Of a DNA stretch of 64,000 nt, positions 1 through 64,000 are shown one piece after another. This stretch comes from Nitrospirota bacterium (GTDB taxonomy: Bacteria; Nitrospirota; Thermodesulfovibrionia; Thermodesulfovibrionales; SM23-35). Under the pieces are notes generated by a model. The model was not told where the DNA came from, ran no database searches, and saw nothing but the letters and a program-made list of their open reading frames with translations. The DNA lies in the NCBI GenBank assembly GCA_963796125.1, contig CAWCKM010000050.1:10719-74718 (forward strand). Reading direction: 5' to 3'. The translations under genes were made by a program, and so were the position numbers. Within the stretch, counting starts at the first letter, position 1, and each line of letters opens with the position of its first letter.

Positions 1-2
1 CG

Positions 3-131
3 GAGGCAATATCGAACATGCGTGCAGGAAAGGTTCATATTGCTCCAGGATTTGACGGAGAATACGGAAAGATAAAGATCTCTGAGAAAGTGGAGAGGAA
101 AGAGATAAAAGGACAGGGGACACTTTTTTAA
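3..131 (+). CDS. 3' end of endonuclease Q / PHP-UvrD-associated family protein (partial)
   Basis: Manual translation EAISNMRAGKVHIAPGFDGEYGKIKI...QGTLF*; PGxDGEYG is typical of the EndoQ-family C-terminus. Confidence 0.6.
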   Translation, partial: EAISNMRAGKVHIAPGFDGEYGKIKISEKVERKEIKGQGTLF

Positions 132-214
132 ATTTGTGAACAAAGTCTCTACATTGTTTAATTGCTCGAATTCTGCTACAGTTTATAAAAATCAATATTA
201 AAGCGAGGTTTACC

Positions 215-790
215 ATGAACCCAGACGATCTCCTTAAAGAAGCACAATTGCTTCTTGTTGACGGAAAACACAGAGAAAGTATTGAATCATTCACAAGAGC
301 TATCGAGGCAGGTGCTGACCCGTATATTTGTTTTTTAAGCCGTGGTGTTGTTCATTTAAAATTAAAAGAAGTCGATGATGCAATCAATGATTTCAGCAAA
401 GCTATTGAAGCAAACAATAAGAGTGCACGGTCATACTTCTACCGCGGCCTGGCATATATGGATAAAAATGAGTATGAAAAAGCTGCTGACGATTTTTCTC
501 ATGCCCTTGAACGAAAGACAGATTACGGCATGGCAAAATTTTCACGGGCTGTAGCATACGCACGCATGAATAAGACAGAGGAGGCAATCGAGGACATGAT
601 GGTTGTCATACCTGAGATGGAAAAAAATCTTCAGGCTTTCTCTGATTCCTACGGAATTGTAAGAACAGAAATGTGGAAGGTCTTTGCACAACTTTCAGGG
701 GACAGACCATGGCCGACTGTTGAACTGGGTGAAAAAGAGATAGAGACTATCAAGAAATGGCTCAAGGAAGGCGAAGAAAATTCAGGGTGA
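215..790 (+). CDS. TPR repeat protein
   Basis: Several TPR-like units (AINDFSKAIE, YFYRGLAY, AADDFSHALE); GAGG RBS. Confidence 0.85.
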   Translation: MNPDDLLKEAQLLLVDGKHRESIESFTRAIEAGADPYICFLSRGVVHLKLKEVDDAINDFSKAIEANNKSARSYFYRGLAYMDKNEYEKAADDFSHALERKTDYGMAKFSRAVAYARMNKTEEAIEDMMVVIPEMEKNLQAFSDSYGIVRTEMWKVFAQLSGDRPWPTVELGEKEIETIKKWLKEGEENSG

Positions 791-805
791 CATTTTACAT
801 TTATG

Positions 806-1469
806 TTATTCAATAAATCTTACTATCTGATCCGTTTCAACCCTGTCTGTTCTGAATTTATTTACTGGAGATTCCAGATCAGGATAGCCTACTGACATTC
901 CAAGAACAAGTCTTTTTGTTTCCGGAATCCCTAAAAAATTTTTTACGTGCTGTGCATAATCTGTAACAAATGCCTGTGGAACAGTCCCCAGTCCATATGC
1001 ATGGGCTGCAAGCATAAGGCTCTGTGCAAATAATCCCATATCAAAAATAGACCATACGGGCAACGATGAATCCTGAAAGAGAAAGATGCCGTGTGGAGCT
1101 CCATAAAACTGGAAGTTTGCTATTTTTGCCTTTTTCAAAGCTTCCGGTGAAAACATATCCACCCCTGTGAATTCACTCCTTTTCTTCAAAAGTGCACGTA
1201 ATCCTTGCTTCTATATGGGACGGCCATGACTGAGGCTCGGGAATGTCAGGAGAAGGTTTGGTATTCTTTTCGAGTTCTTCTAATAGAATTTTTGATAATT
1301 CTTCTTTCTTCTTGCCTGAAATAATAACAACTTCCCATGGCTGGGTGTTCTTGTACGAAGGACTCCATTTTGCCGTTTCGACAATAGCCTTCAGTATTTC
1401 CACCGGGACAGGATGCGGTTTAAACCCCCTGATGCTCATCCTCGTCTTAATGCATTCAATGATATCCAT
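806..1469 (-). CDS. Nitroreductase family protein (frameshift near 1180)
   Basis: N-half RMSIRGF...SPSYKNTQPW (1173-1469) joins C-half FYGAP...AHAYGLGT...VGYPD (806-1189). Confidence 0.85.
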
Positions 1470-1551
1470 CGTTTCCTCCTTTTAAAAATTATTCACAGAA
1501 AGAGATGTGGTCAGGTTTTATTCTGCTGATTATCCTTTCCCTCTGATAAAT

Positions 1552-1980
1552 CTATTTTATATAGTATCCTGAGACCCTCCATTTCCCGTCTTTATCCAGC
1601 ATTGGCGTAATTGTCTCTGTTGCATGCTGTTTATTTTTAAACGATGTCTCATATTGAATAACAACATATTCACCATCCGGAGCGCCGGGGAGAGTTTTTG
1701 TGTAATTTTTGGATTTCAGATTCCTTGAAAGGACTACACCAAGCGGATTTCTGAATGATTCAAGTGAATTCCTCCACTGTTCTCTGGGAACAGCATTCTT
1801 GAAATATTGCGCAGCTTCGTCCCAGCTCTCAGAGTATTTGCCTTCATCAACCAATTTCAACCATGCCTTTGCAGTATGTACCGCAGCTTTCTCTTTTGAC
1901 TGGTCTGCCATAACATACTGAAAAAATGCAAGCAAACATATAAACCCTAATGATAATACTATCCTTGATTTACGTTTCAC
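1552..1980 (-). CDS. DUF4019 family exported protein
   Basis: Signal peptide; WLKLVDEGKY, LPGAPDGEYVVIQYETSF, WRVSGYYIK. Confidence 0.8.
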   Translation of the reverse strand: MKRKSRIVLSLGFICLLAFFQYVMADQSKEKAAVHTAKAWLKLVDEGKYSESWDEAAQYFKNAVPREQWRNSLESFRNPLGVVLSRNLKSKNYTKTLPGAPDGEYVVIQYETSFKNKQHATETITPMLDKDGKWRVSGYYIK

Positions 1981-2006
1981 TCTTGCCTCCTTGAATCAAT
2001 CAATGT

Positions 2007-2339
2007 TTAACCGCTCTTCTTTACAGAGAAAAGAGGGTCACTTATCATCTCATGACGGCACACAGGGCATTTGCCCGGCTTTCTTAGCCTCTCCCTCTTT
2101 CTGAACACAAAGCCGCATTTCTTGCATGCTGCAGGTGTAACAACAAAATTATGTTCTCTTCTGTTGATTGTCCTCAGGATATGCTCAAGGTGTTCGTATA
2201 CTTCTCTTTCGCTAACACCAATACAGGCGGATATTTCCCTGGCTGAGAAGGCCCTGTTTTCAAGTAAAGATCTTATTTCTTTACGGATGGTATCGTGCCT
2301 TTCAACAGGTACAAAGGGTTCCTCAGGTTTCTTTTTCAC
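2007..2339 (-). CDS. HTH + Zn-ribbon transcriptional regulator (COG3357-like)
   Basis: wHTH (SAREIS...VYEHLEHI) followed by CKKC...CPVC. Confidence 0.75.
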   Translation of the reverse strand: MKKKPEEPFVPVERHDTIRKEIRSLLENRAFSAREISACIGVSEREVYEHLEHILRTINRREHNFVVTPAACKKCGFVFRKRERLRKPGKCPVCRHEMISDPLFSVKKSG

Positions 2340-2347
2340 ATCCTGTC

Positions 2348-2776
2348 TTACCCTATCTCTACAAGATCTATATTGAACGTGAGATCTTTTCCAGCCAGGG
2401 GATGGTTGGCATCAAGAGTTATAGAATCCCCTGATATTTCTGTGATTGTTGCTAACAGGTTTCTCCCATCCGGACTTACGAGGTTAATGACAAGCCCCCC
2501 TTTTGGTTCAATATCCGGGGGAAAATCGGATTTGTTAAACTTAAGCAAAAGATCTTCCCTGTGGGAACCGTAAGCCTCATCTGAAGGAATCCTTAGTGAC
2601 TTTGTTTCTCCTACAGACATTCCTATAACAGCTTCCTCAAAACCCTTGATGAGCTGTCCTTTGCCAAGGGTAAACTGAAGAGGGTCGCGTTCTTTTGAAG
2701 AATCAAAGACCGTACCGTCTTCCAAAGTGCCTGTGTAGTGAACCTTTACGGTATCACCATTTTTTGCCTCTGACAT
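2348..2776 (-). CDS. slyD: FKBP-type peptidyl-prolyl isomerase (SlyD-like, no His tail)
   Basis: VKVHYTGTLEDGTVFDSS, DANHPLAGKDLTF. Confidence 0.85.
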   Translation of the reverse strand: MSEAKNGDTVKVHYTGTLEDGTVFDSSKERDPLQFTLGKGQLIKGFEEAVIGMSVGETKSLRIPSDEAYGSHREDLLLKFNKSDFPPDIEPKGGLVINLVSPDGRNLLATITEISGDSITLDANHPLAGKDLTFNIDLVEIG

Positions 2777-2845
2777 TTTCTTCTCCTCCTGTTTTATGAT
2801 TATAATAACATGCTACTATGTATAAAAATTGAGGAGGTAAGAGAC

Positions 2846-3678
2846 ATGAAAATATATCAATTGCATAGACTTTGCAATCTTATTAAAAATTATTTGAAGC
2901 TTTTTCCGGTTATCATCTCTTGCTTTTATTGCGTGTCAATCAGTTCCAATCACAGGAAGGCAGCAATTGAATCTCGTTCTTCAGGTACCGTTCTCAGTAT
3001 GAGCAACTCTGAATACGGTGAATTTCTTTCGAAAAACAAGGTTATTACAAACACACCGGAAGCGCAGATGGTACAGCAGGTTGGTCAGAACATCCAGCAT
3101 TCGGTAGAAAGATTTTTTGCGCAGAACAATTTATCTGAAAGATTAAAAGGGTATCACTGGGAATTTAACCTTGTCGAGGGGAAGAGTGTCAACGCCTGGT
3201 GTATGCCGGGCGGTAAAGTTGTCGTGTACACCGGAATCCTTCCTGTAGCAAAAGATGATGTTGGTCTGGCTGTTGTTGTAGGGCATGAGATTGCCCACGC
3301 TGTAGCACAACATGGTGATGAACGTATGAGCCAGGGGCTGCTTGCACAGATGGGAGGGGTTGCTCTCGCCACTGCACTCTCATCGAAACCAAAGGAGACA
3401 AACCAGTTATTTATGGCAGCCTATGGCATTGGTACACAGGTAGGTGTATTAATGCCCTATAGCAGGCTTCAGGAATCTGAAGCAGACCGCCTTGGCCTGA
3501 TCTTCATGGCTATGGCAGGATATGATCCTCGTGCTGCTGTTGATTTCTGGAAAAGAATGGCAGCAAAGAAGAGGGAGCATCTCTTCCGGAATTCCTGAGT
3601 ACTCATCCGGCAGACGAAACCAGGATCAGGAACCTGGAGAAGTTAATTCCCGAGGCAATGCAGTATTACAAGAGTTAG
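2846..3678 (+). CDS. M48 family zinc metallopeptidase (frameshifted)
   Basis: VNAWCMPGG, HEIAH, ESEADRLG; C-terminal FLSTHP..RI continues in another frame to TAG 3678. Confidence 0.85.
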
Positions 3679-3687
3679 AGAGATATA

Positions 3688-5076
3688 TCAAAACCCTATA
3701 GTCTGCGGCGCCCTCGGGCAGGGGATTACATCGCGGATATTGGGCATACCTGTTATATACTGAACCAGTCTTTCAAATCCCAAGCCGAAACCTGCATGTG
3801 GAGCAGTTCCAAACCTCCGGAGATCGAGATACCATTGAAGATTTTCTGAAGGTATTCTCATCTCCTTCATCCTCTCTTCCAGCACATCAAGCCTTTCCTC
3901 ACGCTGGCTTCCACCAATAATCTCACCCACTTTTGGGACAAGAACGTCCATTGCAGCCACGGTTCTTCCATCAGGGTTCAGCTTCATATAAAAGGCCTTT
4001 ATCTCTTTCGGGTAATCTGTCACAATAACCGGCCCCTTGAAGACACTGTCCGTAAGATACCGTTCATGCTCAGACTGCAAATCCAACCCCCATGCAACGG
4101 GAAATTCAAACTTTTCTTTAGCATCCCTCAATTCCTTTACAGCATCAGCATAGGTAACATGCATACAAGGCATGTCAGCCAGTCTGGCAAGCTCTGCAAG
4201 AGAAATTTTCCTATACTGATTCTCAAGGAATGAAAGTTCTTTTTCTCCTTTTTCCAGAACAACTCTGCAAAGGAAGCGGAAAAAATCCTCTGCCAGCTCC
4301 ATATCATCCCTGAGATCGGCAAAAGCCATTTCAGGTTCGACCATCCAGAACTCTGACAGATGACGTGTTGTGTTTGAATTTTCAGCCCTGAACGTAGGGC
4401 CAAAGGTGTATACGTTTCCGAGAGACATGGACATAAACTCTGCCTCAAGCTGTCCGCTCACTGATAAAAAAGTGCGCCTGCCAAACAGGTCCTGTGAAAA
4501 ATCTATGCTCCCATCTTCTCTTTTTGGAAGATAATCAAGATCAAGGGAAGTTACGGTAAACAGTTCCCCCGCGCCTTCACAATCACTGGACGTGATGATG
4601 GGAGTATGCACCCATATGAATCCCCTGTTTTGAAAAAACTCATGGATTGCATGAGCAAGGATATTTCGTAACCTGAATACAGCACCGTAGGTATTCGTTC
4701 TCGGCCTGAGATGGCCTATTTCTCTTAAAAACTCAAGGGTATGTCCTTTCTTCTGAAGGGGATATGTTTCCGGATCTGCTTCTCCAAAAACTTCAATCTC
4801 AGAAACTTCCACCTCATATTTCTGACCCTTTGCAGGTGACTCTTTCAGTATGCCTTTCACACCGATGGCTGATCCGGTATTGCACCGTTGAAGCTGCTGA
4901 AACGCAGGTGAATTCACTGACACAATAAATTGCAGGGTATCCTGCGTGGAACCATCATTCAATGCGAGGAAAGCAAGGCCTTTTGATTCCCTTTTTGTCC
5001 TTACCCAGCCGCATACGGTAACCTGCTGTCCCACATATGTTCCGGCAATGACATCTTTTATGAGCAGCCGTTTCAA
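3688..5076 (-). CDS. asnS: Asparagine--tRNA ligase
   Basis: YPLQKKGH, FGPTFRAENSNTTRHLSEFWMVEPE, GFGLGFER. Confidence 0.97.
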   Translation of the reverse strand: MKRLLIKDVIAGTYVGQQVTVCGWVRTKRESKGLAFLALNDGSTQDTLQFIVSVNSPAFQQLQRCNTGSAIGVKGILKESPAKGQKYEVEVSEIEVFGEADPETYPLQKKGHTLEFLREIGHLRPRTNTYGAVFRLRNILAHAIHEFFQNRGFIWVHTPIITSSDCEGAGELFTVTSLDLDYLPKREDGSIDFSQDLFGRRTFLSVSGQLEAEFMSMSLGNVYTFGPTFRAENSNTTRHLSEFWMVEPEMAFADLRDDMELAEDFFRFLCRVVLEKGEKELSFLENQYRKISLAELARLADMPCMHVTYADAVKELRDAKEKFEFPVAWGLDLQSEHERYLTDSVFKGPVIVTDYPKEIKAFYMKLNPDGRTVAAMDVLVPKVGEIIGGSQREERLDVLEERMKEMRIPSENLQWYLDLRRFGTAPHAGFGLGFERLVQYITGMPNIRDVIPCPRAPQTIGF

Positions 5077-5085
5077 GGTAGACTC

Positions 5086-6435
5086 TTAATCCGACCGTGG
5101 AATAATGAAGTAAAAATTATTGCCGTACGGTGTGGCTTCATAACCCACTATTCCCCCGTGTAACTCAACAGCATTTTTTACAAACGTCAACCCGTGTCCT
5201 GTTCCCGGTCTGGACCTTGTATTAGTGCCACGATAACCTTCGTCGAATATCTTGTTTCTTTCTTCCGGCGGAATATGTCTTCCGGTGTTGAACACATTGT
5301 ACTTTATTCCGTCTTTTCCCGGGCCAAAATATTCCCTGATTACCTCATGGCCGTAAGACATATATTTCCTTTTCTCTCCCCAGTGCATAATGACCTCTTC
5401 AGTATACTTAAGTGCATTTGAAAAGAGATTGGCATACACCTGCGCCATCAATCCCACATCGACAACACTTATGATTTCTTCGTCAGGAATCCCACTCAGG
5501 CGGTCATCTATGGTTATACCGGCATTTCCAAACTGCTCCACATAACGCTCAAGCTGGGACTGCACAACATCCTTTTTCATGTTGCATAACTTTGTGCGGA
5601 GCGTAAGCCTGCCCTGGTCAAAGTGACTCCTTCGGAATAGTGTTTCAAGGAATAAGCTCGTGTTCGCATAATGCTTTCCGATATTCTCAAGCTCTTCAGT
5701 CAAGCCCTTGTTAACTTCTTTTAATTCCTTCAGGAAATTTTCCATGGTATTATCATCACCCTGCTTATTGCACAGGTCAGAGAGAAGTGTTTCTATTGCT
5801 ATGTTTTTCATAATCTTTCCCCTCAACCGTCTCAGATACAGCCTATAGACAATATTGGGGGCAATGACGTTATGCTCAATATCGGCAATAAGGGTACGAA
5901 TGAATTTCAAGTGTTCGACATTTTTCTCAGCAATGAATTTGTCATGCATATTGAAACCGATACGGTTCGCAAATTTTTGCAAAAAAAGTTCATTATGTAA
6001 GGTTCTGTCTTCAACCGGGTATATTTCCAGCAGTCCAAGGACATTATCCTGCGCCTTAAAAGGGAGCTGGTCAAGAAGATATTTTTTACCGTAAATAGGG
6101 AAAACAAGACTCTTCTTGTCGGTATAATAAGGATATCCATAAGGGGTCACATTTTCTGAAAAAATTAATTTTGATTCATATTCCTGGTCGTCAGTTGTTG
6201 TGACAAGCTGCATCGTATTTGATTTAGGGTTTCTAAGATAGAGATTGGCGTCAAGATTTAAGAAACTTTTGGGTATTGCAACACATAAAGAATAGAAGTC
6301 ATCAATATCATCAAACTCCTGGGCAAGATCAAAAAAGGTCATGATAGCGTTATACTCTATTTGTCCAAAACCATAACGCTGATAGTCGTTCTTCTTAATT
6401 TCTATTCTCTCTAAGATGTCTTCGAAAGTATTCAT
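5086..6435 (-). CDS. Cytoplasmic sensor histidine kinase
   Basis: HATPase boxes NLFSNALKY, NTGRHIP, GTGHGL; atypical H-box DIEHN; no TM seen. Confidence 0.8.
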   Translation of the reverse strand: MNTFEDILERIEIKKNDYQRYGFGQIEYNAIMTFFDLAQEFDDIDDFYSLCVAIPKSFLNLDANLYLRNPKSNTMQLVTTTDDQEYESKLIFSENVTPYGYPYYTDKKSLVFPIYGKKYLLDQLPFKAQDNVLGLLEIYPVEDRTLHNELFLQKFANRIGFNMHDKFIAEKNVEHLKFIRTLIADIEHNVIAPNIVYRLYLRRLRGKIMKNIAIETLLSDLCNKQGDDNTMENFLKELKEVNKGLTEELENIGKHYANTSLFLETLFRRSHFDQGRLTLRTKLCNMKKDVVQSQLERYVEQFGNAGITIDDRLSGIPDEEIISVVDVGLMAQVYANLFSNALKYTEEVIMHWGEKRKYMSYGHEVIREYFGPGKDGIKYNVFNTGRHIPPEERNKIFDEGYRGTNTRSRPGTGHGLTFVKNAVELHGGIVGYEATPYGNNFYFIIPRSD

Positions 6436-6527
6436 GTCACATGTTTATCTTACAATACTCATCGAATATTCCTTCATGCTCATTCTCATTTTATCATATG
6501 CCTCACAGACCTTTCCTGATATTCTTA

Positions 6528-6578
6528 TTCACAATTTTTCATAATTTATTCATTGTTTCTTCACAAGTTTCATATACT
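6528..6578 (+). promoter_or_regulatory. Four TTCAYAA-like direct repeats followed by a -10-like TATACT, upstream of degQ
   Basis: Repeats start at 6528, 6538, 6549, 6560; a near-identical array lies at 21470. Confidence 0.6.
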
Positions 6579-6610
6579 CTAAATGCAAAAAGAATCTCAA
6601 AGGAGGAAAA

Positions 6611-8065
6611 ATGGTTTTGAGAAGGAGACTGTTTCCACTTATTTCATTATCAGTGCTTATTGTCCTGCTTACATGGCTTAGTCTTGCCCATCAAACAGAA
6701 GCATCTGATAGTGGATTGAAGATCTCACAGGAGTCTGTGGACATACTTTCTAAAACGAATCAGGCAATGGCAGAAGTAGTCACTGCTGTAAAACCTGCTG
6801 TTGTAAACATTGCATCAACAAGAATACTGGAAAAACGGGAAACACCTTCCCCTTTCTTCAACGATCCATTCTTCAGGAGGTTCTTTGGTGAAGAATTCGG
6901 ACCTTCTGATAAACCCAGGAAATATAAACAGTCCGGGCTCGGTTCAGGAGTTATTGTAGATGAAAACGGTTATATCCTCACCAATAACCATGTCATAAAA
7001 GATGCTGACGAGATAGTAGTGAAGTTGTCAGATAAAAGGGAATTTAAAGGAAAAGTCATCGGAACAGATGCAAAGACCGACCTTGCCGTTATAAAGATAG
7101 ATTCAAATAACCTGCCCGTTCTGAAGCTCGGTGACTCTGATGAATTAAAAGTCGGGGAGACGGTCCTGGCAATCGGTAATCCCTTTGGATTAAGCCATAC
7201 GGTAACATCCGGGATAGTCAGTGCAACAGGGAGGGCTCAGGTAGGAATCGCAGATTATGAAGACTTTATACAAACTGATGCTCCCATTAATCCGGGCAAT
7301 TCCGGCGGCGCCCTGGTGAATATAAGGGGCGAACTTGTCGGAGTCAATACAGCGATATTCAGCACAACCGGTGGATATCAGGGAATAGGATTTGCCATAC
7401 CAAGCAATATGGTAAAAGCAGTGATGGAAAGCCTTATTAAAACCGGAAAAGTCACCAGAGGATGGCTCGGGGTGCACATACAGCCCCTGACACCAGACCT
7501 GGCAAAGCAATTCAATCTCAAAGAAGAAAAAGGTGTTCTTGTGGGAGATGTTGTGGAGAACAGCCCGGCTGAAAAGGCTGGCCTGCAGAGAGGAGATGTT
7601 ATGGTCAAATTTGACGGCAAGGACATCAGAGATGCCCTGAGCCTCAGAAATATGGTGGCAAACACATTACCAGATACAGCGGTTGTGATTAATATTATTC
7701 GTGATGCGAAACCAGAGACTGTGAGAGTTATCATTTCTGAAACTCCTGAAGAGACACAAACACTATCTAAATCTTTTGATAATCAACTGAAAGGTGTTTA
7801 TGTGCAGACTCTTACTCCTGAATTGAGTAAAAGCATGGGAATACCAAAACGGATGCAGGGAGTTGTGATAACTGACATCGAAGAAGGCAGTCCTGCCGAA
7901 GGTATTTTAGGAAGAGACGATGTGATAATGGAAATCAACAGGAACAAGATCATAGATACGAAGGGTTATGAGGCGGTTGTTTCCAAAATCGATCCAAACC
8001 AGAATATACTCCTCCTGATATACAGGAAGGGTTCAACCCTCTACATCACTTTGTCGGCTCAGTGA
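6611..8065 (+). CDS. degQ: Do/DegQ family periplasmic serine protease with two PDZ domains
   Basis: TNNHVI, TDLAVIKI, GNSGGAL triad motifs; signal peptide. Confidence 0.92.
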   Translation: MVLRRRLFPLISLSVLIVLLTWLSLAHQTEASDSGLKISQESVDILSKTNQAMAEVVTAVKPAVVNIASTRILEKRETPSPFFNDPFFRRFFGEEFGPSDKPRKYKQSGLGSGVIVDENGYILTNNHVIKDADEIVVKLSDKREFKGKVIGTDAKTDLAVIKIDSNNLPVLKLGDSDELKVGETVLAIGNPFGLSHTVTSGIVSATGRAQVGIADYEDFIQTDAPINPGNSGGALVNIRGELVGVNTAIFSTTGGYQGIGFAIPSNMVKAVMESLIKTGKVTRGWLGVHIQPLTPDLAKQFNLKEEKGVLVGDVVENSPAEKAGLQRGDVMVKFDGKDIRDALSLRNMVANTLPDTAVVINIIRDAKPETVRVIISETPEETQTLSKSFDNQLKGVYVQTLTPELSKSMGIPKRMQGVVITDIEEGSPAEGILGRDDVIMEINRNKIIDTKGYEAVVSKIDPNQNILLLIYRKGSTLYITLSAQ

Positions 8066-8541
8066 TTATCTGGAATATTTAAGTCACCCCTCCTGGGCAG
8101 GAGCTACTGTCCCCAACAGACCTCCTGCCCTCCCCCTTTGAGACCATTTTATTCGGAAGAACTCTGTTCAATGATTGTTGCTCTGTTTATGTGACCTTCG
8201 TCTTCAAGCGAGTCGTAGACCATCTTCCTTTTTAACCCCTCCCGTCCTCCCCTTAAGTTAAGGGGAGGTAGAAGGTGGGGTTATGATTAAAGTGGGCCTG
8301 AAAATCTGAACAATTCAGAATCTGCATATAACATGATAAAATATATCTCTTCAGAGGAGGTGCAGATGTCATTGTTATGGAAAGATAAAAACTTTTCGGC
8401 TGTCGTCAAGGTGAAAATTTGTTTTTTCCTTGTCTTAGCAATGTTCATTTGTCATGGCTGTAAGGAAGAAATGCCTTTCAGCCAATTAAAACAGCGTTCA
8501 GGCATTATGACAATATTCCGAAAAAAGTTTGGGAGGTAGAA

Positions 8542-9019
8542 ATGGAAAAGAAAACAAAAGATCCTCAAAAAACCTATACAAAGCCTGATGATGAGACCCT
8601 GAGAAAGAAACTGACACCGATTCAGTACAAGGTCACACAGAAAGACGGAACAGAACCGCCATTTCAGAATGAATACTGGGATAACAAGAGAGAAGGAATA
8701 TATGTTGATATTGTTTCAGGAGAACCGTTGTTCAGTTCACTCGATAAATATGATTCCGGAACGGGATGGCCGAGCTTCACAAAACCTCTTGAACCCGGCA
8801 ATATTGTAGAACGGGAAGACACAAGTCTTTTCTCGAAGCGGACAGAGGTGAGGAGCAAGCACGGTAATTCACATCTCGGCCACGTGTTTAATGATGGACC
8901 TCCACCAACAGGGCTCAGGTACTGCATGAACTCTGCTGCACTGCAGGTTTATCCCGAAAGATGACCTTGAAAAAGAAGGATACGGAGAATACCTTAAGTT
9001 ATTTAAGAAGTCTCAGTAA
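8542..9019 (+). CDS. msrB: Peptide-methionine (R)-S-oxide reductase (frameshift near 8945)
   Basis: [25 protein letters not shown]; tail [16 protein letters not shown] in shifted frame. Confidence 0.92.
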
Positions 9020-9023
9020 ATAT

Positions 9024-10404
9024 ATGCCCGACAAACAATTAAAGATATTCTTTTCAGGTATTGCTGGAAGTGGTATGTCAGCAATAGCCTGTTTTATGTC
9101 TGACAGGGGTCATAAAGTTGTAGGTTCAGACAGGGGTTTTGACAGCAATCCCAGGGCATCCTCTCTGCACCATATTAAAGTCTAAAGGAATCACTATTGT
9201 ACCCCAGGATGGAAACGGTATTGACCGCTCATTTGACTTTGTAGTCTTCAGCACTGCTGTTGAACATGACATGCCGGAATTCACAAAAGCAACATCTCTA
9301 AGAATTCCTATCAAGACGAGGCCGGAATACCTTGCAGAGCTTTCATCGGAATTCAAAACCATTGCTGTTGCCGGCACAAGCGGAAAATCAACAACGTCAG
9401 GTATGCTTGCTTTTTTGATGGACAGACTTGGACTGAAACCAAATTTTATCGGCGGAGGCAGGGTAAAGCAATTCAAGACAGAAACACATCCTGGGAATTC
9501 CCTTGCTGGTGATAGCAGTACTCTCGTCATTGAGGCATGTGAGTCAGACGGTACAATTGTCAGATATAAACCGGAACATTTGATACTCTTAAATCTACAG
9601 CTTGACCACAATACAATAGATGTGACATCGGAGATGTTCAAAACAATAATGCACAATACAAAGGGAATGATTGTAATCAATGCTGATGACCAGAGACTTC
9701 AAAAAATTACCTCGAAAGGAACAATCACCTTTTCCATAGATTCTCCATCTCAATACAGGGCAACAGATATTTCTTATAATCCTTTTAGTACTGACTTTTC
9801 TGTAGACAATATTCACTTCACTCTCTCTCTTCCGGGAAAATACAACCTCTATAATGCCCTTTCCTGCATAGCCATACTTTCTGAAATGGGGATTCCACTC
9901 AGCAATATCGCAAACATACTCCATGAATTCCAGGGAATAGAAAGACGGTTTGATATCCATCTCAGCAACGGAAAATATCTTGTGATTGATGACTACGCAC
10001 ACAACCCACATAAAATCTCTTCTCTTATGCAAGCAATGAAAAATATCAGAAAAGGTATCTGCTACATCTTTCAGCCCCATGGCTATGGGCCAACAAGGAT
10101 GATGAAGAATGAATACATTGATGCCTTTGCAGAAAATCTCGATGACTCAGACCATCTTATTCTTCTCCCGATCTTCTATGCCGGAGGAACAGCCAGGAAA
10201 GACATATCCAGCCATGACCTCGCTGATGGTATAAGGTACAAAGGGAAGTCTGTGGAAGTTGTCGAGGAAAGAGAGACAGTCTTAAAAATGCTTCATAAAT
10301 GGGATACCTATGTAGTCTTTGGAGCAAGGGATGAGACTCTGTCGGATTTTGCCAGGAGAATTGCTGAAAACTTAACTCATTCACAAATGACTGCAGGCAA
10401 ATAA
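9024..10404 (+). CDS. MurC/Mpl-like Mur ligase (frameshift near 9140-9160)
   Basis: GIAGSGMS, AGTSGKSTT, EACESDG, DDYAHNP, FQPH; standalone, outside a dcw cluster. Confidence 0.85.
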
Positions 10405-10427
10405 CGATGATTAAACGGAGGTCATAG

Positions 10428-11000
10428 ATGAAAGTTATAGCTTTCAATGGAAGCCCGAGGAAAAAAGGCAATACCTATTACTCAATCCAGACTGTATTCA
10501 AGGAGCTAAAAAAAGAAGGCATTAATACTGAACTCATACAGCTTGGAGGGTCAGACATTAAGCCTTGCATGGCATGCTTTAAATGTTTTGAAAATAAAAA
10601 TAGACGCTGCGTGCGGAACGATGAACTAAATGTATTTATTGAAAAAATGATAGAAGCAGACGGAATCATAATCGGTTCACCAACATATTTCAGCAATGTC
10701 TCTCCCGAGGTAAAATCCCTTATTGACCGGGCTGGTCTTGTTGCCCGTGCTAATGACCATCTGTTCAAGAGAAAGGTCGGAGCTGCAGTTGTTGCTGTAA
10801 GAAGGGCAGGCGCAACTCATGTCTATTCGAGCATAAATTTCTTTTTCGGTATCAGCCACATGATTATTCCAGGGTCAAGTTACTGGAACATCGGAATCGG
10901 TCTTAATCCGGGGGATGTTCTTAAGGACAAAGAAGGTATAGCCACCTTTAAAGATTTAGGGAGAAACATAGCGTGGCTCCTGAAGAAGCTCTATGGGTAA
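10428..11000 (+). CDS. Iron-sulfur flavoprotein / flavodoxin family
   Basis: GSPRKKGNT, CMACFKC...C, GSPTYF. Confidence 0.88.
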   Translation: MKVIAFNGSPRKKGNTYYSIQTVFKELKKEGINTELIQLGGSDIKPCMACFKCFENKNRRCVRNDELNVFIEKMIEADGIIIGSPTYFSNVSPEVKSLIDRAGLVARANDHLFKRKVGAAVVAVRRAGATHVYSSINFFFGISHMIIPGSSYWNIGIGLNPGDVLKDKEGIATFKDLGRNIAWLLKKLYG

Positions 11001-11026
11001 TTGCTGAATAAGAGAAGCAATTACTG

Positions 11027-11068
11027 GTCTGGTAGCCAGGGTTCATTGCTGAACCCTGGCTACCAGAC
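11027..11068. terminator. Perfect 19-bp stem hairpin between convergent genes
   Basis: GTCTGGTAGCCAGGGTTCA-ttgc-TGAACCCTGGCTACCAGAC. Confidence 0.65.
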
Positions 11069-11130
11069 TAAAAGAAAAGGGAATGATCAATCACCCCCTT
11101 TCTACGAAAACGAGCACTAAAAAATCTTAT

Positions 11131-11403
11131 CTATTTCACCGCATTCTTAAAAGTTTTCCCTGCTGAAAACTTAGGAACCTTTCTGGCAGGAATCTTTATT
11201 GGTTCCCCCGTCTGAGGGTTTCTTCCTGTCCGTGCTTTCCTTTTTGAAACCGAGAAAGTTCCAAAGCCAACAAGAGCAACCTTGTTTCCTTTCTTGACAC
11301 TTTTAACAACACTATCAATGAAAGAATCAAGTGCCTTTGCCGCTGCAGCCTTGGAGATACCTGCATCCTTTGCCGCCTTCTCTAAAAGTTCAGCCTTTGT
11401 CAT
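11131..11403 (-). CDS. hup: DNA-binding protein HU
   Basis: GFGTF...[10 protein letters not shown]. Confidence 0.95.
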
Positions 11404-12190
11404 GTACTACCTCCTTTTTAATGTATCTTTAATGCTCCACATTATACTCAATTAAAGTAATAGTTTTAAAGAAGTTCTTTTCAATATCAAAATAATCAGT
11501 TAAGTAATCCTCAAAAACGGCTTATAGGATTTTGAGGAATCGTATTATGATTGTTGTGCAAGTCGCTACCGAAGTGAAGCATATCTCATGCGCTCTCAAT
11601 GAAGAACTGTCGGTTCTCCAGTGCTTGAGCTTTCCAAAATTCCTTGTCCATAAAACCCTCTTGCATTTCAGATCTGGATTACTTGATGAATCGGATTCTC
11701 AGCGTAGTATTTTGCTTTCCTTCAAACAGGTGTTTTATGGAGATAGAAGGCTATGTTGGAAAAACAGTCGATCCTCGAACCTCTGGCCGACTTAGCTCCG
11801 AGATAAGCAGAAGAGACTTTCTCACAGGAGCAAATGTTTTTACGTACCCTAATTATTATGCGCGTTTCTTCTGCAAGTCATTATTCGTCAGTCTATCTTT
11901 TCTCCGGGCTTGCTTCTTGCCTTTCAGAAAATAATCGCTTCAGAAACTCTTTGGACAAAATCAATAATCAAATCTGATACTGCTTATGAGTTCGAATGTT
12001 CCTAACCCTCTATCCATCAATGTGTTTGCATGAACAAGGAGATCATCTTCTTTCCGGCTGGAAGGCAAACTATTTAGGTTTGACAACATCATGCTGACAC
12101 TGGCAAAGCTGGTTTGACAATAATTCCATGATCTGATAGATTCCTACAAGATAATCGAGTTTGGAGCGACATAGTCTTGGAAGTACTAAT

Positions 12191-13126
12191 ATGGCTCATA
12201 TTTTCATTAGTTATACGCGACAAAATGAATCATATGTAGAAGCTCTTGAGAATGCTTTGCGCGCTCAAGGAATTACTATCTGGCGAGACCAAGAAAGTCT
12301 TTACGGCGGACAGCAGTGGCCGAAAAGCAATTGGTGAGGCTATTGCAGCAACTGACTTTTTTCTGCTGTTTTGGTCAAAAAGCGCTGCCGATTCTCACTT
12401 TGTTGAATTCGAATGGAACACAGCCGTGGCTTTGCGAAAGACTATAATACCATGCTTGCTCGATGATACTCCTCTTCCCCCTTTATTAAGAGGAACTCAC
12501 AGCATCAATGTGCTGAATCTTCAAGAGGCCATGCCAAGACTTCTATCTTCTCTTCAAGCGCACATACCTGAACTGTCCTCCAGGCAACACAGTTCTGAAG
12601 TCATAACGAACTCAGGAACATAGTTGTCACCGAACCAGAGCAAGTAGTCAGACAGGCTAAAGCCATCTTTAGCCAGGAGGGATGGAACATACAGGGGAAT
12701 GTCTACCAGGCTGCTGGCGATATTAACTTGACAATTCAGGGTGCCCCTGAACAGCCAAAATCTAAGTCTAAGCTTGATCCGTGGGTTAAGTGGGTCGGTT
12801 TAATTGCGACTGTCTTGGTCATTGTCATATCTTTGTTTACGTTATCAGGTAAAGTAAGGGAAACATTCTTTCCCCAGGCACAGACAACTCCTTTACGGGG
12901 TATTGTCCACAATGCAAATCAAGAGCCCTTGTCTGACGTTGTTGTTAATGTTCAGGAACTTCCAGGTGAGTCGGTCACAACCACAACCGATGGAGGATTC
13001 TATTTTTCGAAAATTCCAGGGAAGCCAGGAGACAGAGTGAGGGTTTATGCATCAAAAAATGGATACCGTCCACACAATGAGTACGTAACCTTACCAGGTC
13101 CAGTAAACATCATCTTGGAGAAATAA
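12191..13126 (+). CDS. TIR domain - single TM - carboxypeptidase-regulatory-like beta-sandwich protein (two frameshifts)
   Basis: Manual join: MAHIFISYTRQ...IWRDQESLYGGQQWP | AIGEAIA...WSKSAADSHFVEFEW...IIPCLLD | ...QGNVYQAAGDINL...WVGLIATVLVIVISLFTL...LRGIVHNANQEPL...TTTDGGFYF; breaks near 12325 (A run) and 12610. Confidence 0.8.
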
Positions 13127-13129
13127 GAA

Positions 13130-15360
13130 ATGAAGCAGTTTGTATTAGCCGTTGTCCTTGTTCTTTCCGGAATTGTACCGGTTCGCGCTCAGATTATTTT
13201 AAACGGAACTCTCCCAAGAAGATTCAGGCAAGGCTGTTCCAAATACTAAAATCAACTTGGCCGGCGGCCCATCAGAGATAACAGATGTAAAAGGCCAATT
13301 TTCAATAAGACTATCAAATGATTTCGTCGAAGGGGAGCGGGTTATTCTAACAGTATCAAAGAAGGACTGGTTTATAAATCACCCTTTAGATGGAGAATGG
13401 AATTTGCCAAATATTCGGTACCAGAAAGTGCATACTACGAAGGTTATTATTGTACCCAAGGGATCAAAAAAACTCTGGACCCATGAGCGCATCGAAAAAT
13501 ACGTTGCTAAATTGAACGATGAGCTTGTGAGAATGAAAAAAGCAGATAGTAAACCTAAGCCTGTAGAGTTCACATATTATCTGAGTGAGTGGGCCAATAA
13601 ATATGGATTTACCTATGACCAAGTGAAAGAGGAATTTGATCGATGGGCTAAGAGAATCTGAGAAATCGGAGGAAAGAAGAGCGAGATGTTTGAGCAGTTT
13701 TTATCAGAAGAATTTTGAGTTGTCTTCTTTGTGCTTCGAGGAATCTGCCTTAGAGGTACGGAATAAAAGAAAGAAGAAACAAGAAGAGTTAAGGCAGTTA
13801 AGCTTAAGTGAATATGAAGATTGGAAGCAATCAGGCAACTCTTATGCGATTATGTACCATTTTGAAAAAGCTTAACCATGTATGAGGAAGCAGAAAAACT
13901 TGTGACTATAAAAGAATTTCCGAAGGAATGGGCAGAGATAAGGTTGCTTATGGGAAATGTCAAGTTAGAGATTGGCATTAGAACTGAGGGAGAAAAGGGA
14001 AATAGGTATATATCGGAAGCTAAGCAACAGTACTTCCGGACTCTGGAAGTCTATACCCATAGAGATCTGCCGCAACAGTGGGCTACAACCCAAAACAACC
14101 TTGGCATTGCTCTTCAAGAGCAGGGTATCCGCACCGCCGGAGAAGAAGGGATACCGCTTCTTAGCCAGTCGGTACAAGCTTACCTTAATGCCCTTGAAGT
14201 CTTTACCCGTAAAGAGTTCCCGCAACAGTGGGCCATGACTCAAAACAACCTTGGCATTTCGCTTAATGAGCTGGGGAGCCGAACCGCTGGAGAAGAAGGA
14301 ATACGACTTCTTAGCCAGTCGGTACAAGCTTACCGTAATGCCCTTGAAGTCTATACCCGTGAAGATCTGCCGCAGGATTGGGCTATGACTCAAGACAACC
14401 TTGGTAATGCTCTTGGTCAACAGGGTGTATGGACCGCTGGAAAAGACAGGCATGGATCTTCTTGACAAGGCGATAGAAGCTCACCGCAATGCCCTTGAAG
14501 TCAGAACTCGTAAAGATCTGCCGCAGGACTGGGCTGCAACTCAAGACAACCTTGGTAATGCTTTTAGAGAAAAGGGAATGCGTACCGCTGGAAAAGAAGG
14601 CATGGATCTTCTTGACAAGGCGATAGAAGCTCACCGCAATGCCCTTGAAGTCAGAACCCGTAAAGATCTGCCGCAAAAGTGGGCGATCACTCAGAACAAC
14701 CTCGGCATTTCGCTTACTGAGTTGGGGAGCCGAAAGAGAAGCTATGGATCTTCTCGACCAAGCGGTAGAAGCTCTCCGTAATGCCCTTGAAGTCTATACC
14801 CGCAAAGAGTTCGCGCAACAGTGGGCCATGACTCAGGACAACCTTGGTAATGCTCTTATAGAAAAGGAAATGCGTACTTCTGGAAAAGAAGGCATGGATC
14901 TTCTCGACCAGGCAGTAGAAGCTTACCGTGCTGCCCTTGAAGTCAGGAACTCGTGAAGACCTGCCGCAGCAGTGGGCGATGACTCAGAACAACCTTGGTA
15001 ATGCTTTTAGAGAAAAAGGAATGCGTACCGCTGGACAAGACGGCATGGATTTTCTCGACCGGCGGTAGAAGCTTACCGTAATGCTCTTGAAGTCAGGACT
15101 CGCAAAGCTCTGCCGCAAAAGTGGGCCCTTACTCAGTATAATCTTGGCATTGTACTTAAAGATCTGGGTATTCGTACTGCTGGAGAAGAACGGTCTGCGG
15201 CTCTTCGGCCAGGCGGCAGAAGCTCTCCGTAATGCCCTTGAAGTCTATACCCGTGAAGAGTTCCCGCAACAGTGGGCCATAATTCGGAACAACCTTTGTG
15301 CTATTTATTTTGACCTTGAAGATTGGAAACATGCAGCAGATTGCAACGCGGATTTCTAAG
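13130..15360 (+). CDS. Exported protein: signal peptide, beta-sandwich, helical linker, 50-aa TPR array (multiple frameshifts, 3' end probably truncated)
   Basis: MKQFVLAVVLVLSGIVPVRA/Q; LNGTL...TDVKGQFSI; repeats ALEVxTRxxLPQxWAxTQ[ND]NLG across ORFs 13257-15359. Confidence 0.75.
14040..15300 (+). repeat. Tandem ~150-bp TPR-coding repeats
   Basis: GAAGTC (LEV) anchors at 14046, 14196, 14346, 14497, 14647, 14789, 14939, 15089, 15240. Confidence 0.9.
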
Positions 15361-15422
15361 AAATTTATTGTGATTTTCAAGAAGCTTACTAAGATCAAAT
15401 TAATTAAATTAAGAGATAAGAG

Positions 15423-16514
15423 GTAGAGTAGGGAACTGGCGTAGTGGCAAATGCCCTATCTCCAGTTCCCCCTCATCAAACCGTACGTTCAGTTTTCCCG
15501 AATACGGCTTTCCAATCATCTTCTTCCGGCGGCTTTCGCAGTCCGACTCCACGGGGCCGTCGTCGGTATCTTGTAAAGTCCGATAGTCGTCGTAGAGGTG
15601 CCGGTCAGGGAATGCTGTTATATCCTCTACTCTTCCTTCTGTGCTTCCGTCTCAGGTAGTCCGCACGCGCTGTCTCAAGGAATCGTTTTGAGGAGTTTCA
15701 GCAGGTCGTTACTACAGTGCCCATAGTAAAAATATTTACCCACCCCCGTATTGACGATCTCGTTGAGGTTTTGACAACTAGCTCTTCCGGTAATGCCAAG
15801 TGCTCCGCCCGGTCAGGTCTTTAGCTCCCTTGGATTTGCGCCATAGCTTTCTTGGCGGGCTCGGATAAAGGAAATTTCGACCGGTTTCGGGATGCTCTGA
15901 TCGCCTTACTCGTAAATCCAAGGAAAGTTAAAGCTCTCTTCCTCGAGCGTCTACCACTCGTGTCTTATCTCGTTCAGCTTCAGGCCGCGAAGCCCCCGAG
16001 GATCTTCTTGGATCCCCTTAATATCTTCTCCGTTTGCCTTTACACAATACGACAAAGTCATCGGCATACCTGATTAGCCTGGCCTCTATCCTCATCCTCT
16101 ATCTTCTTCACCTTCCATATCGTCATCCAGTACATTTAGATAAATGTTGGCGAGGAGCGGAGAGATTACTCCTCCCTGCGGCGTCCCTTGTCATTGCCTT
16201 TGTACCTCTTCTTGCATCCTTCTCTTCCTCCACCACCGGCGCTTTTAGCCATAGCTGGATAATTTAAGTATGTTCTTATCCACTATCCGTTTCGGCATCC
16301 AATCCAAGTAGTTTGTCGTGGGTATGGTGTCGAAGTACTTCGAGATGTCGGCGTCTATTACCTGAAGCTTCCCACTCGAAGGTGATAGATCACATCATCC
16401 ATGCTTGATGGGCATCCCGTTTCGGTCGGAATCCGTATGAGTTTTCCTCGAAATCCGCCTCGAAGATCGGCTCTATTACTATCTTTACCGCCATCTGCAC
16501 TATCCTGTCTTTTT
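15423..16514 (-). mobile_element. 5'-truncated, degenerate group II intron (RT/maturase remnant + domains V/VI)
   Basis: Minus strand: [54 protein letters not shown]; DV AAGCCGTATTCGGGAAAACTGAACGTACGGTTT (15478-15510); DVI stem GGGAACTGG/CCAGTTCCC ending CTCTAC at 15423. Confidence 0.9.
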
Positions 16515-16773
16515 TTAGGAAATTAGAGGGACACTTCCCGTATTATTGCGAGGTACCAGCATGCCAGAGAGATACTCTGTTACTAATAAAAATCTTCATT
16601 TTTCATCGAACATAAATATGCGGACTTGCAGGTGGAACACTCAACCTAAAAAAGGTTCAACCCTTCGATTCTTGCTTCCTGAATTTCAAACTTCAAAAAA
16701 TAGTAAAATAGAGTTGATTAAAAGAGGAAATCTATAGTGGGAATATTCGGAAAATCTTCACGCAACCACTTCA

Positions 16774-17107
16774 TCACTTTTGTATATTTTTAATCTTGCC
16801 AATCTTCTTCTCCAGAACAGACGGGTACAGCTTTTTCAATGCCTCTGTGCTTTTGATTGCATCTTTCCATTTCTTATCTATTTCATGCTTATTTGCATAG
16901 TAGAATGAAAGTGTCATCATGTACCTGAGATAGGGTAATATGAGGAAATGCAACTATTATATCTTCAGGTGACATACCCATGATTTCATATCTTATGGCA
17001 ATGTCCAGCACACGAATACCTGTGCCGGCAATAACGGGGTCACCACCCCTTATTTTTCTGTCAAAGGCAATATAAGGATGTTTGATCTGTTTTACTGATG
17101 TGCTCAT
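16774..17107 (-). CDS. DUF433 family putative antitoxin (frameshift near 16915)
   Basis: IRGGDPVIAGTGIRVLDI...FPHITLSQVHD(A)LSFYY. Confidence 0.8.
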
Positions 17108-17412
17108 ATATAATCACCCCCTATTTTTATTTTCCTGCAACCACTTTGTGCAATTGGCCTCTCATCGTGCTCACATTATACCATGTAGATTTTCTCTTTA
17201 GCCTTTCTGACGTGCGCTCACCAGTTACCGCCTTTCTATCCTGCAAAGGCTTCCGAAGGAACTGCGGCAGAGACCACAGGTGTAAAATTTATAGAATTTT
17301 TCCACAACATCCGCATTATGCCAATTACAGTTTTTGGGTTAATCCCCTGTTTTTTGTCCACTTGCCTTGACCTGCAGTTGTATTGTTTCCATGATTTTTT
17401 CTATAATTTTAG

Positions 17413-17916
17413 ATGAAGATTATCATTTCAGAAATCCCCGATGACGGACTGGATATAGAAGTCAATGAGACACTTGCCTTTGATGCCGGCCCTTTTCCTG
17501 TCCAGGCACAACTGAAGATAAAAAAGGTTGGCGCTGAGATTGTAGTAAATGGTAATATTCTTACTACTGTAGAATTACAGTGCAGCCGGTGTCTGAAAGA
17601 TTTTAAGAGCAAGCTCTCGTTTCCCTTTGAGGCCATCTTTCATCCCATCGCACAACTCAAAGAGGAAGAAAAACATGAGCTCACGGTTGAGGAACTTGAC
17701 ATGGGTTTTTATGCAAATGATGAGCTTGATCTTTTTGACATCATAAAGGAACAGATCATGCTCAATCTGCCCATGAAAGCGCTTTGCAACGATTTCTGTA
17801 AAGGGATATGTCTGCGGTGCGGTGCGGACCTCAATGCAGGCGACTGTAGTTGCAGTGAAAAAGATATAGACCCAAGACTTGTTACATTAAAGAAGTTCCT
17901 CAATAAAGAAACGTAG
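17413..17916 (+). CDS. yceD: YceD / DUF177 protein
   Basis: CSRCL, CKGICLRCG, DPRL; directly upstream of rpmF. Confidence 0.9.
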   Translation: MKIIISEIPDDGLDIEVNETLAFDAGPFPVQAQLKIKKVGAEIVVNGNILTTVELQCSRCLKDFKSKLSFPFEAIFHPIAQLKEEEKHELTVEELDMGFYANDELDLFDIIKEQIMLNLPMKALCNDFCKGICLRCGADLNAGDCSCSEKDIDPRLVTLKKFLNKET

Positions 17917-17931
17917 AAAGGAGAAATCATT

Positions 17932-18120
17932 TTGCCGAACCCGAAACACAGACACACAAGGGCACGGAGAGATAAGCGGAGGGCCAACTGGAAAGGCCAG
18001 ACTCCTAACCTTAGCCTCTGTCCTGATTGTAATGAACTGAAGCTTTCCCACAGGGTATGCCTTCATTGCGGTTCATATAATGGACGCAAGGTTCTCGAAG
18101 TAGTCGAAAAAGAAGCATGA
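17932..18120 (+). CDS. rpmF: 50S ribosomal protein L32
   Basis: PKHRHTRARRDKRRA, CPDC...HRVC..CG. Confidence 0.95.
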   Translation: MPNPKHRHTRARRDKRRANWKGQTPNLSLCPDCNELKLSHRVCLHCGSYNGRKVLEVVEKEA

Positions 18121-19133
18121 GAGTTGCCCTTGATGCGATGGGAGGCGATTATGCCCCTGCTGTCACTATTGAGGGCGCTATCGAGACCGTTAATGATTTT
18201 GAAGGCATAGATGTAATCCTTGTCGGTGATGAGAATTCAATAAAAAGAGAGCTCGATAGCAAGAGACACCTCCCGAACCGTATTTCCATAAAACATGCTT
18301 CTCAGGTTGTGGGAATGGATGAGGCACCTGCTGCTGCGATCAGAAAAAAGAGGGATTCGTCCATAGGTCGGGCTATTGAGCTTGTTAAGAATGGCGAAGC
18401 CGATGCCATGGTGAGTGCCGGACACTCCGGCGTTGTCATGGCAACAGCACTTCTTTTTCTCCGTACATCTCCAGGCGTTGACAGACCTGCCATTGCAACG
18501 ATTATGCCGACTCTCAAAGCTCCCTTTGTTCTCATTGATGCAGGTGCAAATCTCTATTGCAAGCCTGAAAACCTTTATCAGTTTGGATTGATGGGAAGCG
18601 CATACTGCAGTGCAATTTTTGGAAGGACAGAGGCAAAAGTCGCCCTTCTCAGCATCGGAGAAGAGGATACAAAGGGGAACGAACTCACCAAAGAGTCGTT
18701 CAAACTTCTGAAAAAGGCTGATATCAACTTTATCGGCAATGTGGATGGAAAAGATATTTTTACTGGAATCGCCGATGTCATAGTTTGTGACGGGTTTACC
18801 GGTAACGTGGTATTGAAAATAAGTGAGGGTCTTGCAGATGCGATCGTAAAGATTCTCAAGCGGGAAATCGCAGAGCAGTCTGTAGGAAGGATTGCATACC
18901 TCCTGATGAAATCTGCCTTGATCAGTTTCAAGAAAAAGACAGATTATGACGAATATGGGGGCGCGCCTCTCCTTGGAATAAATGGCACATGCATTATAAG
19001 TCACGGACGATCAACAGCAAAGGCAATAAAGAATGCCCTGAGAGTTGCAGCAGATTTCTCAGAGAAACGTGTGTATGAGGTCATTGCATCCAAAATAGAA
19101 AAAGGTATGGTGGAAAAGGTTGACAAGAACTAA
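18117..19133 (+). CDS. plsX: Phosphate acyltransferase
   Basis: ALDAMGGDYAP, VCDGFTGNV, GGAPLLG, SHGRS. Confidence 0.96.
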   Translation: MRVALDAMGGDYAPAVTIEGAIETVNDFEGIDVILVGDENSIKRELDSKRHLPNRISIKHASQVVGMDEAPAAAIRKKRDSSIGRAIELVKNGEADAMVSAGHSGVVMATALLFLRTSPGVDRPAIATIMPTLKAPFVLIDAGANLYCKPENLYQFGLMGSAYCSAIFGRTEAKVALLSIGEEDTKGNELTKESFKLLKKADINFIGNVDGKDIFTGIADVIVCDGFTGNVVLKISEGLADAIVKILKREIAEQSVGRIAYLLMKSALISFKKKTDYDEYGGAPLLGINGTCIISHGRSTAKAIKNALRVAADFSEKRVYEVIASKIEKGMVEKVDKN

Positions 19134-20101
19134 AATTGTCTCCACGGGTTCCTACCTACCGGAAAAAGTCCTTACCAATTTTGATCTTGAAAAGATGGTC
19201 GAAACTTCAGATCAGTGGATTACCGAAAGAACAGGGATAAAGGAACGGAGGATAGCGAATGGAAACCAGGCAGCATCGGACCTTGCCTATGATGCATCGA
19301 AGGTAGCCCTTGGAAGAGCTGACCTTAATGCAGAAGATATTGACCTTATTATTACAGCAACAGTTACGGGTGATATGCCTTTCCCATCAACTGCCTGTAT
19401 TCTGCAGGATAAACTCGGTGCTAAAAAAGCAGCAGCTTTTGATATCAATGCAGCCTGTTCAGGTTTCCTTTACGGTCTTTATGTTGCGGACAGTTTCATA
19501 CGTTCAGGAATGCATAAAAAAATCCTTGTTGTCGGAACTGAGGTGCTCTCAAAGATTACTGATTGGGAAGATAGAACTACCTGTATTTTGTTTGGTGATG
19601 GCGCGGGTGCTGTGATTGTTGAACCTACTACAGAAGACAGGGGTATCATCTCAATGTCTATCAATTCTGATGGCAGTATGTGGGATCTCCTCCATATGCC
19701 TGCTGGTGGTTCAAAGATACCCGCATCAAGAGAATCTGTTGATAATAAACTCCATTACATTAAAATGAAGGGTAACGAGACATTCAAATTTGCTGTCCGG
19801 ACACTCGAGGATCTTGTTATAAATATCCTTGAAGAAAACAAGCTTGACTCCTTCACAGCTTTCCCTCCTTATCCCTCACCAGGCAAATCTGAGAATCATA
19901 CAGGCGACTGCTGACAGACTTGGACTCCCGATGGAAAAAGTCCTTATTAATATTGACAAGTACGGAAATACCTCGGCTGCATCTATCCCGATTGCGCTTG
20001 ATGAAGCTCTCACAACAGGAAGAGTTAAAGAAGGAGACTACATCCTTCTCGAGGCCTTCGGCGGTGGCCTCACCTGGGCCTCTGCATTGATAAAGTGGTA
20101 G
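19120..20101 (+). CDS. fabH: Beta-ketoacyl-ACP synthase III (frameshift near 19850)
   Basis: [35 protein letters not shown]. Confidence 0.93.
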
Positions 20102-20217
20102 TATTCAGTTGTAAAGTCTGCAACGTTGCTTGTCAATACTGTCTGATTTATTCACTCCTTTCTACTTGAAGTTTTGGTCTTTCAACAATACCGTCATAAT
20201 GTGAGATTCTGTTATGT

Positions 20218-20233
20218 CGTGATTTTTGTCACA
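20218..20233. promoter_or_regulatory. CRP-family-like site CGTGA-N6-TCACA
   Basis: cgtgatttttgtcaca, 57 bp upstream of the 20291 start; near-identical inverted copy at 57561. Confidence 0.5.
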
Positions 20234-20290
20234 TCAATTTCTCTGCTTGAAATCGCAATTTAAAAGCACAAAATGAAAGGAATTGAATAG

Positions 20291-21439
20291 ATGGAAATAT
20301 CCTCTGAATCGGTAATATCAAAGACATTGGGTTTCCCAAGCTTACTTGTTTATCTAAACAGAAACAGAAAAACAGGGATATTAACAGTAAAGACTCCTTC
20401 TTTCACAAAAAAAATGTACCTCCATAAAGGTGACGCCGTCTTTGCCTCATCAACTGATGAAGATGACAGGTTGGGTGAGACACTCATGAAAATGGGGAAG
20501 ATTACATTAGAGCAATATGACAGGTCAGTGGAACTCCTCAAAAAGACAGCCAAAAGACAGGGTGAGATCCTTGTTGAACTTGGTTACCTGACACCACAGG
20601 ATATCATCTGGGGAGTGAAATACCAGGTAAAGGATATCATTTATAGCTTATTCCATCTCCGGGATGCTGCATATGAATTCATCGAGAGGGAAATACCTTC
20701 AGATGGCCTCATCACATTGAAAATGAGTATGGGTAACCTCATCTATGAAGGTGTAAAGAGGATAGATAACTTAAACAGAATCCGTAAAGAGCTGCCGGAT
20801 ATGGATGCTGTTTTAACATTGAGCACTGACCCTGTAAGCCTTTTCCAGGATGTTGTATTCAGCTCATTAGACAAAAAGATGCTTTTTATGATCGATGGGA
20901 AAAAGACGGTTAAAGAGCTTGTTGACAGTTCATCTCCGAACTCTTTTCAGGCCATGAAGACCATGTATGTCTTGTGGTCTACGGGTATCCTTGAGGAACG
21001 TAAAAGTGGAATAGAAGAAACAAAGGACACGATATCATTAGAGGATATACTAAAGGCTTTCCCGGAGGAGGAAGATGCCCAATTAAAAAGGATTGATGAA
21101 ATTTATATGAGTCTTAACAGACTCAGTGCGGGTGAACTTCTGGCAATAGATGAAACGTCAAACGGGGAAATGGTAAAAAACAATTTTTACAAACTTGTGA
21201 AGGAATACCATCCTGACAGGTATCTCACTGTGGATGACCCTTCAGTAAAGGACAAAGTCATAGCCATTCTTGAAGCAACAACAAAGGCATACTCACTGCT
21301 GAAAGAAGATGAAAGAAGAAAAAATTACTTTCATAAGCAAAGATTGATAGCAAAAATGAACAGTTTTGCTGACGCCCTCAAAAAGAGGCGGGATGAGTTT
21401 TTCGAAAGTTTAGAAGGATCTGAATTACTAAGTAGCTAA
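20291..21439 (+). CDS. DUF4388 (PATAN-like) + MshEN-like + J-domain-like protein
   Basis: RKTGILTV, RLGETLMKMGKIT / RQGEILVELGYLT, YHPDR. Confidence 0.7.
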   Translation: MEISSESVISKTLGFPSLLVYLNRNRKTGILTVKTPSFTKKMYLHKGDAVFASSTDEDDRLGETLMKMGKITLEQYDRSVELLKKTAKRQGEILVELGYLTPQDIIWGVKYQVKDIIYSLFHLRDAAYEFIEREIPSDGLITLKMSMGNLIYEGVKRIDNLNRIRKELPDMDAVLTLSTDPVSLFQDVVFSSLDKKMLFMIDGKKTVKELVDSSSPNSFQAMKTMYVLWSTGILEERKSGIEETKDTISLEDILKAFPEEEDAQLKRIDEIYMSLNRLSAGELLAIDETSNGEMVKNNFYKLVKEYHPDRYLTVDDPSVKDKVIAILEATTKAYSLLKEDERRKNYFHKQRLIAKMNSFADALKKRRDEFFESLEGSELLSS

Positions 21440-21469
21440 GTTTACATATCTTTCCTGAAAAAAAGTCTC

Positions 21470-21522
21470 TTTACAATTTTTCATAATTTCTTCACGAGCC
21501 CTTCACAAGTTTTTCGTATGCT
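21470..21522 (+). promoter_or_regulatory. Four direct repeats + -10-like TATGCT, same architecture as the degQ upstream region
   Basis: Repeats at 21470, 21480, 21491, 21502. Confidence 0.6.
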
Positions 21523-21555
21523 AAATTCATGAACAACATGATAAAGGAGGCTGAC

Positions 21556-22101
21556 ATGAACAAGAAGTTTTTCATAATTTCCGTATGTCTGTTTTTCCTG
21601 GGTACGGGAGGTCTTTTGCTGCCTACTGAAGGCTTATCTGGTAATGTAGATTTTAATATCGGAATAGGTATAGGGGTTCCGCCGCTTCCCGCAGTCGCAA
21701 TAACTGCACCGCCTGCCGTCTATCCGATACCCGGTAGTTATGCCTATTTCGCACCCGATGTCGGGTTCCAGCTCTTTTTCAACTCGGGGTACTGGTACCG
21801 TCCGTATAATGGATATTGGTACAGGGCTTCTTACTACAACGGCCCGTGGTACCACCTGCCGCCATCACGTGTTCCTGTTGTTTTTAATCGTTATACCTAT
21901 AATTATTACAGAATTCCTCCGGGACAGCGACTTATACCTTACGGCCATCTAAAGGACCACTGGCGTGAATGGGACAGAGGACATTACAGATGGGAAGACA
22001 GAAGAGACGATCGACACAGACATGAAAGGAATAGCTACCAAGGCAGGAGAGAATGGCAAGGTAAAATCGGTCCTGGGCAAAACATGGCAGATAAAAGCTA
22101 A
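21556..22101 (+). CDS. Exported Pro/Tyr/Trp-rich hypothetical protein with charged tail
   Basis: AAGGAGG RBS, signal peptide, GYWYRPYNGYWYRASYYNGPW. Confidence 0.7.
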   Translation: MNKKFFIISVCLFFLGTGGLLLPTEGLSGNVDFNIGIGIGVPPLPAVAITAPPAVYPIPGSYAYFAPDVGFQLFFNSGYWYRPYNGYWYRASYYNGPWYHLPPSRVPVVFNRYTYNYYRIPPGQRLIPYGHLKDHWREWDRGHYRWEDRRDDRHRHERNSYQGRREWQGKIGPGQNMADKS

Positions 22102-22429
22102 ACCCCTCCTTTCTTTAACTTTGGACATGAGGTCAGGTACTAGACCTCAAGTCCCACAGGGAGGCCGCCCCGCCTCCCTTTTATTTTTCGCTACTAACCC
22201 TTATTATCCAGAAAAAGTTACTTGCGCCGGCCTCTGCAAAAAAGAGTGTTAAGAAGTTTCTTCATTAAGGGTCTCATAATTGGATAGCTGATTATTCTAA
22301 AAACTCCCTTACCCCTTCCGCTTGCGGACCAGAGGGGCTATATTCCTCCCTTTGGAAAGGGAGGTTAGTAGGGATTTCACAAGTCAATGTTGTCATTATT
22401 TGAGAAGTGTTATTAATTCTTCCCCTAAG

Positions 22430-22855
22430 TTAAAACATCTTCAATAACACTGAAGCGCTTATAATTCTGACAGACTTGTACTTGCCTATATCCAGCAAGT
22501 CCTTGTCTCCGGTGACAATAAAGTCCGCTGATGCGGATACAGCACAGGCAATAAATTTATCATCATCCGCGTCCCTGCATATTCCTTTGATATTGTCTGT
22601 AGTTTCTATAACTTCAAAATACGGCAGGACTTCCTCCTCGATAATCACTTTTATCTCCTGCCCTGTCAAAGAAAACTTTGGATATTCAAGAACAGCCTTA
22701 AACTCCGCAAAAGTTTCTTTTGAGAGTACGGGAATAATTCTGCCCTTCTTCCAGAGATCGACTATCCCTGCGAGCTCACCCTTAAATAGTAGGGCTGATA
22801 CCAGAATATTGGTATCGAGAACTACCTTTTTTGCCGTACTTTCTTTCTTGCCCAC
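22430..22855 (-). CDS. PIN-domain toxin
   Basis: VVLDTNILVSAL, CRDADDDKFI, IVTGDKDLL. Confidence 0.88.
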   Translation of the reverse strand: MGKKESTAKKVVLDTNILVSALLFKGELAGIVDLWKKGRIIPVLSKETFAEFKAVLEYPKFSLTGQEIKVIIEEEVLPYFEVIETTDNIKGICRDADDDKFIACAVSASADFIVTGDKDLLDIGKYKSVRIISASVLLKMF

Positions 22856-23070
22856 TTTACCGCCTCAGCCACGTCGCCTTCGGTAATGCCAAGTTTCTTG
22901 AGTTTCTCTCTTATTCCCTCAAGTGTCATATCCGCATGGGTTATCTTAACCGGCATAAGTATTATCGTTCTTTCCTTAACCGTAACGTCAAAATAATCCG
23001 TATCCGGAAATTCCTTGACGATCTCTTTTGGTAATGTGAGCTGATTTTTCGATGTTTTCTTTGCAAGCAT
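22822..23070 (-). CDS. AbrB/MazE-like antitoxin
   Basis: TSKNQLTLPKEI; overlaps the PIN gene. Confidence 0.82.
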   Translation of the reverse strand: MLAKKTSKNQLTLPKEIVKEFPDTDYFDVTVKERTIILMPVKITHADMTLEGIREKLKKLGITEGDVAEAVKWARKKVRQKR

Positions 23071-24492
23071 GTTTCCTTACCTCCTTACTGTAAGGATACC
23101 TTATTAATCAGATAAAAGGCAATGTAGAAATGCAATCTTATTAACATTATCTGTTGCAGGCCGCTCCTCTTAAGACGATTACTCTGAATGCTCCGGTATT
23201 CGCAACATATGCTAGTCGAACTTTTTACTTCGAAGAAGGAGTATATGATATGCGTGAATACAACTGACGAACTGTTATCACATGATACTCTTGCAGTACT
23301 GTTTATAACGCAAGCAAATAATCGAATTACTTGCTGTGACGCCTGTCATTCGCCTCAGGGTAAGCGATGACATAGGCGGACCAGAAGCATTTACTTCGGT
23401 CGTGGTTCACGACAGAGGAATGTATATTGACGAATTCCATGAAACTTCAGTATCAGACCGATCGGAAGATGTGCAACAAATCGAAGTCTGCGGTGTTGCC
23501 TGCATGCTTCGCGTAATCAATGACAGAGGCGGACCCGATGCATTTACTTCAAATGTGGTGCATGCGAATGGCGACACTAAGGCCTCGCGCCTGCTGCAGA
23601 AGCCACATATGCTATCGGCAGCAGGGTAAATACCTGCCATGCTGCCTAATATCATCGTTTTTCATGAAACAAGGAAAGGTGCCTCAGGCATTCAGGGCAA
23701 AAAGAGGTATCGAGCTGTCAGACCTCACCCAGGCCCTGTTGAGCATTTCGCCAAGGCCGGTAGGACTGATGTCGACCGGAAATTTCAGGGCAGCAGTTCG
23801 TCCCCCCGAAGTCTCCCGTGCTGTGCGGACGTCGGCATAGGCATATGACGATGGATCAAGCGAAGCTTGGATCAGACGGCGGAGATCATCTTTGCATTTC
23901 GTCCGAAGAGCCGGTGCAGATGATGAGCCCCAAATGATTACCTCGGACGATAATGACGCTGAATAGGTGCATTCTAGCTGCATAACTGACAATATCTCCC
24001 TCGGCGGATTGAGTGATCTGAGTTCGGAGCAACACGGAAACGCATACGGTGCTGGAGACTGTCATCACACACGAAGCATACAACGCATGGCAGCTCTCGG
24101 GGACATCGACGTGACGTTCAAAGATATGGGCTTTGGAGAAATGTCTACTAGTATGTCAAGCTCCAAAGCACCGGCGGACTTCGAATAAGCGTCATTCCGC
24201 TGCGGCAGTTGCGGAATGACGTGTGAAGGACTAAGCCGCTGCGCCAGATATGGCGATTCGAATAATTCTCTCGGTGTTTTTTCTATCGAATTGAATATGG
24301 TTTGGATGGAATCTGCCTTTTTTTGACCTGCATGAGATCACTCCTGAGATGAAAACAGAGGTTGGGATTGTGTCCATTGTGGCAGGGTAGTACACCAAGG
24401 GGTGATTTCAGACAACAGGAGAGTATGGCGAAACAGAATGCTGTTTTCGCAGGCTGATGGAGATATGATTTTTATGTTGTCAACGGTGTTCA

Positions 24493-25684
24493 TCAGTATT
24501 GATGTGGAGGGCCATTGCACCTAAAAGGAAGCAGAAGCTCTACCCTGAGAATCGTGCCTTTCTTGCAAACCGGACAAGTAGTGATATCAATACCGCAGAT
24601 TCTGAGCAACTGATCCTGCCAGGTCTCTGGTTTTTCTTTTTCTTTTGTTACGGTTTTACAACTGCCAATGAGCTCACGGCATAGGGCGATGTTGTCTTTA
24701 CGGCTTCTGTTTGCCAGAAGTCCGAAGTGTCTTATGCGCACATATCGATGGGGCAATACATGAAGAAGGAACCTTCTTATGAACTCATCGGCCTTGAGAG
24801 TCATGGTCTTTTGTTTATCACCATCGGCATAGTCCCGCCAGCGGAAAGAGACATTGCCGTCCTGGACCTTGAGGATACGGTTATTACTGATAGCGATCCT
24901 GTGGGTATATCTGCCCAGATACTTAAGGACACCCTCAGCGCCGTCAAAAGGTGGCTTGCAATAGACAACCCACTTTTTATGGTAGAACTGTCCTCTGAAC
25001 ATTTCAAAGACATCGGGGTTCTTTCAGATGACGGATGCCGCCGGGGAAGATAAGATCACCCGATTCAAAACTGCTTTTGAGATAGTCCAGGAACTTGCCC
25101 CTGAACAACGAGGACATAACCCTTACAGGGATGAAAAACCCTTTTCTGCATGACACCCAGCGACTTCCATCGGGAGATAGTCCGCCGCCGGGTACGACAC
25201 AGTGAATATGGGGATGATCCATAAGGTTCTGTCCCCAGGTGTGAAGGATGCCGATAAACCCTATGTATGCGCCAAGATGTTTCGGATTATTGGAGAGTTC
25301 CATAAGCGTCTCGGAGACCGAGCGGAATAGTATGTTGTACATTACCCTCTGATTCATGATGACCAGGGGATTTAACTCTGATGGTATGGTGAACACTACA
25401 TGGAAGTATTGAATGGGCAATAGGTCTTCGCATCTGGCCTCAATCCACTTCTCTTTCTGCAGGGTCTGGCACTTGGGACAGTGCCGGTTCCTGCAGGAGT
25501 TGTAGGAGATATCCACATGGCCGCAGCTATACTTATACCTATGCCCGCCAAGGATTGCAGTCCTGCACACCTCAATGGCATGCATGGCGCGCAGATGATT
25601 AAGAGGCATCGGGTGAGATCTTCTATATTCTGGACCGTGCAGACGAAAGATATCCGCCACCTCAACGCCCTGAGACGTCCGCAT
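24493..25684 (-). CDS. IS91 family (HUH/Y2) transposase (frameshift near 25003)
   Basis: YNSCRNRHCPKCQ, FHVVFT, LHTWG...HPHIH, YLGRYTHRIAI, RIRHFGLL. Confidence 0.92.
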
Positions 25685-25704
25685 CGAAGATACCGCTAAA
25701 AGCT

Positions 25705-26547
25705 TTAAAACTCTTCGGGTATACTATCGAGGGGACTGGTGACCTGTGCCAGGTTCATCTTGCTGACATGAAGATAAACGGTCGTGGTCGTAGGAGACCT
25801 GTGGCCCAGGAGCAACTGGACATGGTGCAGACTGGTCCCCGCTTCAATCAAATGAGTCGCAAAGGAATGCCTCAATGTATGTGGGCTTACCGGTTTTGTT
25901 ATGCCGGCGCACTCTTTGGCTTCAAGGAATATCTGTCGTATCGAACTTATACATATATGGGTGCCTTCCTTTTGCCCTTCAAACAACCATTCTTTCGGAC
26001 GATATGCTCTCCAGTACTGCCTTAGACATTCAAGGGCGGTCTGGGACAGGATGGTGTAGCGGTCCTTGCCCCCTTTGCCCTGCTGCACTCTTACCATCAT
26101 CCGCTTGCTGTCGATATCGCTCACCTTAAGGCATGCCGTTTCACTTATCCTGAGGCCCGCAGAATAGGTGATCGTCAGGATCGCCCGGTGCTTGAGATTC
26201 TCTATGACGGAAAGCAAAGTCTTGACTTCAGATAGGTCCAGAACCACCGGAAGCTTCTTTTTCCCTCTGGGACAATGTATCTTCTCTACGACCTCTTCCC
26301 GTTTCAACGTGTGCTTGTACAGAAACTTCAGACCCTGGTAATAAAACCGGTATGTCCCCTTGGCTAACTTCCGCTCATTCAAAAGATAAAGAAGATACTC
26401 CCTGAGTTCCTTCTCTCCAAGTTGCTCCGGCGACTTGCCAAAGTACTTCGCATAATTGCTTACTTCCCTCAGATAAATCTTTTGGGTTTTAGGGGTAAGC
26501 CCCTTCAACTGAAGATCTGCCAACATCTGTTCTCTCAACGTGCTCAT
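25705..26547 (-). CDS. Tyrosine recombinase with N-terminal SAM-like domain
   Basis: YSAGLRISE, GKGGKDR, HTLRHSFATH, LLGH...TTVY. Confidence 0.92.
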   Translation of the reverse strand: MSTLREQMLADLQLKGLTPKTQKIYLREVSNYAKYFGKSPEQLGEKELREYLLYLLNERKLAKGTYRFYYQGLKFLYKHTLKREEVVEKIHCPRGKKKLPVVLDLSEVKTLLSVIENLKHRAILTITYSAGLRISETACLKVSDIDSKRMMVRVQQGKGGKDRYTILSQTALECLRQYWRAYRPKEWLFEGQKEGTHICISSIRQIFLEAKECAGITKPVSPHTLRHSFATHLIEAGTSLHHVQLLLGHRSPTTTTVYLHVSKMNLAQVTSPLDSIPEEF

Positions 26548-27074
26548 ATCACAACCTCCTTTGAATCAATATGCGCCGACGAATGTCGACGGTGAAACAA
26601 AGGAGATTGTAAAAAGACTTCGACTGATCAACAAGGGGGATAATAACGGACTAACTTCTACAACCCAGAAAAAGCTTTATCTTTCTATAAAAGGCTGACG
26701 GCTCGTAACCACCGCGCAGCCGGGGTTTCTAGGAGAAGGTGTTACTTCGTGTACTAAATAACTTATTAAATCGCTATGATCCTCATGCTTTTACTTTTAA
26801 AAGTTTATATGTAAATCGTGAGATTGATCACTTCTAAGTTTTGAAAGAGCTCAGTTAATTAATAAACAGTGGGGCTCAAAAACGGGGGAGCGTAATGCAT
26901 GTGATACCCTCGTGGGCTCCGCTTTAAATTCTGGAATAGTGATAATGTTTTGTTGAATGAATACCTTTTAAATGAATAAGAGAAACTTATCATGATTTTT
27001 TAGCGGAAAAATATCACGATTTTTTCGGTATCTTTAACAAGATAAAAGTTTGTTAAGGAAGGGAGAAATTTACC

Positions 27075-28004
27075 ATGAGACTACAATCGTCAGGAGGATA
27101 TGCGAAAGTGCTTATGTCAAGGAGCTTGATAGTCATACTCATCTCAGTTTTCGTGCTTATTTGGATAGGCTTTTCCTCAGCTGTTGAAGTGCCTAATAAT
27201 GCAGTAATGTGTCAGACATCGCCTATAACGATAGGGGGGGAGCCAGTTACCGGCAAGATTGAGACGACTGACTGTGTATCGTTGAAGTATGGAATAGGCT
27301 GGAACTCAGATCTTTATACATTTACAGGGTCAGTGGGAGACCAGGTATTGATATTAGTGAATTCCTCGGCGTTCAACACGAATATCGTGCTGTATGACCC
27401 GAACGGACTGAAAGTTCAGAATGAATCCACTCGTATACCACGCGGAAGCGGTTATTACACCCTTGCAACGACAGGGACATATACGGTAGAGGTGACTTCG
27501 TACAATGCAGGATCGACGGGGATGTATACTTTGAAATCTGCGAAGCCGGGAATATGCAGCACGACGCCTATGACGATAGGGGGGGAACCAGTTACCGGCA
27601 AGATTGAGACGACTGACTGTGTATCGTTGAAGTACGGAATAGGTTGGAACTCAGATCTTTATACATTTACAGGGTCAGTGGGAGACCAGGTATCGATATT
27701 AGTGAATCCCTCGGAGTTCAACACGAATATCGTGCTGTATGACCCGAACGGACTGAAAGTTCAGAATGAATCCACTCGTATACCACGCGGAAGCGGTTAT
27801 TACACCCTTGCAGCGACAGGGACATATACGGTAGAGGTGACTTCGTACAATGCAGGATCGACGGGGATGTATACTTTAAAGTCTGCGAAGCCGGGGATAT
27901 GTAGCACGACGCCTATGATCGATAGGAGGGAGATAGTTACCGGCAAGATTGAGACGACTGTAATGAATATGTCTGAATCTTTTTATCTCTTACCCCCTTT
28001 TTGA
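27075..28004 (+). CDS. Exported protein with tandem PPC-like beta-sandwich repeats, apparently truncated
   Basis: Signal peptide; DLYTFTGSVGDQV...LYDPNG...GTYTVEVTSY occurs twice. Confidence 0.7.
   Translation: MRLQSSGGYAKVLMSRSLIVILISVFVLIWIGFSSAVEVPNNAVMCQTSPITIGGEPVTGKIETTDCVSLKYGIGWNSDLYTFTGSVGDQVLILVNSSAFNTNIVLYDPNGLKVQNESTRIPRGSGYYTLATTGTYTVEVTSYNAGSTGMYTLKSAKPGICSTTPMTIGGEPVTGKIETTDCVSLKYGIGWNSDLYTFTGSVGDQVSILVNPSEFNTNIVLYDPNGLKVQNESTRIPRGSGYYTLAATGTYTVEVTSYNAGSTGMYTLKSAKPGICSTTPMIDRREIVTGKIETTVMNMSESFYLLPPF
27220..27960 (+). repeat. 345-bp tandem repeat, two copies plus a short third
   Basis: GAGACGACTG anchors at 27261, 27606, 27951. Confidence 0.9.
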
Positions 28005-28314
28005 GACGACCTGTATTTAACCTCAACTACAGAAGAAAACTTCTGGCTTTGAAATCTTGTCATGTTCACTTTCTATGTGAAGGAACTACTCCACGGGTTA
28101 TGTCCTATTTTTTGTTATACACATAATTGACAACTGACTCAACAAATTATTATCGTTAAATGACTTAATCGGCAATGAAAAACGATAAGCCGTGATTCCT
28201 GCTCTGCGAGTTGTAGATTGGACGAATTGGGATTGAAGAATTAATCAACTTGCTTTCAGTTTTAATAAAGGCAGGATCAGTATAAAAGATAATGCTTAGG
28301 CAGAAAAGGAACAT

Positions 28315-29511
28315 TTGAGAAAAGCTATATTCATAATCAGTGCCTGTTGGATTCTGTTGGTGAGCATATCATTTTTATGGAATTACTCGAGCGCTAAAAA
28401 AGGACAGGAAACAATTGCATTTCAGACAGCAAGAAGTTTTTTTGATCAGATTGTAATAACCCGACGATGGAATGCAGGCCATGGTGGAGTGTATGTTCTC
28501 ATAAACGACGACACGCATCCCAATCCATACCTTGAAGATCCTCTAAGAGATATAGAAGTCAATCGAAATTTAAAACTTACCAAAGTCAATCCCGCTTTTA
28601 TGACCAGACAGATTGCTGAAATTGCCGCACAACAGAAAGGGATATATTTTCATATTACCAGTCTGAAGCCAATACGTCCTGAAAATAAGCCAACAGCACG
28701 GGAAGAAAAGGCTTTAAAATCTTTCGAAACAGGCAGAAAAGAAATTGGTGAAATCATTACCGGGGAATCGGGAAAATACTTTTTTTATATGGCCCCTCTC
28801 ATAACGGAGAAAGGGTGTCTAAAATGTCATGCTAAACAAGGGTATAAAGAAGGAGATATTCGAGGGGGCATTAGTGTAACCTTGCCCTTCTTACCAATAT
28901 TACCACTCATGTCGCTAATAATAGGTCATTTTACAATAGGCTTGTCTGGTATATGCGGAATCGTCTTTTTTGGAGTGAAGCTTGACAAAGCATATAAAAA
29001 AATAAAGCAGCAGGCTGTCATCGATGCATTAACCGATATTCCTAATCGCCGAAGTTTTTCAGAGCAGATACTGAGAGAATTCCGTGACAGTCGAAGGAAC
29101 AAGTTACCTTTGTCTGTCATTATGTGTGATATCGATAATTTTAAATCCTATAATGATACTTATGGACATAATAAAGGAGATGAATGCCTCAAACAAGTTG
29201 CCCAAATTATAAAGAGCACGTTACAACGACCCCGTGACTTTTGTGCCAGATACGGTGGAGAAGAATTCGTTATCATTCTGCCTGATACCTCAAGAGAGGG
29301 CGCAGTGTCTGTAGCCGAAGAGATCCGGGAAAATATTCAAAATACAAAAATCCCACATCCAAAATCATTACCATTGGGTGTTGTCAGCTTAAGTTTGGGT
29401 GTTTCAACAATGCCAAGCGATGTGTTTATATCCCCTGAGGAGTTGGTTAAACAAGCAGACAAAGCTTTATATATGGCAAAGCAAAAAGGTCGGAATCGTA
29501 TAGAAATATAG
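28315..29511 (+). CDS. Diguanylate cyclase with periplasmic DUF3365 haem-c sensor
   Basis: TM, CLKCH, TM, RYGGEEF with RPRD I-site. Confidence 0.88.
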   Translation: MRKAIFIISACWILLVSISFLWNYSSAKKGQETIAFQTARSFFDQIVITRRWNAGHGGVYVLINDDTHPNPYLEDPLRDIEVNRNLKLTKVNPAFMTRQIAEIAAQQKGIYFHITSLKPIRPENKPTAREEKALKSFETGRKEIGEIITGESGKYFFYMAPLITEKGCLKCHAKQGYKEGDIRGGISVTLPFLPILPLMSLIIGHFTIGLSGICGIVFFGVKLDKAYKKIKQQAVIDALTDIPNRRSFSEQILREFRDSRRNKLPLSVIMCDIDNFKSYNDTYGHNKGDECLKQVAQIIKSTLQRPRDFCARYGGEEFVIILPDTSREGAVSVAEEIRENIQNTKIPHPKSLPLGVVSLSLGVSTMPSDVFISPEELVKQADKALYMAKQKGRNRIEI

Positions 29512-29633
29512 GGTGAAGGAAGAACGTTAAATTCATTCTTATTGACGGCTAACACGCCCTTTTCTTCCTGGACCATCAGAATCTTCTTTTCAATCATCTT
29601 AACAGGAATCAGTTAAAACCCAAGAAGCTTTTA

Positions 29634-30401
29634 TTATTTCCCCTCTTTCCCCCATTTGTCCAAAAAAGGTTTAATCAAGTCTATTGGTACAGGAAATATG
29701 ATTGTTGAGTTTTTCTCGGTAGCAATCTCTGTCAGGGTCTGGAGGAACCTGAGCTGTAAGGCAGACGGTGCAGTTGCGATGATATTTGCGGCATCTGCAA
29801 GCTTCTGTGAAGCCTGGAACTCTCCTTCTGCATGGATTATCTTTGCCCTTCTTTCACGTTCAGCCTCTGCCTGTTTTGCTATTGCCCTTTGCATCTCTAT
29901 TGGCAGATCAACATTCTTTACCTCCACTGCTGTAACCTTTATTCCCCAGGGTTCTGTCTGGAAATCAATCACCTTCTGCAGTTCTGCATTGACTTGTTCC
30001 CTGTTTGTAAGAAGGTCATCGAGCTGGCTCTGACCAAGGATACTCCTGAGCGTTGTCTGAGCTATCATTGATGTTGCATATAAGAAATCCTCTACTTCTG
30101 TAATAGCCTTTATCGGTTCAATGACCCTGAAATAGACAACAGCATTCACCTTAACTGAAATATTGTCCTTTGTTATTACATCTTGAGATGGAACATCCAT
30201 TGCAACGATACGAAGGCTCACCTTCACAAGCCTATCAATTATGGGCCAGATAATGACAAGTCCCGGACCTTTTACGGGAATAACCCTTCCAAGCCTGAAC
30301 ACTACTCCCCTTTCATACTCTCTCAAGATCTTTATTGCGCTTGAAAGAAAATAAAAGCCTAAAATAATGACCAGAGAGAAAACCCATGAATGATGGTGCA
30401 A
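29634..30401 (-). CDS. Slipin / SPFH (stomatin-like) protein
   Basis: [25 protein letters not shown]. Confidence 0.92.
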
Positions 30402-30503
30402 ATGGCATATTTACCTCCCTTTCTTAATCGTGATGCGTGATGAGTAACGAGTGATGAGTTTCATAAATATTTCTTTCACCAATTACTCATTACGGATCAC
30501 ATA

Positions 30504-31806
30504 TCACAGTTTTTTTACTTTTACCTTCAAATCCGAGACTGCCTCAACTATTACTTTTTCTCCCTTTGCTATAGGCTCATCGGAATATGCTGACCAGCGT
30601 TCACCGTGTAATAGTACCATACCTCCATCTTTTGTTATCTCGGTATACGCAACACCTTGAGCTCCCGTGAGACCTTCAGAGCCGGTAACAGGTTTTCTCT
30701 TATATGCTTTGTAGGCAAGCCCAAATGTGAGGGAAAAGAACAGAGTTGTTATGAAAACAGCAGGAAGAATAATCGCGAGCGAGAGTTTCATAAATGGAGC
30801 AGGGGACTCAAAGAGCATAAGTGAACCTATAACCATAGCGATGACCCCTCCGATAGTAAGTACACCATGGGATATGATCTTTACCTCGAGGATGAAGAGA
30901 ATGATGGCAAGGATAATCAGCAAAAGCCCTGCATAATTCACCGGAAGTGTCTGGAAAGCATAAAAAGCAAGGATGAGAGAAATTCCTCCCAATACACCGG
31001 GGAAAATTGCACCCGGGTTTGTAAGCTCAAAGAAGAGGCCGTAAAAGCCGAGGAGCATGAGGATATATGCGATGTTCGGGTCAGAAATGAGGTTGAGTAT
31101 TCTGTATCTGAACCCCATTTCTTCTCTGACCACTACCGCATTTTTCGTATTCAGAACCTTTTCACCCATGACCGTCCTAACCTTTCTCCCATCTATATCA
31201 GCAAGAAGAGAGTTCAGGTCTTTACTGACAAGGTCTATAACGCCTTCTTTCAATGCCTCTGCCTCTGTTGCAGAGATGCTCTTCCGTACTGCGTCCTCTG
31301 CCCATTTTGCATTCCTGCCGTTCCTTTCTGCAAGAGACTTTATATAGGCTGCAGCATCATTCGTCGCCTTTTCAGCCATCGTCTTTATCCATCTTCTCTC
31401 CGATACCTACTGGATGGGCTGCACCGATATTTGTACCCGGCGCCATAGCTGCAACATGGGCAGCAAGTGTTATGAATACACCTGCAGAGGCTGCCCTGCT
31501 CCCGCTTGGTGAAACATAGACAATAACAGGCACTTCACTTCCGATGATATCCTTCACAATATTTCTCATGGATGTATCAAGTCCTCCCGGTGTATCAAGC
31601 TCGATGACTAATGCCTCAACCTTTTTCTCATTCGCCTTTTTAATACTCTTTCCGATAAATTCTGATGCTACAGGATTTATAACTCCATTGACGGTAATGA
31701 CCATGACTTCCCGTTTTGGCTCTTCCGAAAAGATAGAAGACGAAAGAAGAGATAAGAAAAGAATTAGAAAAATGAAAAGTAAAGTTCGTTTAAGCATATC
31801 GATCAT
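30504..31806 (-). CDS. nfeD: NfeD membrane-bound protease (frameshift near 31375)
   Basis: LDTPGG, AASAG, GAAHPV; C-terminal GERWSA OB fold; adjacent to slipin. Confidence 0.9.
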
Positions 31807-31850
31807 TGATTCTTACGACATAACCGTTCTCCACAGCCAATCTTTTTCTC

Positions 31851-31912
31851 TGTCACTCCCGCTTGATCGGGAGTCCTTCCGAAAGAAAGATTCCGGACAA
31901 GCCGGAATGACA
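31851..31912. repeat. REP-like double hairpin
   Basis: TGTCACTCCCGCTTGATCGGGAGTC...GATTCCGGACAAGCCGGAATGACA. Confidence 0.65.
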
Positions 31913-32095
31913 AAGTCACAACTGGGATAAGACATTAGATTAGTGTAGCTCATTAGACTGCGAACTTCGCAGGCTTTCATAAAAAATTATAGACCTTAGA
32001 GGAATAAATTACAATAAAGAGGTTCATTAAAGACCTCCCCTTTTCCCCTCCTTGCCAAGGAGGGGATTGGGAAGGCTTAATGAAAAAACAATCTT

Positions 32096-33872
32096 TTAAA
32101 ATAGTCCTTTTACCTTACCTGTCTTTAAATCTACATCAACACGGCGATAAGCAGGATCAGATGATGTTCCCGGCATGAGGCTGATGTTTCCTGCCACAGG
32201 GCAGATAAACCTTGCACCACCATACGTGAGAAAATCACGAATATGGAGTGTCCAGCCCTTTGGTACACCTTTGACTGTAGGGTCATGAGAAAGAGAAAGA
32301 TGGGTTTTGACCATCATGGTGGCATAGTCTTTGAACTTGGGATCCTTTTCAAACCTTTCTGCTTTTGCAGTTGCTTCAGGAGAATAGCTCACACCATCTG
32401 CACCGTAAACCTCTTTTGCTATCAGTTCAACCCTCTTCCGTATTGGTGTATCAAGGTCATAAAGAAATTTAAAATTGACCTTATCATTACATGCATCGAG
32501 AACTGCATCAGCCAGTTCAAGTGCACCTTCGCCTCCATACTGCCAGTGCTGAGAAACCGCAACACGTGCGCCCGCTGCCTCGCACATCTTCTTGGTCAAT
32601 TTAACCTCTTCATCAGTATCAGTATGGAACCGGTTTATGCAGACAACAGGGTTTATCCCTGCCTTTTTAACGGTATTGATGTGATGTATGACATTTTTCA
32701 TTCCATCCTCAAGCCATTTCAGATTCTCCTCAAAATATTCCTTTGGAATCGGTCTTGCCAGGTACAACAGGGAGCGCACCTGCATTCACACCATGATGCT
32801 TCAATGCCCTTATCGTAGCAGTAATAACCGATACATTCGGTATGTTTCCGGAATAACGACATTTTACATTCCAGAACTTCTCAAAACCAATATCAGCGCC
32901 AAAACCTGATTCTGTAATATGATAGTCAGATAATTTAAGGCACATCTTGTCAGCAACAACCGAGGACTGTCCAACAGCAATATTTGCAAATGGTCCTGCA
33001 TGAACAAAGCAGGGTTGTCCCTCAAGACTTTGGAGCAGATTAGGATTTATGGCATTCCGCATCCATGCAGTCATCGCACCGGCAACCTCGAGGTCTTCTG
33101 TCGTTACCGGGTTGCCCTGTTTGTCATAAGCAACGACGATTCCACCCATTCTCTTCCTGAAGTCTGCAAGATCGCTGAAGATGGAAAGGATCGCCATGAC
33201 TTCTGAGGAAACAGCTATCCCGAATTTTGAAGGCATCATGAACCCATCCATCTTGCCGCCGATTCCAATGATAATGTTCCTGAGTGCCTGTGCACAAAAA
33301 TCCATGACCCATCCCATTTCAACATTCTTCGGGTCTATGTTGAGACGCTTTAGATTTCTCTTTGCAAGCTGCTCATCATTATAGTTAAATTCGTGCTGCA
33401 TCCTCGCTGTCGTTGCAACCATAGCAAGGTTATGTGCGTTCATAACGGCATTAATATCACCGGTAAGACCAAGTGAGAATTCTGTTAAGCGGAATACATT
33501 GCGAGAGTCCTCCTCCTGCGGCCGATCCCTTGATATTCATGGTTGGTCCACCGGATGGTTGGCGGATGCATGCAGTAACATTTTTATCGCGCTTTCCTAT
33601 ACCCTGAAGAAGGCCCATGGTGGTAGTGGACTTTCCCTCTCCAAGGGGGGTTGGTGTTATAGCTGTTACTTCGATGAACTTCCCGTCAGGCTTGTCTTTC
33701 AACCTCTCCAGGACACTGCATAAAACGAACCTTTGCAACATAATGTCCGTGGGGCAACAACTCCTCTTTTAGTATCCCCAGTTTCTCAGCTAGTTGCTGA
33801 GATGTCTTCATACGTTGTTCTGCTTCCTCTGCAATCTGCCAGTCTGCATGTTTTGGTTGGATCAAGTGGCAT
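32096..33872 (-). CDS. fhs: Formate--tetrahydrofolate ligase (several frameshifts)
   Basis: [47 protein letters not shown]. Confidence 0.92.
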
Positions 33873-33984
33873 CTCTAAAAATCCCCCTTTCTGTTTTTTT
33901 GTAAGGCACTGTAAGGCACAAAGCGTCTAACGTACCTATATAAGAATAATCCCCTACTTTCTTACTCTATACTGTTTTATGGTC

Positions 33985-34433
33985 TTAGTAGCTTATCAAT
34001 GCACTCAGGAATTTATCAGTGGTGCGTCTGAGCTTTTTGCTCATCTCAAGGGCAATCTTTTGGAGGATGTAACATGCAAGTTTTAAATCTTCTACCAGGA
34101 GTCTTTCAAACTCTTCCCGTGGAATAAGGAAGAGTTCTGAGTCTTCAACAGCAACAGCGCCTGCAACATGATGACGTTTTTCGAGGATAGACAGCTCACC
34201 GAAGAAATCTCCCGGCGTTACAACGGTAAGAGTCTGTCTCCAGCCATCAGCAGTAACCCTTGATATTTCAACCTTGCCTGAGTGAAGAAGATAAACCCCC
34301 CGCGTATCCTCTTTTTCTTTAAAAAGAGACTCCCCTTTTTTAAGGCTTACCTTTTTCACGATTTTGAGAGCTTCTCAAGGCCCTCAGTGTCAATATCACT
34401 GAATAAAGTCTGTTGTTTTAATGCCTGAATCAT
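33985..34433 (-). CDS. Standalone cyclic-nucleotide-binding domain protein (frameshift near 34365)
   Basis: GESLFKE, GDFFGELSIL; no HTH; upstream MIQALKQQTLFSDI in shifted frame. Confidence 0.75.
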
Positions 34434-34449
34434 TTTTATACCTCCTCAC

Positions 34450-37244
34450 TCATGAATTCTGTATCTGATATTTCATTAGTCTAAAGTGCTCTTCCACTTT
34501 TACTGCACATATCTTCAGCTCCGGTATTTTTGCGATAGGGTCGAGGGCAGTACTGGTAAGCACATTTGCTGCTGCCTCCCTGAAATGAAAAGGCATGAAG
34601 AGCATTCCTTTTATAGGTCTATCAGAAATGATAGCCTTGATGTCAATAGATCCCCTTCTCGACGAAACCTTCACCCATCTTACCGTCATTGATGCCCAGT
34701 TGTTTTGCATCACTGGGATGAATTTCAATATATGCCTCAGGTGATACTTTATTTATCGCATCAATCTTTCTTGTCATTGAACCTGTATGATACTGGAAAA
34801 GCAGCCTTCCTGTCGAGAGTAAAAATGGATATTCCTCGTCAGGTAGTTCTTCAGAAGGCCTGTATCTGACAATACTGAATGCAGCCTTTCCCCTTGGAAA
34901 ACCTCCTTTGAAGAGATATTGTGTTCCGGGGTGATCAAGAGTAGGACATGGCCACTGAAGACCCTTGATATCTAATCTCTTGTATGTCATCCCTGCCAAT
35001 GCTGGCCAGAGCTTCCCTGCCTCCTGAAATACCTCTTCCACAGAGTCATACCTCATCCAGTATCCGAGCCTTTTCGTAAGTTCTATAATGATCCATGAAT
35101 CCTCTTTTGCCTCACCCGGCGGTTCCACTGCCTTCCTGACTCTTCTGCACCCTTCTTTCCGTATTGGTAAATGTCCCATCCTTTTCTGCAAAACAGGCTG
35201 CAGGCAGCACAACATCAGCAAGTTCTGCTGTCTCGGTCATGAAAATATCCTGAACAACAAGAAAATCTAATTTTTTCAATGCCTCAATCGTATGGTTCAC
35301 ATCCGGGTCGCTCAAGACAGGATTTTCTCCCATTATATACAATGCCTTTAGATCTTCCTTCCTGTTGCTGCCTTTGCCATTTCTGAGGCTGTCAGCCCTA
35401 TCTTATCAGAGAGTTTGACGCCCCATGCCTTTTCATATCTTTCTTTTATTCCTGGTATATTCACCCTCTGATAACCAGGATAAAAATCAGGTAAACAACC
35501 CAAGTCACAGGCTCCCTGAACATTGTTCTGTCCTCTCAACGGATTAACCCCTGTGCTCTCCCTGCCAAGATTTCCCGTCATCATTGCCAGGTTAGCTATG
35601 GAATAGACATTTTCTGTCCCGTGAGTATGCTGGGTAATCCCCATGGTATAGTAAATTCCAGGTCTGATTGCATTACCATAAAGAAGGGCAGCCTTGATAA
35701 TGTCTTCTCTGGGAACTCCTGTAATCTTTTCCGCCAACTTCGGGCGTATATTCCTCAAGACATTCCTTGAAGGATTCAAATCCCTCTGTCCAGGATTCGA
35801 TGAATTTCTTATCTATCAGACCCTTCCTTTACTATCACATGCATGATGGAATTCAGAAGGGCGACATCCGTACCTGGTTTATGTTGAAGCCAGAGAGTAG
35901 CGAACCTCACAAGGTCAATTCTTCTTGGGTCAGCAACAATGAGTTCTGCACCTTTTCTTATAGCCTTCTTTATTTTTAAACCTATTATAGGGTGCGTTTC
36001 TGTTGTGTTTGAGCCTATAACGAAGATGACATCATGGTTTTCTATTTCAGGGATAGAGTTAGTCATAGCCCCTGATCCAAACACTGCAGCCAGACCGGCT
36101 AACGTTGAGCTGTGTCAGTACCGGGCACAATGGTCAACGTTGTTTGTACCGATACCGGCACGCATGCATTTCTGGAAAAGATAATTTTCTTCATTTGTGC
36201 ATCGTGCTGAAGCAAGCCCACCGATCGAGTCAGGACCATACTTCCGTTTTACTTCTTTCAGCCGCTCAGCAACGTAATCAAGTGCCTCTTCCCATGAAGC
36301 CTCCCTGAAGAGTGAGGAGTTTCTGATTTCGGATCTCCCTCTACCCCTGCGCGATCTCGAGGTGGGGAGGCTGAGGGAGGGGCTGCAACTGCTGATTGTT
36401 CTTTTGGAGCTATTCTTATAAGTGGTTTTGTGAGTCTTTCAGGACTATGAACAAATCCGTAAGCAAATCTCCCTTTTGCACAAAGCCATCCTTCATTGAT
36501 TGTCTCAGGTTTTGAAGAGACCCTGATGATCTCGTTTCGCCTGACATGAAGGGTAAGGTTACACCCGCATCCGCAATAAGAGCAAACAGTGTCAATTTCT
36601 TTCAAGTTCTGTCTCCCCTTCTGACCCCACATTTTTCCTGTAAGAGCTCCTGTTGGGCATACTGCAACACATTGACCGCAGAACTCACAGTCGAGGTCTT
36701 TTTCATAAGGAGGGGAAATTTTCGTTCTAAATCCTCTGTGGATGAAATCAATAGCGCCAACGCCTTCAACTTCATCACATACTCGCACACATTGACCACA
36801 GAGTATGCACTTCTCCATATCTCTTTCTACGAAAGGATTGTTATCTCTCTTCTTGTATATTCTTCTCTCGCCTATAAACCGGTTTTCCTTGATCCCGTAA
36901 AAATAGGCAAGTTCCTGGAGCACGCAATCACCTGCCCTTTCGCATACCATGCAGTCATTCGGGTGATCGGAGAGGATGAGTTCAAGGGTTGTTTTCCTCA
37001 TCTTTTCCAGGTTAGGGCTTGTTGTTATGACCTCCATCCCCTCATTTACAGGTGTTGTACAGGCTGTAACAGGCCTTGCCAGGCCTTTAATTTCTACGAT
37101 ACAAAGCCGGCACCCTCCATAAGGGGTAAGTGCAGGATGGTGACAGAGAGTCGGTATCGGGATGTCGAGTTTCCTTATGGCATCAAGAACTGTGGAACGC
37201 TTCCTGATCGTGACCTTCTTTCCATCTATTGTTATCGTTACCAT
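34450..37244 (-). CDS. fdhF: Selenocysteine-containing formate dehydrogenase alpha subunit with NuoG-like Fe-S N-terminus (frameshifts)
   Basis: IPTLCH..GGCRLC, HPNDC..C, 2x4Fe-4[51 protein letters not shown]. Confidence 0.9.
36075..36117 (-). promoter_or_regulatory. Sec UGA codon (36115-36117) and putative SECIS hairpin
   Basis: TGA CAC AGC TCA ACG TTA GCC GGT CTG GCT GCA; stem AGCC-GGTCT-GGCT placed like the E. coli fdhF SECIS. Confidence 0.75.
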
Positions 37245-37252
37245 ATCCTGCC

Positions 37253-39031
37253 TTACGATTTCATAATTGATTTGAATTTACATACATCAAAACATGTCCC
37301 GCATTTCACACAGATAATCGGATCGATTCTGTGAGGCATCTTTCTGGTACCCCTGATTGCATCGGCCGGGCATACTCTCTTGCATGCTCCGCATCCAGTA
37401 CATATTTCTTCAAGAATGGAATAGGTGATCAGATCCCTGCATACAAGAGCAGGACATTTCTTGTCCCTGATATGTGCCTCGTATTCATCCCTGAAGTATC
37501 TGAGGGTACTTAACACAGGGTTAGGGGCAGTCATGCCCAGTCCGCACAATGATGCTGACTTTATGTAATGGCTGAGCTCTTCAAGGGACTCTATGTCTCC
37601 ATCTTTACCGTTTCCAGTTGTAATCCTCTCTAATATCTCAAGCAATCTTTTTGTCCCAATCCTGCAGGGAGTACACTTTCCGCAGGATTCTGCCTGGGTA
37701 AATTCGAGAAAAAACTTTGCCGTATTCACCATGCAGTCTGTTTCATCAAGAACAACCATACCTCCCGAACCAACAATCGATCCTGCCTGAGCAAGGGACT
37801 CAAAATCAACTTCAATATCGAGGAACTCTGCAGGAATGCAACCGCCTGATGGGCCACCTGTCTGCACCGCCTTTAAAGCTCTCCCTCCTTCAATGCCACC
37901 ACCGATGTCATAGATAATGTCTCTCAATGTAATACCAAATGGCACTTCGATCAATCCTGTATTCTTAACCTTCCCTGTCAACGCAAAGACCTTTGTGCCC
38001 TTACTGTTTTCTGTTCCGTATGAAGAAAACCATTCTGCCCCCTTGCTGATGATGTTCGGCACGTTCGCAAGGGTTTCAACATTATTTATCACTGTAGGCC
38101 TGCCCCAAAGACCACTATCCACAGGGAAGGGAGGTCTTGCCCTTGGCATGCCACGTCGTCCTTCTATCGAGGCAATGAGTGCGGTCTCCTCACCACAAAC
38201 AAAAGCTCCAGCACCCAATTTGATTTTTATATCGAAGCTGAAATCACTGTTAAAAATGTTTCTCCCGAGAAACCCCTTTTCTCTGGCCTGAGAAAGGGCT
38301 TTCTTCAATCTATAGACAGCGAGAGGATATTCAGCCCTTACGTAAACATACCCTTCTTCAGCTCCTATGGCATAAGCGCCAATTATCATACCTTCTATAA
38401 CTGAATGAGGATTGCCCTCAAGCACAGATCTGTCCATAAATGCTCCGGGGTCTCCTTCGTCAGCATTGCAGATTATGTATTTCTTGCTGGACTGTTTTCT
38501 CCTGCAGATTTCCCATTTAAGCCCAGTCGGGAAACCAGCACCACCCCTTCCCCTGAGACCAGAGTTCTTTATAACCGCTATAGTCTCCTCAGGAGTCATC
38601 GACGTAATGGCCTTCCTGAAAGGACCATAACCACCAATATCTATATAGGCTTCAATATCCTCAGGATCTACCTCCCCACATTGGGCCAAAACAACTTTTG
38701 TCTGTTTCCCGTGGAAATTGTAGAAATCATCTTCCACAACCCATTCGGAGACAGGGTTACCATTTATAATATGATCGTTAACAATCCTTTCAACCATATC
38801 AGATTTTACATATTTGTAAGTCGTTTTCGTGCCGTCTACAATAATATCAACAAGTACGTCCCTTGCACAAAACCCTCTACAGCCAACTTTGTGTACCGAG
38901 CAAGGCTTATCAAAGGTTGCATCAATATTTACTGCAGACAGGTTCTTCCTGAATGAAGACAAAACTTCCTCTCCACCGGCTGCAATGCCACCCGTACCTG
39001 TACATACCTTAATTCTGATCTCTTTACTCAT
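37253..39031 (-). CDS. NuoF/HydB-like NADH-binding flavin Fe-S subunit
   Basis: GLRGRGGAGFP, NADEGDPGAFMD, CGEETAL, SCGKCTPCR; extra N-terminal Fe-S domain and two C-terminal 4Fe-4S motifs. Confidence 0.92.
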   Translation of the reverse strand: MSKEIRIKVCTGTGGIAAGGEEVLSSFRKNLSAVNIDATFDKPCSVHKVGCRGFCARDVLVDIIVDGTKTTYKYVKSDMVERIVNDHIINGNPVSEWVVEDDFYNFHGKQTKVVLAQCGEVDPEDIEAYIDIGGYGPFRKAITSMTPEETIAVIKNSGLRGRGGAGFPTGLKWEICRRKQSSKKYIICNADEGDPGAFMDRSVLEGNPHSVIEGMIIGAYAIGAEEGYVYVRAEYPLAVYRLKKALSQAREKGFLGRNIFNSDFSFDIKIKLGAGAFVCGEETALIASIEGRRGMPRARPPFPVDSGLWGRPTVINNVETLANVPNIISKGAEWFSSYGTENSKGTKVFALTGKVKNTGLIEVPFGITLRDIIYDIGGGIEGGRALKAVQTGGPSGGCIPAEFLDIEVDFESLAQAGSIVGSGGMVVLDETDCMVNTAKFFLEFTQAESCGKCTPCRIGTKRLLEILERITTGNGKDGDIESLEELSHYIKSASLCGLGMTAPNPVLSTLRYFRDEYEAHIRDKKCPALVCRDLITYSILEEICTGCGACKRVCPADAIRGTRKMPHRIDPIICVKCGTCFDVCKFKSIMKS

Positions 39032-39488
39032 CCACTCTTAACTTCTTCACGTCCTTCATTAACTTATCGAGGGTCATCTTGCCATGTACTTCCTTATTTA
39101 CTATTATGATCGGCGCTATACCGCATGCACCAACACAATTAACTTTTTCTATAGTAAACTTCAGATCATCAGATGTATCCTCACCGGACGGGATATCGAG
39201 TTCAATGTGAAGTCTGTTTAAAAGCCTCTCCGAACCCTTCACATGGCAGGCCGTACCCCGGCAGACAGTAACGACATTCTTGCCTTTCGGTTTGAGATGA
39301 AACTGGGCATAAAATGTTGCTATTCCGAAAAATCTGCTTGCCGGGATGTCAAGTCTTTTCGAGAACCAATTGACTGCCTCCTCAGGTATGTAACCGAAAG
39401 TCTCCTCTACACTTTGAAGGATAGTTATGATGTTACCTTCATTTTTTCTGTAATCTTCCAGTATTGGTTCAAGTCTTTCTTCTATCAC
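39024..39488 (-). CDS. NuoE/HydC-like 2Fe-2S subunit
   Basis: CRGTACH, CVGACGIAP. Confidence 0.9.
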   Translation of the reverse strand: MIEERLEPILEDYRKNEGNIITILQSVEETFGYIPEEAVNWFSKRLDIPASRFFGIATFYAQFHLKPKGKNVVTVCRGTACHVKGSERLLNRLHIELDIPSGEDTSDDLKFTIEKVNCVGACGIAPIIIVNKEVHGKMTLDKLMKDVKKLRVDE

Positions 39489-39981
39489 AATATCGACAAG
39501 ACCTCATCGAGAAAACAATATTCTCCTTGTTTCTCATGCCAGGTTATTTTGCATATATAATTATATATTAAATATAGAATAACTCCTGCTATTTTTCAAG
39601 GGGTTATGTGCTAAAGCAACAGCAATATCGATTATCTCTGTGCCATACGATGAAGGGATAATGATTTTCGCTCAGTTCCTAAGCACATTAATTGGCTGGA
39701 AAAAACAGCCTCCACCTCAATGCACTCATTTATCTGTATTGAGAAACTGATATAACATATTTTATAATTCATTTCAATCAGAAAAAACAGAAAAAATCTA
39801 CCATGCACAAGTTCACATTACTAATAAAGTTATGAGTATGAATACATCTATTACAAAATCCCTCCTAACCTCCCTGTTAGGGAGGGTACCGATCTTTTCC
39901 AAAGGGAGGGAATAAACCCCTCTTTAGGCAAAGAGGGGCAAGGGGAGATTTTTCAATAATGATGCTTTACTTAAGAACTCC

Positions 39982-40926
39982 TTGGTAACAATATTAATAT
40001 TAGTTTCCTTTATCTTTCCGGCTGCATCTCATGCCTCAATCCTCCTTGACCGCGTAGTTGCTGTCGTGAACAAAGAAGTCATCACCTGGAGCGAGCTCTA
40101 TAAGGCAATGGAATTCGAAGTTGCAACACAAGTCAAAAGTTTGAGTGATGAAGAACGAAAAAAACTCTTCAAGGAAAATGAAGGCTCTTTTCTTGAAACC
40201 CTTATTAATATGCGACTCCAACTGCAAGAGGCAAAAAACCTGGGAATCGATGTCAGCCAACATGAGATAACAGAGACGATAGATACTATACAGAAGAAGT
40301 ACTCCATGACACAGGCTGATTTCACTGAATCCCTTAAAAAAGAAGGTCTGAGTCTTGAGGAGTATAAGAAGCGGCTCTCTGAGCAGATCCTCATCAATAA
40401 AGTAGTCACCTACCAGATACGAAACAAGATTATTGTGTCTGATGTTGAAGTGAATAGATATATGGAGGCGAACAAAGAAGCACCCACTGGAAGTGAAACA
40501 TATAAACTAAAACAGATTTTCTTTAAAAAACCTGAGAGGGATACAGATAAAAAGACGGTCGAGGAGAAAGCAGCAGAAATCACCAGGAGGTTGAAGGATG
40601 GAGAGGATTTCTCATCCTTAGCACGGCTATATTCAGAAGACTCTTCAGCACGATCAGACGGTGACCTTGGGTTCGTCAAAAAGGATCTTCTGGCAAAGGA
40701 GTTTGTTGATGTTCTCTCCGGCATGAATGCAGGGGATTATAGTATGCCCTTCTGGACCGACAGGGGTCTCCACATCATCAGGCTCGACGAAAAGGTCTCA
40801 GCTCAGAACCCCGATAAGGTAAAAGAAGTCGTTCGGAAGCAATTAGCAGAAGAGCATTTCTCAGAGAAATACAGGGACTGGATTAAAGGTCTCAGAGAAA
40901 AGGCTTATATAGAAATACGGTTGTAA
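39982..40926 (+). CDS. SurA-like parvulin peptidyl-prolyl isomerase
   Basis: DRVVAVVNKEVIT, FSSLARLYSED, GDLGFV; start uncertain. Confidence 0.85.
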   Translation: MVTILILVSFIFPAASHASILLDRVVAVVNKEVITWSELYKAMEFEVATQVKSLSDEERKKLFKENEGSFLETLINMRLQLQEAKNLGIDVSQHEITETIDTIQKKYSMTQADFTESLKKEGLSLEEYKKRLSEQILINKVVTYQIRNKIIVSDVEVNRYMEANKEAPTGSETYKLKQIFFKKPERDTDKKTVEEKAAEITRRLKDGEDFSSLARLYSEDSSARSDGDLGFVKKDLLAKEFVDVLSGMNAGDYSMPFWTDRGLHIIRLDEKVSAQNPDKVKEVVRKQLAEEHFSEKYRDWIKGLREKAYIEIRL

Positions 40927-41135
40927 GATTTGACACACCCAAAAGATGTAGAGAGCATCCCCCTTTGGCAAAGAAACGGGGGATTTTATAACAAAGAATG
41001 TTTATCTGCAATAATGACTTAAAGGAATTTTCCTGGACATTCATAAATCTCCGCTGAACCCCTGTTTTCCAAAGCAGGGGTGACATCAAGAGTTTATTTA
41101 AGCAGACCCAGGATTGTCTGAGAAACATAAGCTCT

Positions 41136-41798
41136 ATGTCAGTTTTAAAAATTGGTGTTCTTGCATCCGGGAGAGGCTCAAACTTTCAGTCAATCATAGA
41201 TGAGATAGCATCTGATCGTCTGAATGCTGAGATTGTCTTATTGATAACTGACAACCCTTCAGCTTTCGCCATCGAAAGGGCGAAAAAACATCGTATTGAT
41301 TATCTGGTAGTCCTGCCAAAAGAATACCGCTCAAGGGATAATCTTTTTTCAAAGATTTCTGATGAGTTAAAAAAGAAGAACGTTGACCTCGTTGTCTTGG
41401 CAGGTTTTATGAGGATTGTAGGAAAACCCTTGATTGATGCTTTCCCAAACAAAATTATGAATATCCACCCTGCTCTCCTTCCCTCATTTCCTGGATTGCA
41501 CGGTCAGAAACAGGCCATTGACTATGGTGTAAAAATCTCCGGTTGTACTGTCCATTTTGTCGATGAGGGTATGGATACAGGTCCTGTAATAATACAGGCT
41601 GCTGTTCCGGTATCCCAGAATGATACAGAAGAGACCCTTTCAGAAAAAATACTCAGATTGGAACATAAGATATACCCTGAAGCCATACGGTTATTTTCTG
41701 AGGGGAAAATTGAAGTAGAAGGTCGTAAGGTCAGGATTAAGGGATATGCTCCTTTTGATGCCCACATGATAAATCCTCTTTTAACTGAAAGATCATGA
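41136..41798 (+). CDS. purN: Phosphoribosylglycinamide formyltransferase
   Basis: SGRGSNFQ, LAGFMRI, NIHPALLP, GCTVHFVDEGMDTGP. Confidence 0.96.
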   Translation: MSVLKIGVLASGRGSNFQSIIDEIASDRLNAEIVLLITDNPSAFAIERAKKHRIDYLVVLPKEYRSRDNLFSKISDELKKKNVDLVVLAGFMRIVGKPLIDAFPNKIMNIHPALLPSFPGLHGQKQAIDYGVKISGCTVHFVDEGMDTGPVIIQAAVPVSQNDTEETLSEKILRLEHKIYPEAIRLFSEGKIEVEGRKVRIKGYAPFDAHMINPLLTERS

Positions 41799-42421
41799 GA
41801 ATCTCAGGAGGCCTTGCAAAAGGCAGAAAGGTTGAGACAAAGAGGCTTTTTTCAAAAACATCGAAAGATGAAGAACTGAGGCCGACTTCCTCCAAGGTTC
41901 GGGAGGCTCTCTTCGATATCATCAGGAACAAAATTGAGGGCGCAAGTTTTGTTGATCTCTTTGCCGGCACCGGTACCGTCGGGTTTGAATCTCTGTCAAG
42001 AGGTGCTCGCAAAGTAATCTTTGTGGAACCAAACAGACTAAGGACTAAAGCAATAAAGGAAACAGGTGTCCAATTCGGCTTTCATGAACAAGTAACCATT
42101 TTTGAGGGAACAGCAGAGGGATTCCTGAAAAAGGCCTCAGCAGAAAAGAAAATGTTTGATATCTTTTTTGTCGATCCGCCCTATTTTTCAGAAGAAATAA
42201 TGAGAATCCTTCCCATGGTTGCTGAAAAAGGACTTTTAAACACTGGTGGGATAGTAGTCGTGGAACACTTCGTTAAGAAAAAGTTGCCTGAATTGGTGGG
42301 TAAATTGAAGATGATCAGAAATTATCGATATGGAGACACCATGTTAACGATTTACAAAAAAGAATCCGAAAAGATCGGAGGATCAGGTGAAGAAAATTGC
42401 CGTTTATCCGGGGACATTTGA
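41795..42421 (+). CDS. rsmD: 16S rRNA m2G966 methyltransferase
   Basis: LRPT..KVREALF, DLFAGTG, DPPY. Confidence 0.93.
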   Translation: MRISGGLAKGRKVETKRLFSKTSKDEELRPTSSKVREALFDIIRNKIEGASFVDLFAGTGTVGFESLSRGARKVIFVEPNRLRTKAIKETGVQFGFHEQVTIFEGTAEGFLKKASAEKKMFDIFFVDPPYFSEEIMRILPMVAEKGLLNTGGIVVVEHFVKKKLPELVGKLKMIRNYRYGDTMLTIYKKESEKIGGSGEENCRLSGDI

Positions 42422-42884
42422 CCCTTTCACTGCTGCTCATACAGACATCATAAAAAGAGCCCTCCGGATATTTGATGAAATCATAGTTGCTGTTGCACCG
42501 AGCCAGAAAAAGAGTCCTCTCTTTTCCCTTGAAGAGAGATTGACTATGATCAGAAAATCCGTAGAGAGTCTCAATGGTGTTAGAACAGAAGCTTTTCATG
42601 GTCTGCTTGTAGAATATGTAAAAGCTAAACAAGGTGTTGCTATTATCAGAGGGTTAAGAGCTATCTCCGACTTTGAGTATGAAATGCAGATGGCACTGAT
42701 GAACAGGAGACTGAACCACGACATTGAAACAGTCTTTCTCATGCCGAGTGAGGAATACAGCTTTCTTACTTCAACAATGGTGAAGGAGGTTTCATCCTTT
42801 GGTGGTTCTGTAAAAGGCCTGGTTCCGGAAAACGTTGAAAAGGCTTTGCAGGATAAGTTCAAGACTATTGATAAGGATAATTGA
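42387..42884 (+). CDS. coaD: Phosphopantetheine adenylyltransferase
   Basis: YPGTFDP, IRGLRAISDFEYEMQMA. Confidence 0.95.
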   Translation: MKKIAVYPGTFDPFTAAHTDIIKRALRIFDEIIVAVAPSQKKSPLFSLEERLTMIRKSVESLNGVRTEAFHGLLVEYVKAKQGVAIIRGLRAISDFEYEMQMALMNRRLNHDIETVFLMPSEEYSFLTSTMVKEVSSFGGSVKGLVPENVEKALQDKFKTIDKDN

Positions 42885-42885
42885 C

Positions 42886-43920
42886 ATGGCGCACCGTGAA
42901 CTCCCTATTCCAGCTCATTTCAATCCAGATAAAATAGGTGGCGTCTGGAAAGTTTCCTATCAGGAGAGATCCATAGAAGCTGAGAATTGGGCGAAGTTAC
43001 ATAATATAAAGCCTGCAGCCGATGACAGTTTTAAAATCTGTTTAGTTGCCGTAGATGTACAGAACACGTTCTGTATACCGGGGTTTGAACTCTATGTCGG
43101 CGGACGTTCAGGCACAGGGGCAATTGACGATAACCGCAGGTTGTGTGAATTCATTTACAGGAATCTTGAAATGATTACACAAATCTGTCCAACCATGGAC
43201 ACTCATCAAACCATGCAGATTTTTCACTCCATTTATGTAGTTAATGATAAAGGAGAACATCCTGCGCCTTTTACACTCATATCTGAAGAAGATATTCTTA
43301 AAGGTGTTTGGAAATTCAATCCTGCCCTTTGTTATAGTTTTCAGATCAATGAGGATTATGGACAACGGCACCTTCTTTACTATGCAAAAAAACTGAAAGA
43401 AGGCGGTAAATATGATCTTACGATATGGCCTTATCACGGCATGTTGGGAGGTATCGGTCATGCATTGGTTGCCGTTGTTGAAGAAGCGATATTCTTTCAC
43501 GGCATAGCCAGATACAGTCAACCTGATTTCCATATCAAAGGAGACAAACCATTTACAGAGCATTATTCTGTTCTCGGTCCGGAAGTACTCAAAGGCCATC
43601 AGGGAGAGCCAATCGGTCAGAAGAGCGACAAATTTTTCAGGAAGCTCCTGCAATTTGATGCGGTCATCATTGCAGGACAGGCAAAAAGTCATTGCGTAGC
43701 ATGGACAATTGACGATCTCTTACAGGATATTCTTACTCAGGACAGGAAGCTGGTAGAGAAAGTATATCTTCTTGAAGATTGTACATCTCCTGTTGTTGTA
43801 CCAGGAGTTATAGATTATACTGATCAGGCGAACGATGTATTCAAGAAATTCGCCAATGCCGGGATGCATGTAGTCCGTTCTACCGATCCAATAGAAAGCT
43901 GGCCGGGCATCAGGCTATGA
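42886..43920 (+). CDS. Isochorismatase/nicotinamidase-like cysteine hydrolase
   Basis: VDVQNTFC, MDTH, IWPYH, AGQAKSHCV, LLEDCTSPV. Confidence 0.8.
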   Translation: MAHRELPIPAHFNPDKIGGVWKVSYQERSIEAENWAKLHNIKPAADDSFKICLVAVDVQNTFCIPGFELYVGGRSGTGAIDDNRRLCEFIYRNLEMITQICPTMDTHQTMQIFHSIYVVNDKGEHPAPFTLISEEDILKGVWKFNPALCYSFQINEDYGQRHLLYYAKKLKEGGKYDLTIWPYHGMLGGIGHALVAVVEEAIFFHGIARYSQPDFHIKGDKPFTEHYSVLGPEVLKGHQGEPIGQKSDKFFRKLLQFDAVIIAGQAKSHCVAWTIDDLLQDILTQDRKLVEKVYLLEDCTSPVVVPGVIDYTDQANDVFKKFANAGMHVVRSTDPIESWPGIRL

Positions 43921-43941
43921 GATAGCGAGTAATATCCGGTT

Positions 43942-45175
43942 TCAGGGCTTGTAATATTTCCTTCTCTTTGGCAGGTACTCCTGCTCCACGTTCCCACCAT
44001 AATCATGCGGGTATTTATACCCTTTTCCATGTCCCAATTTCTTGGCACCCGGGTAATGGCTGTCTTTTAAATGGTCAGGAACTTCCATCGTCTCCTCGGT
44101 AGTAACATCGTCCAAGGCAGCCTCTATAGCCTTATAACAGGCATTGCTTTTAGGTGCATTTGCAACATAGATGGTTGCCTGTGCGAGTGGAATTTTGCCC
44201 TCCGGCATCCCGATAAACTCTACCGCCCTTAAAGCAGACGTTGCAATGAGCAGTGCCATTGGGTCGGCATTGCCTACATCTTCTGAGGCACAGATGACAA
44301 TTCGTCTTGCAATGAACCGTGGGTCTTCACCTGCATAAATCATTTTTGCAAGGTAATAGACTGCTGCATCTGGATCTGAACCGCGCATACTCTTTATAAA
44401 AGCAGAGATGGTATCGTAGTGCTGATCACCTTTTTTGTCGTAAACGACATGTTTTTTCTGGATCGACTCCTCTGCGATCTCAATGGTTATCCTTATCTGA
44501 CCATTGTCATCGGCTGGTGTTGTGAGGGCAGCAATCTCGAGTGCTGAAAGGGCTTTCCTCGCATCTCCATCAGACATCTCTGCAATATGCTGCATGGCAT
44601 CCTCATCCGCTGCTATTTGGAGATTACCCAGTCCGCGCTCTTTATCCTACGATAGCTCTTTTTATTACTACCAAAAGTTCTTCCTTTGATAAGGGCTTGA
44701 ATTGAAATACCTGACTCCTTGAAAGCAAAGTTGAATTAACATAGAAAAATGGATTTTCTACTGTTGCGGCTATAAGTATTATATTCCCTTCTTCAACGTC
44801 AGGCAGCAAAGCATCCTGCTGGAGTTTGTTAAACCTGTGAATCTCATCGAGGAAAAGGATTGTACGAATACCCTCACTCTTTTTCTTCTTCGCCTGCTGT
44901 ATAACCTTTCTCAGTTCATCGAGACCGATAGTAGCAGCATTAAGCCACTCAAAATCTGACTTTGTCTTCCTGGCAATTATTTTTGCAAGAGCTGTTTTAC
45001 CTATACCGGGCGGTCCATAGAGTATCAGTGATGTAATCCTGTCTGCTTCAATAGCCCTTCGGAGAAGTTTACCGGGGCCGAGAATATGTTTCTGTCCGAC
45101 ATACTCATCGAGAGTCCGGGGACTCATACGGTACGCAAGAGGTGGTGCAAGATTGTTCTTTTCGAATAGCTCCAT
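43942..45175 (-). CDS. rarA: Replication-associated recombination protein A (frameshift near 44645)
   Basis: PLAYRMSP, GPPGIGKT, DEIHRFNK, SAFIKSMRGSD, YKYPHDY. Confidence 0.92.
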
Positions 45176-45334
45176 GTTTTATGTTTGCTGATATAAAGTG
45201 GATTTTTCAAGCTCCCTAACTCCCCTCCCTTGGTAAGGAGGAGTTGAGAAAGTGAGAGATTTTCAACTTCTTATTGACAAAACTCATTACTTGTTTTACG
45301 ATTATTCTATCGATAAGATGAAAGGGGTATACAA

Positions 45335-45544
45335 ATGGCAACAACAACAATATCATCAAAATATCAGATTGTGATACCGAAAGATGTAAGAGAAAAACTC
45401 CATTTAAAAAGTGGGCAACAGATGACTGTTGTTGTAAAAGCTGGAGTTGTCTATTTAATCCCGGAAAAACCTCTGGAATCCTTTAAGGGATTTTTAAAAG
45501 GAATGAATGCAAAGAATATAAGAGAGGATAAAGAAAGGCAATGA
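45335..45544 (+). CDS. AbrB/MazE-like antitoxin
   Basis: ISSKYQIVIPKDVRE. Confidence 0.85.
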   Translation: MATTTISSKYQIVIPKDVREKLHLKSGQQMTVVVKAGVVYLIPEKPLESFKGFLKGMNAKNIREDKERQ

Positions 45545-45918
45545 TTCTTATTGATTCCTCCGGATGGATTGAATTCTTTACAGATGGTCCCCTTGCTGCT
45601 GAATATTCAAAATATCTGAAAGACCTTACAAGATTAGTAACTCCTACGATTATCCTTTATGAGGTCTATAAGAAAATAAAAAAAGACCGTACAGAAGAGG
45701 ATGCGTTATTTGCGGTGTCATTAATAAATAGAACATCCGTCATCCCATTAAATGAAAGCATAGCACTTCTTGCAGCAGACCTTAGCTTGAAACATTCACT
45801 TCCAATGGCTGATGCCATTGTTTATGCAACAGCACTGGAGGAAAACTGCAAAGTAGTAACGAGCGATACACATTTTAAAGGTCTTGATAGGGCAGTACTT
45901 GTTGGCAAAGAAGGATGA
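45541..45918 (+). CDS. vapC: VapC-like PIN toxin
   Basis: IDSSGWIEF, LPMADAIVYATA, TSDTHF; 4-bp overlap with antitoxin. Confidence 0.85.
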   Translation: MILIDSSGWIEFFTDGPLAAEYSKYLKDLTRLVTPTIILYEVYKKIKKDRTEEDALFAVSLINRTSVIPLNESIALLAADLSLKHSLPMADAIVYATALEENCKVVTSDTHFKGLDRAVLVGKEG

Positions 45919-46026
45919 GGGGAGATTTCATAAATATTTTCTGGATTCCCGTTTTCACGGGAATGACAGCAACCTGAATAAGCTACAAGAAATATATTTA
46001 TAAACTTAAGTTTATAGGAGGGTAGT

Positions 46027-47187
46027 ATGTTCCATACCGCAAATCCAAAGGACATTATTGAAGGAAAGATTACTGATGTATATTTTGAAAGGACTTTAAA
46101 GGTTCTTAAGGCCAAAGGTATAAATCCAGTCGTCAAAGCAGAATTCATAGCGAAAAGTCTTCCGGAAACCTGGCCATGGGCAATCTTTGCCGGTCTTGAA
46201 GAGGCGATGTACTTGATGAAACATCTTCCCATCAGGGTCAGGGCGATTGAGGAAGGTACAGTCTTTTATCCTTATGAACCGGTGATCGAAATAGAGGGTA
46301 GATACCAGGACTTCTGTGTTTACGAAACTGCTATTCTCGGACTAATTTGTCAGGCTTCAGGGGTTGCAACAAAGGCTGCGAGGTTTAAAAAACTTGCTGG
46401 TGAGAATCTCGTTGTCAGTTTTGGCGCCCGCAGGATGCACCCGATTCTTGCTCCGATGATTGAAAGAAATGCTTATATTGGCGGATGTGACGGTGTTGCA
46501 GTCGTAAAGTCAGGTGAATTGATTGGTGAGGACCCAACGGGTACCATGCCTCATGCTTTGATTATATGTTTTGGTTCTACTGTAGAAGCTTTGAAGGCTT
46601 ATGATGAGGTGCTGGAACCAAAAATCAAAAGGGTAGCACTCATTGATACATTTCTTGATGAAAAGTTTGAGTGCCTTAATGTGGCTGAAGCTCTCGGGAA
46701 AAGACTCTTCGCTGTAAGGTTCGATACACCGGGTTCGAGAAGAGGAAACTTCTACAGGATTCTCGAAGAATGCAGATGGGAATTGGATATGAGAGGATAT
46801 AAACATATAAAGTTTTATGCAAGCGGTGGTATAAAAGAAGAAGATGTCCCTGTCTTGAATCCTGTTGTTGATGGTTATGGAATCGGCACATCCATAAGCA
46901 ATGCTCCTGTTGTTGATTACGCTATGGACATCATGGAAGTCGAAGGAAAACCGAGAGCCAAAAGGGGAAAATGGTCCGGCAGTAAAAGGGTTCTCACCTG
47001 CCAAAAGTGTGGAGAGAGAAAAATTGTTCCGAATGATAAAAAACAGTACCTCAGTTCCTGCGGAAAAAAGTTCGAAGATGTTCTCATACCTGTTCTCGAC
47101 AAAGGAAGGTACCTAATTAAGATTGAAAAACCTTCCAAAATAAGAAAAAGGGTCATTGAGACTGTAAAATCCCTTCCTCTTGAGTAA
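46027..47187 (+). CDS. pncB: Nicotinate phosphoribosyltransferase
   Basis: TDVYF, FGARR, GTMPH, VRFDT, ASGG, GIGT. Confidence 0.88.
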   Translation: MFHTANPKDIIEGKITDVYFERTLKVLKAKGINPVVKAEFIAKSLPETWPWAIFAGLEEAMYLMKHLPIRVRAIEEGTVFYPYEPVIEIEGRYQDFCVYETAILGLICQASGVATKAARFKKLAGENLVVSFGARRMHPILAPMIERNAYIGGCDGVAVVKSGELIGEDPTGTMPHALIICFGSTVEALKAYDEVLEPKIKRVALIDTFLDEKFECLNVAEALGKRLFAVRFDTPGSRRGNFYRILEECRWELDMRGYKHIKFYASGGIKEEDVPVLNPVVDGYGIGTSISNAPVVDYAMDIMEVEGKPRAKRGKWSGSKRVLTCQKCGERKIVPNDKKQYLSSCGKKFEDVLIPVLDKGRYLIKIEKPSKIRKRVIETVKSLPLE

Positions 47188-47235
47188 TGCCCATACGTAA
47201 ACAGATTGTCAGACAATTCAAAATGCATAGAGATA

Positions 47236-47303
47236 GTCATGCTGAATTTATTTCAGTATCTCGTATTTTTTTACGACAGATCCTGAAACAAGTTCAGGAT
47301 GAC
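47236..47303. repeat. REP-like double hairpin (related half-copy at 45941-45968)
   Basis: GTCATGCTGAATTTATTTCAGTATCT...AGATCCTGAAACAAGTTCAGGATGAC. Confidence 0.6.
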
Positions 47304-47305
47304 AA

Positions 47306-48175
47306 TTGTCAGATAGCCTCTTAACCATGGGTTCCCTTTACATCCTCATTGCTATATTCCTCTGGAGTTCTCTGGGTATAGTCGTAAGGCTATCAGGTGT
47401 TGCAATACATATTCTTATCTTTTACTCACTCATAGTATCTATCGTTGTTCAGGGAATACTTTTATCCCAAAAAACTTACAGAAAAGAGATTCCCGATATC
47501 AAGATGCTTAGGTATCCTCTGATACTTGGCTTCTTTTCACTCTTGAATACATTCACTTACTTTTATGCATTCAAACATACCACAATAGCAAATGCAGTCC
47601 TCACGCACTACACAGCACCCCTGATTGTTGCATTCCTTGCGCCGCTGTTTCTAAGAGAGATAATTACAAAAAGGATTACCATTGTAATAATTATTGCCTC
47701 GATAGGCCTCTGGATCATGCTCGATGGATTTTCATTTGAAGAAGATCAAATGGCAGGTATTATGGCTGGTCTTTTTTCAGGACTTGCCTATGCAATAATC
47801 GTCATCTTCCTGAGGATGTATTCTCAAAAGTTTAATCCTCTTGTTCTTGCTTTCTTTTCTAATGCTTCTATTGCGGTCATACTCGCACCTTTCATAAGAG
47901 AGATTCCCCTCCATGCTTTATGGAGTTATCTCTTTATGGGGATTGTGCATTCAACTATTGCACCCATCTTATATTTCAAGGGGCTTCAACTTGTCACTGC
48001 CAACAAGGCAGCAGTTCTCGGTTACCTTGAACCTGTTTGTGCAATAATCCTCAGCATTTTCTTCTTGACCGAACTTCCGGGCATAAATTCAATTATCGGC
48101 GGGGTGTTGATTGTCTTTTCAGGTTATCTGACTTTGAGAGACCATGGAAAAAGCCCTGAAGCTCGAAAACGCTGA
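47306..48175 (+). CDS. DMT/EamA family transporter
   Basis: About 10 TM segments; HYTAPLIV, YLEPV. Confidence 0.85.
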   Translation: MSDSLLTMGSLYILIAIFLWSSLGIVVRLSGVAIHILIFYSLIVSIVVQGILLSQKTYRKEIPDIKMLRYPLILGFFSLLNTFTYFYAFKHTTIANAVLTHYTAPLIVAFLAPLFLREIITKRITIVIIIASIGLWIMLDGFSFEEDQMAGIMAGLFSGLAYAIIVIFLRMYSQKFNPLVLAFFSNASIAVILAPFIREIPLHALWSYLFMGIVHSTIAPILYFKGLQLVTANKAAVLGYLEPVCAIILSIFFLTELPGINSIIGGVLIVFSGYLTLRDHGKSPEARKR

Positions 48176-48239
48176 CGTACTGAAGTTCTGAAATACAAAT
48201 ACTTCAGAACTCAGAGTTTTAACTTTCAGGTCCTCATCC

Positions 48240-49465
48240 TCACCACCTTATGACATCTACAGGCTGGATTTTTGTTGCCTTGTTTGACGGATAGATGCCT
48301 GCCAATATACCAACTCCTACTGATGCAAGAAAAGATATCACAATTCCTGTTGGTGAAATTGTAAAGGGGAGACCTGAAACCATAAAGACAATAACCGTTG
48401 TTACAACACTTACTATCAAACCTACTGCGCCTCCACTAAAAGATATAAAGGCTGATTCAATGAGAAACTGAAGGACTAATGTCTTTCTTCCTTGAACCTA
48501 CTGCCCGCCTGTATTCCAATTTCAACCCTTCTTTCATTTACAATAAGAATCATAATAGACAATATCCCGATACCTCCGATGAAGAATGAAATCCCTGCTG
48601 CTATCCTGCCAAGAACCGTTATCATGGACATGGCCTGACTCTTCACTGCCATTACATCCTTTAAGTCAATTACAGTGAAATCATCTTGTTTGTCCTCGCT
48701 TATTCTATGCCGTTTTCTCAATATGTCTTCAATTCCAGCTTTTGCCAGAGGAATAGATTCCTCGTTGATGGCTTGAACAGAAATGCTGCCAATGTAATCT
48801 TTGTTAACAAACCTTCTGAGAAAGGTATTGAGGGGTATGAATATCTGATTATCCTGGTTAAATCCTGAAATATCGACACCTTTTTCTTCCATTAATCCTA
48901 TTACCTGACACGGAACCCTCCAGATCAGGATGTATTTTCCGATAGGGTTTGCATTGCCGAAGAGTTTGACTGCAACTTCGTTACCGATGACCGCCACCTT
49001 GTTGAAATTCTTGTTATCATTCTCAGTAATAAATCTGCCTTCCTTCACCCGGAAGTTTCTCACTTCTGTATAATTGGGTGTTACTCCCACAACGACCACA
49101 GATGTTAGAGTTATACCACCATACCTCACAGGGAATGCCTTGTTGCTTAATGGCGCAACAGCATTTATAAATGGAGAACCGTCAGAAATTGCTTTCGCAT
49201 CCCTTATGGTCAGAGTAGTAGCTTCACTTAATAGTCTTGTTTGAGTTCCGAATCTCCTCACAATACCACTTCTCACAATGAGGAGATTCTTCCCAAGACT
49301 TTCTACTTCCTTTTCGGTTTTCTTCGACAGAGAATCTGAGAGATTGGATACTACAACGAGGGAAAATGTTCCAAGAAAAACTCCAAGGATAGCTAAGGCA
49401 GTTCTCATCTTGAAGTTTGACATTGACTTCAGGGCAATTTTGAGATTCAGATAGATTCTTTTCAC
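48240..49465 (-). CDS. MacB-like ABC permease (frameshift near 48510)
   Basis: MacB periplasmic core; GGIGILSIM..ERRVEIG. Confidence 0.85.
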
Positions 49466-49674
49466 CTTTACTTATACCCCTCACCCCTAACCCCTCTCCC
49501 ACAAGGGAGAGGGGATTATGGAAGGCTGGATATAGTATCTGAGCGGTTTCTTTCGCCGACAGTCCTTGATCTCACTTAAAAAAATAAAGAGGCAAAAGTC
49601 TCGCAGGGCATTAGCCCGAGAATGAGCGAAGATACTATATCCAAGCCTTTATACTTATGGCTTATAATCAATTT

Positions 49675-50899
49675 CTATCCCCTTATCGCCTCAATAGGGT
49701 TCAGTTCTGCTGCTTTTTTTGCAGGCTGCAGGCCAAAACCAATTCCAATAAGCCCATGAAAGCAGCAGACCAACAACAAAGGCCTTCCAGGAAAAATGGA
49801 TAGGAAACTCAGCAATAGACATGAGGAGTTGTGAAGACAACAAAGCGAGTAAGAAACCGAAAAGTCCCCCTATGGTTGTAATGAATTACTGCTTCCAAGA
49901 GAAACTGTAAAAGGATATCTCTCTTTTTCGCGCCCGTTGACCTTCTAATCCCTATTTCGTTCGTCCTCTCTCTGACAGAGAGCAAAAAGAGATTTGCAAG
50001 GACAAATCCTGCAACAATTAACGAGATAATACCCTGTTACACCAAGAAACATGACAAGCGAACCAGTGAGGGCAACAAGGAATTTTATGATCTCCTTAGG
50101 TGAAATAATTGTAAAGTCATCAGGCTCCTCCCTCAGGAATCCTGTGTCTTTCCCTCAGAAATGATCTGAGTTCCTCAAGTAGTAGTACAGGTTTTCCTGA
50201 TCAACAAATCGTATTCTGAAGTGCAGATACATATTTTGTCTCATTTTGTAGTTTTCTCATCAGGGTTGTAATGGGAATAACAATCCTGTCATCAAGACGG
50301 TCACCCGATGGAGAAGTGCCCCTCTCGGATAGAACGCCAACAATCTGAACAGGTAATCCCTTTAACCAGTATGTATTTTCCGACAGGATCTTCATCTCCA
50401 AAAAGTTCGTCCGGCCACGTACTGACCAATAAGTCCCACATTTCTTAAGCCCTTTTACATCTTCATCTGTAAAATCAGAACCCTGTATGACAGGCCACGT
50501 CCAGACTCGACTGTAATCACTCGTTGAACCAATTATCAGGGTCTGATATTTTTTGTTCTTTATAGGAAACCGTAACATCCCCCATGCACGACATCGGAAC
50601 TACCAGATAGGCGCTGTCGAAAGCCTCTTTAACTGCTTCCACATCGTCGAGCGTGATTGTTTTCTGCCTCTGTCCTGCAGCCCTCGCCTCTTCACTTCCA
50701 CCGAATACCAGCAAGGAATCAGGTCCAAACCGTGCTACAATCTCAAAGGCTTTCTTGTATGCACCTTCTGTAGCTGCAACAATAACGGTGATAGAGGATA
50801 TTCCGAGTGCAACACTGAGCAAACAGAAGAAAGTCCTGAGTTTGAATGCCCTTACAGCCCTGATTGATTGGAATACAATATTTAAAAAGTCCTGTCCAT
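49675..50899 (-). CDS. Second MacB-like ABC permease (several frameshifts)
   Basis: Fragments [50 protein letters not shown]. Confidence 0.75.
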
Positions 50900-50905
50900 T
50901 CTTCC

Positions 50906-51575
50906 TTACTCAAATATAATTCCATCCTTTTATCTGAATAGATTCTCTTTGCATAGGAAGCAATTGAAGATTCATGGGTTATGAGCATCACCGTCTTTCC
51001 CTGTTCATTCATTTTCTTGAGAAGATTCATAATCTCTGTGGCTGTTTTACTGTCAAGTTGCCCTGTCGGTTCATCAGCAAGAAGCAGTTCAGGTTCATTA
51101 ATCAGTGCCCTTGCAATAGCAACGCGTTGCTGTTCACCTCCTGAGAGCTGAGTTGGTTTGAATTTTGCCCTTCCTCCAGGCCAACGAGCTTTAGAAGATC
51201 CATTGCATTTTTTTCCGCACTGTCTTTCTGTCCTCCAACATAAAGGGTCGGCAATAAAACATTTTCCAGAACTGTAGCATAGGGAAGGAGGTAAAAGTTC
51301 TGAAATACAAAACCGATATGTTCATTCCTGATCTCTGACAATTGATCGTCTGTAAGATTTGAGACCTCTCTGTCAGCTAATATATAGCGTCCTGATGTCG
51401 GAACATCAAGACATCCGATAATATTTAACAGGGTTGTCTTGCCCGAACCTGATGTCCCCATGATCGCTACAAACTCTCCCTTTTCTATCGAGAGATGAAT
51501 GCCCTTCAGAACCTCTACATCAATGTCGCCCATCCGGTACGTCTTTGTTATATTCTCCAATAAGCAGATGGGCAT
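50906..51575 (-). CDS. ABC transporter ATP-binding protein (frameshifted)
   Basis: [26 protein letters not shown]. Confidence 0.88.
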
Positions 51576-51593
51576 AATAAGTGTATCCGAATG

Positions 51594-52782
51594 TTAACTT
51601 TCGGGCTTTGGAGGTGCAGGCAGGATTAATTTTGTTGCAAGGACATCTCCTTCTTTAACGCCGGAAATGATCTCTGTCTTTTCTTCTCCTCTGATTCCAG
51701 TCTGTAATTCTACTTTCTGAACATTATGCGGGCCTAATACCTTATAGGCAATCTGTTTACCTTTTTCGAACTTTATGGCAGCATTTGGAGCGGTAAGCAA
51801 ATTGTCCCTTTCAGCAAAGATTATCTTCACATGGGTTGTCATTTCAGGCTTCAGGAAAAGAGCATCTTCCTTTGATACCTTTACGATTGCAAGATAATAG
51901 ACAATGTTTTCTTTAATAACAGGCTGTGGATAGATCTTTTCTATACTCCCATGAAAGAGTTTGTCCGGAAAGGTATCAACATAGTATTCGACCTGCTGGT
52001 CTTATCTTCACCTTGCCAATATCTGTTTCGTCAACATATATCCACATTTCAAGGAGTGCAGGGTCAAGTACGGTAACAAGATTTGCAACCTGAAGACCGG
52101 TAACGACAGTTTCTCCTTCCTGGGCAGTAACATCTGAGACAACTCCGTCTATCGGAGCATAGATATTTGTATATGTGAGTCGTATTTCCTGCTGCTTCAA
52201 CTGAGCAGTAATATCTTCAATGTTTGCCTTTGCTATCTTCAGTTGTGTTTTATATTCGTCCTGGAGCCTTTTGAGGATTGCCTCAGATGCTTCAAATTGA
52301 CTCTTTGCCTTGTCAACAGTATCTTTCGTAGTGTAGTCGTGTTTCAGAAGCTCCTGCTCCCGTTCATAATTTATCTTTGCATACTCAAAATTTGCTTTTG
52401 CTTCATTGATACGTTCCGGGTACGTCAGTTCAACCTGCGAAAGGGTATTACGTGCAGCACTGAGGGCAGCCGTCTGCTGTTCAATAGCCTTTTGGATCTC
52501 CCTGTCATCTATAAGTGCTATGACCTGTCCTTTTTTTACTCTATCGCCGATTTTTACATTCATCTGAACGATTTCTCCAGTTGCCCTTGCCCCAATTTTT
52601 ACCACTGCTCCAACCTGAGATTTTATAATCCCTGTTTCGACAATTACCCCTCTTAGGCTTCCTTTTTCTACTTTCGCAGTTTCTAAAACATTTATCTCAG
52701 GTTTGCTGAAAATCTTTTTATAACTAAAGAAACCAAGCCCGACGAGTATAATCGCAATAAGAATAAACCATATCTTCTTCAT
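51594..52782 (-). CDS. MacA-like periplasmic adaptor (frameshift near 51995)
   Basis: N-terminal TM, VKIGDRVKKGQ, IYAPIDGVV, VDETDIGKV. Confidence 0.88.
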
Positions 52783-52792
52783 GTAAATCTCG

Positions 52793-54113
52793 TTACTCGT
52801 TACTTGTTACTTGTTTCAAAGATTCAAGCTTTTCAATCCCCGCTGTCCTTTCTAATAATACTCTTGCCAGGATCAGGTTTAGCCTGCGAATTAGTGAATT
52901 GTTCTCTTGCAGATGCAAGAAGACTTTCAGCCTGAACAAGAGAGAGGATATCAGCCTTCCCAACCTTATACTCTCCAAAGGCCTGAGAATAGTTCTGCTC
53001 TGCCTGCTTGAGCTGTTGTTGTGCGACCTGCAGATTGTTCGAAGCAGTAATCAAATCCTCATATGCCTTATTGACATCGAGCAACAATTGTCTCTTCAGA
53101 TCATTCAGATTTTCCAGCGATACTCCCTTTTCAAACTCCGCTGACTTTGCCCTGAAAAATTTCCCCAGTTCGAATATATTCCATGTTGCTGTGAGACCAA
53201 GTATCTTCTCTTCGGGGATAGCAGCCTGCCCTGTAGCCAACCCGCGTATGCCCCCGGAAGTTTTTTGATATGAAGCATTTGTTGTTATGAGAGGATAAAA
53301 ACTACTGAGTGAAATGGATTTGTTATTTTCTGCAATTTTCAGGGAGTCCTCTGCCTGTTTTATCTCAGGTCTCTGCAATACGACACTTGATAATGTATTC
53401 CTGTCAGGAAGTTTAACCTCCATATCAAGAGAGCCTTCAATTTCATAGTGACTGTCGAGAGGTTTCCCTATCAGGGAATTGAGTTCTAGGACTGCCTTTT
53501 TTAATTCACCCTCAGCCTGGACCAAAGCAAACTTTGCCTGTTCAAACCGAACAGATGCCTGAAGCACATCAAGGAGTTTTGCAACGCCAAATTTGTATCT
53601 TCCCTCCGCAACCTCATAGTCTTTTTGTGCATCCTGAAGCTGTATCTTTCTCTGTTCCAATGTATCTCTTCTTGCAATTGAAGTATAAAATGCTGTCTTG
53701 ACGTTGAATTCAAGATCAAGGAGACTCTTTCGGAGATCTTCCTTGCTGATATCAAAGTTTAATCTTGCAATATTTCTTGATGCCTTTCTGTTTCCTCCAT
53801 CAAAGAGCGTATATGATAATGTAACTTCATAAGAACTTGTCGAAAAATCATCTGGAGATGTATAGAATCTTTGCTGTACCGTTGATGCATCAAGGCTTGG
53901 TATATAGGGGCCGAGTGAGGCACTATACAGTGCTTCTGTAGACCTTGTCCGTATCATGGATGCCTTATAAAAAGGCAGCGTTTCCTTTGATAAGGATATT
54001 GCTTCATCAAGAGTCAGGGAATAGGAAGTTTGGTATATCAAAACCATGCTAATAAGGATAATACAGCCCAATACCAACGTATGTTTTATGAATGTATTCA
54101 CAAAAACCTCCAT
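52793..54113 (-). CDS. TolC family outer membrane channel
   Basis: YTLFDGG, helical OEP repeats; frameshift near the 3' end. Confidence 0.85.
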
Positions 54114-54208
54114 TCTTCTCAAGTAATGTGTTATTTTACATCATTCTATGCCACAAAATGACACCGAAGACAGGATTATTGTGATATCAGCAATCAAAGA
54201 TAACTAAC

Positions 54209-55105
54209 ATGGATCCTGTAACACATAGTCTTGCTGGTGCAACAATATATAATCTCGGTTTCAGACGGAAATTATCAATGCTGGTTTTGATCCTGTCCTC
54301 GACTGCGCCAGACTTTGACTATGTAACACGCTTCTGGGGGATGGATATTTTTCTCAGGTATCACAGGGGTATCACACACGGGATACTTTTTCTTTTTCTC
54401 GTACCACTGGTAATCGGTCTCATATTCGGCCTCAGAAAAGGCTTTCTCTATTATTTCTTCATCGCCTTCCTCGGATATGGAGCACATCTTTTCATGGACC
54501 TCACAAACCAGTATGGGACAAGAATCCTCTCACCCCTTGACTGGCAACAGTACTCTCTCGACCTCACATTTATTATTGATCCATATATAACCATAGGTCT
54601 ACTCTTATCAGTTGTTCTGTGCTGGTTTAATAAGAAAAGATCCTTCGTCATAGCGCTCACTACTCTGATTCTCTTAATAGCTTATACAGGTGGTAGATAT
54701 TATCTACAGGGACAATCAAAATATTTTTTAAAGGAAAAGATCGAGGCCAATACATACACACTGTATCCTCTTCCAAACGACTTCCTCCGGTGGTGGTTCG
54801 TTGTAGGATCGGGTAATGAAATAACCGTAGGGTTTGCAGACCTCTTTACCCAAAGGGTATGCATACAGGAGACATACAGAATGGTAAATAGAGACCCCTA
54901 TATTGAACAGTCAAAGGAAAGCAGGGTCGTGAAAAATTTTCTCTACTTTGCAAAATACCCTTATGCCCAGGTCAGAACCGATAAAGACAGGACGGTGGTC
55001 ATCTGGCATGAGCTTGCCTACTCTTTTATGGCAGGAGACCATTTCGTTGCAAAAGTGTTTTTTGACAAAGATGGTAAACTCCTGAACTCATACTTCACGT
55101 TTTAA
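54209..55105 (+). CDS. YdjM-like membrane metal-dependent hydrolase
   Basis: MDPVTH, PDFD, HRGITH, HLFMD, IIDP. Confidence 0.85.
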   Translation: MDPVTHSLAGATIYNLGFRRKLSMLVLILSSTAPDFDYVTRFWGMDIFLRYHRGITHGILFLFLVPLVIGLIFGLRKGFLYYFFIAFLGYGAHLFMDLTNQYGTRILSPLDWQQYSLDLTFIIDPYITIGLLLSVVLCWFNKKRSFVIALTTLILLIAYTGGRYYLQGQSKYFLKEKIEANTYTLYPLPNDFLRWWFVVGSGNEITVGFADLFTQRVCIQETYRMVNRDPYIEQSKESRVVKNFLYFAKYPYAQVRTDKDRTVVIWHELAYSFMAGDHFVAKVFFDKDGKLLNSYFTF

Positions 55106-55280
55106 AATTTGCTGTTATCTCAAGGACTTTAACAGTTGAGTTTATTTCTATTGACTCCTTTATAAATCCTTCATTAAAATAGCCGCCAGGGGAAAGTTTT
55201 TACCAGAGGCTAAGGAAGGAAACCACTAAAATCCCTCTTAGAGGGATGTCAAAACATGTAAAAAGGAGGTTGGAAAGTTT

Positions 55281-55978
55281 ATGAAGCGTTTTAGAATTCT
55301 TGTGGCTCTGTTTGTTGTTGTTGTCTTCTTCTCAGGGCTTGTCTTTGCAGTGACTGAAAAAGGTGGTGAAGTCCCTGCAAAAACTGATGGATGGTAACAA
55401 GAGGTTTGTATCAGGAACTCTTGCACAGAAAGACCTCAGTGCTGAAAAGAGAGAAAGAGTTGGCCAAAGGGCAGAAACCCTTTGCCATTGTGCTTACCTG
55501 CTCTGACTCGAGAGTTCCACCTGAACTGCTTTTTGACCAGGGTCTCGGTGATGTCTTTGTGGTAAGGGTTGCAGGCAATGTTGTTGACCCGATAGCATTA
55601 GGAAGCATCGAATACGCAGCAGAACACCTAGGATCTCCACTTTTACTGATTCTTGGACATTCCAAATGCGGCGCGGTAAAAGCCACACTCGAGGCAAAAG
55701 GGAAACCTGAGGGCAATATCGGTGCAATAGTCAAAAAGATAATGCCTGCTGCTGATGCTGCAAAGAAAAAAGGCGGAACTCCGGATGAAATCCTTGAGAC
55801 CGCTATCAAGGAAAATACAAAGAATGTATATGCAGATGTTATGAAGAACAGCAAGATCATTCCTCATCTTATGCAAGAAGGAAAGTTCACGATTGCCGCT
55901 GGTGAGTATGATATTACAACAGGCAAGATCGAGATGATTGAGTTGCCGAAAGTAGCCCCTGCAAAGACCAAACATTAA
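55281..55978 (+). CDS. Beta-class carbonic anhydrase with signal peptide (5' frameshifts)
   Basis: CSDSRV, RVAGN, GHSKCGAV; MKRFRILVALFVVVVFFSGLVFA after GGAGG. Confidence 0.88.
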
Positions 55979-56172
55979 TTTGTGCCTGTTTAGCAATGAA
56001 TTATAAAAGGAAGCATCTCATATTTCATTGAAACCGAAGATGGATAGAAAATATGAGGTGCTTCCTGTATTGTACATATGACCGCCTCTCTTTCTGAATA
56101 ACCTACCTTATGGCAACCTTCACAGCCAAGAGTGAGATATAATAAAAACGATATTGAGAGGGGTATTTTCAT

Positions 56173-56810
56173 ATGAAGGTTTGTGAAATATTCTCAAGCA
56201 TACAGGGAGAATCAAGCTTTGCAGGTATACCATGCACCTTTATAAGGCTGACAGGATGCAATCTCAGGTGTTCTTACTGCGATACGTCTTATGCATATTA
56301 TGAAGGACAAGAACTTACAGCAGATGAGATTATCAGAGAAGTACAACGCACCGGCATAAACCTTGTCGAGATTACCGGGGGAGAGCCACTTCTTCAAAAT
56401 GAGGTCCCACCTTCTCATCAAACGGCTTCTTGATGAAGGTTATAAGGTATTAGTTGAAACAAATGGATCGCAAGAGCATAAAAAAAATTGCCAAAAAGGC
56501 AATTGTGATACTCGATATAAAAACACCTGGCAGCGGCATGAGTAAGGAAATGGATTTTTCAAATCTTGATTACATAAAAAGTTCTGATGAGATAAAGTTC
56601 GTTATTACAAACAGAGAAGATTATGAATGGTCAAAGGATATAATTCAAAAATATAAGCTAATGGAAAAATGTAAACTCCTTTTTTCCCCTGCCTTTGGAA
56701 TCCTCCCACCCGAAAACCTTGCGAAATGGATAATTGGTGATAAACTAAAAATAAGGTTTAATCTACAGCTCCATAAATATATTTTCAGTTCTGAGCAGAG
56801 GGGAATATAA
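56173..56810 (+). CDS. queE: 7-carboxy-7-deazaguanine synthase, radical SAM (frameshifts)
   Basis: SIQGE, RLTGCNLRCSYCDT, TGGEPLLQ, QLHKYI. Confidence 0.85.
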
Positions 56811-56818
56811 CCCCTCTA

Positions 56819-57475
56819 TCATTTTTTGCCCTTACCGTTATTTCCCTTTCCCTTTTCTTTATTTTTCTCCTTTCCAATGTCATTCTTTCTGCCTTCTCCT
56901 TTTTCCTTTCCACCCTTCTTCTCTTTTACAACTTCGTCATTAATTGCTACAAAATTTTTCCCACCTTCTCTCAGTTTCATTACTTTCTCAGGTCCATACT
57001 TGTAGTGATCTGATACAAATCTAAGGTTAACAAGATTAACAACATCAGCATCGCTGAGGTCTATTGTCCTCCATTGCTTCTTTGGTTTCTTTTTGTAATA
57101 TCCATATGCCTTTCCATAAGGAGGACCAATAACAACAGTTTCTCTCACAGGGACGTAGAATATTTCCGGACCAAGGCCAAAATGCAGAGAAATATCCAGC
57201 CAGCTTTTCCCCGCTAATCTGAGGTCCATTATTGCTGATGGTCTCACATGAGCCTTTTGAGCGAGAAAGAAGACAACGGGTATTTCCTCATCAGGAATGT
57301 GCCTATCCCTGACAATTACTACCTCCCTCTCCGGAACCCTGTAATAATTTCCTACTGCAAGATAAAAACCTCTGAGACCCTCCTCACCAATAGATACTCC
57401 CAAATCTACTGAAGCCTCAGCACTTCCCATAGGAGAAAAAATAATGAGGGCCAAAATAATTAACAAGATATGCAT
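56819..57475 (-). CDS. Exported hypothetical protein with Lys/Gly-rich tail
   Basis: Signal peptide; GPPYGKAYGYYKK; RBS GGAGG. Confidence 0.7.
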   Translation of the reverse strand: MHILLIILALIIFSPMGSAEASVDLGVSIGEEGLRGFYLAVGNYYRVPEREVVIVRDRHIPDEEIPVVFFLAQKAHVRPSAIMDLRLAGKSWLDISLHFGLGPEIFYVPVRETVVIGPPYGKAYGYYKKKPKKQWRTIDLSDADVVNLVNLRFVSDHYKYGPEKVMKLREGGKNFVAINDEVVKEKKGGKEKGEGRKNDIGKEKNKEKGKGNNGKGKK

Positions 57476-57560
57476 AACCTCCTCCTTTCTCATTACATCA
57501 GATTCTAATCCGAAAAGACTTGAATGTAAATATGTTTTATAATTTGGACATCTTCTCTTC

Positions 57561-57576
57561 TGTGAGAAAAATCACG
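57561..57576. promoter_or_regulatory. CRP-family-like site TGTGA-N6-TCACG between divergent genes
   Basis: tgtgagaaaaatcacg. Confidence 0.5.
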
Positions 57577-57614
57577 GAAGCTAAGCAGTTTTTCTCTCAC
57601 TGTAATGGTGAAAA

Positions 57615-58367
57615 TTGTTGACAGGTAAGGCTTTTAGTGTTAAGATGTTTATAATGGAAAAAGTTCTGATAATTTGCGGACTTATTCTAACTTTTGTTTC
57701 CTTTTCCTATGCCGATGTCTACCAATATACATCTGAAGACGGTGTAGTTTGTTATACAGACCTGCCGTTTGGTAAAAAAGCAGACCTTATCATGAAAGAT
57801 AAGAGCGAGTTACCTCCAACCAAGCAGAGATACGATAGAACAGTCTATAAAGACACCGAATACTACCAAAGCATAATCCACGAAAAGGCTTCAAAATACA
57901 ATATAGATCCTTCCCTTGTCAAGGCTGTTATTAAGACAGAGTCAAATTGGAATGAAAAAGCTGTTTCAAGGAAAGGCGCTATAGGTCTTATGCAGCTAAT
58001 GCCTTCAACCGCAAGCGATATGAATGTTCGCAATCCATTCAACCCTGAAGAGAATATCGAAGGTGGTGTGAAATACCTGCGTTACCTCATCGAACGATTC
58101 AACGGTGATCTTACCCTTGCACTCGCTGCATACAATGCCGGGCCAAAATGGGTTGATAGATTTGGAGTAGTCCCTCCGATTACCGAGACAAAGCAATATG
58201 TCAAAAAAGTCCTTTCCCTTTACAATGGCAGTTCTCCCTCTTTCATAACCGAAACTGATACGGGAAAAGAAAAAAGGCCCGATCCGATTTATAAAGTGAG
58301 TTTACAAGACGGCACCGTCCTTTTTACCAATTCCCCGTTTATGCTTAAAGACGCCGTCAGGTTTTAG
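57615..58367 (+). CDS. Lytic transglycosylase (SLT) with DUF4124-like N-terminus
   Basis: ES, GLMQLMP, AAYNAG; true start may be 57654. Confidence 0.88.
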   Translation: MLTGKAFSVKMFIMEKVLIICGLILTFVSFSYADVYQYTSEDGVVCYTDLPFGKKADLIMKDKSELPPTKQRYDRTVYKDTEYYQSIIHEKASKYNIDPSLVKAVIKTESNWNEKAVSRKGAIGLMQLMPSTASDMNVRNPFNPEENIEGGVKYLRYLIERFNGDLTLALAAYNAGPKWVDRFGVVPPITETKQYVKKVLSLYNGSSPSFITETDTGKEKRPDPIYKVSLQDGTVLFTNSPFMLKDAVRF

Positions 58368-59357
58368 ATGCCTTTTGATGATACGACCTTCCTTCGAGAC
58401 GAGATCCTCAAACTAAAAAATCAGCGAAGAGCAATCATTCTTTCGCACAACTATCAGAGGGATGAGGTTCAGGAGATTGCTGATTTTGTTGGTGATTCCC
58501 TTGAACTCTCAAGGACTGCAGCAACAATTGATTGTGATATTATTCTTTTTGCAGGCGTTACTTTTATGGCTGAGAGCGCTGCAATTCTCTCTCCCGATAA
58601 AATAGTCCTCACTACAGAGATGGATGCTCTCTGTCCCATGGCAGATATGATCAGGGTAAATTCGCCGAGGCCCGTTAAAAAAGAATTTCCAGAATTTGAG
58701 AATCCACCTTCTTTCATCTTCCCTGTTGATTTTTCCTTAAGGGATATCAAAAAGAAATATCCGGGAGTACCTGTTGTTGCATATGTCAATACAACGGCTG
58801 ATGTAAAGGCAGAAAGCAACATCTGCTGCACCTCAGCAAACGTTGTAAAGGTTGTCGATTCCCTCCCTGATAAAAAGGTAATATGCATACCTGACAAAAA
58901 CCTTTCTTTATGGGCAGCAAAAAATACCAGGAAAGAGGTTATCGCATGGGATGGCTTCTGCCATGTTCACGAAAGGGTAACCGTGGCCGATGTAAAAAAA
59001 GCACGTGCAAAACATACCAAAGCACTCTTTATGGCACATCCCGAATGCAGGCTTGAAGTACTCGAAATAGCTGACCATGTAACAAGTACCTCCGGCATGT
59101 TGAGGTTTGCAAAGACCTCCTCTGAGAAAGAATTCATTGTGGGTACTGAAGTAGGATTGCTATACCGACTGAGAAAGGAAAATCCTGACAAGGTCTTTTA
59201 CGCCCTGAGAGAGGACATGGTATGTCCTGAGATGAAAAAAACCACCCTGAAAAGTCTGCTCAGGGCATTAAAAGAAAACACGTATCTCATAAAGTTGCCT
59301 GATGAAATTAGAATCCCTGCCAAGAAAGCCCTTGACAGGATGCTTGAGATACGATAA
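58368..59357 (+). CDS. nadA: Quinolinate synthase
   Basis: HNYQ, GDSL, YVNT, CCTSAN, CHVH, AHPEC, GTE, CPEMK. Confidence 0.93.
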   Translation: MPFDDTTFLRDEILKLKNQRRAIILSHNYQRDEVQEIADFVGDSLELSRTAATIDCDIILFAGVTFMAESAAILSPDKIVLTTEMDALCPMADMIRVNSPRPVKKEFPEFENPPSFIFPVDFSLRDIKKKYPGVPVVAYVNTTADVKAESNICCTSANVVKVVDSLPDKKVICIPDKNLSLWAAKNTRKEVIAWDGFCHVHERVTVADVKKARAKHTKALFMAHPECRLEVLEIADHVTSTSGMLRFAKTSSEKEFIVGTEVGLLYRLRKENPDKVFYALREDMVCPEMKKTTLKSLLRALKENTYLIKLPDEIRIPAKKALDRMLEIR

Positions 59358-59366
59358 GGATACAGA

Positions 59367-59741
59367 ATGAATATCTTTGCCAGAATTGCTGAACGACGTA
59401 TCAGAGAGGCTATGGAAAATGGCGAGTTTGATAACCTCGAAGGGATGGGAAAGCCTATCACCTTCGAGGATGAAACCATGATTCCTGAGGATCTGAGGAT
59501 GGTCTACAGGATTTTAAAAAATGCAGGCTGTATCCCGCCTGAGCTCGAACTAAGAAATGAAGTAGTAAATATGTCTGCATTGATAAATACAATAGACGAT
59601 GACAAAGAGAGGCTAAAGAAAATAAGGGAGTTCAATTTTAAACTTCTTAGACTCAATATCATGAGAAAGAGACCCTTCAGCCTCGATGAGTTTCCAGAAT
59701 ACGAATTCAAGGTTGCCGATAAATTAACCGGCGGTCTCTAA
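59367..59741 (+). CDS. DUF1992 family protein
   Basis: AERRIREAMENGEFDNLEGMGKP, ILKNAG..PPE. Confidence 0.85.
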   Translation: MNIFARIAERRIREAMENGEFDNLEGMGKPITFEDETMIPEDLRMVYRILKNAGCIPPELELRNEVVNMSALINTIDDDKERLKKIREFNFKLLRLNIMRKRPFSLDEFPEYEFKVADKLTGGL

Positions 59742-59747
59742 GGACGG

Positions 59748-60158
59748 CTACTGCTCCTTCAGCAAGTCCTCAATCTGTGGCGCTGAATCCAGATCTGTTT
59801 CAGAGAGATTTTGCAAGAGAAAATCCATAAGCATATTTGTAATCTCTTCCTTTGTCTCTTCAGGAGCAAGCCGATATGCAGTCCTCAGTGAAGGAACTGC
59901 TTCACGCCATTTCCCGAGATTCAGATAAGACTTGCCTATGTATAAGTAGGCCAGTCCAAAATTCGGGTCAAGTTCAGTAGCTTTTTCAAAATGCAGCAAA
60001 GCATCATCGTATTTTCCGCGATTAAACAAGGAAGGACCAAGGTCAAATTCTTCTTGAACGTCTGTCTTGCTTTTCAATCCTGCACAAGAGAGGAGAAGAC
60101 TTACAACAAGAACAATAAAAATAATCCTTGCTAAATTCAGTAATTTCATGGATATCAT
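59748..60158 (-). CDS. TPR lipoprotein
   Basis: Lipobox LLSC; TPR FEKATELDPNFGLAY. Confidence 0.8.
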   Translation of the reverse strand: MISMKLLNLARIIFIVLVVSLLLSCAGLKSKTDVQEEFDLGPSLFNRGKYDDALLHFEKATELDPNFGLAYLYIGKSYLNLGKWREAVPSLRTAYRLAPEETKEEITNMLMDFLLQNLSETDLDSAPQIEDLLKEQ

Positions 60159-60492
60159 AATAAAACAAAACTTTTACCTTTTCCAGCAAAAATTAAAAAC
60201 CTGCTACTGTTGTAAATTGTTTCGAAGGGATTGATATTTTAAAAGAGAAAATACAACAAGTTATGTTTCTACGTTTTTTATGGAGGAATCCATTATCCTA
60301 AAGATCGAATCATAAGCAAAGGGATGATGAACCTCAGAAAAGAAGTAACCGTTCAGAACAAGCAGCTTTTTATGGTAGTAAGGGGGAAATCATTGCATAT
60401 TTGTGAACTTTTTTATAGCATAAATCAGTTAAATAGTCTGATCAGTCATTCTGTAATGTAAGTCAAAACTATTTAAAAAAGGAGTAAAGCAA

Positions 60493-60849
60493 ATGACAGC
60501 AGAAGACGAGGAGATTAACAAAGAACTCCATGAACTATGGCTTCAGGATTATGAAAAATGGAAGCAGATAAAAAGAGAAAACAGAGGAAAATCTGTCAAA
60601 AAATTCTGGGCTCTTTTTGTAAAATATGCAATTGTTCTCACCGTTGGAATTTATATCGGAATAATCAGCCAGCTACATCTCTCGATATTAGCCATTACCT
60701 TTTATATTCTCACCATAGGCCTGTGTTCATTTCTATTCGTTTTTATATTTCACCATAGCGACAGGGAACTCCGTCCGGAAACCCCTCCCTCCCCTAAAAG
60801 ATATATTTGGGAGAATGGAGAATTAATAGCTGAGAACCCGGAAGAATAG
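60493..60849 (+). CDS. Hypothetical two-TM membrane protein
   Basis: AAGGAG RBS; two hydrophobic segments. Confidence 0.55.
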   Translation: MTAEDEEINKELHELWLQDYEKWKQIKRENRGKSVKKFWALFVKYAIVLTVGIYIGIISQLHLSILAITFYILTIGLCSFLFVFIFHHSDRELRPETPPSPKRYIWENGELIAENPEE

Positions 60850-60949
60850 CGTAGCCTGATGTTACCCCACATAAGACTATGTCCTCATTAATAACATTAA
60901 GGTGCTCCTTGGAAAACATCTATAGGAATTAATTACTATAAATACTAAG

Positions 60950-61240
60950 ATGAAAATAATACGAGAAAGGTATTACAAACGCAATGCATGTTTCTTAAAG
61001 CTGTTTAGCTCCATCCGCAGTGAAAAAGGACAGACGCTCGTTGAATACTCATTCTTAATTTCCTTATCCGCGATGATGAACAGCATCGTAAGTTTTTTTC
61101 AGGAAAATCTGCTTGTTGCTTTTATTATTGCAGCACTGTTTATTATTATGCTTTTCAAAAAGCCAAAACTCTTTTTAGTTGTTATTTTGATTGTTCTGCT
61201 TTTAATAGGAGTACTTTATCTGATTTCAATTTTGTCATAA
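60950..61240 (+). CDS. Small membrane protein with Flp/type IVb prepilin-like motif
   Basis: EKG/QTLVEY followed by hydrophobic segments. Confidence 0.5.
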   Translation: MKIIRERYYKRNACFLKLFSSIRSEKGQTLVEYSFLISLSAMMNSIVSFFQENLLVAFIIAALFIIMLFKKPKLFLVVILIVLLLIGVLYLISILS

Positions 61241-61286
61241 GTATTATTTTCTACCTTTCATGATTATGTAATTGCTGAAGATGTTC

Positions 61287-61331
61287 TGGCGGGGTGGACG
61301 GGAATTGAACCCGCGACCTCTGGCTTGACAG
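61287..61331 (-). tRNA. tRNA-Asp(GTC) 3' half only; probable att site
   Basis: Minus strand CTGTCAAGCCAGAGGTCGCGGGTTCAATTCCCGTCCACCCCGCCA; 5' half absent. Confidence 0.85.
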
Positions 61332-61672
61332 CCGAAAATCTCAATCCTCATCAATCTACATCAAGTAAAATCAATAGCTTAGAAGAATCAAAATCATGAA
61401 AGATGGCTTTTCTGCAAAGTTTTTGAGGTAAACAGTTACAAAATGGTTACAGTGAACGGGGGGCCGAGATGTGTATGCCCCCTTCTCTCTTCCGGTTAAG
61501 CTTCAATCTGAAGTTGCATAAAAGCAAAACTGAATAAGATTATCGGCATTGTAACAATTGCAGATTGAAGCTTAACCGAAGTCCGCATTGCTGAAAAATA
61601 AAGGCCATGGGGAAACCTGGGGCTTTTTTGTTGTTGACAGCAATGATAATATAATTTATCATTAATATAGTC

Positions 61673-61957
61673 ATGAATGTTGTATATAAATCTGCATTCA
61701 GGAAGTTTGTAAAGAAGCAGTCAAGACCCTTTCAACTTGTAATCGAAGATGAGACAGAAAGAATATTAAAAGACCCCGAAATGGGAGAAGCAAAGAAGGG
61801 AGACCTGGCTGGATTCAGAGTTCATAAGTTCTCATTCCATAAACAGAAATATTTGATTGCATACAGGATACAAGGAAAGGAGATTATTTTTTACATGATA
61901 GATACTCACGAGAATTTTTATCGTGAGCTAAAACGCTACGTAAGGGAGGTAGAATAA
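61673..61957 (+). CDS. RelE/ParE family toxin
   Basis: GEAKKGDLAGFRVHKF, YLIAY, HENFYRELKRY. Confidence 0.85.
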   Translation: MNVVYKSAFRKFVKKQSRPFQLVIEDETERILKDPEMGEAKKGDLAGFRVHKFSFHKQKYLIAYRIQGKEIIFYMIDTHENFYRELKRYVREVE

Positions 61958-61959
61958 CC

Positions 61960-62271
61960 ATGATTACTGCAGAAAAGGTTTATAAAGAGATATTAGAGAT
62001 GCCGGTTAAAGAGAGGGAAAAGCTGTTTGTTGTCATAGCAAAACGGGGATTTGAGAAAGACCTCTACACCCATGAAGAGGTATTCGAGGACATAAGGCAG
62101 GCACCTTTCACCATTAAAGAGGCGTCTGAGTATCTTGAGGTAGCAGAGATAACAGTAAGAAGATGGGTAAGAGACGGTATCCTGAAGTTTAAGAGGATTG
62201 GTAGAAACATTGTGTTTGATGCTGATGTCCTGAAAGAGTTTAAGATGAAGAGACAGGAAAAAATGAATTAG
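61960..62271 (+). CDS. Excisionase-like HTH protein, putative antitoxin
   Basis: FTIKEASEYLEVAEITVRRWVRDG; 2 bp after the toxin. Confidence 0.75.
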   Translation: MITAEKVYKEILEMPVKEREKLFVVIAKRGFEKDLYTHEEVFEDIRQAPFTIKEASEYLEVAEITVRRWVRDGILKFKRIGRNIVFDADVLKEFKMKRQEKMN

Positions 62272-62478
62272 AGTTATTCAGGGGATATGGTAGCTCCCGA
62301 AAGCGGTAACTCCTACAGCCTGCCCCTAATGAAATCGGGGGCTTTATTTTTGGACAAAGATATTCAATTCTCGGATCATTGCGTTGAAATTTCTGACGAT
62401 ATCCTATGCTACTCATGTTTCATTAGTCCTCCTTTTGTGTTACAGTTTATACCGTGACACCAAAAGAGTTACCTAATA

Positions 62479-64000
62479 CCCATCTTCGACACTTTGCAAA
62501 AAATAATTTAGCAATAACAATCGGTTATGAAGGCAAAAAAGGAGCGTGGCACTATGAAATCCTGATTTCTTGTTATGTCTGAAACTGAGATAATCATCTC
62601 TTAACCGCTTCTTTTTCTTCGCTGGTTATTATCTTTACCGTAGGAGGGATGGCTACACCTGCTGCCTGTAATGCCTTACCCGCAGCACCCTTTAGTTCAC
62701 TTCTGAGAAACACTTCTTTGTTGCCGGTCTGTATCCTTATTTGTTTCAACTCTTCAAGATCATTCATCAGGTCTGCCCACTCCACCTCCCACCCCCTTTG
62801 CTCTATCCTTCCCTGCAATTCTTTGATGAGCAGAAGCGACAGAAAGCTGCAAAACACATGACCCCGTATCGTTTCATCACACTTGTGATATATAGGGCGT
62901 GTGCTCAGGATTGTCTTCAGTGATCGAAATATCTGTTCAACCATCCATAACTGCTTGTATTGCAACGCTACATCTCTGGAGGACAAAGCCGTATTCGTTG
63001 TCAGCACCCATTTTCCATCAAACCTGGCTTCTGCCTTTATCTTTTCTTCATCGATCTGAAACCGTGTCCCCGAAAGCTTCAGATATTTCCTATATCCTTT
63101 ATTGCCCACCAGTGTCTTCTCCCCCCGTTTCAGTCTGTCTCTTAATGCCGCGATAATGGCCTCTCTATCTATAGCATCTTTCTTCGCCTGATCTCCATTT
63201 AAACAAATAATGTATCTCTTGCCACTTGCCGTTACTTCTTTTACTTTTAGCGGAGACGGCGCCTTGCTGTTCGTACTTTTTGGATATACTTCTTCATAAC
63301 GCCCGGCACGCCCTATCACTTCTTCCCTGACTTCCTTCTGGCGTCTCATCCTTACACCCAATATGTACTGCAGTCCTTTTGTTGCCTCTATCTCCTTGAT
63401 CGTCTCTTTGCTGATCATCCCCCGATCCGCTACAATGCATACCCTTTGTATCCCAAAGCGACTCCGTAATCGCGCCACGACCGGCAACAACGTCTGTACA
63501 TCCGCCGTACTGCCAGGCCACAACTCACAGCATATCGGCCTTCCATGTCCATCGATGATTATCCCTACAACCATCTGCTTCAAATCAGGGCGATGGTCTT
63601 TTGAATGTCCGTACGCCCCGATCTCCTCTCCCCCATTACCCTCAAAATAAATGCTTGTCGTATCAAAAAAAACAAGAGTGAGATCTCCAAATAGATCCCT
63701 GTTTTTCTGAAATATCCCCTCCTCAATCTCATCCTTTACACATCTCGATGCAAACGGAGTTGACCCTCTTTGTTGTTCTTCCGGCAATTGCTCACCAAGC
63801 CATGCCATAGCACGGTACAAATGGTGAAGGTCTATGCTCTCTGTCCCGTCAATCTTGTACTTTTGTTTCCACTTCTCCGCCGCTCGGTCTGAACCCGATA
63901 CGCTTAATCTGTGTAGTACCGTAAGGAATATCGCCCTCTCTACCGGAAACTGATATCTCCTGTCTCCTAAAAGCTTCTCTATTACCGACTGTATCCCTGT
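62479..64000 (-). mobile_element. IS1634 family IS (DDE transposase 62594 to >64000, runs off the window)
   Basis: FFDTTSIYFEG, GHSKDHRPDLKQ, VADRGM, YKQLWMVEQIFR; candidate end CCCATCTTCGACA at 62479. Confidence 0.9.

What the first reader, a model, noticed from the sequence alone, without database searches (positions are those of the whole stretch)
12191..15360. Candidate Toll-like split receptor: membrane TIR effector paired with an exported TPR-array sensor
Seen: the ORF track fragments this locus. Repairing two single-base indels gives one protein of about 310 aa: an N-terminal TIR domain (FISY box; catalytic-type Glu in SHFVEFEW), a linker, a Lys-rich patch (KSKSK) before a single TM helix, and a C-terminal carboxypeptidase-regulatory-like beta-sandwich (LRGIV..N.EPL..V.V...TTTDGGF). 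A second gene starts 3 bp downstream with a signal peptide, a similar beta-sandwich (LNGTL...AVPNTKI...TDVKGQF) and about nine TPR units. Known: bacterial TIR domains are oligomerisation-activated NAD+-cleaving enzymes in defence (Thoeris, CBASS, Pycsar effectors), and TPR arrays act as sensors in Avs/NLR-like proteins. Inference: TIR is cytoplasmic, the two beta-sandwiches dock in the periplasm, and ligand binding by the TPR array clusters the receptor and activates TIR across the inner membrane. No STAND NTPase or cyclase is nearby. I do not recognise this as a named system.
Basis: partly seen in the sequence, partly recalled or inferred. Interest (0 to 1): 0.9.

Follow-up and report, generated by a model that had tools for sequence, protein, structure and literature searches.

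The report
Membrane TIR protein with exported TPR partner
This locus holds a conserved bacterial gene pair, a membrane-anchored TIR enzyme and an exported repeat protein that probably acts as its sensor outside the cytoplasm, and the many breaks in this copy are probably sequencing errors.

Summary
Gene 1 (12191-13126) is TIR_2, a conserved linker, one TM helix and a CarboxypepD_reg sandwich. Gene 2 (13130-15359) is a signal peptide, a homologous sandwich, a helical region and 8.4 copies of a 50-residue TPR-like unit. The copy has 10 frame breaks, not two: 2 in gene 1 and 8 in gene 2.

The assembly itself is riddled with such breaks. 28 of 105 conserved genes are frame-shifted, including fabH in this window, with the same bias towards +1 shifts. 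The breaks are therefore probably artefacts, although the local density is about ten times the genome mean and the source reads could not be found.

Intact relatives exist; the closest is 92% identical. In 54 of 62 informative loci from several phyla, gene 2 directly follows gene 1, usually overlapping it by 4 or 1 nt. CHAT replaces TIR in three cases. Four proteins fuse the TIR and linker to the gene 2 part without a TM helix. The two sandwiches are homologous (hhalign 97.9%), and docking had only weak support.

There was no PADLOC or NCBIfam family, no conserved third gene, and no description in the papers searched. The best reading is an undescribed TIR or CHAT receptor spanning the inner membrane. 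Function is inferred, not shown.

The parts
12191..13126 (+). Gene 1: TIR, linker, single TM helix and CarboxypepD_reg-like beta-sandwich. It is read in three frame pieces: 12191 to about 12322, about 12323 to 12612, and about 12613 to 13126. A possible earlier TTG start lies at 12161.
   Evidence: The intact relative P0001 (321 aa) aligns over all three pieces.
12200..12518 (+). TIR_2 domain. The catalytic-type Glu is the second E of SHFVEFEW, codon 12411-12413.
   Evidence: Pfam PF13676 matches both pieces. A profile alignment to the Cat1, 7uxr and SARM1 TIR chains places this Glu under their W-x-x-x-E Glu. It is invariant in 8 of 8 intact relatives and in 37 of 37.
12560..12760 (+). Conserved cytoplasmic linker: two helices followed by the motif QGNVYQAxG.
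   Evidence: Alignments. The model of the L009 orthologue shows helices at residues 131-162 followed by a low-confidence stretch at 169-191.
12791..12844 (+). Single transmembrane helix, preceded by KSKSK.
   Evidence: Visible in the sequence. A TM helix occurs at this place in 95 of 99 distinct relatives, and K+R counts in the 15 aa before versus after it are 282 versus 195. The model has a helix at residues 193-224.
12893..13096 (+). C-terminal CarboxypepD_reg / transthyretin-like beta-sandwich of gene 1.
   Evidence: Pfam PF13620, E 4.8e-8. Foldseek matches the SusC NTE domain 9hfj (TMt 0.84) and carboxypeptidase D/N domains.
13130..15359 (+). Gene 2: signal peptide, beta-sandwich, helical region and an array of 50-aa TPR-like repeats. 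It is read in nine frame pieces.
   Evidence: 47 relatives of 264-1005 aa were found with the 134-aa N-terminal piece.
13130..13192 (+). Signal-peptide-like N-terminus, MKQFVLAVVLVLSGIVPVRAQ.
   Evidence: 97 of 102 relatives have a hydrophobic N-terminus, and 96 of these are followed by a small-x-small motif. Four of the five exceptions start inside or at the end of this segment; the fifth has a weaker hydrophobic stretch further in.
13193..13480 (+). N-terminal beta-sandwich of gene 2, homologous to the gene 1 sandwich. A frame break lies inside it near 13215.
   Evidence: The model of the L009 orthologue has strands at residues 22-109, mean pLDDT 90. Foldseek matches 9hfj (TMt 0.68) and carboxypeptidase D. 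hhalign of A5 against A4 gives 97.9% probability, E 5.6e-13, over 81 columns.
13481..14045 (+). Helical region with the conserved EWA.KYGF motif and a long helix, then the first degenerate repeats.
   Evidence: Model helices at residues 118-142, 156-199 and 203-248. Alignment A4.
14046..15296 (+). Tandem array of 150-nt (50-aa) TPR_10/TPR_12-like units, 8.4 copies.
   Evidence: Tandem Repeats Finder. Weak Pfam TPR_12, TPR_10 and TPR_1 hits. GC is 0.494 in 14001-16000, against 0.35-0.49 (mostly near 0.42) in the rest of the window.
12322..15195 (+). Ten frame breaks, near 12322 (+1), 12612 (-1), 13215 (+1), 13654 (+1), 13866 (-1), 14447 (+1), 14733 (+1), 14946 (+1), 15060 (-1) and 15195 (+1). 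No stop codon interrupts any piece between the breaks.
   Evidence: Three-frame translation and tblastn with intact relatives. Near-identical metagenome contigs lack one base at 12322, 13653/13654, 14447, 14733 and 14946.

Best explanation
The locus encodes a self-contained two-gene module.

Protein 1 has an N-terminal cytoplasmic TIR domain of the NAD-cleaving type, a conserved linker, one membrane-spanning helix, and a small CarboxypepD_reg-like beta-sandwich on the outer side of the inner membrane.

Protein 2 is made just downstream and is usually translationally coupled. It is exported by a signal peptide and starts with a homologous beta-sandwich. A helical stalk and a length-variable array of 50-residue TPR-like repeats follow.

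Inferred mechanism: the two sandwiches pair in the periplasm. The repeat array binds a ligant there, such as a phage, competitor or envelope-damage signal. Binding clusters protein 1, and the clustered TIR domains become active and consume NAD+ or make a signal. In CHAT variants a caspase-like protease would be activated instead.

Shown here: the architecture, the conservation of the pair, the homology of the two sandwiches, the effector swap and the fusions. Inferred only: topology, docking, ligand and enzymatic output.

The ten frame breaks in this copy are most likely assembly errors (my estimate is about 65-70%), so the organism probably has intact genes.
For: Architecture
- Pfam TIR_2 and CarboxypepD_reg match the window pieces and the intact relative P0001 (83.7 and 34.8 bits).
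- AlphaFold models of an isolate's orthologues (L009) reached mean pLDDT 86 and 90.
- Foldseek places both sandwiches with the SusC NTE domain 9hfj and with carboxypeptidase D/N. It places the TIR with SPARTA, BtpA and SARM1 TIRs.
- The catalytic-type Glu aligns with the solved TIRs.

Conserved pair
- 126 fetched loci reduce to 112 distinct ones. They hold 70 full TIR+linker ORFs, of which 62 have at least 400 nt downstream.
- 54 of those 62 have the gene 2 N-domain directly downstream on the same strand. In 38 of the 54 the genes overlap by 4 or 1 nt.

Topology
- 95 of 99 protein 1 relatives have a TM helix, with a K+R bias of 282 to 195.
- 97 of 102 protein 2 relatives have a signal-peptide-like N-terminus.

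Adaptor logic
- The two sandwiches are homologous (hhalign 97.9%, E 5.6e-13).
- CHAT replaces TIR ahead of the same TM helix and sandwich in P0009, P0226 and L050. In L050 a gene 2 relative follows 1 nt later.

Fusions
- L034, L114, L116 and L122 join the TIR and linker to the gene 2 part in one chain.

Docking
- The median score was 0.55 (runs 0.46, 0.69, 0.55) against a best control of 0.01. The verdict was 'weak support'.
- The mark was reached by 58 of 80 solved complexes and 2 of 110 mismatched pairs. At 0.60 or under it was reached by only 7 of those 80 solved complexes and by both mismatches that passed.
- The runs agree in at least 95% of contacts, and the partner's pLDDT is at least 75. 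My own alignments were used, so the counts hold only roughly.

Breaks as artefacts
- fabH in the window is frame-shifted.
- 28 of 105 conserved orthologues are frame-shifted, with 39 switches in 120.5 kb: 30 are +1 and 9 are -1. The locus has 7 and 3.
- No nonsense codon lies between the breaks.
- Near-identical metagenome contigs lack one base at five or six of the break sites.
Against: Break density
- The locus has 3.2 breaks per kb, ten times the genome mean of 0.32 per kb. The Poisson tail is 1.4e-7 at the mean rate and 0.0016 at the rate of the worst contigs, 1.0 per kb. Real decay is therefore not excluded.
- No sequencing run held more than 0.15 of the locus's words, so the source reads were not seen.

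Fusions without a TM helix
- The four fusions lack any TM helix. The sensor part can therefore act in the cytoplasm, which weakens the idea of a ligand specific to the periplasm.

Topology and docking
- Topology rests on simple hydropathy and charge counts. No SignalP or DeepTMHMM was available, and there is no experiment.
- The docking pass is weak: such passes are more often wrong than right unless the guess was likely beforehand.

Genomic context
- There is no defence-island signal. Among 140 non-redundant neighbours of 74 loci, no PADLOC family matched more than 2.
- The recurrent neighbours are housekeeping genes, as expected from synteny among related genomes.
- In the window the neighbours are HU, an FMN reductase and the yceD-rpmF-plsX-fabH genes.

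Biochemistry
- No enzymatic or phage data exist for any member.
Confidence: 0.5

Rival explanations
1. The copy in this organism is a real pseudogene pair. An acquired accessory locus has decayed through many small indels, so nothing functional is made here. The family elsewhere may still be functional.
For: - There are ten breaks in 3.17 kb, against 0.32 per kb in conserved genes. The Poisson tail is 1.4e-7 at the mean rate and 0.0016 at the rate of the worst contigs.
- The locus is accessory. It was not found by DNA in 40 relatives or by a gene 2 profile in 60 relatives. GC is raised to 0.494.
- A fragment of a mobile group II intron lies directly downstream.
Against: - The same kind of break hits 28 of 105 conserved genes, fabH among them, so this assembly cannot be trusted for single-base indels.
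- The +1 to -1 ratio in the locus (7:3) matches the genome's (30:9).
- There is no nonsense codon and no large deletion between the breaks.
- Comparable clusters occur in conserved genes: 6 switches within about 5.2 kb on C19, and 5 within about 2.2 kb on C42.
- The tandem repeats and the probably lower coverage of an accessory locus would both raise the error rate. The coverage argument is an inference.
Confidence: 0.3
2. The module is a receptor spanning the envelope, but for physiology rather than defence. It might serve envelope stress, cell-cell recognition or developmental signalling. The TIR would make a nucleotide signal instead of killing the cell.
For: - The pair sits among housekeeping genes and shows no defence-island signal.
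- Many Nitrospira species representatives carry it in shared synteny.
- The same TIR clade is fused to a Ser/Thr kinase, a TM helix and TPRs in Acidobacteriota (L039).
Against: - TIR is swapped with CHAT. From general knowledge of conflict systems, and as described in Kaur et al. 2020 (PMC7159879; passages and section 33 read), such swapping is a hallmark of those systems.
- The distribution is patchy. 46 loci came from a scan of one genome for each of 185,579 species, although the scan needed one of two sequence patterns.
- The repeat array varies widely in length, giving proteins of 435-1457 aa.
Confidence: 0.25
3. Guard or toxin-antitoxin-like logic. Exported protein 2 normally holds protein 1 apart through the sandwich contact. 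When export or synthesis of protein 2 stops, for instance during infection or loss of membrane potential, protein 1 self-associates and the TIR fires.
For: - The genes are tightly coupled in translation: 38 of 54 pairs overlap by 4 or 1 nt.
- The sandwiches are homologous, and docking has weak support.
- No third gene is conserved.
Against: - A long, length-variable repeat array would be needless for a mere inhibitor.
- The fused single-chain forms cannot work by loss of the partner.
Confidence: 0.12
4. Both proteins are cytoplasmic or peripheral. The hydrophobic segments do not span or cross the membrane, and the pair is an ordinary cytoplasmic TIR-plus-TPR system.
For: - TM-less fusions exist.
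- A cytoplasmic two-gene TIR/TPR system, BcTir/Tpr, has been reported (bioRxiv 10.1101/2023.05.26.542521; abstract and outline read).
Against: - 95 of 99 protein 1 relatives keep a 19-residue hydrophobic helix.
- 97 of 102 protein 2 relatives keep an N-terminal segment with the n-, h- and c-regions of a signal peptide.
- Such conservation would be unexplained if these segments did not act at the membrane.
Confidence: 0.08

Closest known systems
Two-gene and multi-gene conflict systems with effector-associated adaptor domains (Kaur, Burroughs, Iyer, Aravind 2020, eLife, PMC7159879; passages and section 33 read)
   Same: The effector protein and the repeat-bearing sensor protein are encoded side by side. 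Each carries a copy of the same small adaptor domain, and the effectors are swapped between TIR and caspase-like CHAT.
   Different: The adaptor here is a CarboxypepD_reg-like sandwich, not one of the named EADs. There is no NTPase core. The adaptor and sensor lie beyond a TM helix or signal peptide. 'System 4' of that paper (EACC1 plus a caspase) has a different architecture.
DdvA-DdvS of Myxococcus xanthus (Sci Adv 2024, PMC11506125; abstract and passages read)
   Same: A single-pass inner-membrane protein with a large periplasmic TPR-containing sensor that relays a phage-related signal to the cytoplasm.
   Different: In DdvA the CHAT domain is periplasmic and the cytoplasmic part is an anti-sigma domain, so the output is transcription after proteolysis. 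Here the TIR or CHAT is cytoplasmic, the sensor is a separate exported protein, and no sigma factor is linked.
Thoeris and other TIR defence systems (PADLOC ThsB, SAVED-TIR and TIR-APAZ models; bioRxiv 10.64898/2025.12.03.692087, passages read)
   Same: A TIR domain with the catalytic-type Glu. Weak domain-level hits to the ThsB, SAVED-TIR and Aga TIR models.
   Different: There is no ThsA-like or other signal-sensing effector gene nearby. The TIR is membrane-anchored. The partner has no PADLOC or NCBIfam match.
Avs and other STAND NTPases with TPR sensors and TIR effectors (general knowledge, recalled)
   Same: The logic of a TPR array as sensor and a TIR as effector activated by oligomerisation.
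   Different: Neither protein has a P-loop NTPase domain. Sensor and effector are separate chains and are predicted to lie on opposite sides of the membrane.
Animal Toll-like receptors (general knowledge, recalled)
   Same: A solenoid ectodomain, a single TM helix and a cytoplasmic TIR. Activation is by ligand-induced clustering.
   Different: The repeats are TPR-like rather than LRR. The TIR is N-terminal and of the enzymatic type. The receptor is split into two proteins. Common descent of the whole architecture is not implied.
BcTir/BcTpr of Bacillus cereus (bioRxiv 10.1101/2023.05.26.542521; abstract and outline read)
   Same: A two-gene operon with a TIR protein and a TPR protein, reported to protect against phage.
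   Different: By its abstract, the NADase activity lies in the N-terminal domain of the TPR protein. No TM helix, signal peptide or sandwich domains are described. Sequence relatedness was not tested here.

Membership tests
TIR_2 (PF13676), enzymatic TIR | Profile match above the curated cut-off | tested here: met
   The window pieces score 36.1 and 37.4 bits against a cut-off of 28. The intact relative P0001 scores 83.7 bits.
TIR_2 (PF13676), enzymatic TIR | Catalytic Glu in the W-x-x-x-E position | tested here: met
   The second E of FVEFEW aligns with the Glu of WCWDE in Cat1 and of WTEYE in 7uxr. It is invariant in 8 of 8 and 37 of 37 relatives. That this Glu is the catalytic one in those structures is recalled, not tested.
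TIR_2 (PF13676), enzymatic TIR | NAD+ cleavage | not testable with these tools
   Needs a biochemical assay.
CarboxypepD_reg (PF13620) | Profile match and transthyretin-like sandwich fold | tested here: met
   Gene 1 scores 33.7 bits against a cut-off of 32.3. Foldseek TMt is 0.84 to 9hfj. The gene 2 sandwich has no Pfam hit in the window piece, but it has the fold (TMt 0.68) and profile homology to the gene 1 sandwich.
Thoeris | A TIR gene next to an effector gene that senses the TIR product | tested here: not met
   No third gene is conserved across 112 loci. PADLOC and NCBIfam hits are at the level of the TIR domain only and far below the cut-offs.
STAND / Avs / NLR-like | A P-loop NTPase between effector and repeats | tested here: not met
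   Pfam finds no NTPase domain in P0001, P0009 or five gene 2 relatives.
Effector-associated-domain conflict systems (Kaur et al. 2020) | The same adaptor domain on the effector and sensor proteins of adjacent genes, with swapped effectors | tested here: inconclusive
   The logic is met: the sandwiches are homologous and TIR swaps with CHAT. However, the adaptor is not a named EAD and there is no NTPase core. The paper's supplements could not be read.
DdvA-like anti-sigma factors | A cytoplasmic zinc anti-sigma domain and a periplasmic TPR-CHAT in one chain | tested here: not met
   There is no anti-sigma domain in Pfam. In the variants here the CHAT precedes the TM helix and has no signal peptide.
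Any PADLOC v2 system | Whole-protein match to a system model | tested here: not met
   Protein 1 gives only TIR-domain hits. Four of five protein 2 relatives give none, and one gives a repeat-level hit to Csx16.

The most novel reading that the evidence does not exclude
Diderm bacteria have a pattern-recognition receptor that works like a Toll-like receptor. An exported, rapidly length-varying array of TPR-like repeats recognises a foreign or damage signal in the periplasm. It passes the signal through paired beta-sandwich adaptors and a single TM helix to a cytoplasmic TIR NADase, or to a CHAT protease. Immunity or suicide would thus be triggered before or without any cytoplasmic cue.
Probability: 0.35. 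Interest if true: 0.85.

Novelty: new variant of a known kind. Interest (0 to 1): 0.68.

Why it matters
As far as I recall, and in the papers I searched, described bacterial TIR systems sense their trigger in the cytoplasm. A TIR or CHAT effector wired to an exported repeat sensor would be a way to detect attack at the envelope.

The architecture runs parallel to animal Toll-like receptors, probably by convergence. The module has only two genes. Going by the record titles, it occurs in isolates (Aquiflexum, Cyclobacterium, Algoriphagus, Nitrosomonas), which makes the idea directly testable.

The case also carries a practical warning. This assembly has about one frame-shifting error per 3 kb of conserved coding sequence, so apparent pseudogenes in it cannot be taken at face value.

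Tried and rejected
1. My first reading was that the pair is a decayed pseudogene. It rested on long intact ORFs elsewhere: up to 1474 aa, with 31 ORFs of at least 800 aa. I dropped it as the leading reading after finding the broken fabH and 28 frame-shifted genes among 105 conserved ones. A count of stop codons inside HSP cores (32 stops in 11 HSPs of 9 genes) could not separate nonsense mutations from stretches read out of frame between two shifts, so I drew nothing from it.

2. Sequencing runs. The best holder had 0.15 of the sampled words, so the source reads were not found and I name no habitat. Laying four runs showed only short, low-depth contigs. Stretches without cover mean nothing.

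3. The search of protein representatives with the TM-plus-sandwich profile A5 was swamped by giant proteins with many CarboxypepD_reg repeats. It gave no usable view of effector diversity.

4. Third component. Clustering of neighbour ORFs found only an ABC transporter, a PAS histidine kinase, RmlD, DUF1295 and the like, in at most 16 loci. These are probably synteny among related genomes.

5. Defence-island test. Among 140 non-redundant neighbours within 4 kb of the pair in 74 loci, no PADLOC family matched more than 2 members. There were single hits to ZorD/DpdE-like helicases, mad2/mad3 and PDC families. No background rate was computed.

6. Literature. Searches found no description of this pair. 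'TIR domain' together with 'CarboxypepD_reg' gave 0 papers. I read passages of PMC8195603 and 10.64898/2025.12.03.692087, and passages plus section 33 of PMC7159879. Supplements are closed, and those of the two eLife papers may list this architecture.

7. Paralogues in the same genome: none.

Full report
THE SEQUENCE

The + strand of 12191-15360 holds two adjacent reading frames, both broken into pieces.

Gene 1 runs from ATG 12191 (an alternative TTG lies at 12161) to TAA 13124-13126, in three frame pieces. The first two pieces match Pfam TIR_2 at 36.1 and 37.4 bits against a cut-off of 28. The third contains KSKSK, a hydrophobic helix, and a CarboxypepD_reg match at 33.7 bits against a cut-off of 32.3.

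Gene 2 starts at ATG 13130, 3 nt after the gene 1 stop, with MKQFVLAVVLVLSGIVPVRAQ. It ends at TAA 15357-15359 and changes frame about eight times. Its distal half is a tandem array of 8.4 units of 150 nt, or 50 aa, with weak TPR_12, TPR_10 and TPR_1 scores.

ARE THE BREAKS REAL?

I first took the locus for a pseudogene, because the genome has intact ORFs of up to 1474 aa. That reading did not hold.

In the window, fabH is split. The ORF 19099-19914 lacks its C-terminal part, which continues in another frame at 19823-20101.

I then took 236 non-overlapping ORFs of at least 200 aa from 400 kb of a same-family genome (G007) and searched them against the window's genome.
- 105 had an orthologue with at least 40% identity and at least 70% coverage, 120.5 kb in all.
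- 28 of the 105 switch frame within the gene. There are 39 switches in total, or 0.32 per kb.
- 30 switches are of the +1 kind and 9 of the -1 kind.

The locus has 7 switches of the +1 kind and 3 of the -1 kind. No stop codon lies inside any piece.

Short contigs from four soil and sediment metagenomes are near-identical to parts of the locus. They lack exactly one base at 12322, 13653/13654, 14447, 14733 and 14946.

So the breaks look like the error process that affects the whole assembly. Against this, their density of 3.2 per kb is ten times the mean. The Poisson tail is 1.4e-7 at the mean rate and 0.0016 at the 1.0 per kb of the worst contigs.

Three things may raise the local error rate:
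- the tandem repeats;
- lower coverage of an accessory locus, which is my inference;
- the clustering of errors seen elsewhere, for example 6 switches within about 5.2 kb on C19.

No run held more than 0.15 of the locus's words, so the source reads could not be checked. I put about 65-70% on artefact and 30% on real decay.

THE FAMILY

The C-terminal piece of gene 1 finds intact proteins of 310-326 aa with TIR_2 plus CarboxypepD_reg. P0001 is 92% identical to it. The N-terminal piece of gene 2 finds 47 proteins of 264-1005 aa at 51-74% identity.

Pattern scans fetched 46 loci from species-representative genomes and 80 from metagenomes. By their record titles, the genome loci come from:
- Nitrospira and other Nitrospirota;
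- Acidobacteriota and KSB1;
- Calditrichia and Nitrospinota;
- Syntrophales and Nitrosomonas;
- isolates of Aquiflexum, Cyclobacterium and Algoriphagus.

After removing duplicates, 112 loci remain.

Of 70 full TIR+linker ORFs, 62 have at least 400 nt downstream. In 54 of those 62 the gene 2 N-domain follows directly on the same strand, and in 38 of the 54 the genes overlap by 4 or 1 nt. Of the other eight:
- L032 has gene 2 907 nt downstream;
- L067 has it upstream;
- four (L028, L029, L030, L033) are variants of about 400 aa with another C-terminus;
- two (L016, L054) show nothing.

No third gene is conserved. The locus was not found in relatives of the window's organism: 0 of 40 by DNA and 0 of 60 by a gene 2 profile, apart from one TPR-level hit.

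STRUCTURE AND TOPOLOGY

Models were made of the Aquiflexum orthologues.

Protein 1 has mean pLDDT 86:
- TIR at residues 1-123;
- two helices at 131-162;
- a low-confidence stretch at 169-191;
- a long helix at 193-224;
- a sandwich at 235-311.

Protein 2 has mean pLDDT 90:
- an N-terminal helix at 2-15;
- a sandwich at 22-109;
- helices up to 248, then repeats.

Foldseek matches both sandwiches to the NTE domain of a SusC transporter (9hfj; TMt 0.84 and 0.68) and to the transthyretin-like domains of carboxypeptidases D and N. It matches the TIR to SPARTA, BtpA and SARM1 TIRs.

A profile search of PDB sequences aligns the second Glu of FVEFEW with the W-x-x-x-E Glu of Cat1 and 7uxr. That this is the catalytic residue is recalled.

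The topology evidence is as follows:
- 95 of 99 distinct protein 1 relatives have a hydrophobic 19-mer after the linker.
- These have more K+R before the helix than after it, 282 against 195.
- 97 of 102 protein 2 relatives have a hydrophobic N-terminus, and 96 of them are followed by a small-x-small motif.

This fits a cytoplasmic TIR, an outward-facing sandwich and an exported partner. It is not a measurement.

LINKS BETWEEN THE TWO PROTEINS

The two sandwiches are homologous (hhalign probability 97.9%, E 5.6e-13, 81 columns).

CHAT replaces TIR in front of the same TM helix and sandwich in three cases:
- P0009;
- P0226, whose contig has the same length as that of two gene 2 relatives;
- L050, where a gene 2 relative starts 1 nt later.

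P0011 has several TM helices and the sandwich. Its contig has the same length as that of the gene 2 relative P0025.

Four proteins (L034, L114, L116, L122) fuse the TIR and linker to the gene 2 part. This ties the two halves together functionally. However, these fusions have no TM helix, so that form is cytoplasmic.

A docking prediction of the two sandwich regions gave a median score of 0.55 (runs 0.46, 0.69, 0.55) against a best control of 0.01. The verdict was weak support. The mark was reached by 58 of 80 solved complexes and 2 of 110 mismatched pairs. At 0.60 or under it was reached by only 7 of those 80 solved complexes and by both mismatches that passed. The runs agree in at least 95% of contacts, and the partner's pLDDT is at least 75. 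The alignments were my own.

HOW IT LIKELY WORKS

The constant parts are the TM helix and sandwich of protein 1 and the whole of protein 2. The variable parts are the cytoplasmic effector (TIR or CHAT) and the length of the repeat array, which gives proteins of 435-1457 aa.

This is the pattern of a sensor-adaptor-effector system. I infer that the repeat array binds something in the periplasm and that the paired sandwiches couple it to protein 1. Clustering would then switch on the TIR, as oligomerisation does for other enzymatic TIRs (general knowledge).

The same TIR clade fused to a kinase, a TM helix and TPRs in one chain (L039) shows that a cytoplasmic TIR with TPRs beyond a TM helix also occurs in a single protein.

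The rivals are a non-immune signalling role, a guard-like release mechanism, and an all-cytoplasmic reading. None is excluded.

COMPARISON WITH WHAT IS KNOWN

PADLOC v2 gives only TIR-domain or CHAT-domain hits for protein 1 and nothing for four of five protein 2 relatives. NCBIfam has no family for either protein.

The closest in logic are the adaptor-domain conflict systems of Kaur et al. 2020 and the DdvA anti-sigma factor with its periplasmic TPR-CHAT sensor. Both differ in defining parts.

Six literature searches found no description of this pair. Supplements could not be read.

VERDICT

The breaks are probably assembly artefacts. The gene pair belongs to a widespread, apparently undescribed two-gene module. 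Its best reading is a TIR or CHAT receptor spanning the inner membrane. Only its anatomy and conservation are shown. I rate it a new variant of a known kind, with interest 0.68.

Noticed in passing
window 19099-20101 (+): fabH is split by a frame change near 19840-19860. The ACP_syn_III part ends at 19914, and the conserved C-terminal part continues in another frame (19823-20101).
   Followed up: yes
whole genome G000 (for example C19:2300-7500, C42:62400-64700, C18:67800-69600): 28 of 105 conserved orthologues carry frame switches relative to a same-family genome. There are 39 switches in 120.5 kb, 30 of the +1 kind and 9 of the -1 kind, and they are clustered in places. The assembly seems poorly polished, so apparent pseudogenes in it are unreliable.
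   Followed up: yes
window 24493-25684 (-): The two adjacent ORFs of 169 and 226 aa are halves of one gene when compared with a G007 orthologue (hit on C50:35238-36381, with a frame switch near C50:35734).
   Followed up: partly
window 15423-15512 (-): An Rfam group II intron match (48.7 bits) lies 64 nt after the gene 2 stop. No long ORF for an intron protein occurs in 15400-17400. A second 116-nt copy at 85% identity lies on contig C47. Metagenome contigs pile up on 15406-15500 at depths of about 400-1100.
   Followed up: partly
L114:770-2488, L116:892-3678, L122:5647-7194, L034:774-2009: Single-chain forms of TIR, linker, sandwich or stalk, and TPR-like repeats, with no TM helix. L116 lacks the sandwich altogether.
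   Followed up: partly
L039:2882-5446 and L038:5699-7867: In Acidobacteriota the same TIR clade is fused to a Ser/Thr kinase, a TM helix and TPRs. A neighbouring gene family, seen in 5 loci, has a TPR-S domain and a nucleotide cyclase domain.
   Followed up: no
window about 12690-12720, and column consensus of A3: The cytoplasmic linker ends in a nearly invariant motif, QGNVYQAxG, just before the basic patch and the TM helix. It is modelled with low confidence. It might be a strand-forming self-association element, which is speculation.
   Followed up: no
window 14001-16000: GC is 0.494 here, against 0.35-0.49 (mostly near 0.42) in the rest of the window. This fits a horizontally acquired locus.
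   Followed up: partly
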